Of a stretch of 64,000 nt of DNA, positions 1-64,000 are shown piece by piece (positions within the stretch are counted from its first letter, which is position 1; the number at the start of each line of letters is the position of its first letter). Below the pieces are notes generated by a model. It saw nothing but the letters and a program-made list of their open reading frames with translations. It was not told the origin of the DNA and searched no databases. The DNA is from Haliotis rufescens. Taxonomy: Eukaryota. The stretch lies in the NCBI RefSeq assembly GCF_023055435.1, contig NW_025964223.1:35650001-35714000 (forward strand). The letters run 5' to 3'. The position numbers were made by a program, and so were the translations under genes.

Positions 1-592
1 TTCAAAGCTGGATTTAGATTGAAATAATTACCCCAGACACAATAAATGCCAAATGGGAACCTTTGTCAGGTAATCTAAGTGGTGCTACCACTAATTGTAC
101 CTGTAATAAATTAATTAACTGAGCATCAAGTGAATGACGACAAATACACAAGTATAGGGTTATATGAGAAAACATGGATGACAACAAGGGAGTAGTAATC
201 GTATTATCGACGCAATCCGAAATCCGAAAATGCTTTCACTGCATGGATACTTTTTTTAGTGTTAAACTATAACCATCTGGGGTATTTCCAAATGACGACA
301 TCCGATGAGCTCCGCCGTTCTTTTTGTCTGTTAGTTTAGGCTGAAGAAATTAATTAACATGCACCCTTTGTCGAAATCTTTAAAGATCACGGTTAACCAA
401 TCAGTGTTTATGCAAAAATGCGTAAAACAAATATTGCCTCCAGCCTCCAAGTTTATTTAGCTGTCCTTGCAGACGGTAGCCCAGTCTCTGGTCACGCTCA
501 GTTGCGTTGCGTATCATCCGGGTACTCACGGGAAAAAAAACAATAACAAAGGCAATAACCAGTCCGGGGAATTGCGTTAGATCAGTGCCCCT
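1..592. mobile_element. Right part of a non-autonomous TTAA-flanked DNA transposon (Kolobok-like); left part lies outside the window
   Basis: 1-508 aligns in direct orientation with 40014-40514. Ends ...gatcagtgcccct followed by ttaa (593-596), the reverse complement of the terminus at 38523 (ttaa-aggggcactga). RR..YY termini with a TTAA target fit Kolobok. Confidence 0.7.
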
Positions 593-1468
593 TTAATCCA
601 ACCTTTACCTTAATCCAATCAAACAGCAAATAGCACTGCTTATTAGCACTGAGTAGAGCACTTCTGTAAAAACAATAAACAGTGTTTTTTCTAAAACACA
701 ACACAGTTTAAATGTGTATTCTGTTGACTGACATGAAGGAAGTTCAAAGGCAATAAAATAATTGAACCAACAAGAATTCCCTGATTGGTATGCAGAGGTG
801 TCAACAAGCTTGAAGGCAAATGACAGGACAAAGGCTATAGATCTGAGGAGTGTGATGAAGCCTATCTGTGCGAATTGGGTCATGTCAGCCTTTCACAAAG
901 TGTTGCATGGGTGGCATCTGTCTGGACAGCTGGAGTGTTCAGTGATGCCTAGTTTGACACAAGTGGGTAGAACTCTTGACCCCAGCAGTGATAAGTCACC
1001 GGATGCCTATTGTGTAATTCCTATTTCTATTCTTTGAATGACATTGTTATATACTTGTTACAACTGCTGCTCAATAAACCGTGTTTGTGTTTATATTCAA
1101 ACTGGTATTTCCACTATCCAAAGTGTGTAGTGACTCGCTCTTATTGTTGATAGTAATATTGGAGACATAAATGCGAAGTTTAATAAATGCAAACAAAGAC
1201 TACTTGCATTTTTCGCATTAAATTCACGCTCGCATTAATTTCAAGGTTTACAGTATTATCTGGTGTTTGGTGGAGTATTGAACAACTGGTTTGTGATAAA
1301 CAAAGTCTTGTATAAGCAATTGTGAAGAAAGGTTGGGCAGACAGGGTGATGGTCATGTGCATGTAAATTTTACTGATATTGCAAGAGATGCTGCATGTGT
1401 ATGTACGCTAGATAAAACATTATTTTGTAGACCCCTGTAGACACTGTCTTCTTATGGCTTAAACTGTC

Positions 1469-1846
1469 TTCACATATGATAAATGTAGAACATACACTGT
1501 CTTTACATTGATTTATGTTGCATATACTGTCCTCACGTGGGATATATGTAGCACATACACTGTCTTCCCGTGGGATATGTGTAGCACATACACTGTCCTC
1601 ACATGGGCTATATATAGCACATACACTGTCTTCACATGGGATATATGTAGCACATATACTGTCTTCCCGTGGGATATGTGTAGCACATACACTGTCCTCA
1701 CATGGGATATATATAGCACATACACTGTCTTCCCGTTGGATATATGTAGAACATACTGTCCTCACATGTGATATATGTGGTACATACACTGTCTTCACAT
1801 GGGATATATGTAGCACATACACTGTCTGCACATGGGATATATGTAG
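1469..1846. repeat. 33-bp minisatellite, about 11 copies (catacactgtcttcacatgggatatatgtagca)
   Basis: Direct tandem units visible; overlapping ORFs show 11-aa periodicity. Confidence 0.9.
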
Positions 1847-2161
1847 TATGTCACATGTCATTAGATTAGGTGATGTTTGCATGAAATCAAAATCTGTAGG
1901 ACAGCTGGCAGAACATACAACAACATCTACAGTCTTCAGGCACAATCGGAATATGTCCCTTCGGTTTGGGGATCTCATTGTAAATGCTGAATAATACTTT
2001 AGCCTGGTTCTTGACTTTGTTGTGTCTATAATGTATTGTTGACACAGTACGTAGTAAAATTGTTGCCTTAATTGATCCTTTTACCTTGTCTTTTGTGCAA
2101 TCTGCTGATATCTAGGAATGAGAGAATAACTGTGACCATTTATTGTCTGCCAGCTGAGAGT

Positions 2162-2369
2162 ATGTCTATGGCACCAGCACGCCAGGCCAGTTCCCAGGCG
2201 AAGGCAGAACAACGCTACTTCCGGATCCCTTTCTCTCGCCCAGCAGACGAGTACAGAGATGGAGGTGTGGAGAAGAAACATGGCTTCTGGTTTGCCCACT
2301 TTGATGGTCAGTGGATAGCCAGACAGATGGAGTGTTACCCTGGGAAACAGCCAGTTCTCTTTCTGGCAG
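2162..2369 (+). CDS. Small uncharacterised protein (132 aa), coding exon 1
   Basis: Acceptor tgtctgccag ends at 2153, ATG at 2162, donor CAG|gtaggt at 2370 (phase 1). Encodes MSMAPARQ...RYFRIPFSRPADEY...GFWFAHFDGQWIARQMECYPGKQPVLFLA. Confidence 0.8.
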
Positions 2370-3244
2370 GTAGGTGATCTCAGCAGACTGTCAGAGAATA
2401 GTGAGTACTTCTGGTGACTCTGTCTAAGCATTAAATCAGTGATCTGTGTACTGGTTATTGTTGAGTGCAGTTTCATGCTTCAGGCAGCAATAAAAAATTT
2501 TAAGTCATCTATTTCACGGCAGCCTGTTAATAAACAGTGACTCACAGCATAGGCATTGATCCATGCCCTTTAGGCACAATGACATGCATTCCACCAATTT
2601 ACACATCGTAACACCATCTGTTTTGAAAATTATTTTTTCCTGAATGATGCTGGTTACAGTGTTTACAAAATTCTTACCTGATCTTACCTGGTTGCCATGG
2701 CACCAATATTGAAAATGTCATCAGTTTTCATGTATCTTAGTGCAATTTGGTATGACTTACAACAACAAATTATGTTTTCCTGTATCAAATCGATAGTGCC
2801 ATTGGTCATGTAGTACTCTCAAGTTGTTCTGTGAGGAAGTCTGTTTAGTAGAGATCTCTGTTATATCTGTTGTATATCCTTTTTCACCCTTGTATGACTC
2901 TACTGATCATAATATTCCAGATTTTAGATGAGCTACTATTGTATTGTTGCATCTTCCTGATAACTGTTACTGTAGTGTAGGATTTGAAAGGCATTTAGAA
3001 GTGATACACATAAGGAAGAGGTGTTCCTGATTTTACATCTACTCAAGTTTCTATGAGGAATAAAAAATCAAAGTCCTTTTCTTTTCATTTTATTTGGTCA
3101 GTTTATAAGTGGTGGGTAAACTTTTATTCAGAAATAACTAAACATGGTTACAATGTATTTGTTATATGATGGCTGTGTATGACACTGCTTACTGTCTGGA
3201 GCTACCAGAGCAATGGTACACTGACTGTTGACTTTCCCCTGCAG

Positions 3245-3435
3245 GTGTGGATGACATGCAGATGTGTGAACTGAGCCTACAGGAAACTGGTTTAACCAAT
3301 CGGAAGGGAGCTGAAATTTTGGAGAATGAGTTTGAAGAGGAGTGGAGCAAATTTGATGGTGGAGCTATTCTAAAGAAGAATTCCCAGAGAGTCTCCTCAA
3401 AATACCTGCAAAAGAAACTAGGCATTACTAAATAA
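3245..3435 (+). CDS. Small uncharacterised protein (132 aa), coding exon 2 with stop
   Basis: Acceptor actttcccctgcag ends at 3244. Phase 1 joins exon 1 in frame: [37 protein letters not shown]...LGITK, stop TAA at 3433-3435. Confidence 0.8.
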
Positions 3436-4186
3436 TTATTTTAATTAGTTCAGTGCATATCAGATGTAGAGTATTTATAACATGGTGAAAGAGCATATTT
3501 GTATATGAGGCTTGATTTACTGAGCACAGACACAGATAACTAATCCATATTACTGTCCATGCAGTGACCTTCAGAAACAATTGATCAAGGATGACATTTC
3601 TCCTGAGATCAGGTGGCAGTGAGAACTTGACAAAGTGAACCCAAAACATCTTAGTTCAGTTTGACACACAGGAAGAACAAGTGCTGTTTAAGAAGTAGAG
3701 TGACTGTTATACACCTCTAGTTTGGTATGTGCTTGTTTATTTGGTATGAGGGAATATTTGATGGTTGGTATACTACATTTATTGGTCAATTAACATTGAG
3801 CCTCTCTTTGATTATGTAGGCAATTTTGTTAAATGTTATTGAAACATACTGAATTCAAAGCTTTACACCAGCCTTTTTTTGCGAAACCAATCTTTAATAC
3901 TGTCAAAGATTTATTATTGTTAAGTGTGTTTTAGAATGTAAGTATTGACTATAGCATGTTTTATTTGTACTTAGTTGTGTTCAGGTAGAAGGTAGGCTGC
4001 TGGCATGCCCTGTTGTTATGTTTTGTTTCTGGCATCAGAACAGATTACCAGTTTAGTTCCAGTGCAGGTCGGGAGGATTACTGATTAATTAGACTTAGAC
4101 AATACAAACAAATGTTTACATGTTAATAACATGTTGTGTGGCATAACATCTACAGGAGACAGTACTGTTGGAGACTTAACACTTCA

Positions 4187-5553
4187 TGGCCAACATGTTG
4201 TGGGGTGGTGACATCACATGCCTCCTGTGGCCAACATGTTGCTGAGTGGTGACATCACATGCCTCCAGTGGCCAACATGTTGTGGGGTGGTGACATCACA
4301 TGCCTCCTGTGGCCAACATGTTGTGGGGTGGTGACATCACATGCCTCCTGTGGCCAACATGGTGCTGAGTGGTGACATCACATGCCTCCTGTGGCCAACA
4401 TGTTGTGGAGTGGTGACATCACATGCCTCCTGTGGCCAACATGTTGTGGGGTGGTGACATCACATGCCTCCTGTAGCCAACATGTTGTGGGGTGGTGACA
4501 TCACATGCCTCCTGTGACCAACATGTTGCTGAGTGGTGACATCACATGCCTCCTGTGGCCAACATGTTGTGGGGTGGTGACATCACATGCCTCCTGTGGC
4601 CAACATGTTGCTGAGTTGTGACATCACATGCCTCCTGTGGCCAACATGTTGCTGAGTGGTGACATCACATGCCTCCTGTGGCCAACATGTTGTGGAGTGG
4701 TGACATCACATGCCTCCTGTGGCCAACATGTTGCTGAGTGGTGACATCACATGCCTCCTGTGACCAACATGTTGTGGAATGGTGACATCACATGCCTCCT
4801 GTGGCCAACATGTTGTGGGGTGGTGACATCACATGCCTCCTGTGGCCAACATGTTGTGGGATGGTGACATCACATGCCTCCTGTGGCCAACATGTTGTGG
4901 GGTGGTGACATCACATGCCTCCTGTGACCAACATGTTGCTGAGTGGTGACATCACATGCCTCCTGTGGCCAACATGTTGTGGGGTGGTGACATCACATGC
5001 CTCCTGTGGCCAACATGTTGTGGGGTGGTGACATCACATGCCTCCTGTGACGAACATGTTGTTAGGTAGGTGACATCACATGCCTCCTGTGGCCAACATG
5101 TTGCTGAGTGGTGACATCACATGCCTCCTGTGGCCAACATGTTGTGGGGTGGTGACATCACATGCCTCCTGTGGTCAACATGTTGTGGGGTGGTGACATC
5201 ACATGCCTCCTGTGGCCAACATGTTGTGGGGTGGTGACATCACATGCCTCCTGTGGCCAACATGTTGCTGAGTGGTGACATCACATGCCTCCTGTGGCCA
5301 ACATGTTGTGGGGTGGTGACATCACATGCCTCCTGTGGCCAACATGTTGCTGAGTGGTGACATCACATGCCTCCTGTGGCCAACATGTGGGGTGGTGACA
5401 TCACATGCCTCCTGTGGCCAACATGTTGCTGAGTGGTGACATCACATGCCTCCTGTGGCCAACATTTTGTGGGGTGATGACATCACATGCCTCCTGTGGC
5501 CAACATGTTGTGGGGTGGTGACATCACATGCCTCCTGTGGCCAACATGTTGTG
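4187..5553. repeat. 41-bp minisatellite, about 33 copies (tggccaacatgttgtggggtggtgacatcacatgcctcctg)
   Basis: Highly homogeneous tandem array with two interspersed variants (gtggggt / gctgagt). Confidence 0.95.
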
Positions 5554-7266
5554 ACCAGGTTGTGGGAGAATGTTTTCAAGGAATTGCATTTGAAACTTCC
5601 CTTATACAAATATTTTCTTGTGAAGTTGTGTAGTTTGTTATGTCGTAACTTTTATTTATTGTTTAAAATACTTGATTACATTGTCGATTTATGTCCTACT
5701 GTCTCTTGAAATGAAAATCCATCAAGCATTCTTATATTGTGATTCCACAGTGTTCTCTACATTTGATGACATGTCCCTGCCTCAGTAGGCTCAATGTTGT
5801 GGTCTTCATGTGATTATTGTTACAAGTATGAAATAATTCAAGTGTCAACCATCTTTATGATGATTGGCAGAATTACACCAGCTATTTTTATTATTGTTTC
5901 ACCTTATCGGAACACCATCATTCTGTTCTGAATAACATCACATATTTACATTTCAGTCCTCTTTTATCCCTTTATCCTGTGATCACACCAACAATTAGGA
6001 TATATTTTTAGATGTTTTTATGGAGTACAAGTGATACTGCAATCATTCCTGGCACATGGTGACTGTCATGTTTTCCTGGAGTACCACAAGTTGTGGGTTA
6101 TATACAAGCCAGAGGATAAGTGTACTGCACTGTGCCTGTCCCACAGATCCCTCCATACTCTGTGCTATGCAGTTGTCTGTACACCAACAGGGAACATGTT
6201 GACTTGTTAACAGATTAATATTTGTTTGTTCATGTACAAGAGTGAATATAAGTACTGTTATTTGGTATGTTTGTGTCTGAAGTGAAGTGTGTTGATGTTT
6301 TGTGTTGATCCATTGAGACCCTAAATATTGCATTCCCCCGAGGGCAGTTTTAGGTTCTGGTCATCCAACCTGACACTGGCTTTTATGCTCCGTGGAGCTG
6401 ATTTGGTAACGTATGTATGAAATTAAGTAAAAGCACAAATGATATTCTATAAGAAAATGTGGATGAGAAAGGTGAAGATGTTTCTGAGGTCGCCCACCAG
6501 TAAAGTAAGGTATATCATTGCAACATTACAATTTCAGGTTAATTGACTTCCTAAATATTATGCCTTCTCTTAAAAAAAGATAGTGCTTGTTATAGGATGA
6601 GTGTTCATCTGATCTGAATCCTCTATTCATTGTAGCATTTGCTAGATCCCATAACAAATATCCTAATTCTGATGATTTTTAGAAAAGATTATTAGAAGCA
6701 ATCCTAATGAACCATTTATGAGTAGAATAAATGAAAAATGCTGTGGGGCAGGTGTCACATGAAGCTACAGCTTGGTCAGATGAAACCTCATGTAAGCTGA
6801 ACCTATGCTGCTGGTAATTCAGGCCACACAGTATATCTTCACATCTGGTCATGACAAGCTTGTGGGCCTACAAGCCTCACTTGTGACACATACATATGGC
6901 ATGTGCTTACTGTTAATACATGGGATACCAATGGTCAGGGTCACAGTTTACAATCCCACCTATTTATTTATATTTTACCCCTTTTTTTTCTTCATGGCTT
7001 TTGCAGAATCCTACGTACACATGCATACTGATACCCTATGGTTAAATGGTATATAGCCAATAGCTGAAAGTCAATTGTTTGTGGTTGGGGGAACTTCAGA
7101 TTCGGACACAAAGCTTACTTATGAAACTGTTCAAAATGAAACATGAAGTGTTTTGTTGGGCCAGCTCTGTGAATGTATGCACAATTTGGTCATGTTTACA
7201 GCACCATCACTTATTGTTGGCCATGTCACTCAGTCTATTCTAAGCTTCTCTGTATTGTGTGTAATG

Positions 7267-7272
7267 AATAAA
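7267..7272 (+). promoter_or_regulatory. Candidate poly(A) signal for the small + strand gene
   Basis: AATAAA followed about 20 nt later by a GT/T-rich tract (tgtttcattgtttttgtt). Assignment to this gene is inference. Confidence 0.3.
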
Positions 7273-7827
7273 GAGGATTGACACCAAATGTTTCATTGTT
7301 TTTGTTCGACAGATCCTGAAACAGAAATAATTAACTTATGGATTTAAACTTTTGTTTCAATGTGAACTTGATGTCACTCTTGACCTTTTCAGACCTGTGT
7401 CCTGCCATAATGATGAAAGATACCAAGTTTCATTAACTAACAGAAAATCTTTGAATTAGTCAGGAAAGTTTTTGACCTGCAGGACGACCTTACAACTTGA
7501 CATATCAATGTGCAAATATTATTTCCTAGGGTTGTAAAGGAGACACATAATCTGATTGTGTGTCATTACAAGGGAGACGTGTACCAAGTTGCGTTGATGT
7601 ACAGTAAATACTTTTTGAATTATCAGGCCTCCATGATGATCTTGAATACCTATGACATGATGTGTCAAACATTTCCCAGGTTATAAAGGAGATAGCACTC
7701 CATGGATACTAGTGTCATATTATGTATATGTGGCTACTTATATATTGGCTTTTGAATGTGCTCAATTCAACATTCAGGGAATTGCATGAAGAAAGCCATG
7801 ATTGTAATGTAAGCAATTGGTTGCTTT

Positions 7828-7937
7828 GACACCGCTTTTAGCAATATCACAACTACGGACACCAGAAATGGGCAATAAAACCCTGGTCTTCAGCATGACG
7901 CGCGAGTGCTCTAACCATGAGGCTACACAACCGCCTC
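7828..7937 (-). mobile_element. Degenerate tRNA-derived SINE fragment
   Basis: Reverse complement begins ggcggttgtgtagcctcatggttagagcactcgcgcgtcatgctgaagaccagggttt, an A-box-like tRNA head. Confidence 0.45.
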
Positions 7938-8263
7938 TTTGTAACAATAATAATCATGACAGCAAACAAATGATAAGCATTGGGAATTCACTCTGACAGG
8001 TTGCTAATGATCTCAACAAACCAATGTGTGATTTCAGTGTGGAAGATCCCTGTACTGCTAAAAGTTTACCTCAACCCCATTCTTCATTTCTGGGATGAAC
8101 TTGAAAGTCATGTGAGCCAACATCTTGTAATATCTTTCAATCTGGACTGTCTGTTTGCAGCATTGCAAGACACAAGCCATTGATTAGTAACCTCATCCAG
8201 TGCATGGTCAGACAATTTGACATGACAACACATAGACATTAATTACATTGTAAAAACAGCACG

Positions 8264-8269
8264 TTTATT
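8264..8269 (-). promoter_or_regulatory. Candidate poly(A) signal of TMEM39
   Basis: AATAAA on the - strand about 60 nt after the TMEM39 stop codon. Confidence 0.45.
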
Positions 8270-8331
8270 ACATTACTGACATGTTCCACAACAAAAACTG
8301 CAATTGCTACATGGCAACACAGTATCTGAGG

Positions 8332-8559
8332 CTAAGAGTTGCTGTTAATACTCTCTTCTTCCTTGTAGCACTTGGCCATAATGAACCTGTCCCTCATCAG
8401 TTTAAATAATGTATAGTAGTTACAGAACAGAATGAGAGCCAGGCAGATGATGTGACTCCACTCCATGCACTGCAGCAAGCGGAAAAACTGATATGCCACC
8501 AACAACCAGGCCAAGATTAGCAACCAGTTGATAACCCGAAGTGGCTTGTGAAACAGGAA
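8332..8559 (-). CDS. TMEM39: TMEM39-family membrane protein, last coding exon
   Basis: FLFHKPLRVINWLL...YQFFRLLQCMEWSHIICLALILFCNYYTLFKLMRDRFIMAKCY...stop matches the TMEM39A/B C-terminus. Acceptor ttttgcag, phase 0. Confidence 0.93.
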   Translation of the reverse strand, partial: FLFHKPLRVINWLLILAWLLVAYQFFRLLQCMEWSHIICLALILFCNYYTLFKLMRDRFIMAKCYKEEESINSNS

Positions 8560-8794
8560 CTGCAAAATTAAAAAAAAATATGAAAAAAAGACACTCGCTG
8601 GTAATGTGGCATTGTTTGTAGTACTCAGCACATATCCAATATAACTACATGTGTGCTTTGTAAGCATTTTCATAAACTACTGAACACTTGTCTTGAATCA
8701 TATTGTTCTTACAAAGGGGCCCATGTTTCACAAGGTATTAATTATGGTAATAAACATACATATTCCAACAATTGAAAGAAAATATTCCACTTAC

Positions 8795-8915
8795 ATAAAA
8801 TCTGCCATGCATGCTGTTTCCTGGTTCAGCTGTGACATTTATACCTTCAGCTTTAAACAAACCCCTGACATGTTTGACTAGAGCACCTTGTGGCCACACC
8901 TGCAGCTCCGACCAC
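8795..8915 (-). CDS. TMEM39: TMEM39 exon (121 nt)
   Basis: Hand-translated WSELQVWPQGALVKHVRGLFKAEGINVTAEPGNSMHGRFY; flanked by tgtttcag and gtaagt; phases fit the neighbouring exons. Confidence 0.93.
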
Positions 8916-8916
8916 C

Positions 8917-11900
8917 TGAAACAGAAGACATACAGGGGCTACAGAGTGAGATCAGACACACAGGGACTGTACACCAACAGCAGACATACAGGGACTACAC
9001 TGTGAGAGCAGACATACAGGGTGTATCCAGTGACATCATACATACAGAGTTACAGCAGACATACAAGGTGTATCCAGTGACACCAGACATACAGGAGCTA
9101 CACAGTTACAGCAGACATACAGTGTGTATCCAGTGACACCAGACATACAGGGTGTATCCAGTGACACCAGACATACAGGGTGTATCCAGTGACACCAGAC
9201 ATACAGGGTGTATCCAGTGACACCAGACATACAGGAGCTACACAGTTACAGCAGACATACAAGGTGTATCTAGTGACACCAGACATACAGGGTGTATCCA
9301 GTGACGCCAGGCATACAGGGTGTATCCAGTGACATCAGACATACAGGGACTACACAGTGAACACCAGACATACAAGGTGTAACAAGTGACAGCAGACATA
9401 CAGGGTGTATCCAGTGACGCCAGGCATACAGGGTGTATCCAGTGACACCAGACATACAGGGACTACACAGTGAACACCAGACATACAGGGACTACACAGT
9501 GAACACCAGACATACAGTTTGTATCCAGTAACATCAGACATACAGGGACTACACAGTGACAGCAGACGTACAGGGTGTATCCAGTGACAGCAGACATACA
9601 GGGACTACACAGTGACACCAGACTTACAAGGTGTATCCAGTGACACCAGACATACAGGGTGTATCCAGTGACACTAGACATACAGTGTGTATCCAGTGAC
9701 ACCAGACATACAGGGTGTATCTAGTGACACCAGACATACAGGGGCTACACAGTTACAGCAGACATACAGGGTGTATCCAGTGACACCATACAGTTTGTAT
9801 CCAGTGACATCAGATGTACAGGGACTAAACAGTGACAGCAGACGTACAGGGTGTATCCAGTGAAAGCAGACGTACAGGGACTACACAGTGACAGCAGACA
9901 TACAGGGTGTATCCAGTGACAGCAGACATACAGGGACTACACATTGACAGCAGACATACAGGGACTACACAGTGAACACCAGACATACAAGGTGTATCCA
10001 GTAACAGCAGACATACAAGGCATATCCAGTGACAGCAGACATACAGGGTGTATCCAGTGACAGCAGACATACAGGGACTACACAGTGACACCAGACATAC
10101 AAGGTGTATCCAGTGACACCATGCATACAGGGTGTATCCAGTGACACCAGACATACAGGGTGTATCCAGTGACACCAGACATACAGGGGCTACACAGTTA
10201 CATCAGACATACAGTGTGTATCCAGTGACACCAGACATACAGGGTGTATCTAGTGACACCAGACATACAGGGGCTACACAGTTACAGCAGACATACAGGG
10301 TGTATCCATTGACACCAGACATACAGGGTGTATCCAGTGACACCATACAGTTTGTATCCAGTGACATCAGATGTACAGGGACTAAACAGTGACAGCAGAC
10401 GTACAGGTTGTATCCAGTGACAGCAGACGTACAGGGAATACACAGTGACAGCAGACATACAGGGTGTATCCAGTGACAGCAGACATGCAGGGACTACACA
10501 GTGACAGCAGACATAAAGGGCGTATCCAGTGACAGCAGACATACAGGGTGTATCCAGTGACAGCAGACATACAGGGACTTCACAGTGACAGCAGACATAC
10601 AGGGACTACACAGTGAACACCAGACATACAGGGTGTATCCAGTGACAGCAGACATACATGGCGTATCCAGTGACAGCAGACATACAGGGTGTATCCAGTG
10701 ACACCAGACATACAGGGTGTATCCAGTGACACCAGACATACAGGGACTACACAGTGACAGCAGACATACAGGGACTACACAGTGAACACCAGACATACAG
10801 GGTGTATCCAGTGACATCAGAAATACAGGGCATATCCAGTGACAGACATACAGGGTGTATCCAGTGACACCAGACATACAGGGTGTATCCAGTGACACCA
10901 GACATACAGGGGCTACACAGTTACAGCAGACATACAGGGACTACACAGTGACAGCAGACATACATGGACTACACAGTGACAGCAGGCATACAGGGACTAC
11001 ACAGTGACAGCAAGCATACAAAGGCTACACAGTGACAGCAGACATACAAAGGCTACACAGTGACAGCAGGCATACAGGGACTACACAGTGACAGCAGACA
11101 TACAGGACTACACAGTGACAGCAGACATACATGGACTACACAGTGACAGCAGACATACAAAGGCTACACAGTGACAGCAGACATACAAAGGCTACACAGC
11201 GACAGGAGGCATACAGGGACTACACAGTGACAGCAGACATACAGGGACTTCACAGTGACAGCAGGCATACAGGGGCTACACAGTGACAGCAGACATTCAG
11301 AGCCTACACAGTGACAGCAGACATACATGGTGTATCCAGTGACAGCAGACATACAGGGTGTATCCAGGGACAGCAGACATACAGGGCCTTCACAGTGACA
11401 GCAGACATACAGGGACTTCACAGTGAACACCAAACATACAGGGTGTATCCAGTGACATCAGAAATACAGGGCATATCCAGTGACAGACATACAGGGTGTA
11501 TCCAGTGACACCAGACATACAGGGTGTATCCAGTGACACCAGACATACAGGGGCTACACAGTTACAGCAGACATACAGGGGCTACACAGTGACCCAAGAT
11601 GTACAGGGTGTATCCAGTGACATCAGACATACAGGGACTACACAGTGACAGCAGACATACAGGGTGTATCCAGTGACAGCAGACATACATGGTGTATCCA
11701 GTGTCAGCAGATGTACAGGGACTACACAGTGACAGCAGACGTACAGGGTGTATCCAGTGACAGGAGACATACAGGGACTACACAGTGACAGCAGACATAC
11801 AGGGACTACACAGTGACAGCAGACATACAGGGGCTACATAGTGACAGCAGACATACAAGGGCTACACAGTGACAGCAGACATACAGGGTGTATAGAGTGA

Positions 11901-14900
11901 CAGCAGACATACAGGGACTACACAGTGACAGCAGGCATACAGGGACTACACAGTGACAGCAGACATACAGGACTACACAGTGACAGCAGACATACATGGA
12001 CTACACAGTGACAGCAGACATACAGGGGCTACACAGTGACAGCAGACATACAAAGGCTACACAGTGACAGGAGGCATACAGGGACTACACAGTGACAGCA
12101 GACATACAGGGCATATCCAGTGACAGCAGGCATACAGGGGCTACACAGTGACAGCAGACATTCAGAGACTACACAGTGACAGCAGACATACATGGTGTAT
12201 CCAGTGACAGCAGACATACAGGGTGTATCCAGGGACAGCAGACATACAGGGACTTCACAGTGACAGCAGACATACAGGGACTTCACAGTGAACACCAGAC
12301 ATACAGGGTGTATCCAGTGACATCAGAAATACAGGGCATATCCAGTGACAGACATACAGGGTGTATCCAGTGACACCAGACATACAGGGTGTATCCAGTG
12401 ACACCAGACATACAGGGGCTACACAGTTACAGCAGACATACAGGGGCTACACAGTTACCCAAGATGTACAGGGTGTATCCAGTGACATCAGACATACAGG
12501 GACTACACAGTGACAGCAGACATACAGGGTGTATCCAGTGACAGCAGACATACATGGTGTATCCAGTGTCAGCAGATGTACAGGGACTACACAGTGACAG
12601 CAGACGTACAGGGTGTATCCAGTGACAGGAGACATACAGGGACTACACAGTGACAGCAGACATACAGGGACTACACAGTGACAGCAGACATACAGGGGCT
12701 ACATAGTGACAGCAGACATACAAGGGCTACACAGTGACAGCAGACATACAGGGTGTATAGAGTGACAGCAGACATACAGGCACTACACAGTGACAGCAGA
12801 CATACAGGGTGTATACAGTGACAGCAGACATACAGGGACTACACAGTGACAGCAGACATACAGGGGCTACACAGTGACAGCAGACATACAAAGGCTACAC
12901 AGTGAACACTAGACGTACAGTTTGTATCCAGTGACATCAGATGTACAGGGTGTATCAAGTGACACTAGATATACAGGATGTATCAAGTGACAGCAGACAT
13001 ACAGGGACTACACAGTGACAGCAGGCATACAGGGACTACACAGTGACAGCAAGCATACAAAGGCTACACAGTGACAGCAGACATACAAAGGCTACACAGT
13101 GAGAGCAGGCATACAGGGACTACACAGTGACAGCAGACATACAGGACTACACAGTGACAGCAGACATACAGGGACTACACAGTGACAGCAGACATACAAA
13201 GGCTACACAGTGACAGCAGACATACAAAGGCTACACAGTGACAGGAGGCATACAGGGACTACACAGTGACAGCAGACATACAGGGACTACACAGTGACAG
13301 CAGGCATACAGGGGCTACACAGTGACAGCAGACATTCAGAGACTACACAGTGACAGCAGACATACATGGTGTATCCAGTGACAGCAGACATACAGGGTGT
13401 ATCCAGGGACAGCAGACATACAGGGACTTCACAGTGACAGCAGACATACAGGGACTTCACAGTGAACACCAGACATACAGGGTGTATCCAGTGACATCAG
13501 AAATACAGGGCATATCCAGTGACAGACATACAGGGTGTATCCAGTGACACCAGACATACAGGGTGTATCCAGTGACACCAGACATACAGGGGCTACACAG
13601 TTACAGCAGACATACAGGGGCTACACAGTGACCCAAGACGTACAGGGTGTATCCAGTGACATCAGACATACAGGGACTACACAGTGACAGCAGACATACA
13701 GGGTGTATCCAGTGACAGCAGACATACATGGTGTATCCAGTGACAGCAGATGTACAGGGACTACACAGTGACAGCAGACGTACAGGGTGTATCCAGTGAC
13801 AGGAGACATACAGGGACTACACAGTGACAGCAGACATACAGGGACTACACAGTGACAGCAGACATACAGGGGCTACATAGTGACAGCAGACATACAAGGG
13901 CTACACAGTGACAGCAGACATACAGGGTGTATACAGTGAAAGCAGACATACAGGGACTACACAGTGACAGCAGACATACAGGGTGTATACAGTGACAGCA
14001 GACATACAGGGACTACACAGTGACAGCAGACATACAGGGGCTACACAGTGACAGCAGACATACAAAGGCTACACAGTGACAGCAGACATACAGGGGCTAC
14101 ACAGTGACAGCAGACATACAAAGGCTACACAGTGAACACTAGACGTACAGTTTGTATCCAGTGACATCAGATGTACAGGGTGTATCAAGTGACACCAGAT
14201 ATACAGGATGTATCAAGTGACAGCAGACATACAGGGACTACACAGTGACAGCAGACATACAGGGACTACACAGTGACAGCAGACATACAGGGGCTACACA
14301 GTGACCCAAGACATACAGGGTGTATCCAGTGACATCAGACATACAGGGACTACACAGTGACAGCAGACATACAGGGTGTATCCGATGACAGCAGACATAC
14401 ATGGTGTATCCAGTGACAGCAGATGTACAGGGACTACACAGTGACAGCAGACATACATGGACTACACAGTGACAGGAGACATACAAAGGCTACACAGTGA
14501 CAGTAGGCATACAGGGACTACACAGTGACAGCAGACATACAGGGACTACACAGTGACAGCAGACATACATGGACTACACAGTGACAGCAGGCATACAGGG
14601 ACTACACAGTGACAGCAAGCATACAAAGGCTACACAGTGACAGCAGACATACAAAGGCTACACAGTGACAGCAGGCATACAGGGACTACACAGTGACAGG
14701 AGACATACAAAGGCTACACAGTGACAGTAGGCATACAGGGACTACACAGTGACAGCAGACATACAGGGACTACACAGTGACAGCAGACATACATGGACTA
14801 CACAGTGACAGCAGGCATACAGGGACTACACAGTGACAGCAAGCATACAAAGGCTACACAGTGACAGCAGACATACAAAGGCTACACAGTGACAGCAGGC

Positions 14901-16298
14901 ATACAGGGACTACACAGTGACAGCAGACATACAGGACTACACAGTGACAGCAGACATACATGGACTACACAGTGACAGCAGACATACAAAGGCTACACAG
15001 TGACAGCAGACATACAAAGGCTACACAGTGACAGGAGGCATACAGGGACTACACAGTGACAGCAGACATACAGGGACTACACAGTGACAGCTGGCATACA
15101 GGGGCTGCACAGTGACAGCAGACATTCAGAGACCACACAGTGACAGCAGACATATAGGGACTACACAGTGACAGGGGGCATACAGGGACTACACAGTGAC
15201 AGCAGACATACATGGACTACACAGTGACAGCAGACATACAGGGACTACACAGTGACAGTAGACATACAAAGGTTACACAGTGACAGCAGGCATACAGGGA
15301 CTACACAGTGACAGCAGACATACAGGGACTACACAGTGACAGCAGACATACAGGGACTACACAGTTACAGCAGACATACAAAGGCTACACAGTGACAGCA
15401 GGCATACAGGGACTACACAGTGACAGCAGACATACAGGGACTACACAGTGACAGCAGACATACAGGGACTACACAGTGACAGCAGGCATACAGGGACTAC
15501 ACAGTGACAGCAGACATACAAAGGCTACACAGTGACAGCAGGCATACAGGGACTACACAGTGACAGCAGACATACATGGACTTGAAGTGACAGCAGGCAT
15601 ACAGGGACTACACAGTGACAGCAGGCATACAAAGGCTACACAGTGACAGCAGACATACAAAGGCTACACAGTGACAGCAGGCATACAGGGACTACACAGT
15701 GACAGCAGACATACAGGACTACACAGTGACAGCAGACATACATGGACTACACAGTGACAGCAGACATACAAAGGCTACACAGTGACAGCAGACATACAAA
15801 GGCTACACAGTGACAGGGGGCATACAGGGACTACACAGTGACAGCAGACATACAGGGACTACACAGTGACAGCAGGCATACAGGGGCTACACAGTGACAG
15901 CAGACATTCAGAGACTACACAGTGACAGCAGACATACAGGGACTACACAGTGACAGCAGACATACAGGGGCTACACAGTGAAAGCAGACATACAGGGACT
16001 ACACAGTGACAGCAGACATACAGGGACTACACAGTGACAGCAGACATACATGGACTACACAGTGACAGCAGACATACATGGACTACACAGTGACAGCAGA
16101 CATACAAAGGCTACACAGTGACAGCAGGCATACAGGGACTACACAGTGACAGCAGACATACAGGGACTACACAGTGACAGCAGACATACAGGGACTACAC
16201 AGTGACAGCAGACATACAGGGACTACACAGTGACAGCAGGCATACAGGGACTACACAGTGACAGAAGACATACAAAGGCTACACAGTGACAGCAGACA
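8917..16298. repeat. 28-bp minisatellite, about 260 units, two unit types, with higher-order blocks
   Basis: Type A acagcagacatacagggactacacagtg and type B acaccagacatacagggtgtatccagtg. A marker variant recurs at about 10820, 11461, 12326 and 13500. Confidence 0.97.
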
Positions 16299-16590
16299 CA
16301 ACTCTATATGTATACTTAAGATGTTTATATAGATATATCTATCTATATATATATACACAGGGTGCAGACATACTGATATATATACTGATACAACCTATTG
16401 CAAATTCTCTCTCTCTTTGATCCCATAAAAATGAATTCAAAATGTACCCCTCCACCAGGGGATGCTCACCACCAGGTAGCTAATCAGTTATCTTTCCTTG
16501 AACCGCCAATTACCTCTCATCTGAAAACCTTCAGATGGAGGAAAGAGGCCAGATCTTAGAGCAGTTGTAAGGAAGGTACAGAATTAGGAT

Positions 16591-19500
16591 TTGCGACTGT
16601 GCCATTGGAATTGTGCTGGTTGGTCCACAAAAAGTAACGAAAACTCTATTTTCAGAGAAAATCTTATCAAGGCTAGTGAATATGATATCATTTCCCTCTG
16701 TGAAACTTTTTTACGCGACGATGAACAAATACAAGTTGAGGGTTATAAATGGTTCGGTCATAATAGAAAACAAGTCGACAAGAAAGCTAAACGGGGCTCA
16801 GGAGGCGTAGGATTCCTTATCAAGAACAGCTTAACCAAAGTGTTCAAAATATCAGTTTTAGATGATACAATTGAAGATATTTTATGGCTAAAATTAGAAG
16901 CCCGTGACATCACCCTCTGTGCATGTGCGTGCTATCTCCCACCTGCAGGATCATCTCGTGCAAGGGACCCGGATCTGTTCTTCAGTGACTTGCTACACCA
17001 GGTGTACACATATCAGAATGAAGGTATCTTGTGTGTGTGTGGTGATTTCAATGCTAGATGTGGAATTCAAATGGATTACATTGAGGGAGTGGACAAAATA
17101 CACCCCAGGTCAGTCATTGATTGCAATGAGAATAGCTATGGAGCTATGTTTATCGACTTCCTTTGTGATGTCAACTTCTGTATGTTGAACGGGAGGGTTG
17201 GTGACAGTAACGACTTTACGTATGTGTGCACTACAGGGCGATCGGTCGTTGACTATGTTGTAGTACCGCACGAGCACATTTGTCACTTCACAGAATTTAA
17301 AGTTAAACCTATGTCAAGTATTATATCTATGCTTAATATTCCTGTGCCTGACAAAATCCCAGATCATTCTGTGCTCAAATTCAAAGTTGCTATCAATGTT
17401 TTTGATCGGTACACTGTTGGTATTGCCCCAGACCGGCCTGAGAGACCCGCTCATAGACCAGATACCCCTTACGATTTCTTGATATCTCAGGACGATGTGG
17501 TTAGTTTACAAGACTGTATCAAACGCATTGAGTCCAGTTTGAATGCACACAATCGTCTTAATGAAGCTTACGACAGATTCACATCTCTTATCCAACACAA
17601 GCTTAACAAATGCGCAAAACCTAAACCGGTTAATAATCATAATGTTAAAAAACGTAAACCATATTGGAACGACGAGTTAAGCGTCTGTGGACACTAACAT
17701 GCGCTCGAGAAAGGGAGTGGTTAGCATGTAGATCACCAGGCGTGAAAAGAGCCAATCATCAGTTATATATCAGTCAGAGAAAATACTTTGATAAACTACA
17801 TAGAAAATATATACGTTCCTATCAGCTAGAAAAGCAGAAGAAACTGACAGACTCGTTTGATAATACTGACACAAGAGATTTCTGGAAGATGATTGGTAGA
17901 TTAGGTGTAGCTAACGACCGTACAGGTAAGTTGCCCTTTGAGGTCAGAGACACCGAAGGAAATATTGTTTGTGATACTAGTTCTGTCCTTGAAAGATGGA
18001 AGGATGACTTTGAGAATTTATACGGTTACGACCCACACCCTGATAGAAATTTTGATAATGAACACCTGGATAATATAGTGCAAGAATTATCCAATTTTGT
18101 TATAACAAAGGAAGATAAAACAAACTGTGATCCCTTGAACGTCCCTATAACGTTGGTGGAAGTAGAGAAAGCAATAGAACTCGCTAAATCCAGAAAGGCG
18201 GCGGGTATTGATAATCTTCCTGCTGAGTGTCTGAAAAACCCTGTCTGCGTTGACATATTGTTTAAAATAATGACTCATTGTTTTAATAATGGTGTAGTAC
18301 CTGATGCATGGCAACAGAGTATCATTAATCCTATTGCTAAATCTGACACCGATGTACACAATCCTCTGTCATACAGGGGTATCTCTCTTATTTCAGTACC
18401 CTGTAAAATTTATTGTGACATTCTAAATGCCAGATTGAGTGAGTGGTGCGAAAGAAATAATATTTTAGCTGAGGAGCAAAATGGCTTCAGGAAAAAAAGG
18501 AGCTGTTTGGATCACCTCTACAGCATTTGTACAATAATCAAAAATAGAAAACAATCAAAATTATCAACATTTTGCTGTTTTATTGACATGAAAAAGGCGT
18601 TCGATAATGTAAACAGAGATTGTTTATGGTTTAAAATATTAAAAAATGGTATAAACGGAAAAATGTTTGAAGCTGTTAAAAGTTTATATAGCAATGTGAA
18701 GTGCACTGTGAGAGTAAATGGTCTGTTTACACCCTGGTTTAAGGCACCACGGGGACTAAAGCAAGGATGCCTTGTCTCTCCATTATTGTTCTCTATTTAC
18801 ATCAACGACCTGGCGGCCAATATAAAAAGCATGAACTGTGGTGTTGATATAAATGATTTAAATATTGGTATTATGTTATATGCTGATGATATTTTATTAT
18901 TGGCGCCCACGGAGGACAAACTGCAAAATATGTTAAACGTGGTCAATGAATGGTGTCAAAAGTGGAGACTTACAGTTAATCCTACAAAAACTAAGATTGT
19001 TCATTTTAGGCCTACCAATACAAATTGCTCCACAACCAACTTCTCAATTGGAGAAACTCTTTTGAAGTATAGTAATAATTATAAATACCTTGGTTTGTGG
19101 CTTAACGAACACATGGACTTTAAGTTCACAATAAATGAACTGGCTAAATCGGCAAGTCGAGCTTTTGGTGTTTTATGTACAAAATATTTTGATGCTGGTG
19201 GTTTTACTTATGCAATTTACACTAAATTGTATGAATCCTTGGTTCAGCCTATTATGCAATATGGTGCTTCCATCTGGGGATTGTATGAACAAAAAAAGTT
19301 AAACACTCTGCAAAACAAAGCATGTAAATTTTTTCTTGGCCTTAGACGTAATGCGTCAAATGTCGCCGCCAGGGGAGACATGGGTTGGAAATCATGTGTC
19401 ACTAAGCAACGCATAGAAGTATTTCGCTTATTCTTCCGCCTTAACAGTATCGAAATTACAAGATTGCCCCGTGTCATTCATGCTTGGTCAAGTAAAAGAG

Positions 19501-20210
19501 GGCGCTCATGGGAAAAGGAGGTTTACAAGCTAGCTAGAAACTTAAACGTCGTCGACTTGATCGATGTCCATTTGATGACACGTGGCCAGTTCACTCTCAT
19601 TAAGCAAAAATTATTTCAAGTGGATGAAACTGCCTGGTTTTCAGAGCTGTGGAATGATGCTAATAACCCTAATGGTAATAAGCTGAGGACCTATAGATTG
19701 CTTAAGAAGGATCTAGTGCCTGAGCCCTATGTCTTATCAAACTATATCCATAGAAACACCAGAAAATATTTGGCACTTTTACGCAGTGGCAGCCTCCCCA
19801 TTAACATTGAAAAAATGAGGTACAGTCGTCCCCCTATCCCCCTTCAGGATAGAACTTGCCCTTTTTGTTTTAACTCAGTAGAGACTGAGGTCCACTTCTT
19901 AATTGATTGTAAGATGTATGATGATTTACGTTATGATGTAATGAACGATATGTGTGAATGTATGCCAGATTTTAAAAACTTATCTTCAACCGAGAAATTT
20001 ATATCATTACTCAGATGTGAACTCGGGTGTTATACTCTTTGTAAGCTAATTGATCAAATGTTCCAAAGACGCTTGGTGTTTTATGTACAAAATATTTTGA
20101 TGCTGGTGGTTTTACTTATGCAATTTACACTAAATTGTATGAATCCTTGGTTCAGCCTATTATGCAATATGGTGCTTCCATCTGGGGATTGTATGAACAA
20201 AAAAAGTTAA
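16591..20210 (+). pseudogene. LINE ORF2 (AP endonuclease, reverse transcriptase, C-terminal CCHC) with one frameshift near 17683 and a rearranged 3' end
   Basis: EN motifs WNC, LCETF, GGVG, YLPP, GDFNAR, VDY, PDH. RT motifs YRGISL, QNGFR, DMKKAFD, GLKQGCLVSP, YADD, YKYLG. C-terminal KLRTY...CPFC...ETEVHFLIDC. Confidence 0.92.
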
Positions 20211-20369
20211 ACACTCTGCAAAACAAAGCATGTAAATTTTTTCTTGGCCTTAGACGTAATGCGTCAAATGTCGCCGCCAGGGGAGACATGGGTTGGAAAT
20301 CATGTGTCACTAAGCAACGCATAGAAGTATTTCGCTTATTCTTCCGCCTGTATAATCTACGTATGGTAT

Positions 20370-20585
20370 ATGTGTACGTGTGTGCGTAGTGCGTGTGTGT
20401 GTGTGTGTGGGGGGGTTATAATGTACGTAGGGTATGTATGTGTGAGTGCGTGTGTCTGTGTGTGCGTGTGTGTGTGCATGATATGGTGGGGTGTGTGTGT
20501 GTGTACCTACGTGTTTGTGTATGATTGTGTGCGTGACTTTATAAGTAATTTGGCGTGTGAGTGTGAGTGTGCGTGCGTGCGTGTT
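20370..20585. repeat. Imperfect (GT)n microsatellite in the LINE 3' UTR
   Basis: gtgtgt/gtgcgt runs. Confidence 0.85.
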
Positions 20586-21099
20586 CATAACCCAACCTTA
20601 ATTTTAAACATTGTGTTAGTATATGTCTTATTTTACCTTACCCAGATCATGACGTTATAATTTGCTTTTATGTCTAGTGTCTCGTAGGCCATACCTGGTC
20701 GGATGTTATATTTTACTGTTCATGTACATGTTTTAGTATGAAGTGTATATAACATGTGACACTATAATAAACATTATTCTCTCTCTCTCTCTCTGTATCA
20801 GGAGAAGTATAATAATAACATAAACATTCTATTCAGGTAAATTATTTCTTATCCTGATACAACATATTGCAAAATGAACCCACAGTTTGTGGAGGTGTCT
20901 GTAGGATTAAGTCATGTTCTAGATCTAGGCTGACGCGCCTTTGTTCATTAATCCCATATCACCAGTCACATCTTTCCCTCACAATATTTATTGACAAACC
21001 ACATGACATAACACAAAATATCGGGTAAAACTGAAGTTCAATTGTTTCTACATGCATGCTGGCCTGTCAACTTCTGCACTAACACCAGTGATCGAAACT

Positions 21100-22750
21100 G
21101 GTATCTCTTAACCAAAACATCAAGGTATTCAAAGGTGTGCACCTCGCCAAGCATACTGCCATGGCAAAAACAATATGAATTACAGTTTTCTGGGAAAGAA
21201 AATGTATTGACGCTGCTGCTCATGACACATAGGGATTAGTGGGTAAATGTCGTTATAACACACTCACATCGGATGCATTTTGAACTGGTGCTTCTGATCT
21301 TCAAGGTGAAAGCTCTTAAGCATTGCCATTATCTCTAGAGAAGTACTCTCCATATGCTGCCAACTGTGAGTGCATAGCCACTACAAATGTACCAATGGCA
21401 GCTCTCTGCAACTTGCAAGTGGGATTGATTCCCGTCTTCAGACTGCACACCATTTAGAGTAACAGAATAACACTATTTAGAGTAACAGAGAAATCTAGAA
21501 CAATAAAGTCGTGCCTTCATTGCCAACCGTGCTGCCCTGTAAGAGAACCCTTTGGTCATTAACCCCCTTTGTTGATCAACCACACATGCAGAGCCAAAAG
21601 CCTGGATTTGCCTGCTTTGTATGTGGATTGATGAGGCAATACCTTAATCATGGCAGTAAGACATGAGATGGCAAGGGAAGCGGCATAATACTTAACTATA
21701 GGTCATTGTTGATGGTTGTGATGATCTTTTCATCACTTAATTTTCCCTGACAGAGCCCCAAACATGTGTGCATCCTTTTTAAAAGATGGCAATGATATGG
21801 GTAACAGCAACTCCTGTACTCAACATTAATTGCTGTCTTTGCTAACACCATGGCAGAGTGGTGAAAGCTTCGTCCAAAAAGTCAGCTGGCTGCAGTATCA
21901 TGCCTGGAGAGGTACTGTATGTTTCAGAATCAGTTGTGCCTCTTGAATGAGACTCAAATATGAGACTTAGACTTCTTTAGACCAGCAGATGCGGTGCTCA
22001 CTACGTTCACCACTCACACAAGGCAACTTTCAAAGTCCAACAATGTGAATTCCCGTCCTGTTAAGTGATATCTTTAAGGGGTGTCTCCGAGGGGCGACAG
22101 GAACCAGCCACATGTATGAAGACATACAGGGCCTGAACGGTGTAGGAGGCACCAACCTGTTGAAGGTGCTGTAGTAGTCATGGGAGCATACCCCTAAACT
22201 TAAGGCAGGCAGTTTAATTAAGTGGACAAAAAGTTAATGGAAGTATCTCGTAGTATTAGTACAAGTCATAGAAACGATCTCATGACTGTCTTCCACTGTC
22301 TGTAAAGATCCAGGTTATATTTGGTCTTTAGCAACCCATGCTTGTCATAAGAGGCAACTAACAGGGATCATGTGGTCAGACTCACTGACTTGGATGATGC
22401 ATGTCATTGTATCCCAATTGCGAATATCGATGTTCATGATGTCAATCACTGGATTGTCCAGTCCAGACTTGATTATTTAAAGACCGCTGTTATATATTCT
22501 CTTCAAATACACCTCTTCCTGTTCATGTGACAAGGATTCACTCTCTGCATCTGTGACGCTGAGAACAGTTGCTTCCTCTCTAAACTAGGCAGCCTGCATG
22601 TGGGTAGACTTTAAATTGTTGTGGTGGCATACCACACAAAAAGGCATTTACTTCACTGGAATATATCATCCAAGCTCTTGGTCTTCTCAGAAACTACCAA
22701 CTCCAAATCTGACACTGCTTTAACACATTCACAAAAATCTAACAATAGTA
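21100..22750 (-). mobile_element. Highly degenerate DIRS-like remnant (recombinase N-terminal region recognisable)
   Basis: Manual - strand translation gives LALHVWL...LMTKGFSYRAARLAMKAR...YSKW (about 21440-21600) and AMLKSFHLEDQKHQF (about 21270-21330), like the N-terminus of DIRS tyrosine recombinase. Boundaries approximate. Confidence 0.5.
22301..22495 (+). mobile_element. SINE fragment with Nin-domain-like core
   Basis: Contains aacccatgcttgtcataagaggcaactaa. Its 3' part is homologous to 59749-59905 (- strand); further short pieces at about 42052-42100 (+) and 42752-42806 (-). Confidence 0.65.
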
Positions 22751-22981
22751 ATCATTGTGTATAATTCTAAGAATACTACCTCTATTACATCATAGCCATA
22801 AATTCCTGTTTATGCTGAGAACCACAATACAAATTTAAATAAATGTTCAACAGACGTCCTCTTCACTGCCAAGGACCGGTGGGAACTGGTATCTAGCATC
22901 CCTTAGATATTTGGCTTTTGTGAAGTGGGAATACAAGGATTGTATGCAAAAGTTACCAAACGGAATATGTCTAATGACCTA

Positions 22982-23607
22982 CAGTCAAGTCTCGTTAATC
23001 CGACACTCGGCTTTATCCGAAACAAATGATGGGAACCGATTGATTCAGCGCTATTTAGTCCCGGTAATCCGACATTCTCGCACTCCGACTCCGACACACC
23101 TAATTTGCAACGAATTACTGAAATCACTCATTAATCAGTCTCGTTAATCCGACACAGTGGTCAGCGTACTCCGTGGTCATCTGCCCGCGAGTACACAACC
23201 CCGTGTTTTGACACGCACCGGCTGCAGAGATTAACTTTAACAATTAACACTAGATGCCGGGATCATAAAGAATTTCAAGCTTTATTATAAGAAACAAATG
23301 AAATTACACCTCGACAATGTTGATGCTGAAGGACCACCAGCCCTAGACGTCAAGCGAACAGGGGACTTTGAGAAATGTGCCTTCAAAATGTGAGAAACAG
23401 AAAACACTGACAGACTATTTTAAGTAGATGAAGCAAGTTGTTAAGACAGTAGCACTTGCAATTTACACGAGGAAACACACGGTTATTATCTATCGTGAAG
23501 ATGTCCGATTTTCGATCACAAATCACTTAATTTCGTTAATCCGACATACTCGTTAATCCGACACAATCATGTGCAACCAACGATGTCGGATTAACGAGAC
23601 TTGACTG
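22982..23607. mobile_element. Tc1/mariner-pogo-type MITE nested in DIRS copy 1
   Basis: TIR cagtcaagtctcgttaatccgaca / tgtcggattaacgagacttgactg, TA on both sides, subterminal cgttaatccgaca repeats. Confidence 0.92.
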
Positions 23608-26600
23608 TACCTAACTTCAAGGCTAGACATAGAGAAAAACGTCATATTATGAATATAATAAACATATATTTAGCCAAAAATGTGATACTTAAACATACAT
23701 GTATAATGATGTCACTTCCGGTGATGACATCACCTGTGACATCACTTCCGGGTTGTCATTCAATGACCTCGTTTGCGATATATGTCTTCTTTGATTTCAT
23801 ACCACCTTATGAAGTAGTTTCCGTTACGCCCTTTTGGATAGTGATATTTAACATATTTTGATGTTAGTCCGCATGTGAGGTCTCCCATGACATCACTTCC
23901 AGTGATAGTACATCATACATCCTAGATTATCATGTAGAAACCATGTATCACTTATATCCTTTCGATCTATGATTTCAGTGTTGCCACTTGACTTGTCTAC
24001 TATCCAATAGCAAACTAAGTACAAAGGTCAACCTACCCTGAGTTCATGAGGTATTCTGAAATCTTCACCCCCCCACCCACCCCACCTCCCAAGTTCCCGA
24101 GAGAAGGAGGGTAGGCAAGGCTACTTGGAGACTATCACCTGGGCTGCCACCAAGGGTCCCAGTGTGTATAGTGCATCCAGATCGGATGTCTCGTGAGTAA
24201 AAGTTTTCTGTTGAGTATCTGTAATGAGGTATGTCAAGGCTCTTATGGGACAAAGTAATCTGTCCGGATAGTCCACACTTTTACTTAAGGCTGGTATCGT
24301 ATATTGCCTGGCTCCGAGTGGGCTGAAAGTCGATGACTGGTTTTGGCAAAAAAATCCGGAAGTGATCTGAACAACACTGATTTCCATATTTGGGTATGAG
24401 TTACGGTGGACATATCAGATAGCGTGTAATTCTGATACACGAGCCGCAGTGGCCATGGCTAGGAGAAAAAGCGGTCTTCCTGGAAACTAATAGTAATGTC
24501 ACACTACTCATGGGTTCATAAGGTGGTTTCATCAATGCTGACAATACTATAGATAGATACCATTTTGGAAATATACTTGGTGTTACAATGTCTTCCAGTG
24601 CAAAAGACTCATGAGTCGATTCAGTAATGGGTGTGTACCTATATATAGGCAATCGTGTTGTAATACTGATGCCAGGGCGGATCTATAGTCTTGGTAGTGC
24701 CATGTCAAAATATCTTGTCGTTTCTGAGATAGAGCAAGAATTCGGCAACTATAGGTATCGTTATCTCCACGTCTAAATAATTCCCACTCGACGAACTTGT
24801 CCCATCTGTTAATTTTATAGGCCAGACGATGCTGGTCTCCATGAGTTTGCCACTCTTTGTGCAGCTTATTTAGAGTAACCTGCGCTTGCATCTTATTCGA
24901 GAGAACTTCCAAGCGTGAAATATGTCCGTTTTCGCTTGTCTCAGTAAATTGTGACATACCGTGAGTTTCAGAGGTTCTTCCACTAGGCAGTGTAGTAACC
25001 TTGAAAACCAAGCCCTGTTTGGCCATGCCGGGGCTATGAGAATTATTACGCAGTCTGTCTCTTCTATTTTCTTCAGAACTCTTGTCTAGAAGAATCCATG
25101 GGGGAAATGCGTAAGCGAACATTCCCTCCCAGTCCATAGAAAGAGCGTCGACCTGGAGAGTTGGCGGGTCTGTTACTGGACTGACGTAGACTGGTAGTTT
25201 GTTGTTGAGACATGTCGCAGGTCAGCCACCAATGTAGTTCTGAGAATCGAACTGGTGGGGGTTGAATTAATGCATCCAGCTCTAGGTCTTTGGTGGTCTA
25301 TGCTTATCATCTAAATCTGGTTGTCTTAAGGCATTCTTCAACTTCTTGATAGATTCCATCTAAAACTTGGGAGGCTTTTCCAGAAAATCTGTGTTTGGGA
25401 CTTTTAGATCTATGATTAATTGCATCTCTGAAAAATTCTTCTTTGATACCAGCAATACTGGGGAGTAGAATCTGTGAGAGGTGTCCGACTCTTTTAAGAT
25501 GCTGATAGCTCTCTTTGCAAGTAATTTGCCTATGGCCATATCTGCTGCAATTAACTTTCGTCCTGATAGATGGTATCGGGGTCCAGTAGGATGGATGACT
25601 AGTATTGGGCGTTTTAAGAAATGAAGTTTGTAGCCTCTTCTTACTACTTCGAGCAGCCATGAGTCATCTGTGATGGCTTCCCAGTTGTCTGAGTACTGCA
25701 TAAGACGACCTCCGACTGGTTCCCGAGTAGGGGGAGTGCTGAACTTGGACAGTCTTGGATCGATGTCTATGAGACTAGTTTGACGGGATTCAATGTGGTT
25801 GTAGCGTTGATCTTCTGAAGTTCTAAATCGTTGTCCACTGGGCAGGCAATGTCGGTAGGTTCTGAAGGAATCTGTAAATCTCTGGTTGAGTCATTTCCGA
25901 GTATCCCCCTCAGAAGCCTCCTCTGCCTCTACCTCTTCCTCTTTGTGAAGTGGGATGATCATCTTTGGAGTTCCTATTTCTGGAGTGAACGATCTGTCCT
26001 TCCATGTAGAGGCTCGAAAAGAATCCCGACCAGAGTTCACATGACGAGATTTAGGATTCTGTTGCTGATGCTGGAAATCTGCAGGTCGTTTCTGGATCTT
26101 GAATGCCAATGAGATTGTGGATTCTTGAAACTTCTGACTAGTTGATGATGCAATGGCTTCCTTCACTGACTTCAGTCTGCCATTGAATATCTGTGGAGCT
26201 GTGATAGCATGGATCTTCTTAGCGGCTCTGGAATCATATGATGAACTTGCTGTAGTAGATGATTTCTTTGCATGAGCAGGAACTGTGCTGACATCCAAAC
26301 TTGTGCTGATTGAAGATCTTCCTGCATCTTCAGCATTTGGTCCAGTGAGCTGTGAATAAACATGGTCTGCTGCAGCTTCATCTCCATGGGGGTGTCTAAG
26401 GGAAGACCTTTCGCTCTGATTGTTCGGGGGAATGACGTGGCAAATTCCAGCTGCAATCCAGTTAATATTTGAACTGATATTTATTGATGTTTATTGATGT
26501 TGTCAAAGTTCCTGATTTTGGCCATGTCAACATGCATCCTGGTGTTAGGTTTCTTAACAAGATCATAGAAATCTTCATCAATACTAGGCTGTTGTGCGAA

Positions 26601-28010
26601 AAGGAGCATCGTGTGTCTTGACTTATAAGCACTTTTTTTAATAGCAGGCATACCAAGTTTGACATGATGCGCCGATGAAGCGTTCAATGATGCTTCGATT
26701 TTATTGATGACGTCATGAATGTATGACGGACAGGGGAGGGTATGAAATTCTTCAGTTTTGCTGACAGGTTCTTCATACCCAGCACGTTCTAACAAGGGTT
26801 TGGCAGCCGTTTTGTCTTTGTTATCTGGTTGAAAGGCCGGCATCAGTTTATAAAGTTCTGCAATGATATCTTTAATGGAATAATTATTTGGTTTGTAATT
26901 ATCCCCAGTAGTAGAGTCCCAATTGCATGAAGAACCAGTGTTAGCGATAGAACCACACCCCCTGCTCAGGCTGCACCTGGGGTAGGACATATGGCTTGGG
27001 GTAGAATAATACCGGTCAACTGATCTAAGGCTAGCGGAGCGGGAATCACATGTTCTGTAACTGTATGATTCTGACGTAACATCCATTTCGCTTTCCCCGC
27101 TCGTATAACTGGACTGTGTGACGTAATGGGATGGCGCACGTTTGGGAATTCTATCCTATTTGCATGAGTTTTGTTGTCAGTTTGTCTATCATAGTGGCTA
27201 GAAGGTGACTGGTGTGTATTTCTGTGCCATGCGATGTCCGTGATTCAAGATCTACCCTGTGATGTTCGTGGTAGGGAGGGGATCTATGAGATTCTCGATC
27301 TCTTTTTATGACTCTCCTACTGTCCTAATAATAATCTGAATCAGTTTGACTGTGTGCGTGTTTGTTGTGTGAGGATGCCCTGTCATATTCAGCCTTAGAT
27401 CTCTATTGAATGTTGTGTTGTGCGACGGATTCTTTTAGATATGAGATTTCATGAGACATTGATTGCATCCGTTTGTCAATCATTACAGACATGGAATTAG
27501 TTATTTTTTGTCACCCACCTGATTATCTTTAGGTGTCACAACGGACTTAATCACTTTTTTACAGGAAGCAGATGAATATTTTGCTGACGCTCTGGTGTTC
27601 TTTTTATAATCAGGGTCATTGAGCCATGCCTTAGAAAGTTTCTCAAACTTCTCCTTGGACAAAGGCTCACAATAACTGCGTTCAATTGGTTTTCTTGCAT
27701 GAAAGGCACCTAGGGTGAGGGTCACCAGAGATTTGATGTTGCCCACAACCTGAACAGACGGGCGTCTGTTTTGGGGATGAAGTCCTCATCCCACAACATG
27801 TTCTCTAACTACTTACTTACTAGAGACTTCTGCCTTCTTATACCCTTGTTCTCTGCTTGTAGAACTGGTCACTGCTTGTCTTTAGTGAAGCTTGAGATGG
27901 TCTAGTGTGGCTTGTAAGTGTGGAACAGCAATCACATGTACAGATGCATGCAACAACAAAATTTCCTTGTCATCTGGACACATAGGAAAGAAGTGGGGTG
28001 ATTCCCGCCT

Positions 28011-28022
28011 TGCGCATGCGCA
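28011..28022. promoter_or_regulatory. Perfect TGCGCATGCGCA palindrome (NRF1-type motif) just inside the 5' ITR of DIRS copy 1
   Basis: Motif seen directly; a promoter role is inference. Confidence 0.35.
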
Positions 28023-28537
28023 GTGGCGTCTCCGTCGAGGGATAGGGTTTCCCTAACAACTATTAGATATGTTGGCAGTGAAGAGGACGTCTGTTGATAA
28101 TTAATGAAATTGTAGTGTGGTTCTGATGGCTATGATGTAATAGAGGTAGGGTATTCACAAGAATTATAACAAACTGTAGACATAATCATACATTACCTTC
28201 TGTCACAATCAGATGATCAGGTGGTAAAACCCCACAAAAATTGTAAAGCAAAACAAAAATCGACACATTATTATACGTAGTAACCTTACAAGTCTAACCC
28301 AAATAGTCTACCATAACAATAGAATGTTGAGTTGAACAAGTTCAATTTTGAAAACATTTGCAATGAGGCTGAATGAGAAGGAAAGGCAAGGAGGGAGGTA
28401 TCTGTGGATAGTGACCTGCTGGAGAGACACAGGTTTTTGGTTCCGAGCTATGGGATTGATGAGAGATGGAATTTGATATGTTTTATCAGAATAACAATTA
28501 TTTAATACATATGCACTTAAGTATACATACAACTTAC

Positions 28538-28722
28538 GCATTATATGGCACATGAGCATGTCGTCCCTCCACACGCTGCCACCGACCAAGGTGAAGGGCA
28601 CATCGATGCAGAAGGTCAAGGTAGCGAGGTGACAGGAAGTGGGCAATGAGCATGAGAAAAGCACTGAGCCAGGTGAGACATACGTGTTGTCCTACCCACC
28701 ATGTGTCGTAGTATAGGGTGTT
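28538..28722 (-). CDS. TMEM39: TMEM39 exon (185 nt)
   Basis: Hand-translated NTLYYDTWWVGQHVCLTWLSAFLMLIAHFLSPRYLDLLHRCALHLGRWQRVEGRHAHVPYNA; flanked by ttccacag and gtaagt. Confidence 0.93.
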
Positions 28723-29666
28723 CTGTGGAAGAAGAGTTATTAGCTGCAGTTCTCATACACTCACAAACTAATCTAACACTGGAGTTTGTAATTATACATA
28801 CTTACTTCGTATACAGCAACAGTTCAGCAATATCTCAGTAACATTTTAGTAAGGGACCGACAACAGCTGCAAAACCAGACATTTTTTTAATTCAAACTTT
28901 GAGCCTGACTATCTTTTCAGGAAGAACACCTTGCAACAATTTCCTTTTTTCCAAGTCTGAAGTATAATTAATTTTCTGGGACAATTTCATTTTTGGGATA
29001 TTTTTTTTGTTACCAGGAGACAATGAGCTGTGTTTGAAACAAGCATAATGTTTGGGCTCTTGGACCAATATAATAACAGATATAATAACTGTCTATGAAA
29101 TGTATGTCTTTATCTGTCAAGAAATTGAAATGGTTAATTCCATTCATTTATAGGTCAAAGAAAGTTATGTTCAGCGTCTTAAACATGTCACATGCATAAG
29201 AGAAGTTCATTTACTGAACCATGCTGAATTGGGGCTAAATCTATTGATATTTATCAAGCCTAACTAATTCAGCTGATCTTAAACTTGATGTGTTAAGGAA
29301 TTGTCTACCAGTTAAATGTGATTGCAATCTATCAATAACTGTCAAACTTATCTCCCTCAAACCAGTTTGACATAATTTTTAGAGTGGTCATTTGACCGTT
29401 GACTGTATGAACTTACCTTTCTTTTCTGACTGACCGTCCATACAGTATGTTGGATCAAATATATTAACAACATATCAACCTACAGTCTGCTTATCCACAA
29501 ATGAAACTGTGGAAAATCCCTTATTTCCAAGTTAATAAACTGTCATTCATACACCAATGATAAAGCTAAAACCTGTACTCAAAACGTGTATGGGATCTCA
29601 TGCAAATAGGTATCACCACACGTTAGCAAATTAAATCCAATATAGATCCTTTGTAGATGGCTTGTG

Positions 29667-30017
29667 GTGAGGTGAAATGGGGTTTAACGTCGCGTCCAAG
29701 ATTATTGCACTTATATAGCAACGTGCATGTACGTGTATGTGTTTGTGTGGCTGCTTGTACTAGTCCGGACTGATGCCGATTTATAGTGCTAGCTCACTAA
29801 GACACCATGCCGCAGTTTAACATGAATATCCCACTCAGACACAGTATACTGACTCCGAGCCGACCAGTCCTTGTTTTAGCCTCATAATGCCGAGAGCCAG
29901 GCAGGGTAACAACAAGTACCATCTTTTAACGTCTTTTGGTGTGACGCGGCCGGGGATCGAACCCCGGACCTTCCGCTCTCTGGGCGGACGCTCTACCACT
30001 CGACCACGGAGGCGGTC
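29667..30017 (-). mobile_element. Full-length tRNA-derived SINE with 13-bp TSD
   Basis: A box tggtcgagtgg and B box ggttcgatccc on the - strand, (cacct)n tail, TSD tagatggcttgtg at 29654-29666 and 30018-30030. Confidence 0.93.
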
Positions 30018-30361
30018 TAGATGGCTTGTGTGTCAAGACACAATGAGGTCATTTTACAACATGTTCTTCTGGCCACAGTCGGTGTACTCAATAATATTTG
30101 CATTATAGATGTCCTTATTATAAAGCAGCAAGTCTGAAAGATCTGCTTACTAATAAAAGTGGGCATTTGAATTATTAATATGACAAAGAAAAAAGATTTG
30201 TATAATTATGAATATGTGTATTAATTACAGCTTTCATTGTAGTTTATTTGTACATTTATAGACATGTTTTACTTTTGAGTGAGAGAGTTACAATATAACA
30301 TTACATTGTGTTTTACTTGTATCTATGTATCTGTGATATGGAACAATAGTTATCATTAAAT

Positions 30362-33300
30362 ATGATTCTAAGAATACTACCTCTATATTACATCTTTGGC
30401 CATAAATCCTGTATTTTGGCTTCAGTCACACTAAGGAAAATTTTCAGATTTTCAACAGACATCCTCTACACTGTCAATCACACACAATTAGTTGTTCCCA
30501 ATATAGCACTATAGCAACCCAAGCTTCTTTCCCACATCTAACCACTAGAGGTAGATGAATTGGGGAGGTGGGTGCAAGTACTTTTCATGTAATAGAGGTA
30601 GTATTCTTAGAATTATATTAACAATGATAACTATTGGTGGATAATTTTTGCAAATCCTCTACCTCTATTACATCTGTACCAGAATATACCTGACGGACCC
30701 TGGAAGAATCTACCTCTAGTAACTCCCTGTGTAACTGACAGTAATCCTCTTCTGGAAACCATTTATTCACTGATTCTAATCCTGACTCAAGATAATTTCC
30801 TCTGTAATTCCTCCTGAGGACTTGAAAATCAGAATGCATCAAGAACCAAGCAAATATGTGATACCTTCACTAGAATTACCATTATATTTGCTGATCTTGT
30901 GAGTGATAATGACGTCATTTCTTGTTAAATTTGGATTTGTGACACTATTAACAGTGCTGACATCACTTCTGGTTGTGATGTCACCTCACTTTTTATTGGA
31001 TAATGACGTCTGTAAGCAGTTAATACTCAAGGTGCTCCTAATCCATCCAACACCTAATAGACGGGATAATCAAGGGTGTACTCACCCTCTGAGAGTCGGT
31101 CATCCTGATCTGTACCCTTGTATCGTCCAATGTCGGAACTTATTGTCCTGACGTAGATGTAGAAGAAAGTCTGCTACCACAAAGATTGATATTGTATTAG
31201 TTATAATCCCTTATCTTCTTCTGAATTGGACAAATTTATCCCATCTGTTGTCATATATAAGGGAGGATGAAGGTCTCCATGATCTTGCCACAGCTTCCGA
31301 GGCAAGCTCAGAGTACCCGGATGTCTGCATCTATTGCATGGTAACTTCCACGCGGTTAAGATTGTCATAGAAAATGTTTGACCTGGGCTGTCGTAACATA
31401 TCTTGACAGAGAGGTAACAGGAGAGGCTCTTCCATTAATAGACTTAATAATCGGGGGGACCATGCTCTGCTGGGCCAGAATTGTGCCATTAAGATTATCA
31501 TGCAATCCGTCTCCTCCACCTTGTGGATGACCTTGTCTAAGAGAGACAATAGTGGGAATGCGTATGCAAATAGACCTGTCCAATTCATCGATAGCACATC
31601 GATCTGGTGAGCCATTGGAGTGGGAACTGGACTGACATAAACCTGAAGTTAATGGTTTAGGCAGGTGGCAAAGAGATCTAGATGCGGTGTGTCCCATGAC
31701 GTGGTTATCCAAGCAAAGATCTGGGGATGTAAGGTCCATTCTGTTGCCACTATTCTCCCCTGGCGGGAAAGGCTGTCGACAAGAATGTTCAGCTTCCCAG
31801 GAATCTGTCTCGCTTCCATCTGGCAACTGATGGAGTCTGCCAAGGCAAAAAATCTTGTAGTCTCCATCATCAGAAAACTGGATTTGGTTCCTCCTTGTTT
31901 CTGAATGTATGCCACTACTGTGGTGTTGTCCGTGGCTATGAGGATAGCTGATTTGGAGAGACGTATCTTCCATACCAAGATGGCGTAATAGATGGCCTTC
32001 ATTTCCTTGCAGTTGAAATGAAGGATCCTCTCTCTGGTGCTCCAAAATCCCTGTACCGCGAGATCATCCATATGGGCTGCCCATCCCGAATCTGGCGCGT
32101 ATGTGAATAGATGGTGTTCGGGAGTCGGATAAGTCAGAGGAATGCCGCTCATCAAATGCTCTCTGTGTGTCCACTAATCCAGGTCTTGTAATAAGTTGGG
32201 AGGTAACTGAGTCTTGAACTCTAAGGTGTTGGATCATAGAAAGTTGATCCATGTCTGCAGAGGATAAAACCTTCTTCTGAAGGTCATATCCTGTGGAGAT
32301 GTTAGGTTGCCTAGAAGTGACATCCACAGGAGTCACAGGAGTCTCTCCGGGTATGCCTTCATATGATGTCTGCAACTGTGGAATGATGTGCCTGATTCCG
32401 GTGATAAACCAGTTGAAATATGCGCCAATGTCAATTGAATGTCTGGATGTCATGGACAGGTCCTTGATCCGTGAAGCAGGCAACGTGACATTAGTATTAG
32501 GGTTGCGTACTAGCTTCGTAAAATCTTCGTCCAAAACTTGATGATCCGGAAGTGGAGAGTCATGAGTTCTATACCACTTCCACTTCAATGTAGGTAAGGG
32601 TAGCCGGTCATCATGTATGAGCTTGAGTAGATTTTCGGACGCCTGGTCTACCACCTTGCCTGCATAACTCGGCCACAGCAATGTCTGGTGGATATGTTGA
32701 GATGATGTGTAGGAGCATGACATCTTCCATATTCCGGCATCTTAGGTGGTGAATTTTCTGTCATAGGAGGTTGTAAATGCCTTGGGTACCGATGGTTGAT
32801 GGCGACCATAAGTAGGCCTGTCAGCTGGACGGTCGGCTGGGTTACCATGGAATCCGTGCAGTGACCCCACAGTGTCTTAGCTGGGATGTATGGCCTTGCG
32901 GTACCCCGACGGGACCCAAGCGGAGATCCAGATGCCCGTGTATCATGGTAGGGTAAAGCTTGAGAGCTTCTACCCAGCTGGTCGGTACGGTCGGGTGGGG
33001 TAGGCCGTATGGCATAAACAGATTGCTGTCCCCCATGCAGCCTCTTGGCTGGAGGACTTAGCCAATACTGTTTGCCTCTTCTTCATAATCTCCATATCTT
33101 GGTTTATAGCTGAGAAGCATGACTCAAACATGGCCTCCATCATTTCCTGCTGTTGTTTTAAGAGTTGTTGAATCAAGTTCATAGAGAATGCACGAGATGA
33201 TTCTTTCGCCGGAGTAGGAGTAGGAGGCGCTGGGGTAGATCAGAGACTACTTCAGTGTCAATTGTCACAATGACTTTAACTTTCTTCTTAGCTGCTTCAC

Positions 33301-33882
33301 GCCTTCTAGCTTTAGTTAAAGCTTCAGCTAACTTGGTGAAGGCTTTCTTGGATAGGTTTGAGCACTGATCGCATCTTGCCTCATCTGTTCATATAGCCTC
33401 TTTGCACTTCCAGCAGCTGCTATGAGGATCTCCTGTGATCATAAAGAGGCCCCACTTCTTGCAACCAGGAGTAGAGGGTGACTCCATTACGACCTCACAA
33501 AAACACCTCACACCCCCTTATACTTACCTGAGTATGATTGTCACTTCAATTAGCAGCTATTAATATTGACTTAATTTGTCTGTTTTATAGAAAACTATTA
33601 GAACAATCTTAGACTAATGTGACTACTACCAAGTGCTAGATCGTTACAACTATAAATAGGTGTTGACTCTCTAGCACACACAGGAAAGAAGTGAGGTTCC
33701 CGCCATTATGCATGTCATAGTTTGGGTAGCTATAGTGCTATATTAGGAACGACTATTGTACGTGATTGACAGTGAAGAGGACATTTGTTGAAAATCTCAA
33801 AATTTTAATTAGTGTGACTGAAGCCAAAATACAGGATTCATGACCAAAGATGTAATAGAGGTAGAGGATTCGCAAGAATTAT
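30362..33882 (-). mobile_element. DIRS1-type retrotransposon copy 2 (family A), internally deleted, with ICR
   Basis: ITRs at about 30362-30480 and 33760-33882; ICR at about 30587-30673 complementary to both termini. RNase H (TDNTTVVAYIQKQGGTKS...IPGKLNILVDSLSR), MT-like (NWTGLFAYAFP) and gag fragments. Confidence 0.92.
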
Positions 33883-35778
33883 ATATGTTACTGTTTTGCT
33901 GACATTTTATTAATGTATAGTTTATTGCTCCATGCCTGAGATATTGTCTAACTTGTAGCTCACTCACTTATCAAAAATGAAAAATTGTTTACACGTAGCT
34001 TAACATCACTACGAAGTTGATATCAATATAATTTATGGGAAAACATACCATAGGTCTTAAGTCCTGCTCAGGAATTAATGCTCAAATGTACTGACCCAAA
34101 GTCCTCCCTGGTTGGCTACATGAACATGTTAATAACACACAGTAAGTTGTGCACTAACAGCAATGGTGACAAGTGAACGAAACTGACAAAATAATAATTC
34201 AGCTCTCTTCTGAAGCAGAGAAAATATAGGAAAAACAACAGAGAAAGAATTACCATACAACAAATGTGCCACTTTCTACAAGAGGCAATGAACATCATAT
34301 TTGTGCCAGAAGAACTGGGAGGGAATACTGAATGTGACGTGACAGAGGCCATGCTGCCAGACACTGTGGGGAGACAGTCAAGGAATATATACATACTATT
34401 CACATGCAGAAAACAACCTGTCATATCGTTTCATTGCCTTGGAATTCATTAATGTACAAGATTTTGAAACCACTTTGTGGACAATTGTTTGATTCTTCAC
34501 CAAACATTGATTAGTTTCGATACTTGGAGCTAAACAAAGCAATGAGATATACAATACAATCAAAGTATTCTGGGATAAACAGAACATTCCAAGTGTCCAC
34601 GAGAAACTTGCATTGGTGCAATTTCTTAAAATAAGTATGCACACCTTTTATCACCAGAAGTCATTATCCTCCATACCCACAGCTTGTTACAACTTTAACA
34701 GATACTGTGAGTTTGGCATAGCACCACTTTGAACAGAATTTCACTGATATAGATTCTGGTTGATGGCAGAGGACACCCCCAAGTGATGCAGATCTTAGAT
34801 GTTCAACGTTCTGGTGCACAGATATATTCAGGGGGAAATCTGGGTTTCATTCTGGGTATCCTCTGATGCTTAATTGTAAATATATAATGTCATATTTCTG
34901 TGATTACAACAGGCAAAAGTCCAAACTAACATGATGAATTTGTAAAGTTTCATGGAGAAATAAGGAAAGAAATAAGAAAATATGAGAATCAAACTTTAGC
35001 CTCATTTGACAAATGTTGGAAAACATTAATAACACTTGTGAACATCCTAAGGCAGCAGGTGAGCACTTGCCTGATGTGTACACACAGTGTCCACACCGAA
35101 TCACTGACTGCTCTGTAACATGCAGTAGAAGCTGCACCCTCATGGAACCTTGCTTTAGAAATACAAAAATAGGAAATTCAAAACTTCCCGAACAGCAAAA
35201 GGTACCAGTGGAAGATTTCAACAGAGAACTATATGATCTGGAATCTATGGAAGCGTATAAGTGCCACAGTCTAAAACTAAAAACAAGTATCACCTATGTA
35301 GATGAAAGCGTCATCAATGTAGAAGATACTATAATCTATGTAGATGATACTGCTCACATCTACGTACAAGATACTTCCATCTCGGAATCAATATTTTCTC
35401 GAGTAATCGACACTAGTTCCGGGTCAGTTATATATAACCACTGGCTTAATTAATAATGACCAATTTGCATGACTTTCTAACTTGACATGTCTTAACTAAG
35501 GTATTATCTTAACATTGCATAAAGTAAATCTTCATTTCAATATGTGGAAGTTACTGGAGAATGACACATGCCATACTCTCTTACAACTGTAATAAAGATA
35601 GGATACCATAAAATGTTCTCCAAACTACAAACAAATAAACAGCTATAGGTCATTACTCAAAATTTTAGCAAAATTATAGATCAACCATAACATGGTTAAA
35701 GCCGGAGGAATATGTTGATCCTCATGATTTCTCCATTATCGAAATTAGGTTTAAGAGGTAAAACGTGAATATGAAGGG

Positions 35779-37572
35779 GTGAGAATCATCTACATAGATG
35801 TAAGAATCATCTATGAAGATGTAAGTATCATCTATGTAGATTTAACTATCATCTACGTAGATGTAAGTATCATCTATGTAGATGTAAGTATCATCTACGT
35901 AGATTTAAGTATCATCTATGTAGATGTAAGTATCATCTACAAAGATGTAGGTATCATGTACGTAGATGTAAGTATCATCTACATAATTGTAAGTATCATC
36001 TATGTAGATGTAAGTATCATCTACGTAGATGTAAGAATCTTCTATGTAGATGTAAGTATCATCTATGTAGATGTAAGTATCATCTATGTAGATGTAAGTA
36101 TCATCTATGTAGATGTAAGAATCTTCTATGTAGATGTAGGTAACATCTATGTAGATGTAAGTATCATCTATGTAGATGTAAGTATCATCTACGTAGATGT
36201 AAGAATCTTCTATGTAGATGTAGGTAACATCTATGTAGATGTAAGTATCATCTACGTAGATGTAAGTATCATCTATGTAGATGTAAGTATCATCTACATA
36301 GATGTAAGTATCATCTACGTAGATGTAAGTATCATCTACGTAGATGTAAGTATCATCTACGTAGATGTAAGTATCATCTACGTAGATGTAAGTATCATCT
36401 ATGTAGATGTAGGTCACATCTATGTAGATGTAAGTATCATCTATGTAGATGTAAGTATCATCTACGTAGATGTAAGTATCATTTATGTAGATGTAGGTCA
36501 CATCTATGTAGATGTAAGTATCATCTATGTAGATGTAAGTATCATCTACGTAGATGTAAGTATCATCTACGTAGATGTTAGTATCATCTACGTAGATGTA
36601 AGTATCATCTATGTAGATGTAAGTATCATCTACGTAAGTATCATCTACGTAGATGTAAGTATCATATACGTAGATGTAAGAATCATCTACGTAGATGTAA
36701 GTATCATCTATGTAGATGTAAGTCTCTATGTAGATGTAGGTCACATCTATGTAGATGTAAGTATCATCTACGTAGATGTAAGTATCATCTATGTAGATGT
36801 GAGTATAATGTTTGTAGATGTAAAAATCTTCTATGTAGATGTAAGTATCATCAATGTAGATGACATAATCATCTACATAGATGTAAGTATCATCTACATA
36901 GATGTAAGTATCATCTGTGTAGATGTAAGTATCATCTATGTAGATGTAGGTAACATCTATGTAGATGTAGGTATCATCTATGTAGATGTAAGTATCATCT
37001 ATGTAGATGTAGGTAACATCTATGTAGATGTAGGTAAAATCTATGTAGATGTAGGTATCATCTATGTAGATGTAACTATCATCTACGTAGATGAAAGTAT
37101 TATCTATGTAGATGTAAGTATCATATATGTAGATGTAAGTATCATCTATGTAGATGTAAGAATCATCTACAAAGATGTAAGTATCATCTACGTAGATGAA
37201 AGTATTATCTATGTAGATGTAAGTATCATATATGCTGATGTAAGTATTATCTATGTAGATGTAAGTATCATATATGTAGATGTAAGTATTATCTATGTAG
37301 ATGTAAGTATCATATATGTAGATGAAAGTATTATCTATGTAGATGTAAGTATCATATATGCTGATGTAAGTATTATCTATGTAGATGTAAGTATCATATA
37401 TGTAGATGTAAGTATTATCTATGTAGATGTAAGTATCATCTATGTAGATGAAAGTATTATCTATGTAGATGTAAGAATCTTCTATGTAGATGTAAGAATC
37501 TTCTATGTAGATGTAAGAATCTTCTATGTAGATGTAAGAATCTTCTATGTAGATGTAAGAATCTTCTATGTA
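35779..37572. repeat. 21-bp minisatellite, about 85 units (gtaagtatcatctaygtagat)
   Basis: Tandem array; residual units at 37701-37753 and degenerate units at about 35284-35375. Confidence 0.97.
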
Positions 37573-37700
37573 GGTGAGGTGAGGTGAAATGGGGATTAAC
37601 GTCGCATCCAAGATTATTGCACTTATATAGCGACGTGCATGCACGTGTATGTGTGTGTGACCGCTTGTACTAGTCGGGACTGATGCCGATTTATAGTGCT
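37573..37700 (-). mobile_element. 5'-truncated copy of the 29667-30017 SINE inserted into the 21-bp array
   Basis: Closely matches 29667-29790, including the (cacct)n tail. Confidence 0.9.
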
Positions 37701-38526
37701 TACATAGTTGTAAGTATCATCTACGTAGATGAAAGTATTATCTATGTAGATGGCACTAATACGCTTCCATAGGAAACTAAACATGACTGACTGACTATTT
37801 AAATATCCTTGTCAAGCAATTGCGTGGGTTGATTTATTTAACACTAATTGGACTAAATGAAGGGGGGTGGCGATTCTAGGAGCAAATTTCATTATTTGAT
37901 TTGGTAACTGGCTTTTATAATGTTGAAAGAACAGTAATGTCTGGTATGTTACCGGTAGTTATAGTACAGGATTAGTGTGAAATGTCTCCTTTGTTGTTAC
38001 AGGTGTAACTGTTTTAGTAACAGCCACTTTACATTCTCCACTGATAGTTCAAATATTCAAGCAAGTGAACAGGCAGGCTCACTGGCCCAAGGTGCTGGCC
38101 AGCAGACAGTTGTCTTCTGATGCTGATCACACTCTCATTATGTTACACCGGTACCAAAGTCAAGTCTCAATCTTCATTTTCTTATTTACAATTTGTGAAT
38201 GAAGAGAACTTTACTTGTAGTCAGCAATAACCAAGTTATACCACAGTGGCATGTGGTGCGGTCCACCACACATAGCACTGAAGCTAACACAGTATACACA
38301 GTAAGTACTCTACTACACAGACTGTGATGGGGCACTTCTGGCAGAACTGTGGTCATGATATTCAGTTAAAGATAAGGCACAAGTAACTGGACATTATTAA
38401 ACAAATAATTTATGAGCCAGCGAATATCATTATTTGTAATGTACATGTTTGTATGTTCAGTGACCTGTACGTTACTTGACTTAAAATACAGCATCAAATT
38501 ATCAAAGTACTTACTAATCAGATTAA

Positions 38527-40598
38527 AGGGGCACTGACCTACAGCAATTCCCTGGTACTGGTTGTTGCCTTTGTTATTGTTTTATCCCCGTGAGTACCCG
38601 GATGATATCGCAGAAATCTGGACTATTTCGCGACCTGTGCTGCGCGATCTGTAAGCGCATTTGTCACTTTTATTGATAGTAAAAGGGCATATGGTCACAT
38701 TGATCAACAAAATGAAATACAGGATTGGAAATAATAAGGAAATGTAGGTATCTTTGTGGGTAGCATCAGTAATGGTGACAAAGTTTTGATAAGTCACTTT
38801 CTTTTACACTATTTTGACTTGCAATTCAAAGTAAATATTTCACCTGAGCATTGCTTATCTTATAGTCAAAATGTGTAAAAAAATTATTTAGGCAATTTAT
38901 TAAACGCCTAAATATTCAAATACATGTATTTTACAAACTGCCAGAAAAATCTGTCCATTTATGTTATTTTGATAAAAAATTCCAAATATTTTTATGGTTT
39001 AATTTCATCACCAAGTGGCTGAAAATTATAGGATTAAAAGAAAATGAAATTCAAAGTACATTTCCGCAGTTTTGGCTTCTAATCCTAGCTTAATTAGTCT
39101 ATTGTGATGTTTTAAGCCCTTTTGAACCTCTTAATAATTGTTAGTCAATCTGTTTAATGAATGGACAGATGTTTCCGTCATTTTGTAAATTACTGAAATA
39201 TTTAGACATTTTACAAATTTTGCTAAGTGAATAACATTTTACACATTGACTGTAACATATACATGCTTACAAATGAAAAGACTTGTGAAAACAACGTCTA
39301 TCTCGCATCGAAGAACTTCCCAACCAAGACGTAGAGGAACAACAATGATTCTGTTCAATGCTACAGCAAATGAATGAAAACAAAATGCAAATATCATAAT
39401 GACAACCTACCAATTTATTTTTAGGCAGCTTCCTTGTTCGAGGAATGCATCCGTGAATATCCACATAAAGGAACAATGTCCCACACGTCTGCAGCTGTAC
39501 AAACTAACTTATTGCATGTCACGTGTCTCTGTAACAATCAAATATTCTAAAATTGGGATATTGTAGCCCGTGTTCGTTTCTCAACTGATCACTAAATTTG
39601 TTTCAGCTGTTTCACATAGGAGTAAAGTCTCATTGGTCAGCTGAGATAGCACACGTGACAACAATTTTCATAATGTCCACGGTTCATAAATAAAATCCAT
39701 TGAGTTAGATAACAATGAGCAATCAATCAATGTATTATTGGTTAATCCTTTGAACAAAGTATGTTGTTTTTACATCGGCACTTCACGCCATGATATTATT
39801 GTATTCCGTCTACTTTAGTAAACCTACACATGAAAACACTTACATTTGACAAATCCACTCCGCAAGATAACAGTGATTAATCAATCATTGTATTTTACTG
39901 TTGATCCTTTGATGGCGAGGAATGATCAGTTGATTTACAAAACAGTAAATCAACTGATCACTCCTCTTGCTGGGCTGCCACGTGCATATTACATAACACA
40001 CATTTCACCTCACTTCAAATCTGGATTTAGATTAAATAATTACACAAGACACAAGAAATGCCAAATGGGAACCCGTTAGGTAATCAGAGTGGTGCTACCA
40101 CTACTTATACATGTACCCCTAATAAATTCATTAACTGAGCATCAAGTGAATGACGACAAATACACAAGTGTAGGGTTATACCAGGAAACATGGATGACAA
40201 CAAGGGTGTAGTAATCGTATTATCCACGCAATCCGAAATCGGAAGATGCTTTCACCGCATGGATACTTTTTTTATTACTAAACTATAAGCATCAGGTGTA
40301 TTTCCAAATAAGAACATCCGATTAGCTTCCACCGTTCTTTTTGTCTGTTTGTTTAGGCTGAAGAAATTAATTAACATGCGCCCTTTGTCGAAATCTTCAC
40401 TGTTCATGGATAACCAATCAGTGTTTAAAAATGCGTAAAACAGATATTGCCTGAAAATTTATTTAGGTGTCTTTACAGATAGTAGCCCAGTCTCTTGTCA
40501 TGCTCAGTTGCGTTACCGAGGTAATCGACTCACGGCAGCTAGGGAGCCCTAGCGGCCAGTGTCAGACAGCCGAGAAGAAGCCAGAGATTAGTTCCCCT
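38527..40598. mobile_element. Complete non-autonomous Kolobok-like DNA transposon (about 2.07 kb)
   Basis: ttaa|aggggcactga ... ttagttcccct|ttaa; internal homology to 1-508; no transposase ORF seen. Confidence 0.75.
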
Positions 40599-42254
40599 TT
40601 AATAGATAAATAAATAAAAATAAATACAACACAAATAGGCTGCACGGACACGTCATGCAGTACACTCATAAAACATGAGAATCTTTAACTTCGTGCTTCG
40701 ATATCAGTGCTGCATTTGAACACTTGAACATACTGCATGTGCATTTTGTGCTATTTGATTGTTGTTCCAGTACATTCGCAATACATGTGCTTAGAATTAA
40801 TGCATGAGCTTAACATTTACACTGCAGAAAGTAGCTAAAAAACTGTCAATTCCTACAAACAATGTATAGTTGAAACAATAGAGTATTATAATTCTCAATA
40901 ATCTATGTATCATGGTGTCATCTATCAGAGCAGTTCAAAGCAAAATGTTTGCCTAACAGACCTTAGCTTTCTCATAATACCATTTCCACATTTACCTGAC
41001 TGTTGCCAGACTGTGTTGATATTGTGTTTGTCATGTGAATAAACTACAATATAGTTCTAATAGGGATTTACTACTGAGATGTCTGGCAAGCTGAGTGTAC
41101 CCACAACCCTGTCGACTTACAGCTGATAAACATAGTGTACTGAGTTCAGTGTCAGTCTTGGCATCCACACTTAGAATAATCAACTCCTTAAACAGTTTGA
41201 GAACTCTAAAAATGTAACAATATTAAAACTGAACTATTTACTCAAATAAGAACACAGTAACAGCAACAACAACAACGACAACAATGAGAGCAACTGGCAA
41301 TGACCAGTCTCCATGGCAACTTACCCAGCATGTATCACAGTTGTTCTGCACATTCTAGATTGCAGGTTGAAATTAACAAGATTGACATGAACATGATGAA
41401 AACCCTACAATGTCACCAAAAACTATTCCTGATACAAGCATGTATGGCAGAACACCATAGCTTATCATAATGCGAACAAAGCAACAGGTGACACGAGTGC
41501 ATAAGTGACGCAAACTCCCTAACTCAGTAGGAAATTACTTTATGTAGAGTTTCATGAACGATGTCATGATGCCGTGTTAAGAAAAATCTTATTACGATAA
41601 AGTTAATGAATACAAATGTATGAAAGATGCAAGGTGCAATCTATGACTTCTGAGACACAGAAAGGCAAGACATATTGATCACCAAGCAAAACAAGCATAT
41701 TGTTAAAAGAAAGGATGCATCATTAAATCTGTAGAGTGTGATCAATATTAACCCTAAATGTGATCACCATGTGCAGTTTTGAAATTAGCCACTAGGTATT
41801 ACACATAGAAAGCAACATCTATAGTCCATCCCCAATATGATCCAGGGATCAAAATTAAATTTATTTCAAGTGTGCCAATGGGCACATTTATGCCAAATTA
41901 AGTGTGACATCACATTTTTAGATGTGCCAGGAAATACACGATTGGCTTCACACATCACTCAAGTTACTAATTTCTGGTTACTCATTGCCTTTGAATCTTA
42001 GTTAGATACTGCAATACCAATTATAATAGTCTCAAAATTAAAGAGCTACTGGCTGTCATATAGCTGGAATATTGCTGAGTGTGGCGTTTAACAACAAACA
42101 CATACACATAAGAGCTACTGTTCACAACTGGTAGTAGCTGTGCACTGATCAGTTACAGTTGTAGCTGTTCTGCGTCCATAGGGTGTGGTCCCTCTTCTGG
42201 CCTATTCCCCCCTGTATGCACTGAGCCACAGTCATCAACTTTTGACAGTGTCTG

Positions 42255-42750
42255 GGATTTCTGCTTGTAAAACATCTTTGCTACTAATATGTTATACACC
42301 ATTTTAAAAGTCTAATCCTACTGTTTATACATATGAAACTTATGTTTATCACATTATTTAAATAATACATTTACAACTAAATTCAGTGTCGTAAATAAAA
42401 AAACCTAAGCTAAAACATTATACAGTAAACTACAGTTATAGCGAACACGCTTATAACCAACTGACGGATATAACGAACTTACTTTTTTGGTCCCGACTAT
42501 TTGCTGTAGTTATGCTGTATATATGCTTATAATGAACTACGGTTATAACGAACTAAAAATAGTAGTCCCTTTGAGTTTGTTATAATCATAGTTTACTGTA
42601 CTGCCAGATTGAGGACCAAGGCAGCGAAAATTTGACGATTTTCGGCAAATATAAGATTTAATAAAATCCACTTACCTATTTGTTTTTTCTATTTTCATTG
42701 TTTACGTTATCGGAAAATTATTTTTAAAAGAATTAAAAATAATATCTGTC
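42255..42750. repeat. Unclassified dispersed repeat, copy a
   Basis: Collinear with 50168-50236 + 55092-55131 + 55820-56010. Confidence 0.65.
42423..42598. mobile_element. Short Tc1/mariner-type MITE
   Basis: ta|cagtaaacta...tagtttactg|ta with subterminal ttataacgaac repeats; absent from the homologous copy near 55870. Confidence 0.8.
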
Positions 42751-43271
42751 TTTTATGGCAAGCATGGGTTGCTGAAGATCTATTCTATGTGGATCTTCAC
42801 GGATCTCCAACAGATTGGTCCACATGATCTTGATAAGATACTGTTTATCCCGCCGTGGAAGGGAATAAATTTATGAGCAGGGGAATAAATCTCTTATACC
42901 CCGCAACGAGCAGGTCAGGCTGCACATGGATTTCTGAGAGACTGAAAAAATCCCTTCAAAGCTGCACGCTTTTCTGTGTCAATGAAAGTCACGTGACATA
43001 GCGCAAGGTAACCCCAGCTCAATAGAAAAGCTGTTTTCTATCAATATTGAATTTGTTTGAATTCTTTTACAATGTCATATTCAAACATGTTGGCAGCAGG
43101 TTCAATCTGGGTACATGGGGTTTTATGCATCCGGCGTTAGGTCTTATACCACCTATAAAAAATGATGCAGGACGCATAAAACCCGATGTACCCCTCGGGA
43201 CCCTGCTTCATCACTTTCTCAAGTACATAGCTAATCTAACAGTGTGAAATCTATTCCTATCTGATACATAC

Positions 43272-43554
43272 CTGTGCAAAGCAGAGGGGCACAAAGGCCA
43301 TATAGTATGCTGTCAACATGGAGTTAAAAAGAACTTGCTTCACTCGGTTATTGAAGTCATTTTTGAGTGCTTCCACCTCCTCCCTGACAATGTCTGGTGT
43401 GAGTGTACAGTTATGGTAGAGCACTGACTCCCTCTCCAGGGGGCGGTGTTTGGCCACACTCTTGTCCCCATATGTGGCTGTACGTGGCCATGCATGCTGT
43501 CTCTGGTAAAGTGGTTTCAAGGTGGGCCCAAACAGTATCAAATAAGTTGCTAGT
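43272..43554 (-). CDS. TMEM39: TMEM39 exon (283 nt)
   Basis: LATYLILFG...[48 protein letters not shown], the conserved TMEM39 block; flanked by tgtttcag and gtatgt. Confidence 0.95.
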
Positions 43555-43947
43555 CTGAAACAGGATAAGATAGATAGATAGTTTAGATGCAACATGCATT
43601 ACTAAAATCTTCAGAGGAAGAGGCAAAAAAGTGGGAGAAACATATTTTCTTGTTCATACTTCGCATTATCATACTTACCTCCCCCCCATTCAGGGGTACA
43701 GTTTGGAAGAGCAATGTGTACAATGAGCTGTCAAAAACATCCATGTTTTGCTGTAGGAGAAGACTTGGCTAGAGCAAACTTGAGATTAGAAACTTGGTCA
43801 AAACGTCAATGTTAATATATATTTTGCACAAAAAAAATGACTAAACATAATTTATTTCCAATTGTACTTGGGATTGTTATATAAGCAGCAATGTGTTAAT
43901 TTTACATAAAACTTACTACTACTAGTAAAATCTAGATATTTTTATAT

Positions 43948-46900
43948 TTGTATACTTAGCCTGCATTACTCCTTAATGCATTTACTGCTTGTTTTGACAG
44001 AAAGAAGAAGCTGTGTGAGGTCCAGCTGAAGAAGAATTTATTCCAACTAGTTGTGTGGCTAAATCTATCACGCAGCGCGCACATGATCACAGAAGTGATG
44101 ACGTCATGAACCACCACATTACTGCAAGACCGTAACATCTGAAAACATTGTGGGGAGGCAGCCCTGCGACAGGTGGGCCACTTCAGACGTAGTAATGCAG
44201 GATAAGTATACAATTGTAAAACATATTTAAACTTTACTAAATGTTTTAACTTATCCTGCATTACTCCTCAATGCATTTTTATCGGATGGTACAACGAAGG
44301 GCATACCTTCAGATGTGATCCTCAATAAACTCTCGACGAAGTACAACTAATCAGCAAAGCATCCAGAATGATGACTGGCATCTAGTGACCATTCCTGTCG
44401 GAAGGAGACGAGAATATAAGGTATGCAGGAGGTCCAGGTAACAGTGCAGTAATAGAAATAATCTAAGACTGACGTACCTTGCCAATGCAAGTAGCATGTA
44501 AATTTGTAGTCTGAGGGGCCAAGCACCAGAGAGGTCAAAAAGGCCAGCTTGGGACAATGGGAAGGGTAGTCTCGGAGGTAGTTTCTTGCAAAGACTGTGT
44601 CTGAGTGCCAGAACCTGCCTTCCATAATGGATCAGATGAAGCTTTTGCTGCGGAGAGCCACGGTGGAGGTGACTGCTCTTGTGAGGCTTGCTGGCCCTGG
44701 GGGGATCCAATCCATCGGTCTCATAAGACTGTAGATTGAGGTGTGTAACCACAGGTAGATCGTGTTAAAGATCACTTCTGTCTGCGAGATTGTAGAAACA
44801 GGAATGAAGAGACATCAACATGCCTTTGAGTGTCGGATAAAACACTTCAGTGCATGAACCGGGCATAGAAAGATATCGTGTTCATCTTTGACACCCACTA
44901 TCGAAGAGAAAGGCGAAGGATCTGTCCAGCTGTCCTGGGAGATGATGCTTAGTATGAAGTCCCAGCACAGCCCAAGATGAACAGCACCATGCGCTCTGCT
45001 CTCAAATCGAACACAGGTGATATCCAGGGAGTAAAGTTCGCTTACCCGTGCTGCCATAGCTAGAGCCAAGAGAAAGACCATCTTCTTGGTAGTGTAAAAC
45101 AAAGTTCAGTGAACTGGTTCAAAGGGGGCACCCTGCAGCAACTTGAGAACCATGTTCAGATCCCATGCCAGGGGTCTGAACTTGGCCTTCTAATATACCA
45201 AACGGAAGGAGCGCAGCTTGGACCTCCAGAATCTTAGTCATCTTAATTATATTCTGGGACAGCCAACATTGAGTTGAGGGCCGCCAGGTACATTGTGATG
45301 GTACTGCTCTTCAGGTGTCTTTTGCAGTGCAAGAAGAAAAGAAATTCAGCCAAGCATTGGGGTGGACGCAGTGGTGGGGTCTTGATTTTTTCCTTGCATA
45401 AACTTTCAAAGGAACACCACTTGTCGTCATAGAGTCCCCTGGTAGAAGATCTGTGCGCCAAACTTATCAGGTTCGCTTCCCTGGCCACTTAGCCCTTGGT
45501 GCTTATGGCTCTTTGCAGATGTGAAGGCACGAAGATGAAACCTGTCTGGAGACGGCTAGGGCAGTCTGCTGTTTGGGTGGATCAACAGGTTTGGCAAACC
45601 TGGTAGTTCGAGAGGTTCAACTTTGGACATTTCTTTGAGATCCACAAACCAGCCTCTCTCTGGCCACAAAGGTGTGAACAAAGTTAGAGCAAGGCTCCAG
45701 GTCGACCCGATCTTTTGAAGAACCCTGGGTAGGAGTACAGGTGGCGCTTGTAGGCCTTCCCAGGGAAGACTGAGGGCATCAACCACCCAAGTCTGAGTGT
45801 CCGGTACCGGAGATATGTAGGTCCAGATTTGGAGGTTTTGACTGGTTGCAAACAGGTCTATGTTTGGGGGGCAAAGATGTTGACAATCCAGGTTGAAGGC
45901 ATCAGGGTGGAGCTTTCACTGAGCCACCTTGTCTGGTCTGGAGAAGGCTTCTGCCACACGACTGTGATGTTGTCCGTAGAGATAGCGACCTGAGCGAAAG
46001 ACCTCTTGCAAGTGAGAGAGTGATAGAATGAGAGCCATCAGCTCTAAGTTGTTGTTGTGCCACTGGGATGGCTCATCTGACCACAGCCCTGAGGTGACCT
46101 GGTCTGCCATATGAGTTCCCCAACCTTGAAGAAAGGCATTGACAAATAGGTGCAGCAAGGGCATGAGGTCTGTCAAGGAGATGTCGCCGAAGACATTCCA
46201 CTCTACCGTCCACAAGCAGAAATGCGGCTTGAGGTGCTATGGTAGGATGATGGAAGTTGCTTGGTTCTGGCACTTGATGTAAGGGTCTAGAAACATCAGG
46301 ATGGGGAGCAGTTGGAGCTGGCCTCTGGAGGTCAGGTCCTGCGTTGACATGAGGATAGCCAAAAGTGCCTGCCTCTGGCGAAGTGTACTGGACTGCTGAA
46401 GAGCTGGGTGTAGAAGGGACTGGATCTTGTGCCATCAGTCCCTTGGTACTGATAGGAGGTCCTGGTTTGTCTGAAAAAGGCCTCCTATGAACTGCATAGT
46501 GAATGAGGGAGTGAGCTCTGTCTTCGTAACATTGATGATCCATCCCAGCTGGTGGAGAAGCTGGAGGAAAGATAAGCATTGTCATGTTGATGGTTCAGGA
46601 GGCAATCAAACTGGATGTTCCCTAGTTGTAGGAAGGCTATGGCCTTTGTGATTCGTTTAAATAGCCATGGGGCCATAGAAATGCCAAATGGGAGCAACGC
46701 CCATTAGTAAAGGATGCCACTGACGATGAACCAGAGGAACTTCCTGTCACTGGGGTGGATCGTTATGTGTAGATAGACATCCTGCATGTTGAGGCTTATC
46801 AAGGAATCGTAGACTTGGATTCTGTTCATGAGCAACCTCAAATTAGACATGTGGATGTACCGAGGGAGCTCTAGGTAGCACTGGTTGAATGTAAGATTGT

Positions 46901-47830
46901 GGATCTTTCAAAATTGGTCTTTTGGGGGAATAGAAGCCTGGTGTCATGGCTGGGGAGTGTACAATCTCTATGGCCTCTTTGGCTATCAACGTGTAGGTGT
47001 AGGTTAAGAGAAGTTGACGTTGTGTAGGAGGGTAGGATACCACCAGGAGACCACCAGGGGTGATGATGTAAGAGGAATATCGTTTATTAGTTTGAGACAG
47101 TACCCCTGGCGGAGGATGTAGGTTATGAAGGGGTCCTCAAAGATGTTCCAATTTTGCCAATAACCTCTGAGTTCAACATGAATTCCGGAATGAAGGAGCA
47201 CTCTGAAGAGCCTGAGTGATAGTCCTTGTGATAACGGATCAGACAGGAGCTTCGGGAACGACACCTGAGTAATTGAGGTTGCTTGATGTAGAGAGAAGAT
47301 GCTAAGGAGATGTCGAGCTTAGAAGCTAGGGGCTTCCAGCCCGAAGAAGATGGAGTAGCCATGGCTGGAGAAGAGGCAGGCTCAGAGGAGTCTTCTTTTT
47401 AGCAAGGTTTATGAGCTTGTGGCGTATGTCGTTAAAGTAGTTGGCAGAGGCTATGGCAGAGAGGGGTAGGCAAGCGCTACACTTAGTAGCTGTTAAGCAA
47501 ATATCAGTGCAGTCCAGACACAAAGGGTGGGGGTCCCAGCCAGACTTGTTACCATGGCACTTAGTACAACAGAGCATACATATCATCGGAAGGATATAAA
47601 TCAAACAATACAAAAGTGTTGAATAACGCGCAAAGGATGTCAATGGATAAACTTGAGAACTGTTCAATCTGGGTGACATCAGTAATGTGGTGGTTCGTGA
47701 CGCCATCACTTCTAGGATTAGCCAAAAAAATAGTTGGAACAATTTCTTCTTCAGCAAGACCTCACACAGCTTTTCTTTCTGTCAACACAAACAGTAAATG
47801 CATTAAGGAATAACACAGGATAAGTTAAAA
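43948..47830 (-). mobile_element. DIRS1-type retrotransposon copy 3 (family B), decayed, with ICR
   Basis: ITRs at about 43948-44065 and 47713-47830; ICR at about 44191-44268. Fragments: gag Zn finger (GWDPHPLCLDC), RT (LPFGISMAPWLFKRI), RH (NNLELMA), MT (DALSLPWEG...WPERGWF), YR (FLLALAMAARVSEL, FWHSDTVFARNYLRD). Confidence 0.92.
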
Positions 47831-47982
47831 TATCTCAATACTTAACTCTTCCAACTCCGTAGGTCGGTACACCGGCCAAGAAGCCTCCAGTCCTCAGACA
47901 CTGAAGGCCGGTAGACTGGCCAAGCCGTAGTCAAAATAGTATATAATTTTATGAAACCTACCTGTCATATCATTCATTTATT

Positions 47983-48710
47983 AAATCTATGACATTTCAC
48001 AATGTCTGAAAAATGTATTCCATTTCAATTTATCATTTTTTATCAATATATTATGAAGTTATTCACTATTTCCCGCAATGTTATTGAAAATAAAATTCTC
48101 AGACACACACTTCAACAACCGGTCCACAACGAACATGTCAAAGAGCAAAATAAGGATGTTTCAAGCAAATCTTTAAATATATTATACAAAGTAATAAATA
48201 AAATCAACAAAAATATATAAAGTTGTAATGAAAGTCAAATAACATCTTGGCTTTTGTGGCCTTGATTTCTCGGCTCAGACACAATGTTTAATGCCAAAAT
48301 ATATGCATGAAAAATCTTTGTCACAGCTCGTAACCTAGCACGATACATCCACGAAATTCCATATTTTTAATACAGGTCGCAATTTCCTGCTTAAAACGTT
48401 CAGAATAACACGAGTTAACAAAAATCTTTCGTTAAAATCTGAAATTCATCATACACGAGGATGGTACCATAGCGGTAATTTGATTGGCTGCGCTAGGTCA
48501 CATGCTCAAATTTGACCAATCAAGAATCTTGTAGCAGATTTCGGCAAGAAAGCATCATTGGGAACCAATTTCTATCCAATAAAATCGCATGTAACAGTTA
48601 GGAAAAGACTCCAGGCGATGTTACAAATGTCTATATGAAAATACAAGCTTTCTAGCGATGTGTCATATGGCAGTCTTCGAGGAACGTGTTATTCATACGA
48701 AATTTCGAAA
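47983..48710. repeat. Unclassified dispersed repeat, inverted relative to 56075-56757
   Basis: Reverse-complement homology, e.g. tttcacaatgtctgaaa versus tttcagacattgtgaaa, and acctagcacgatacatccac versus gtggatgtatcgtgctaggt. Confidence 0.75.
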
Positions 48711-50659
48711 ACGGTGGTATTTCTTCATGTAACTGAGCGGGAAAAAACATGAATGTGTTAGCTTACATTTTCTATATTTACAACGAACTTAGTTAAGGTG
48801 TAAATGCATTATCTAAATAATGTGATAAACATAACTTTCATATTTATAAACAATATAGGATTGGACCTTTCAAATGGTGTATAACATGTAGTAGCAAAGA
48901 TGTTTTACAAGCAGATATTTTCTTTGATAAATGTTGGCTTCATCTATCACACAAGAGTCTTGGGAACTCGGTCTCACAGCAGTAAATGTTTATGGTTGAC
49001 TGGTGTTGAAAGAGTTACCTGTCTCACACTATCGCATTTTGTCTCTTTTTCTGAACAAAAAGTGGTAACATTGCTTGCAAATACAACTGTTTGCAACTTA
49101 AAACGTCCCACCAGAATGCAGTAGGTTCATGAAGCATGCAGCCTGCCCCCAAGCCTTCATTCTTGTCTGGATTACAATTCCTATGAGTCAATCCTTGGGG
49201 CTAGATGTGTGGGCAATATATCCTGAGAGACAGGAAAAGTACTAAATATTAAATCTAATTACGTAAAATTAACAAACCTTTACATATCCTGTCTCAAACA
49301 TAGCATGAATCCGAACTGAAATCTCAAATATTTATTGGTTTGTTAGATTTAATTAGGAATAGTAACCCTTCACAGCACCGGAAGTAGTCAAGATGACTTT
49401 TATCAGTAAAATAATTGACTCAAACCTATCTGTAGCAGAATAATAATGTTACTGTTGTGGATTACTCCTTTTGTATAATACTTTGGCTATGGCATTTTTA
49501 TGCTCAATCATGGTGTGTTACAACTGTTATTATGTTGGCACTCACTTGGAATACCATGTGTTTTACTCACTGTTTATCATGATGCGACTTTCAACTGAAA
49601 CCACTGGAGATTTGTCAAGAAAGCTATGAAGATATTGGCATTCTGACACCTCTAAAAATAATGAATTTTCAAGGGGAAAATATCAAGAGTACATTTGTAC
49701 CATATGGGCTAGTGTATGCATTAATATCATGTAGAACTTTAAATCTCATAGAATTTCATGTGAATGTATGATAAGTTGTAGCAGGATCACTCCGGGTACA
49801 TGGGTTTAATACCATGAGCCGACGGACGTATAAATACAATTCTTGGTTCATGGATTTCAAACTCTCTTTTATTTTTTACTTGGATTTTGTCCTTAAAAGT
49901 TAGGTAGGTATAAAAAAATATTCTGGAGTAACAAAATAAAAACAACTCAATTTTTCAAGAACATTTTATCATATCCCTGGCACTCGGCTTGTGCACAAAT
50001 GGCAATATAACAATATTCATGTCATGGGTGGAAATGCATGAAAGACGCTGCTATTTTGGCGGTATGGATAATGTTTAACTCTTTCTACACCAGCCAACCA
50101 GAAGATTACTGTTGTGATACCAAGTTCCAAGAGACTCTTGTGTGAAGCCAACATTTATCAAGGAAATTATCTGCTTGTAAAACATCTTTGCTACATGTTT
50201 GGCCATACACTATTTGAAAGGTCTAATTAATCCTATAGCCGTCTCTTAATATTTATGTGTGACCCTGAGGTCAAACTCCAAAACGAGGCTATCCCCGCAA
50301 GCTGCCAAAATGGCATCGGAGCATCGCTGTGTCCTCAAATGCGTTTCCGATGCGATAAATCTAAGAGTTTTCATCGTTGTTCTGGTCGATTTATCTTTGC
50401 GGAAACGATGACTGGCAGCCATCCGACAAGTTAAAGGAAAGTTGTTCACTGTAAGTCATAATTTTCATTCATGTTTCTGCAAAACTGAAGAGCGAATATT
50501 GCCTATCAACTATTGACTTTATCGCAGCTTACATGACATTTCAGTACGAAATACTCATACTTTTTCTGAATACAATATTGATTTCTTTCTCCTTACATAA
50601 ATACTATATGTTATATATGTGTTATATATATATATCATATATAATTCATATACACATCC

Positions 50660-50766
50660 TGGGTGTCGTTGTACAAAGCGATATTAGCGTATGGGTGATC
50701 TGACTCCCATACCTAACATATAGACAGACTTACGGCAGTCTTAGGTCTAAGGTTGTTTTGTACAAC
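50660..50766. mobile_element. Short palindromic MITE-like insert
   Basis: Imperfect inverted arms gttgtacaaagcga ... ttgttttgtacaac. Confidence 0.4.
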
Positions 50767-52087
50767 TTATATTTATACTAATGTAAGTCACACAGCCATT
50801 ACATATCAACTTTCAAACAATTAGATTTATTATTGCCAGAATATACAAATTTCTAGATTGGAAATGGAGCACACATATAAAGGTAATATGAATGCATATA
50901 CAGACATAAATAAATAATCCATAATACACCTATAGTTGTTTTAATTTATGCTTTATTGGTTTCATTTTTATGACTTATATTCATACACAAATTGAAAATT
51001 ATTTGGGGGACTTAAATGAACTGAATGTTTAATATTTCAGTCCTAGATTTGTGTGTTGTAAACAAGTACAACCCAGTGAAAAGAATACTGAAATCAGGAA
51101 TAATCCCATCAATATTTGCATGGACTGTGGCCACAACACCAAGGAAGCCCCCCTTGATTCTATATGCGTAGTAGTAAATGTCATAAATCAAGTTTGCATT
51201 ATAAAATTGTTTTTGTCTTTATTTATGAAGCATTTATATTAAATTAGAATTATTTTGTTTGTAGTGTGAAGAGAACCTGGTTCCAGGAGGATGTGTGATG
51301 GACATGAGGCTGAAGGGAACGATCATTCCACAGAGAATGAAGGGCGTGACGCACAATTTGAAATAAAGGAGAGGCAGGTCCATGTTGAACAACTTGAGAG
51401 GGAGAACCATCTACTCAATAGCCATCTGGCTCTTGAGAATTTTGGAGTATCAAGAACTAGATACTTTCACGTAATGTTATAATTTTGATCAACCCAGTGC
51501 CACCAAAATGTGTAGCATGTATTACATTTGTTATGACACTGTTTCCTTGGCTGGAAGACCCAGGAGCATGCTGTTGTCTACACTGAAATAAAAATTCAAA
51601 TCCCATCTGCCTTTGTCCTCAACTCAAAGTTTTATACTCATTACAAAACTAGCTGCCCACTCTAAAGCCTGATTGGTATAGCCCCTCCCTATGCTGAGAA
51701 ATTTGTATCATGTTTGTCTACAGCTGGTATGTCTGATGTTGAGATGACAAAGCTGTTTGGTATTTTTCTTGATCTTGTTCAACCTGGTGATAGTGTGAGG
51801 GCAGACCAAGGCTTTACTATTGCTACTACTTTGAACACAAGAACTAGTCTTAATATCCCCTCTTTCCTATTTAACTGTGATCAGTTTTCAGCTGAATAAA
51901 TAGTCCAAAAGTCCAAACCATAGCATCTTTGAGAGTTCATGTTGCAGAATTTGAAGAACCATCAATCAGCTGTGGACAGTTGCTTGACTCTGGTTTCCCT
52001 TGCGAACTCATATAGAATTGTGCTAAAATTGCCTGTGAGAGATAAAAGTGTCAAATCGTTTGAAATATTTTAATTACACAATGTATA

Positions 52088-54189
52088 CTCACACGCAAAA
52101 GAAACGCAAGTCGAGTATGCAGTATACATGTACATGTTATTTATTTTCAACAGTAAAGACAAGAAATACTAATAGGGCAAGATTGACAAAAATTTGACTG
52201 AAGACAGTTTTAATGGATTAAAAGGCAGATGACATAATTGTTTTTTTCAAATGTTAAGGGCTTACACAGTTTTGGGTCAATACCCAAAATGTCAGTCAAT
52301 ACTTGGTGTGACCACCATTAGCATTGATCACTGCCACACATCTCCTGTACATTGAGTGGATCAGACAATTTGTGAAGGCCCTAGGGATCCTCCTGCACAC
52401 ATCCAGAGCAGCTGTGCGTAGTTCATCGGCAGTTGTAGGGACTTGGCGCACATTGTGCAGACACCTTTGAACCTCATCCCACAAGTGTTCGATGGGGTTC
52501 AGATCAGGGCTGAGGGATGGCCACAGTATGATGTTGTGTTGTTGCAGAAAGGCAATGGTAGCTCTGGCAACATGGGGACGAGCGTTGTCCTGCTGGAAAA
52601 TGTGTTGTTGATGTTGTGCAAAAAATGGAACAACATGAGGTCTGATCACTTGGTCGATATACCACTGAGGTCCCCGACCTTGACCAACATTCAGAAAGCA
52701 CATGGGTCCAAGTCTCCCATTTAGTCTAATCCCTGCCCATATCATGCCACTAGGTTCCACAACGTTTCCGTCAGCGAAACGATCACCTCGACGCCACCAA
52801 AATCTGACTCTTCCGTCTGCACAAAAGCGACTTTTCATCAGAGAAGATGACACGCCTCCACTCACGTTGACGCCAATTGTGATGACCCTGTGCCCACTGA
52901 AGTCGTGCTTGTCGATGCCGTGGTTGGAGAACAGGTCGATGTGCTGGTCGGCGACATCTGAGGTTGTTGGAAGGAGACGTCAGATCACAGTGACCTGGCT
53001 AATGTGTTGATTATGTGTTCCTATGGTCTGTTGAGCACTTTCACTTGCAGTTAGGAACGGATGTCGATGGTGTTGACGGGTAATCTGCCGATCTTGTCGA
53101 GGTGTGGTGACCCTAGGACGACCGCTCCGAGGAAGGTCATCTGTGGTCTGTGTAGCATTGTATCGATGCAGGAGACGGTTAATTGTGGTTATGTTAACGT
53201 TGAAATGAAGGGCAACATCTTGGACAGACTCTCCAGCTTCCAAACGTCCGATAGCCTGCTTTCTCTGAATTTGAGTTAGGTGTGGCATTGTTGACCAAGG
53301 AGTGGTAGGTCCAAGAATCGGCCACAGTTTTATACCCACTACAGTTCGTGACAGTTCAAGCATTTTCGATTTCGCGAGAAATGGGTGCATGATACCCACA
53401 TATTCATTGAAATGGTGCGTTTTGGCGATTCGTTTTTTATGTTGCGTCTTACTCGGGGCTTCCAAAATGCAACCAAAAATATTGATAACACCATCAGGCT
53501 TCACTACGTGCTAAAACTCGTATCAATTTATGGTTCCGTGTTTGTTACCTATTTGCTTAAAACCATAGCATCTTTGAGAGTTCATGTTGCAGAATTTGAA
53601 GAACCATCAATCAGCTGTGGACAGTTGCTTGAATCTGGTTTCCCTTGCGAACTCATATAGAATTGTGCTAAAATTGCCTGTGAGAGATAAAAGTGTCAAA
53701 TCGTTTGAAATATTTTAATTACACAATGTATACTCACACGCAAAAGAAACGCAAGTCGAGTATGCAGTATACATGTACATGTTATTTATTTTCAACAGTA
53801 AAGACAAGAAATACTAATAGGGCAAGATTGACAAAAATTTGACTGAAGACAGTTTTAATGGATTAAAAGGCAGATGACATAATTGTTTTTTTCAAATGTT
53901 AAGGGCTTACACAGTTTTGGGTCAATACCCAAAATGTCAGTCAATACTTGGTGTGACCACCATTAGCATTGATCACTGCCACACATCTCCTGTACATTGA
54001 GTGGATCAGACAATTTGACAGTTTTGGCGATTCGTTTTTTATGTTGCGTCTTACTCGGGGCTTCCAAAATGCAACCAAAAATATTGATAACACCATCAGG
54101 CTTCACTACATGCTAAAACTTGTATCAATTTATGGTTCCGTGTTTGTTACCTATTTGCTTAAAACCACTTGCTTTTTTTGCTAGTGAGT
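52088..54189 (-). mobile_element. Tc1 transposon nested in the ISL2EU-like element, with tandem duplication and deletion
   Basis: TIR ta|ctcacacgcaaaagaaacgcaagt at 52088 and again at 53733; opposite TIR acttgctttttttgctagtgag|ta ends at about 54189. Confidence 0.85.
52296..53288 (-). pseudogene. Tc1 transposase, frameshifted
   Basis: MPHLTQIQRKQAIGRLEAG (HTH), RSGRPRVTTPRQDR, FSDE, FQQDNARPH, WPSLSPDLNPIEHLWD, GGHTKY; split across frames. Confidence 0.92.
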
Positions 54190-55130
54190 ATATATACATT
54201 GTATTTAAACTGATGTCCACAGCACTGGCTCGGTCTGATTGCAGTTTGCTGCAGAAACCCTCACTTCAGAATCTTTTGTTAGAAAAATCTGAAAATATAT
54301 TGAAGTTGTGAAGAAATACATACAGAGGTCAATTGTGTGAATGCAATTAAATAAGTGTTCTACTATTAAACACTTATAACACTGTGCCATGTCACTTTGA
54401 CTTTCTAAAAAATATCTTTTATATAATTGACATTAACCGGATCATCAGCATGGTCAGTTACCCAGAATGATTGTAGCAGTTTAATGTAACTTTCATACCC
54501 ATTGATTCAAATAAATTTGATTAATTTAATATGCATACGAAATATTCCTTACCTCTAAGTTATGAGGGGTTTCATTTTTCCCCATAGATCCGAGTCAGGA
54601 CACCGGACTCCATCGCACGATGCTGGAAATATAATAATTACCATACACACATATTCAACAGAACAGAAGTAGATAAAATATAGGGCTTACACACATTAAA
54701 AGGGCTGAATATTAGTCATTATGTCTGTCTTAGCCAATTCATATTATGTCCATAGACATCAGTTCAAAACTACAGCATAAATGACATGAAAGGTGACCTG
54801 TCAAAGTGGTCATTGTTATTTAGTGTAAAAATTGTTATTTAGTGTAAAATTACAATATACCTACTTTTAATACTGTTGATGAACCCATCACTGTTATACT
54901 GGAATCCCTTGTTCAACTGGGAAATCCCCACGCTCTTAGATTGGCTTTGAACAAAATTCTCGACGAAGCTGAACGAGACATCTGAGGCGCACGATAAATC
55001 ACTTCCGGGTGTTTGCTTTGCTGCCATGTGGGTAAAACCTTGTTTTGGAGTTTGACCTTGGAGTCATGCAAAAATATTAAGAGAGGTCTATTGGTTATAG
55101 ATTTGAAAGTTATGTGCATTACATTATTTA

Positions 55131-55816
55131 AACAAGAGTTTGCCACTAACGTGGCTATATCCCCCGCCCCTGTTGCAGAATTTATGACATAATTAAATCT
55201 AAACAGACCCTAACCTTTTTTAACCGAGGTGGAAATTGTAAAAAAAAGAAGAGTTTGGAACCAAAGTCCATCTTGCTGCCATGGAAACGTAAAAAATAAA
55301 AATTTCTAAAATTTCTAAATAGCAAAAGGCACCAGTTCAGCATGTACCTGACAAACCTGCAAAGTTTGATGAAAAAAATTGAACGGTTTATGAGTGATGC
55401 TCCGGAAACGAACCCTACACTTGCAGAACCTAAGTCCATCTTGCTGCCATGGAAACGTAAAAAAATATAAATTTCTAAAATTTCTAAATAGCAAAAGGCA
55501 CCAGTTCAGCATGTACCTGACAAACCTGCAAAGTTTGATGAAAAAATATTGAACGGTTTATGAGTTATGCTCCGGAAACGAACCCTACACTTGCAGAACC
55601 TAAGTCCATCTTGTTGCGATGGAAACGTAAAAAATAAAAATTTCTAAAATTTCTAAATAGCAAAAGGCACCAGTTCAGCATGTACCTGACAGACCTGCAA
55701 AGTTTGATGAAAAATATTGAATGGTTTATGAGTTATGCTCCGGAAACGAAACGTGATGGACAGATGGATGGAGCCCGTTTCTATATCCCCCGCCAACTTT
55801 GTTGGGCGGGGGATAA
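55131..55816. mobile_element. Helentron-associated non-autonomous element (HINE-like) with about 3 internal 170-bp tandem units
   Basis: Starts aacaag, motif tatatcccccgcc near both ends, gatgga microsatellite, terminal hairpin cccccgcc-aactttgttg-ggcggggg. Absent from the homologous empty site near 42360. Confidence 0.7.
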
Positions 55817-55819
55817 TAA

Positions 55820-56757
55820 TTCATAAAAAACTTAATAAAGTTTGTTTTAAATAAAAATAAAGTAAGCTAAAACATTCCTATCGTCGGAAATTTAACGATT
55901 TTTCGACAAATATAAGATTTCATAAAATCCACATACCCATTTCTTTTTTATTTTCATTTGTTTACGTAGTCGGAACATTCTTTCAAAAAGAATTACAAAT
56001 AATATCTGTCATCACAAATTTCCCGATGATAGTGGGTGTCCGCTCACTAATATGAGAAAATACCTCCGTTGTCGAAGCTTTGTATGAATATCACATACGT
56101 CGAAGGCTGCAATGTCAGTATACATGAAAAAAACTTATATTGTTTTACCAACATAAACTGCTACAAGGATCATGATTGGTCAAATTTAGGCACATGACCT
56201 AAGGCAGCCAATCAAATTACAGCAACGGTACTGTCCTCGTGTATGATAATTTTCAGACTTTGACAAAAGGTTTGGGATAAATCACGTTATTCTGAATGTT
56301 TCAAGCATGAAATTGCGATCTATATTAAAAATATAGAACTTGGTGGATGTATCGTGCTAGGTCACGAGCTGTGACAAAGATTTCATATGCATATATTTTG
56401 GCATTAAAAACATTGTGTCCTAGCCAAGAAATCGAGGCGACGAAAGCAGAGATGTCATTTGACAAGAGATCGCACGAAAAGATGGAAATAATAACTTAGA
56501 TGTCAGTTTGGCAACTTTTAGATATATTTTGGTTGATTTTATTACTTTGTATAATATATTTAAAGATTTGCTTGAAACGTTTGCGTGAAAATTTTGTTGT
56601 TTGACATGTTTAATGAGGATCCGTTGTCAAAGTGTGTCCCAGAAATTTATTTTCCATAACATTGCGTGAAATAGTGAATAATTTTTTAATCTACTGATAA
56701 AAAATCATAAAATCAAATGTAATACGTATTTCAGACATTGTGAAATGTGATAAATTT
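55820..56757. repeat. Unclassified dispersed repeat, copy b (host of the nested insertions)
   Basis: Direct homology to 42360-42750 and inverted homology to 47983-48710. Confidence 0.7.
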
Positions 56758-57600
56758 AACAAGCATGAAATACTCATATCCCCCGCCAATATGACATGTC
56801 TGGTTGTGTCCAATGCATTATTAGCTCCTGTGAACTATGTTCACTGGGCCTTTTTGTAAATGGCCTAATTGCTGCACTAAAAAAAGTTATTACTGGTGTT
56901 GTTTTGACATCTGCAGTTTATGATAGAATATGTAAAAGTATTTGTAATGAGTAAGAATGAAACATATGGACAAACAACTTCTTTATTACAATTAGGATTG
57001 CTGGTTTCGGTGTAGGTTCTAACACCGTTATCAAGCAAGTGAAGTACAGAGTATGGTTGACAAGAAAATATATACAGAATAGGAAGTTAGTCAGTGAATG
57101 CAACAACCGTGTCCATGACACTTTTGGAGGAACATACACACAAGCAATGCAGAACTTACCAACAAGAAAGGAAATGTATTCAATACTGTGAGATGACATT
57201 ATGTGCCAAGTTTGGTGAAGAAATATGGTACGGTTTTCAAGATCTGCTCCGGAAACCAGGACTACCGCCATTTTCAGTCTAAGTCAAAGTCGTTGCCATG
57301 GAAACTCGAAAAATAATTTCTTTAAAAATCCCAAACTATCAAAAGGTACCAGTTCACCACTAGACCTATCTATGTGCCAAGTTTGGTGAAGAAATATGGT
57401 ACGGTTTTCAAGATCTGCTCCGGAAACAAGGACTACCGCCATTTTCAGTCTAAGTCAAAGTCGTTACCATGGAAACTAAAAAAATATTTTTTTTAAATCC
57501 CAAACTATCAAAAGGCACCAGTTCACCACTAGACCTATCTATGTGCCAAGTTTGGTGAAGAAATATGGTACGGTTTTCAAGATCTGTTCCGGAAACAAGG
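56758..57600. mobile_element. Second HINE-like element, truncated, with about 170-bp tandem units
   Basis: aacaag...atatcccccgcc start; units at about 57202, 57373, 57542 share ccatggaaac, aaaaggcaccagttca and gctccggaaac with the 55131 element. Confidence 0.6.
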
Positions 57601-58058
57601 AAGCCAAAAGCCATACGCTTTTTCCGTGTCAGTGGATATCATGTGACCTAATGCATTCAAACAGCTGTTTTCTATCGATCTTGTTTACTGTTTGTAAGCT
57701 GCACTTGAGAACGAGGCTTGGTTTTTACGGTGAAAAGATCCCTCACTGTTAATGACTCCAGGAATATTCTGACATGTTGTTATTTTAACTGCTGCCTTTA
57801 CAATATGTACTAAACATGCTAAATAGTTGTTTTATTTGTCGAAAGTTGGGATTGGCAAAAAGTAGGGGGGAATGGTAATTTTAAGAGTTGCCAGTCCACA
57901 AGGACTGGCAGTTTCAAAAGCCAGCGGGAACACCTTGTATGAAAAGTCACTGTTTGAGATCAACCAATCAGCAATCATGAAAGGAAAACATCTTCCCCAT
58001 GCTTCTTTACCAATGAAAACAAATTTTGGAATTACAATACTCAAATAATAGCAAAGCT

Positions 58059-58527
58059 AGAGGTGAGTGCCTGTCATGTATAGGGAATACATATAGACAG
58101 CAGAGGAAGAGGAGAGTGCCTGTCATGTATAGGGAATACATATAGACAGCAGAGGAAGAGGAGAGTGCCTGTCATGTATAGGGAATACTTACAGACAGCA
58201 GAGGAAGAGGAGAGTGCCTGTCATGTATAGGGAATACATATAGACAGCAGAGGAAGAGGAGAGTGCCTGTCATGTATAGGGAATACTTAGACAGCAGAGA
58301 AAGAGGAGAGTGCCTGTCATGTATAGGGAATACTTAGACAGCAGAGGAAGAGGAGTGTACCTGTCATGTATAGGGAATACATATAGACAGCAGAGGAAGA
58401 GGAGAGTGCCTGTCGTGAATAGGGAATACTTAGACACCAGAGAAAGAGGAGAGTGCCTGTCATGTATAGGGAATACTTAGACACCAGAGAAAGAGGAGAG
58501 TGCCTGTCATGTATAGGGAATACTTAC
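58059..58527. repeat. 47/49-bp minisatellite, 9 copies plus the genuine exon/donor junction
   Basis: Units start at 58068, 58117, 58166, 58215, 58264, 58311, 58358, 58407, 58454 and 58501. Confidence 0.95.
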
Positions 58528-58682
58528 GGATAGCACAGGAAGAGGCAGTACAGTGGGGAGTGCTGGATGACAACATTGTAGCCTGTGTAGATGAGTAGAG
58601 TGGCCACTGTGCCCACCACCACAACCTTCACTAGCTGTACCAGCCAGAACAGTACACCCTTGTATGTCCGACTCCCGTACAC
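58528..58682 (-). CDS. TMEM39: TMEM39 exon (155 nt), the most 5' exon found in the window
   Basis: VYGSRTYKGVLFWLVQLVKVVVVGTVATLLIYTGYNVVIQHSPLYCLFLCYP, ending in the TMEM39 LFL.YP motif; flanked by gttacag and gtaagt; phase 2 fits the next exon. Confidence 0.88.
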
Positions 58683-59748
58683 CTGTAACATCAAACAGCT
58701 TCTGAACAAAAAACACAAACACAGCTGCAGCAAACAGGTTTTCTAGTAATGACTGTAATATGTTAACTGGTACTATTCTGTATATATACACAAAAACTAT
58801 TACCTTTTCCTGAATGCCCTAAACCATGCAACCAGGTATTAATACAAGAGTTCTCAAAGGCTAATGTTTGGCCCCAGATCTACAGCAAATTACAGGTATT
58901 ATCATCAATAATAATTAATGTTTTAGCTTTGCAATGGTGACTTGTATTTCACTAAAAATGGACCAATAAAGAGAAATGGTACTTGTTCCCTTTAATCATG
59001 CTAATACATAATTTAACATTAATACATTGATTGCATTCCTAAACTATCTGAATTAAAGGAAATAAAAACAGAGAAAACAATTTTGACAAAAGGAAACTTT
59101 TTTTTCCAAATTTTCCTGCAGGGCTCTTGGTTAAAATTGATGATAAATCCCTGTTCATTAAACATCAAATCAATGAAAGTAGCAAACTATTTCTTATCCA
59201 ATATCATTTGCAGTCACAAAATACAAATACAATGTATTAATCTTAAATTTGGCTATCTTGTATGCAGCCTATTATATGTAACAGTATAATAACTCTCAGA
59301 AATCACTACTGTTGGTAATACGTCACAGCTGTAGAAGGTTTTTGTCTTGTAGTCTATCTGATCGTCAATAACCTGCGGCATTGTGGGAATGAAATGAATG
59401 AAAATATGATCTGAAGTAAAGGGTATTCTACAATAGAATCACTTGTCTTATACTTGAACAATTAATCCTCAAACTAACTCTGTCAGGTGTAATTGCTTGA
59501 TCGCTTGTGGAAGCATGTATTGGATGATAATCACATCCCTGAATAAAAGGTATCATGATACGTGTCATATTTATGTATCATACACATCTTCTGGGGTTGT
59601 AAGTAGGATTTGTTGTTTGTTGGGACAAATCTCTGTAATTTACTACTATTTTAAGAGCATGAGTATCAGAATTATGTAAGAAATTATGGATCAATGAATT
59701 AACACCTGTCATGACTCAAAGCACTAAATGGTGGGACACAATCTATAA

Positions 59749-59905
59749 GTTTGGTTTGGTTTGTTTGTTGTCTAACGCAGCACTCAGCAATATTCCAGCT
59801 ACATGACGGCGGTCTGTAAATAATCGAGTCTGGACCAGACAATCCAGTGATTGATATCATGAGCATCAATCCACCCAATTGGGATATGATGACATGCATC
59901 AACCA
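59749..59905 (-). mobile_element. 3' part of a SINE (same family as 22301-22495) with (caaac)n tail
   Basis: Reverse complement tcactggattgtctggtccagactcgattatttacagaccgcc...gctggaatattgctgagtgc. Confidence 0.7.
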
Positions 59906-61449
59906 CAATCTACAAGGGGCAAAATAATATTGGTAAATCTCTTATTTCAAACTATGATGACTGGTATATATATTACAACTGAGTAACTGCTTGCTTGATA
60001 GATGCATGGTAGATTTTCATTTGGCATATTTCTAGAGTCAGAATAAAAATTAAAAATTCAGATGTAAAAGGAAATTTTGATATAAAAGCAGTGATTTTGA
60101 CACAAAAAGCTGTATACAGGTCAATGACTTGGACCCAAGAAATGTAAGAAGTCACTGGCAAAAGTCAGTAAGTCACTTAAACAAAGATGCCGGATGCAGT
60201 AAAATTTCGAAGTTAAATCAGTACTTTTTAAAAAATTGGGCAAAGCTTCCGCACACCCGGCTACCCGCCGGGTCTGGGAGCAATACTGCCATCAACTTCA
60301 CCCCCCATCCCCCAGACACAAGGACAACTGAGTCTTGATTGGCACTATACTTTATGAGAGCATTAAAATCGATGGCTCCAAATCGATACCCTAGGTGGAA
60401 TAATCCTTACTATTTACTATTTAATCATGAAATTATGACACATGTGACGCCTTGCTTAGCATTTCTATCAGTCAAAAGTCTGACAACTTAAACAAACCAT
60501 CGGTCAAATAGAGAGTTTATCGGTCTATGACCGGTGACCGAGGGCCATCTGAAACCCTGAAAAGTAACATTCAAAATCAGTTGTTTAATTCGAAATGATA
60601 TTTCTCCTTCAATTTTTTATAAAGGCACGGATATATACTAGCCTAATTATGGATCAGTGATAAAGGCCTGTCAAAGATGTCTGTGTGCTGCAAATTTTAA
60701 AACATTGAAGCCCAAGGTAGTATGAGAACCATTTGTTGAGATTTGGATGCTTGAATGCTTGGGATTATCGTGGGAAATAACACAAAGGCTGATAATAAAA
60801 TAAGTTTGCATTATTTCATCGATGCGATATGTTAGCCCAGACTGACAGAATGCCTCACTGTTTTGTGACGTAGAAATACCGTGGCAATATTTTTCATGGC
60901 GTTTTCTCAGCTATCTTCCATCGTGACAATTCGTCTTTTAGTTGAAGACTCAACAAATATTGATATATTCTAAATTAATAATCACTTCAAATTATGCACT
61001 AGTTAAAAATATTCAGTTGTAAATAACAGTTTTTGAATGAAGGTACAACAGGGTAAAGCTTTAGCTTGGCTCCATCTCCACATGTCACCAGTTGTCACAG
61101 GTTAAATCTTTTCAAAAGGAGAGTTATTGCCCTTTGGAACAAAAAGATGCCCATTCGACAACCCAAGTTACATTCAAGTTTTATCACTTTTAGTTGTATT
61201 CAAAGCATGAAGCATTAACTTTCACAAGTGGCATGTCTTCTCAAGTTTGAGAAACCACTTGATAATGTAATACCACTAAAAACTTGATGGGGGAGGGTGT
61301 GCTAAACTAGCTTTGTTGTCTTGAAACCATAGATCAACTTTCAGGTTAAATATGAAGCTATTCCTCGCATTATGGATTCCATTGAAATGATTTATTGTTG
61401 TTCATATTATTGAAATTCTGGTTCTGACTCTGGTTTTGATTTCTTGCAG

Positions 61450-63600
61450 GGCTAAAGAAGCCGTTGAAGTGTTGCACTGGCCATGACCCTTTAGTAACTG
61501 GATGTCAAAGATTGCCCGTGCATCATGGAACATTGACGAAACAAGGGTTCCCTTCTCCATTTACCTCAGGTTACACCAGAGAGAGGATCCAAAACCATCC
61601 TGGCACACAAGAACTGAGAGAACCAGTGATGGCTGCTATCACACTGTCTTGAAGATTTCTAGCCTCTCCGAGGAAGAGGGAAAAATCTGTGATAACCTGC
61701 ATTGCAGCTTACTGATCACAAACACCCTTCATAAACAACAGACAAATAACACCAAGTTGCTATCATAACAGGGGCAAGTGGAAATGAAAAGAGCATTCAC
61801 TACCACCTGAGCCACTCTGCCTGAGGAACAATAGAGCATCAGCGGGGAACATCGGTGATCCCCGGAATGTGATAGGCTTGACTTGCATGTCAACTCCAAC
61901 AAAGGTCGGGAATGTGTAACCCCATTATGTTGATGTAGTACACAGGTGACGAGTGAGCACAAAGTCTGTCAAGGAGACTCTGTCAAAGACATTAGACTCA
62001 AAGCACTATTAGGTCGGGCTGATCTCTGGCTATCCAAGGTTGGAGTCGACCCGATCTGGTAACATTCTGTGCCAATGTAAGGAGATGCAACAGTACTTGC
62101 CATTGGTGTACTGGTGTTTCCAGGCAGACCTTGTATCACAGGCAGTTTGACGGGGTATAGGTTTTAACAGCTAGTCTATATATTTAAACAAGGAGTCTAT
62201 ACATGTTTTATACATTCCCCCAGTTAAGTAAGTTAAGTATATCTATCTAAATATTCACAGTGCTGCCAATACAAATTACAACAGCAGTTGGGCTACCATT
62301 ATTAACAGCACAGAGTCATGTGTGGGTCAGCGGCTTGTAATTAACGCTTAAGAATGGCCGGTTGGCCACTGAAGCTTAACATTGTTGATGAGGTGCAGGA
62401 TACTGCAAACTGACTATATATGTAACGTAAAACAATACATGTCAGTCTGACAGTAGTATGCATTCTTTGAGTCGATCTTTGACCCTCGGACAGCGGCTAG
62501 GAAGGTTGGCCCTCTCGCGCCTCTGAGAGGCTAACTGCATGGATATGATGTAGCTGCAGACCATCATAAGATATATGTTGTGGACCCACAGACGGACTTG
62601 CGTTGTCAAAAGCAGAAGTATTCGGTAGAGCACCAACTTCTACCTCGGATACTTGAGATATATGTCGGGGTTGTGGATATATGTAGCCACCTGTTTTAAG
62701 GAACCAAGAGGCGATTCAAAGCTGTGTAAAGCTGAACTTCATGGACTGTGAGGGAGTTAAATTGTTTGATAGGCATTACTTAGAAGTTATCGGATGACAA
62801 CAAGACACAATTTATGGATAGTCGACTTACAAACTTTTCTTTGGGGAGTAATTATTGCAGATGAGATTTATTCTATTGCTCTTTTCTCCAACAAGAGAGA
62901 CAGGTAATCCTGTGGGTAAGGCATTTCCCCGAGGACTGGATGAAAAGGGAAGGGTCTCGTTCAACCACAGTTAATGCCCATGTCTAAGGGTGTCGACTCC
63001 CCACTTGTCCTTGAAAAGTTGTCCCCAATTTCTCCAGAACCCTTGGTGGAAGGTTGTAGCAGTACTCAGTATACATTTGGAATTACATCTCCCTCGTTGC
63101 CAGGCCTAACAGGAGGCACCAGAGGAGTCGTTTGAACCGTTCCCTCCTTGGCAACTACCCTGGTTGCCAGCACCCCTGATATTCATGGAGGACAAATATG
63201 ACAACGGACCAGCCACGGGAGACAGACCATCAAGCGCAGCAGGAGAAATAGACAGGACCCCACACACAACAGGACACTCTAGGTGGAGGTATAAGAGATG
63301 CATGATGTGCTGAAGAAGTCAACTTCCTCCATTCTCTTTTGGTTTATGTACTAAAATAGATAGCAGAGGCACAAAATTACTTTAGTAAAGAAAGCCACAA
63401 AGAATTGTAGCACCCATAAAATAATAAAAACTCACGTCCAATTTGTAACAACAAAATGCAAATGAAATACAGAACATTACAACGTCCAATACAAACATTT
63501 CGAAAGCAGAAACTGCATCATTGTACAAGAGGACGTATCCAAACATTTTAAAGCAATATGTCCAGTAGATTTGCAAGTGAAGAGGATGATGTGCTTTTCA
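61450..63600 (-). mobile_element. Highly degenerate DIRS-like remnant
   Basis: About 61830-61945 reads, with frameshifts, VYYIN..NGVTHSRPLLELT and AYHIPGITDV.ADAL, matching DIRS RNase H motifs. Boundaries uncertain. Confidence 0.45.
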
Positions 63601-63710
63601 AGATACAAAGTCTTCTTGTGTTGTTTGTGGTAGCCATGAACATTTAGAACACGTCATGACTATGTCAAGGTGATCTTAAATTTTAATAAAATCTATACAT
63701 TTCTTACATT

Positions 63711-64000
63711 TGTACACTTATCCTGCATTACTCCTTGAAGCATCAACTGCTTACCTTTTGACAGATGGTCTGGCTGAAGTTATAAAAAGTTGTTCTAATG
63801 AAGTCTGAAACCTGCCCTGACACAACTTGCCACGGGACTGAACTGAAGTGATGACGTCCCGGATCTTCATATTACTGCTTGTCACAATTTCATCTGAAGA
63901 TATAGTGGGGAGGCAGGTCTCTGATGGAAAGGCCCTAAGATATTGTAATGCAGGATAAGTATGCAAATATGAAAAATATTCAGATCTTACTAAATTTTTC
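63711..64000 (-). mobile_element. 3' terminus and ICR of another family-B DIRS element (continues beyond the window)
   Basis: acttatcctgcattactcctt terminus as at 43954, and complementary gtaatgcaggataagtat at about 63945. Confidence 0.8.

What the first reader, a model, noticed from the sequence alone, without database searches (positions are those of the whole stretch)
58059..58550. Minisatellite built from TMEM39's own exon/5' splice-site junction, with the GT lost in 8 of 9 copies
The 47/49-bp unit equals the last ~22 nt of the exon plus the first 27 nt of the intron (genuine sense strand: ctcttcctgtgctatcc|GTAAGTattccctatacatgacaggca). Copies lost the donor in two ways: substitution (gtaagt to atatgt, 49-bp units) or deletion of GT (47-bp units). 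Only the unit at 58187-58192 keeps GTAAGT. Using it would add 335 nt starting with an immediate in-frame TAA. Inference: the array grew from a splice site and selection favoured donor-dead variants; the surviving copy may be a decoy or poison donor, making splicing depend on array composition.
Basis: partly seen in the sequence, partly recalled or inferred. Interest (0 to 1): 0.7.

Follow-up and report, generated by a model that had tools for sequence, protein, structure and literature searches.

The report
Splice-donor minisatellite in abalone TMEM39A
The end of one exon of an abalone TMEM39A gene and its splice signal are copied nine more times into the next intron, and eight copies have lost the signal, but similar repeats elsewhere in this genome mostly keep it, so this is likely an ordinary, tolerated repeat of a known kind ("mirage") rather than a splicing switch.

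Summary
The 47/49-bp array (58059-58545, minus strand) starts 18 nt inside a TMEM39A exon; 8 of 9 copies lack the donor GT. Use of the intact copy would add 335 nt with an immediate stop. Assembled RNA joins the true donor in 4 of 4 runs laid. The interpretation mostly fails. The 8 losses are two sequence types, so one or two mutations spread by array turnover. In 255 sampled donors of this genome, 8 carry such arrays, and 8 clean comparison arrays keep GT in 204 of 221 copies. DNA contigs of a related organism label likely carry several GT-intact units, and RNA of that label splices normally. No junction at the intact copy was seen, but contigs cannot exclude one. Arrays lie about 2.5- to 3-fold more often at donors than length-aware random placement predicts; this is significant only in the looser intron set. 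This is a new member of the known junction-spanning ("mirage", F7/CBS-type) minisatellites. The scan has noted such arrays before, in this genome and in others. Locus-specific selection against rival donors stays possible (about 0.18).

The parts
58528..58682 (-). TMEM39A coding exon (155 nt, phase 0 in, phase 2 out) whose 3' end seeds the array
   Evidence: tblastn of P0001; RNA contigs cover 58528-58684 and join to both neighbours; splice sites
58520..58527 (-). True 5' splice site, intron side GTAAGTAT; the exon side (TCC) does not match the consensus
   Evidence: joint 43554/58528 in 4 of 4 runs; local PWM score 4.2, below the 5th percentile (4.7) of called donors
58524..58526 (-). In-frame TAA right after the donor G: any downstream donor would give a premature stop at codon 183 of the P0001 numbering
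   Evidence: translation; exon ends in codon 181-182
58059..58545 (-). Minisatellite: 1 true unit plus 9 copies of 47/49 bp
   Evidence: TRF; unit split
58497..58545 (-). Unit 0: the true exon/intron junction; differs from all nine copies at positions -9, -4 and -1
58403..58496 (-). Copies 1-2: 47-bp type (2 nt lost at the junction); each has a new weak GT site (58484, 58437)
58354..58402 (-). Copy 3: 49-bp ATATGT type, with a new donor-like site whose GT is at 58360 (PWM 7.0)
58260..58353 (-). Copies 4-5: 47-bp type
58211..58259 (-). Copy 6: 49-bp ATATGT type; predicted hairpin with a perfect 6-bp inner stem
58162..58210 (-). Copy 7: the only copy with GTAAGT intact (58192-58187), 335 nt downstream of the true donor
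58064..58161 (-). Copies 8-9: 49-bp ATATGT type
58059..58063 (-). 5-nt direct repeat (CCTCT) closing the array; the same 5 nt open it inside the exon at 58545-58541. Likely the microhomology of the seed duplication (inferred)
   Evidence: sequence
43272..43554 (-). Next exon (283 nt), the acceptor partner across a 14,973-nt intron

Best explanation
This is a junction-spanning ("mirage") minisatellite at a TMEM39A splice donor that likely arose by a local 49-bp duplication and is likely tolerated because the spliceosome uses the first donor, with the GT likely lost through one or two mutations that repeat turnover spread. Shown: the unit structure, the true junction in RNA contigs, the three fixed differences between unit 0 and all copies, and two GT-less unit types. 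Inferred: (1) the seed duplication used the two 5-nt direct repeats 49 nt apart; (2) slippage or unequal exchange then multiplied and homogenised the inner copies while the exon-bound unit stayed apart; (3) two derived changes (-4 A to G, +4 A to T) perfect an imperfect palindrome in the unit, so hairpin-templated mutation may explain part of the change at the donor without selection on splicing; (4) the upstream donor wins as in the F7 scanning model. The intact copy would then be a silent pseudo-site, not a regulator.
For: True junction in 4 of 4 runs laid, depths 49.8, 26.5, 70 and 125.4. Eight of 255 sampled donors have an array reaching 5 nt or more into the exon (3.1%, CI 1.4-6.1%). Eight clean comparison arrays keep GT in 204 of 221 copies; in L041 44 of 48 and in L147 52 of 60 copies have the same 9-mer as the true donor. 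L049 has an equally low-scoring donor (4.7) and keeps GT in 4 of 4 copies. Only two GT-less types exist, and the ATATGT type is two steps from either the intact or the 47-bp type, so GT may have been lost once (inference). With 8-12 mutational events in a 49-nt unit, a hit on the GT has probability 0.28-0.39 for at least one and 0.04-0.08 for at least two, before allowing that the locus was picked for this trait. In run X8 the unit-end variant appears only at 58162 and 58211, at depth about 224 each against about 62 for the flanks, and 6 of the 8 listed X8 contigs span 58187-58192; of 9 unit-pair types only pairs that include an intact unit are placed best there, so about 3-4 intact units per haploid set are inferred. 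In run X7 one 77-nt contig of the 47-bp type has depth 262 against 37-41 for the flanks, so composition differs among animals. DNA folding: unit 0 -2.0 kcal/mol (z -0.14), intact copy -4.6, 47-bp type -4.2, ATATGT type -6.1 (z -3.5). Precedents: PMC1557585, PMC3087553, PMC3902484.
Against: TMEM39A is the outlier: 1 of 9 copies keeps GT against 81-100% in all 8 comparison arrays. Its true donor has no exon-side match to the consensus and so rests on the very bases that are duplicated; 7 of the 8 comparison donors score 10-11.4. The first six copies are all GT-less at the homologous site. If GT was lost twice, the chance value is 0.04-0.08. The G-to-A change at +1 and the 2-nt deletion do not lower the folding energy relative to the intact copy in any clear way (47-bp type -4.2 against -4.6), the hairpin z-scores shrink to -0.4 to -1.9 when 1.5 units are folded, and hairpins are not a general trait of arrays here (mean z -0.11 in 143 arrays). 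The X8 reading rests on placement and mismatch counts; the contig letters were not printed, 4 of 6 contigs have 2-4 more differences than the model needs, and the RNA of label D is from other individuals.
Confidence: 0.72

Rival explanations
1. Locus-specific purifying selection: because the true donor depends only on its intron-side bases, exact copies nearby would compete with it and yield stop-codon transcripts, so GT-less unit types were favoured, above all in the proximal copies. The array has no function, but its composition is filtered.
For: True donor scores 4.2, below the 5th percentile; an in-frame stop follows at once; 8 of 9 copies and all of the first six are GT-less; run X7 shows about 7 copies of the GT-less 47-bp type. 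A title in the reference list of PMC1557585 reports that a substitution in the second CBS repeat prevents multiple alternate splicing (title only). Donor-spanning arrays outnumber acceptor-spanning ones 8 of 255 to 1 of 257 (Fisher p 0.02), which suggests that splicing does filter such arrays.
Against: L049 keeps GT in 4 of 4 copies behind an equally low-scoring donor (247-bp unit, donor call not checked by RNA). Intact units likely persist in several copies in X8. New GT sites arose in copies 1-3, scoring 4.5, 4.5 and 7.0 by the same PWM. One or two events are too few to show selection. The PWM treats positions as independent and probably under-rates a donor with a perfect intron side (recalled).
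Confidence: 0.18
2. Poison or decoy donor: the surviving copy is used at some rate, adds 335 nt with a stop, and sends part of the mRNA to nonsense-mediated decay, so array composition would tune TMEM39A level.
For: The geometry allows it: immediate stop and at least three downstream junctions. The intact copy's 9-mer scores like the true donor (3.8 against 4.2). The passage in PMC1557585 says that proximal pseudo-sites are used in 6-16 and CBS.
Against: The same passage says only the most upstream one or two pseudo-sites are used, and the intact copy is seventh. Array composition differs widely among X7, X8 and the window, which fits poorly with a conserved regulator. The intact copy's -3 to +2 bases are predicted paired (unpaired probability 0.05 or less, against 0.27-0.92 for the true donor).
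Confidence: 0.05
3. The copies were selected to fold: each unit would form an RNA hairpin that hides its pseudo-donor, and GT loss is a side product of hairpin improvement.
For: Copies fold better than unit 0 as RNA (-7.7 to -10.0 against -7.6 kcal/mol; z to -2.7); the fixed -4 change and the +4 change each add a base pair.
Against: A DNA-level templated mutation gives the same pattern with no selection. In 7 comparison arrays the copies fold better than the true unit in 3, equally in 2 and worse in 2. Predictions only.
Confidence: 0.05

Closest known systems
Amphioxus 'mirage' minisatellites (Adh3, globins BflGb6 and BflGb9, troponin C, PGBD5); PMC3087553 and PMC3902484, matching passages read
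   Same: Tandem copies of an exon-intron boundary; many but not all units keep splice signals; regular splicing is not disturbed; copy number differs between haplotypes; inner units are homogenised while the boundary unit stays apart.
   Different: A gastropod, not a cephalochordate; here only 1 of 9 copies keeps GT in this haplotype; somatic instability was not tested.
Human F7 intron 7 37-bp VNTR, with 6-16, CBS intron 13, lamin B2 and PDGF intron 4; PMC1557585, abstract and matching passages read
   Same: First unit spans the donor; pseudo-sites follow; the most upstream site is the one used (F7, lamin B2, PDGF).
   Different: F7 pseudo-sites are identical to the true site, while most copies here are dead. 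In 6-16 and CBS proximal pseudo-sites are used; no such use was seen here. The CBS paper (title only) is a precedent for a donor-altering change in a copy.
Internal tandem repeats at exon-intron boundaries of human genes in segmental duplications; PMC2812944, first part of Results read
   Same: Minisatellite-size units (average 30 bp) at exon-intron boundaries elongate introns; 27 intron modifications reported.
   Different: Found by comparing paralogs in recent duplications; TMEM39A matches at one main locus here.

Membership tests
Junction-spanning ('mirage', F7-type) minisatellite | First unit spans a real exon-intron boundary | tested here: met
   18 exon nt + 31 intron nt; junction confirmed in 4 of 4 runs
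Junction-spanning ('mirage', F7-type) minisatellite | Head-to-tail minisatellite-size copies run into the intron | tested here: met
   9 copies of 47/49 bp, 92% matches
Junction-spanning ('mirage', F7-type) minisatellite | Splice signal repeated in some (not necessarily all) copies | tested here: met
   1 of 9 copies here; likely more in X8
Junction-spanning ('mirage', F7-type) minisatellite | Regular splicing from the authentic site persists | tested here: met
   joint 43554/58528 in X15, X16, X18, X19; contigs show presence only
Junction-spanning ('mirage', F7-type) minisatellite | Concerted change of inner units, boundary unit excluded | tested here: met
   three positions (-9, -4, -1) differ between unit 0 and all 9 copies
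Junction-spanning ('mirage', F7-type) minisatellite | Copy number or composition varies between haplotypes | tested here: inconclusive
   X4, X7 and X8 show different unit mixes and depths, but they carry three organism labels and are unphased contigs
Junction-spanning ('mirage', F7-type) minisatellite | Somatic instability (reported for amphioxus Adh3) | not testable with these tools
   no single-animal long reads available
Poison (NMD-coupled) alternative 5' splice site | Use of the site creates a premature stop upstream of later junctions | tested here: met
   immediate TAA; downstream exons
Poison (NMD-coupled) alternative 5' splice site | The alternative junction is observed in RNA | tested here: inconclusive
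   not among the 15 of 174 joints shown; no loose end there in X15; contigs drop rare forms
Poison (NMD-coupled) alternative 5' splice site | Isoform rises when NMD is blocked | not testable with these tools
   no such run offered
Poison (NMD-coupled) alternative 5' splice site | Site conserved in position and number across haplotypes | tested here: inconclusive
   unit mixes differ among X4, X7, X8; order of units unknown

The most novel reading that the evidence does not exclude
Junction-spanning arrays act as a natural test of donor competition: behind strong donors they keep GT freely, but behind a donor that rests wholly on its intron-side bases, as here, selection purges GT from the proximal copies, and haplotypes that still carry intact copies leak TMEM39A mRNA into nonsense-mediated decay in proportion to their number and position.
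Probability: 0.1. Interest if true: 0.6.

Novelty: new member of a known kind. Interest (0 to 1): 0.17.

Why it matters
As a single locus it matters little: the kind is described in lancelets and humans and was noted many times by this scan. Two by-products have some value. About 3% of sampled abalone donors carry such arrays, many with dozens of exact pseudo-donors, which gives a large natural set for testing first-donor preference. And TMEM39A is the one GT-poor case beside 8 GT-rich ones, with an unusual donor, so it is the place to test whether donor strength decides if pseudo-donors are purged. If that held, a polymorphic repeat would tune gene output through decay of mis-spliced mRNA.

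Tried and rejected
RNA evidence for the intact copy: none of the 15 joints shown (159 not shown) lies at 58193, and X15 has no cover and no loose end there. X4 likewise has no contig over 58192-58216. These blanks are not evidence: contigs drop rare forms and a filter removes some records. X15 has an unspliced contig across the true donor (depth 14.7 against 49.8 spliced) and a 77-nt array contig (28.4); this could be nascent RNA or DNA and was not used. The kinase search returned mostly long single-exon matches; its 30 loci (L007-L036) were not analysed and only 35 short-exon matches of 134 were used. From the myosin search 33 of 124 matches were used (the tandem cluster on C113 and its relative on C336 were left out); from kinesin 118 of 124 (duplicate contigs C543, C553 dropped); from CCT 57 of 60; ALDH 15 of 15. 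The first enrichment estimate (rate ratio 3.9 near donors, p 8e-6) ignored array length and uncalled exons, so I replaced it with the length-aware test. L037, L077 and L132 were left out of the GT count because their copies could not be phased cleanly to the donor; L041 was added although TRF starts it 13 nt inside the intron, because its unit repeats the junction. For L049 and L069 I used the counts because picked one spurious copy in each. A general hairpin bias of arrays was tested and not found. An assembly artefact was considered and rejected: array units stand in DNA runs of three studies. The 6-16 paper (PMC306954) is not held. Five literature searches listed no paper on such arrays in abalone or other molluscs; one abalone paper mentions an intronic minisatellite without a link to splice sites (PMC6905558, passages). 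Supplements were not opened; those of PMC3087553 hold the mirage alignments.

Full report
Observation. TRF finds an array at 58059-58545, period 49, 10.1 copies. On the minus strand it splits into unit 0 (58545-58497: 18 exon nt and 31 intron nt) and nine copies. Four copies are 47 bp and lack 2 nt at the junction. Four are 49 bp and read ATATGT in place of GTAAGT. One (58192-58187) is intact. All nine copies share three differences from unit 0, at -9, -4 and -1. The gene is TMEM39 (PF10271), and the next exon is 100% identical over 94 aa to a Haliotis TMEM39A-like protein, so this is an abalone. The exon is 58682-58528. Contigs join 58528 to 43554 with GT..AG ends in 4 of 4 runs laid, at depths 49.8, 26.5, 70 and 125.4. 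Extension to the intact copy adds 335 nt and stops at once.

How it arose. The array opens inside the exon with a 5-nt word (58545-58541) and closes with the same word right after the last copy (58063-58059). A duplication between these two direct repeats, 49 nt apart, gives exactly this unit (inference). The unit is also an imperfect palindrome around a 5-nt loop. The fixed change at -4 and the change at +4 each add a base pair. Folded as DNA, unit 0 gives -2.0 kcal/mol (z -0.14), the intact copy -4.6, the 47-bp type -4.2 and the ATATGT type -6.1 (z -3.5); RNA folding shows the same order roughly. Hairpin-templated mutation (recalled mechanism) could thus explain part of the change around the donor. 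This is weak support: with 1.5 units folded the z-scores fall to -0.4 to -1.9, arrays in general show no hairpin bias (mean z -0.11 in 143 arrays), and the loss of the G itself adds no clear pairing.

How many losses. Eight GT-less copies are two sequence types. The ATATGT type is two steps from the intact type (two substitutions) and two steps from the 47-bp type (one substitution and a 2-nt duplication), so GT was lost once or twice. With 8-12 mutational events in the unit, at least one hit on the GT has probability 0.28-0.39 and at least two 0.04-0.08, before allowing for the fact that this locus was chosen for the trait.

Genome-wide test. I took 258 Pfam-matched exons (118 kinesin, 57 CCT, 35 kinase, 33 myosin, 15 ALDH) in 134 stretches, 1.29 Mb after merging. 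Splice sites were called by a locally trained weight matrix, not by RNA. Of 255 scored donors, 8 have an array reaching 5 nt or more into the exon (3.1%, CI 1.4-6.1%); of 257 acceptors, 1. Array starts are 3.9 times denser within -60 to +30 of donors than 100-3000 nt away, but that ignores array length. An earlier scan note (e1-9879696) reported no excess over random placement, so I ran a length-aware test. In 75 strictly consecutive introns, donor-spanning arrays number 3 against 1.1 expected (p 0.09) and near-donor arrays 5 against 2.1 (p 0.05). In all 139 bounded gaps, which may hide uncalled exons, the figures are 6 against 1.8 (p 0.009) and 10 against 3.6 (p 0.002). So such arrays are common, and the excess is about 2.5- to 3-fold but not firmly shown. 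The sample is small and limited to conserved genes.

GT retention. In the 8 comparison arrays that could be phased cleanly, GT is kept in 4/4 (L049), 17/19 (L069), 48/48 (L041), 23/27 (L064), 22/27 (L040), 4/4 (L039), 57/60 (L147) and 29/32 (L138): 204 of 221. Many copies equal the true donor over all nine positions. A general purge of donors does not occur. TMEM39A, at 1 of 9, is the outlier. Its donor scores 4.2, below the 5th percentile, because the exon side does not match; seven comparison donors score 10-11.4. The eighth, L049 (4.7), keeps all its GTs.

Other animals. DNA contigs of three runs were laid on 57960-58900. X7 (label C) shows one 77-nt contig of the 47-bp type at depth 262 against 37-41 for the flanks, about 7 copies. 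X4 (label A) shows 47-bp and ATATGT types. X8 (label D) piles depth on the intact copy (888 in the bin 58184-58215 against about 62), carries a unit-end variant only at the two borders of the intact copy at depth about 224 each, and has 6 listed contigs spanning the GT. Among nine unit-pair types only pairs with an intact unit are placed best at those borders, so about 3-4 intact units per haploid set are inferred. The letters were not printed and 4 of the 6 contigs carry 2-4 differences beyond the model. RNA-guess runs of label D (X16, X18) show the normal junction, in other individuals.

Poison donor. The geometry allows it, but nothing shows it. The blanks are not evidence. Against it: in the human cases described in PMC1557585 only the first one or two pseudo-sites are used (passage), the intact copy is seventh, and its -3 to +2 bases are predicted paired.

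What is known. PMC1557585 (abstract and passages) describes the F7 intron 7 VNTR and lists 6-16, CBS, lamin B2 and PDGF; it reports that the most upstream donor is selected by a scanning-type mechanism. Its reference list has a CBS title on a substitution in the second repeat that prevents multiple alternate splicing (title only). PMC3087553 and PMC3902484 (passages) describe amphioxus 'mirages': many but not all units keep splice signals, splicing is normal, inner units are homogenised and boundary units excluded. PMC2812944 (first part of Results) reports 27 intron modifications by boundary-spanning repeats in human duplications. Five searches listed no paper on such arrays in molluscs. The scan's own notes hold 54 findings with these words in at least 27 genomes and 29 fitting notes in this genome; they are unchecked and were used as leads only.

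Verdict. A real feature and a new member of a known kind. It works like a tolerated mirage repeat (0.72). Locus-specific selection against rival donors is the main rival (0.18); a poison donor (0.05) and selected RNA hairpins (0.05) are unlikely. Interest 0.17.

Noticed in passing
window 8921-16298: A second array in the same gene (28 bp x 264, 7.4 kb) ends 5 nt before the exon that starts at 8915; its last unit forms most of the pyrimidine tract but it does not include the AG.
   Followed up: partly
window 41325-41354 (-): A 30-nt optional exon (10 aa) with good splice sites; present in P0001 and P0033, absent in P0035.
   Followed up: partly
window 35785-37573, with degenerate relatives at 35312-35375 and 37701-37752: 21-bp x 86 array whose + strand unit contains GTAAGT; it is antisense to TMEM39A and far from its exons; no + strand exon was identified.
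   Followed up: no
window 58527, 28537, 8794: Three of five TMEM39A donors examined lack G at -1 and all three read GTAAGT.
   Followed up: no
genome sample, 255 donors and 257 acceptors: Arrays reach into the exon at 8 donors but 1 acceptor (Fisher p 0.02), while arrays ending 4 nt inside to 100 nt before an acceptor are in excess (9 observed, 3.2 expected in 75 strict introns, p 0.0009).
   Followed up: partly
L097 4081-6168; L077 4296-5604: One kinase exon has arrays on both sides (6 nt from the acceptor, 25 nt from the donor); one myosin intron is almost filled by two different arrays, one at each end.
   Followed up: no
window 55258-55750, 57200-57601; L005 3352-4291: Short arrays of a 169-172-bp repeat family; contigs of the RNA-guess runs pile on the window copies at depths in the thousands, so the family is abundant.
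   Followed up: no
L005 about 5700-10000 and L006 about 1400-1900 (minus strand): Long reading frames in the intron upstream of the seeded exon look like retroelement and DNA-transposase remnants (judged by eye from recall, not searched).
   Followed up: no
window 58060-58068 (+): A consensus-like donor motif on the + strand at the array's far end, antisense to the gene; probably chance.
   Followed up: no
G000 C113 about 12.86-14.29 Mb; C68 about 28.9-29.2 Mb: Tandem clusters of many myosin-head and kinase-domain copies.
   Followed up: no
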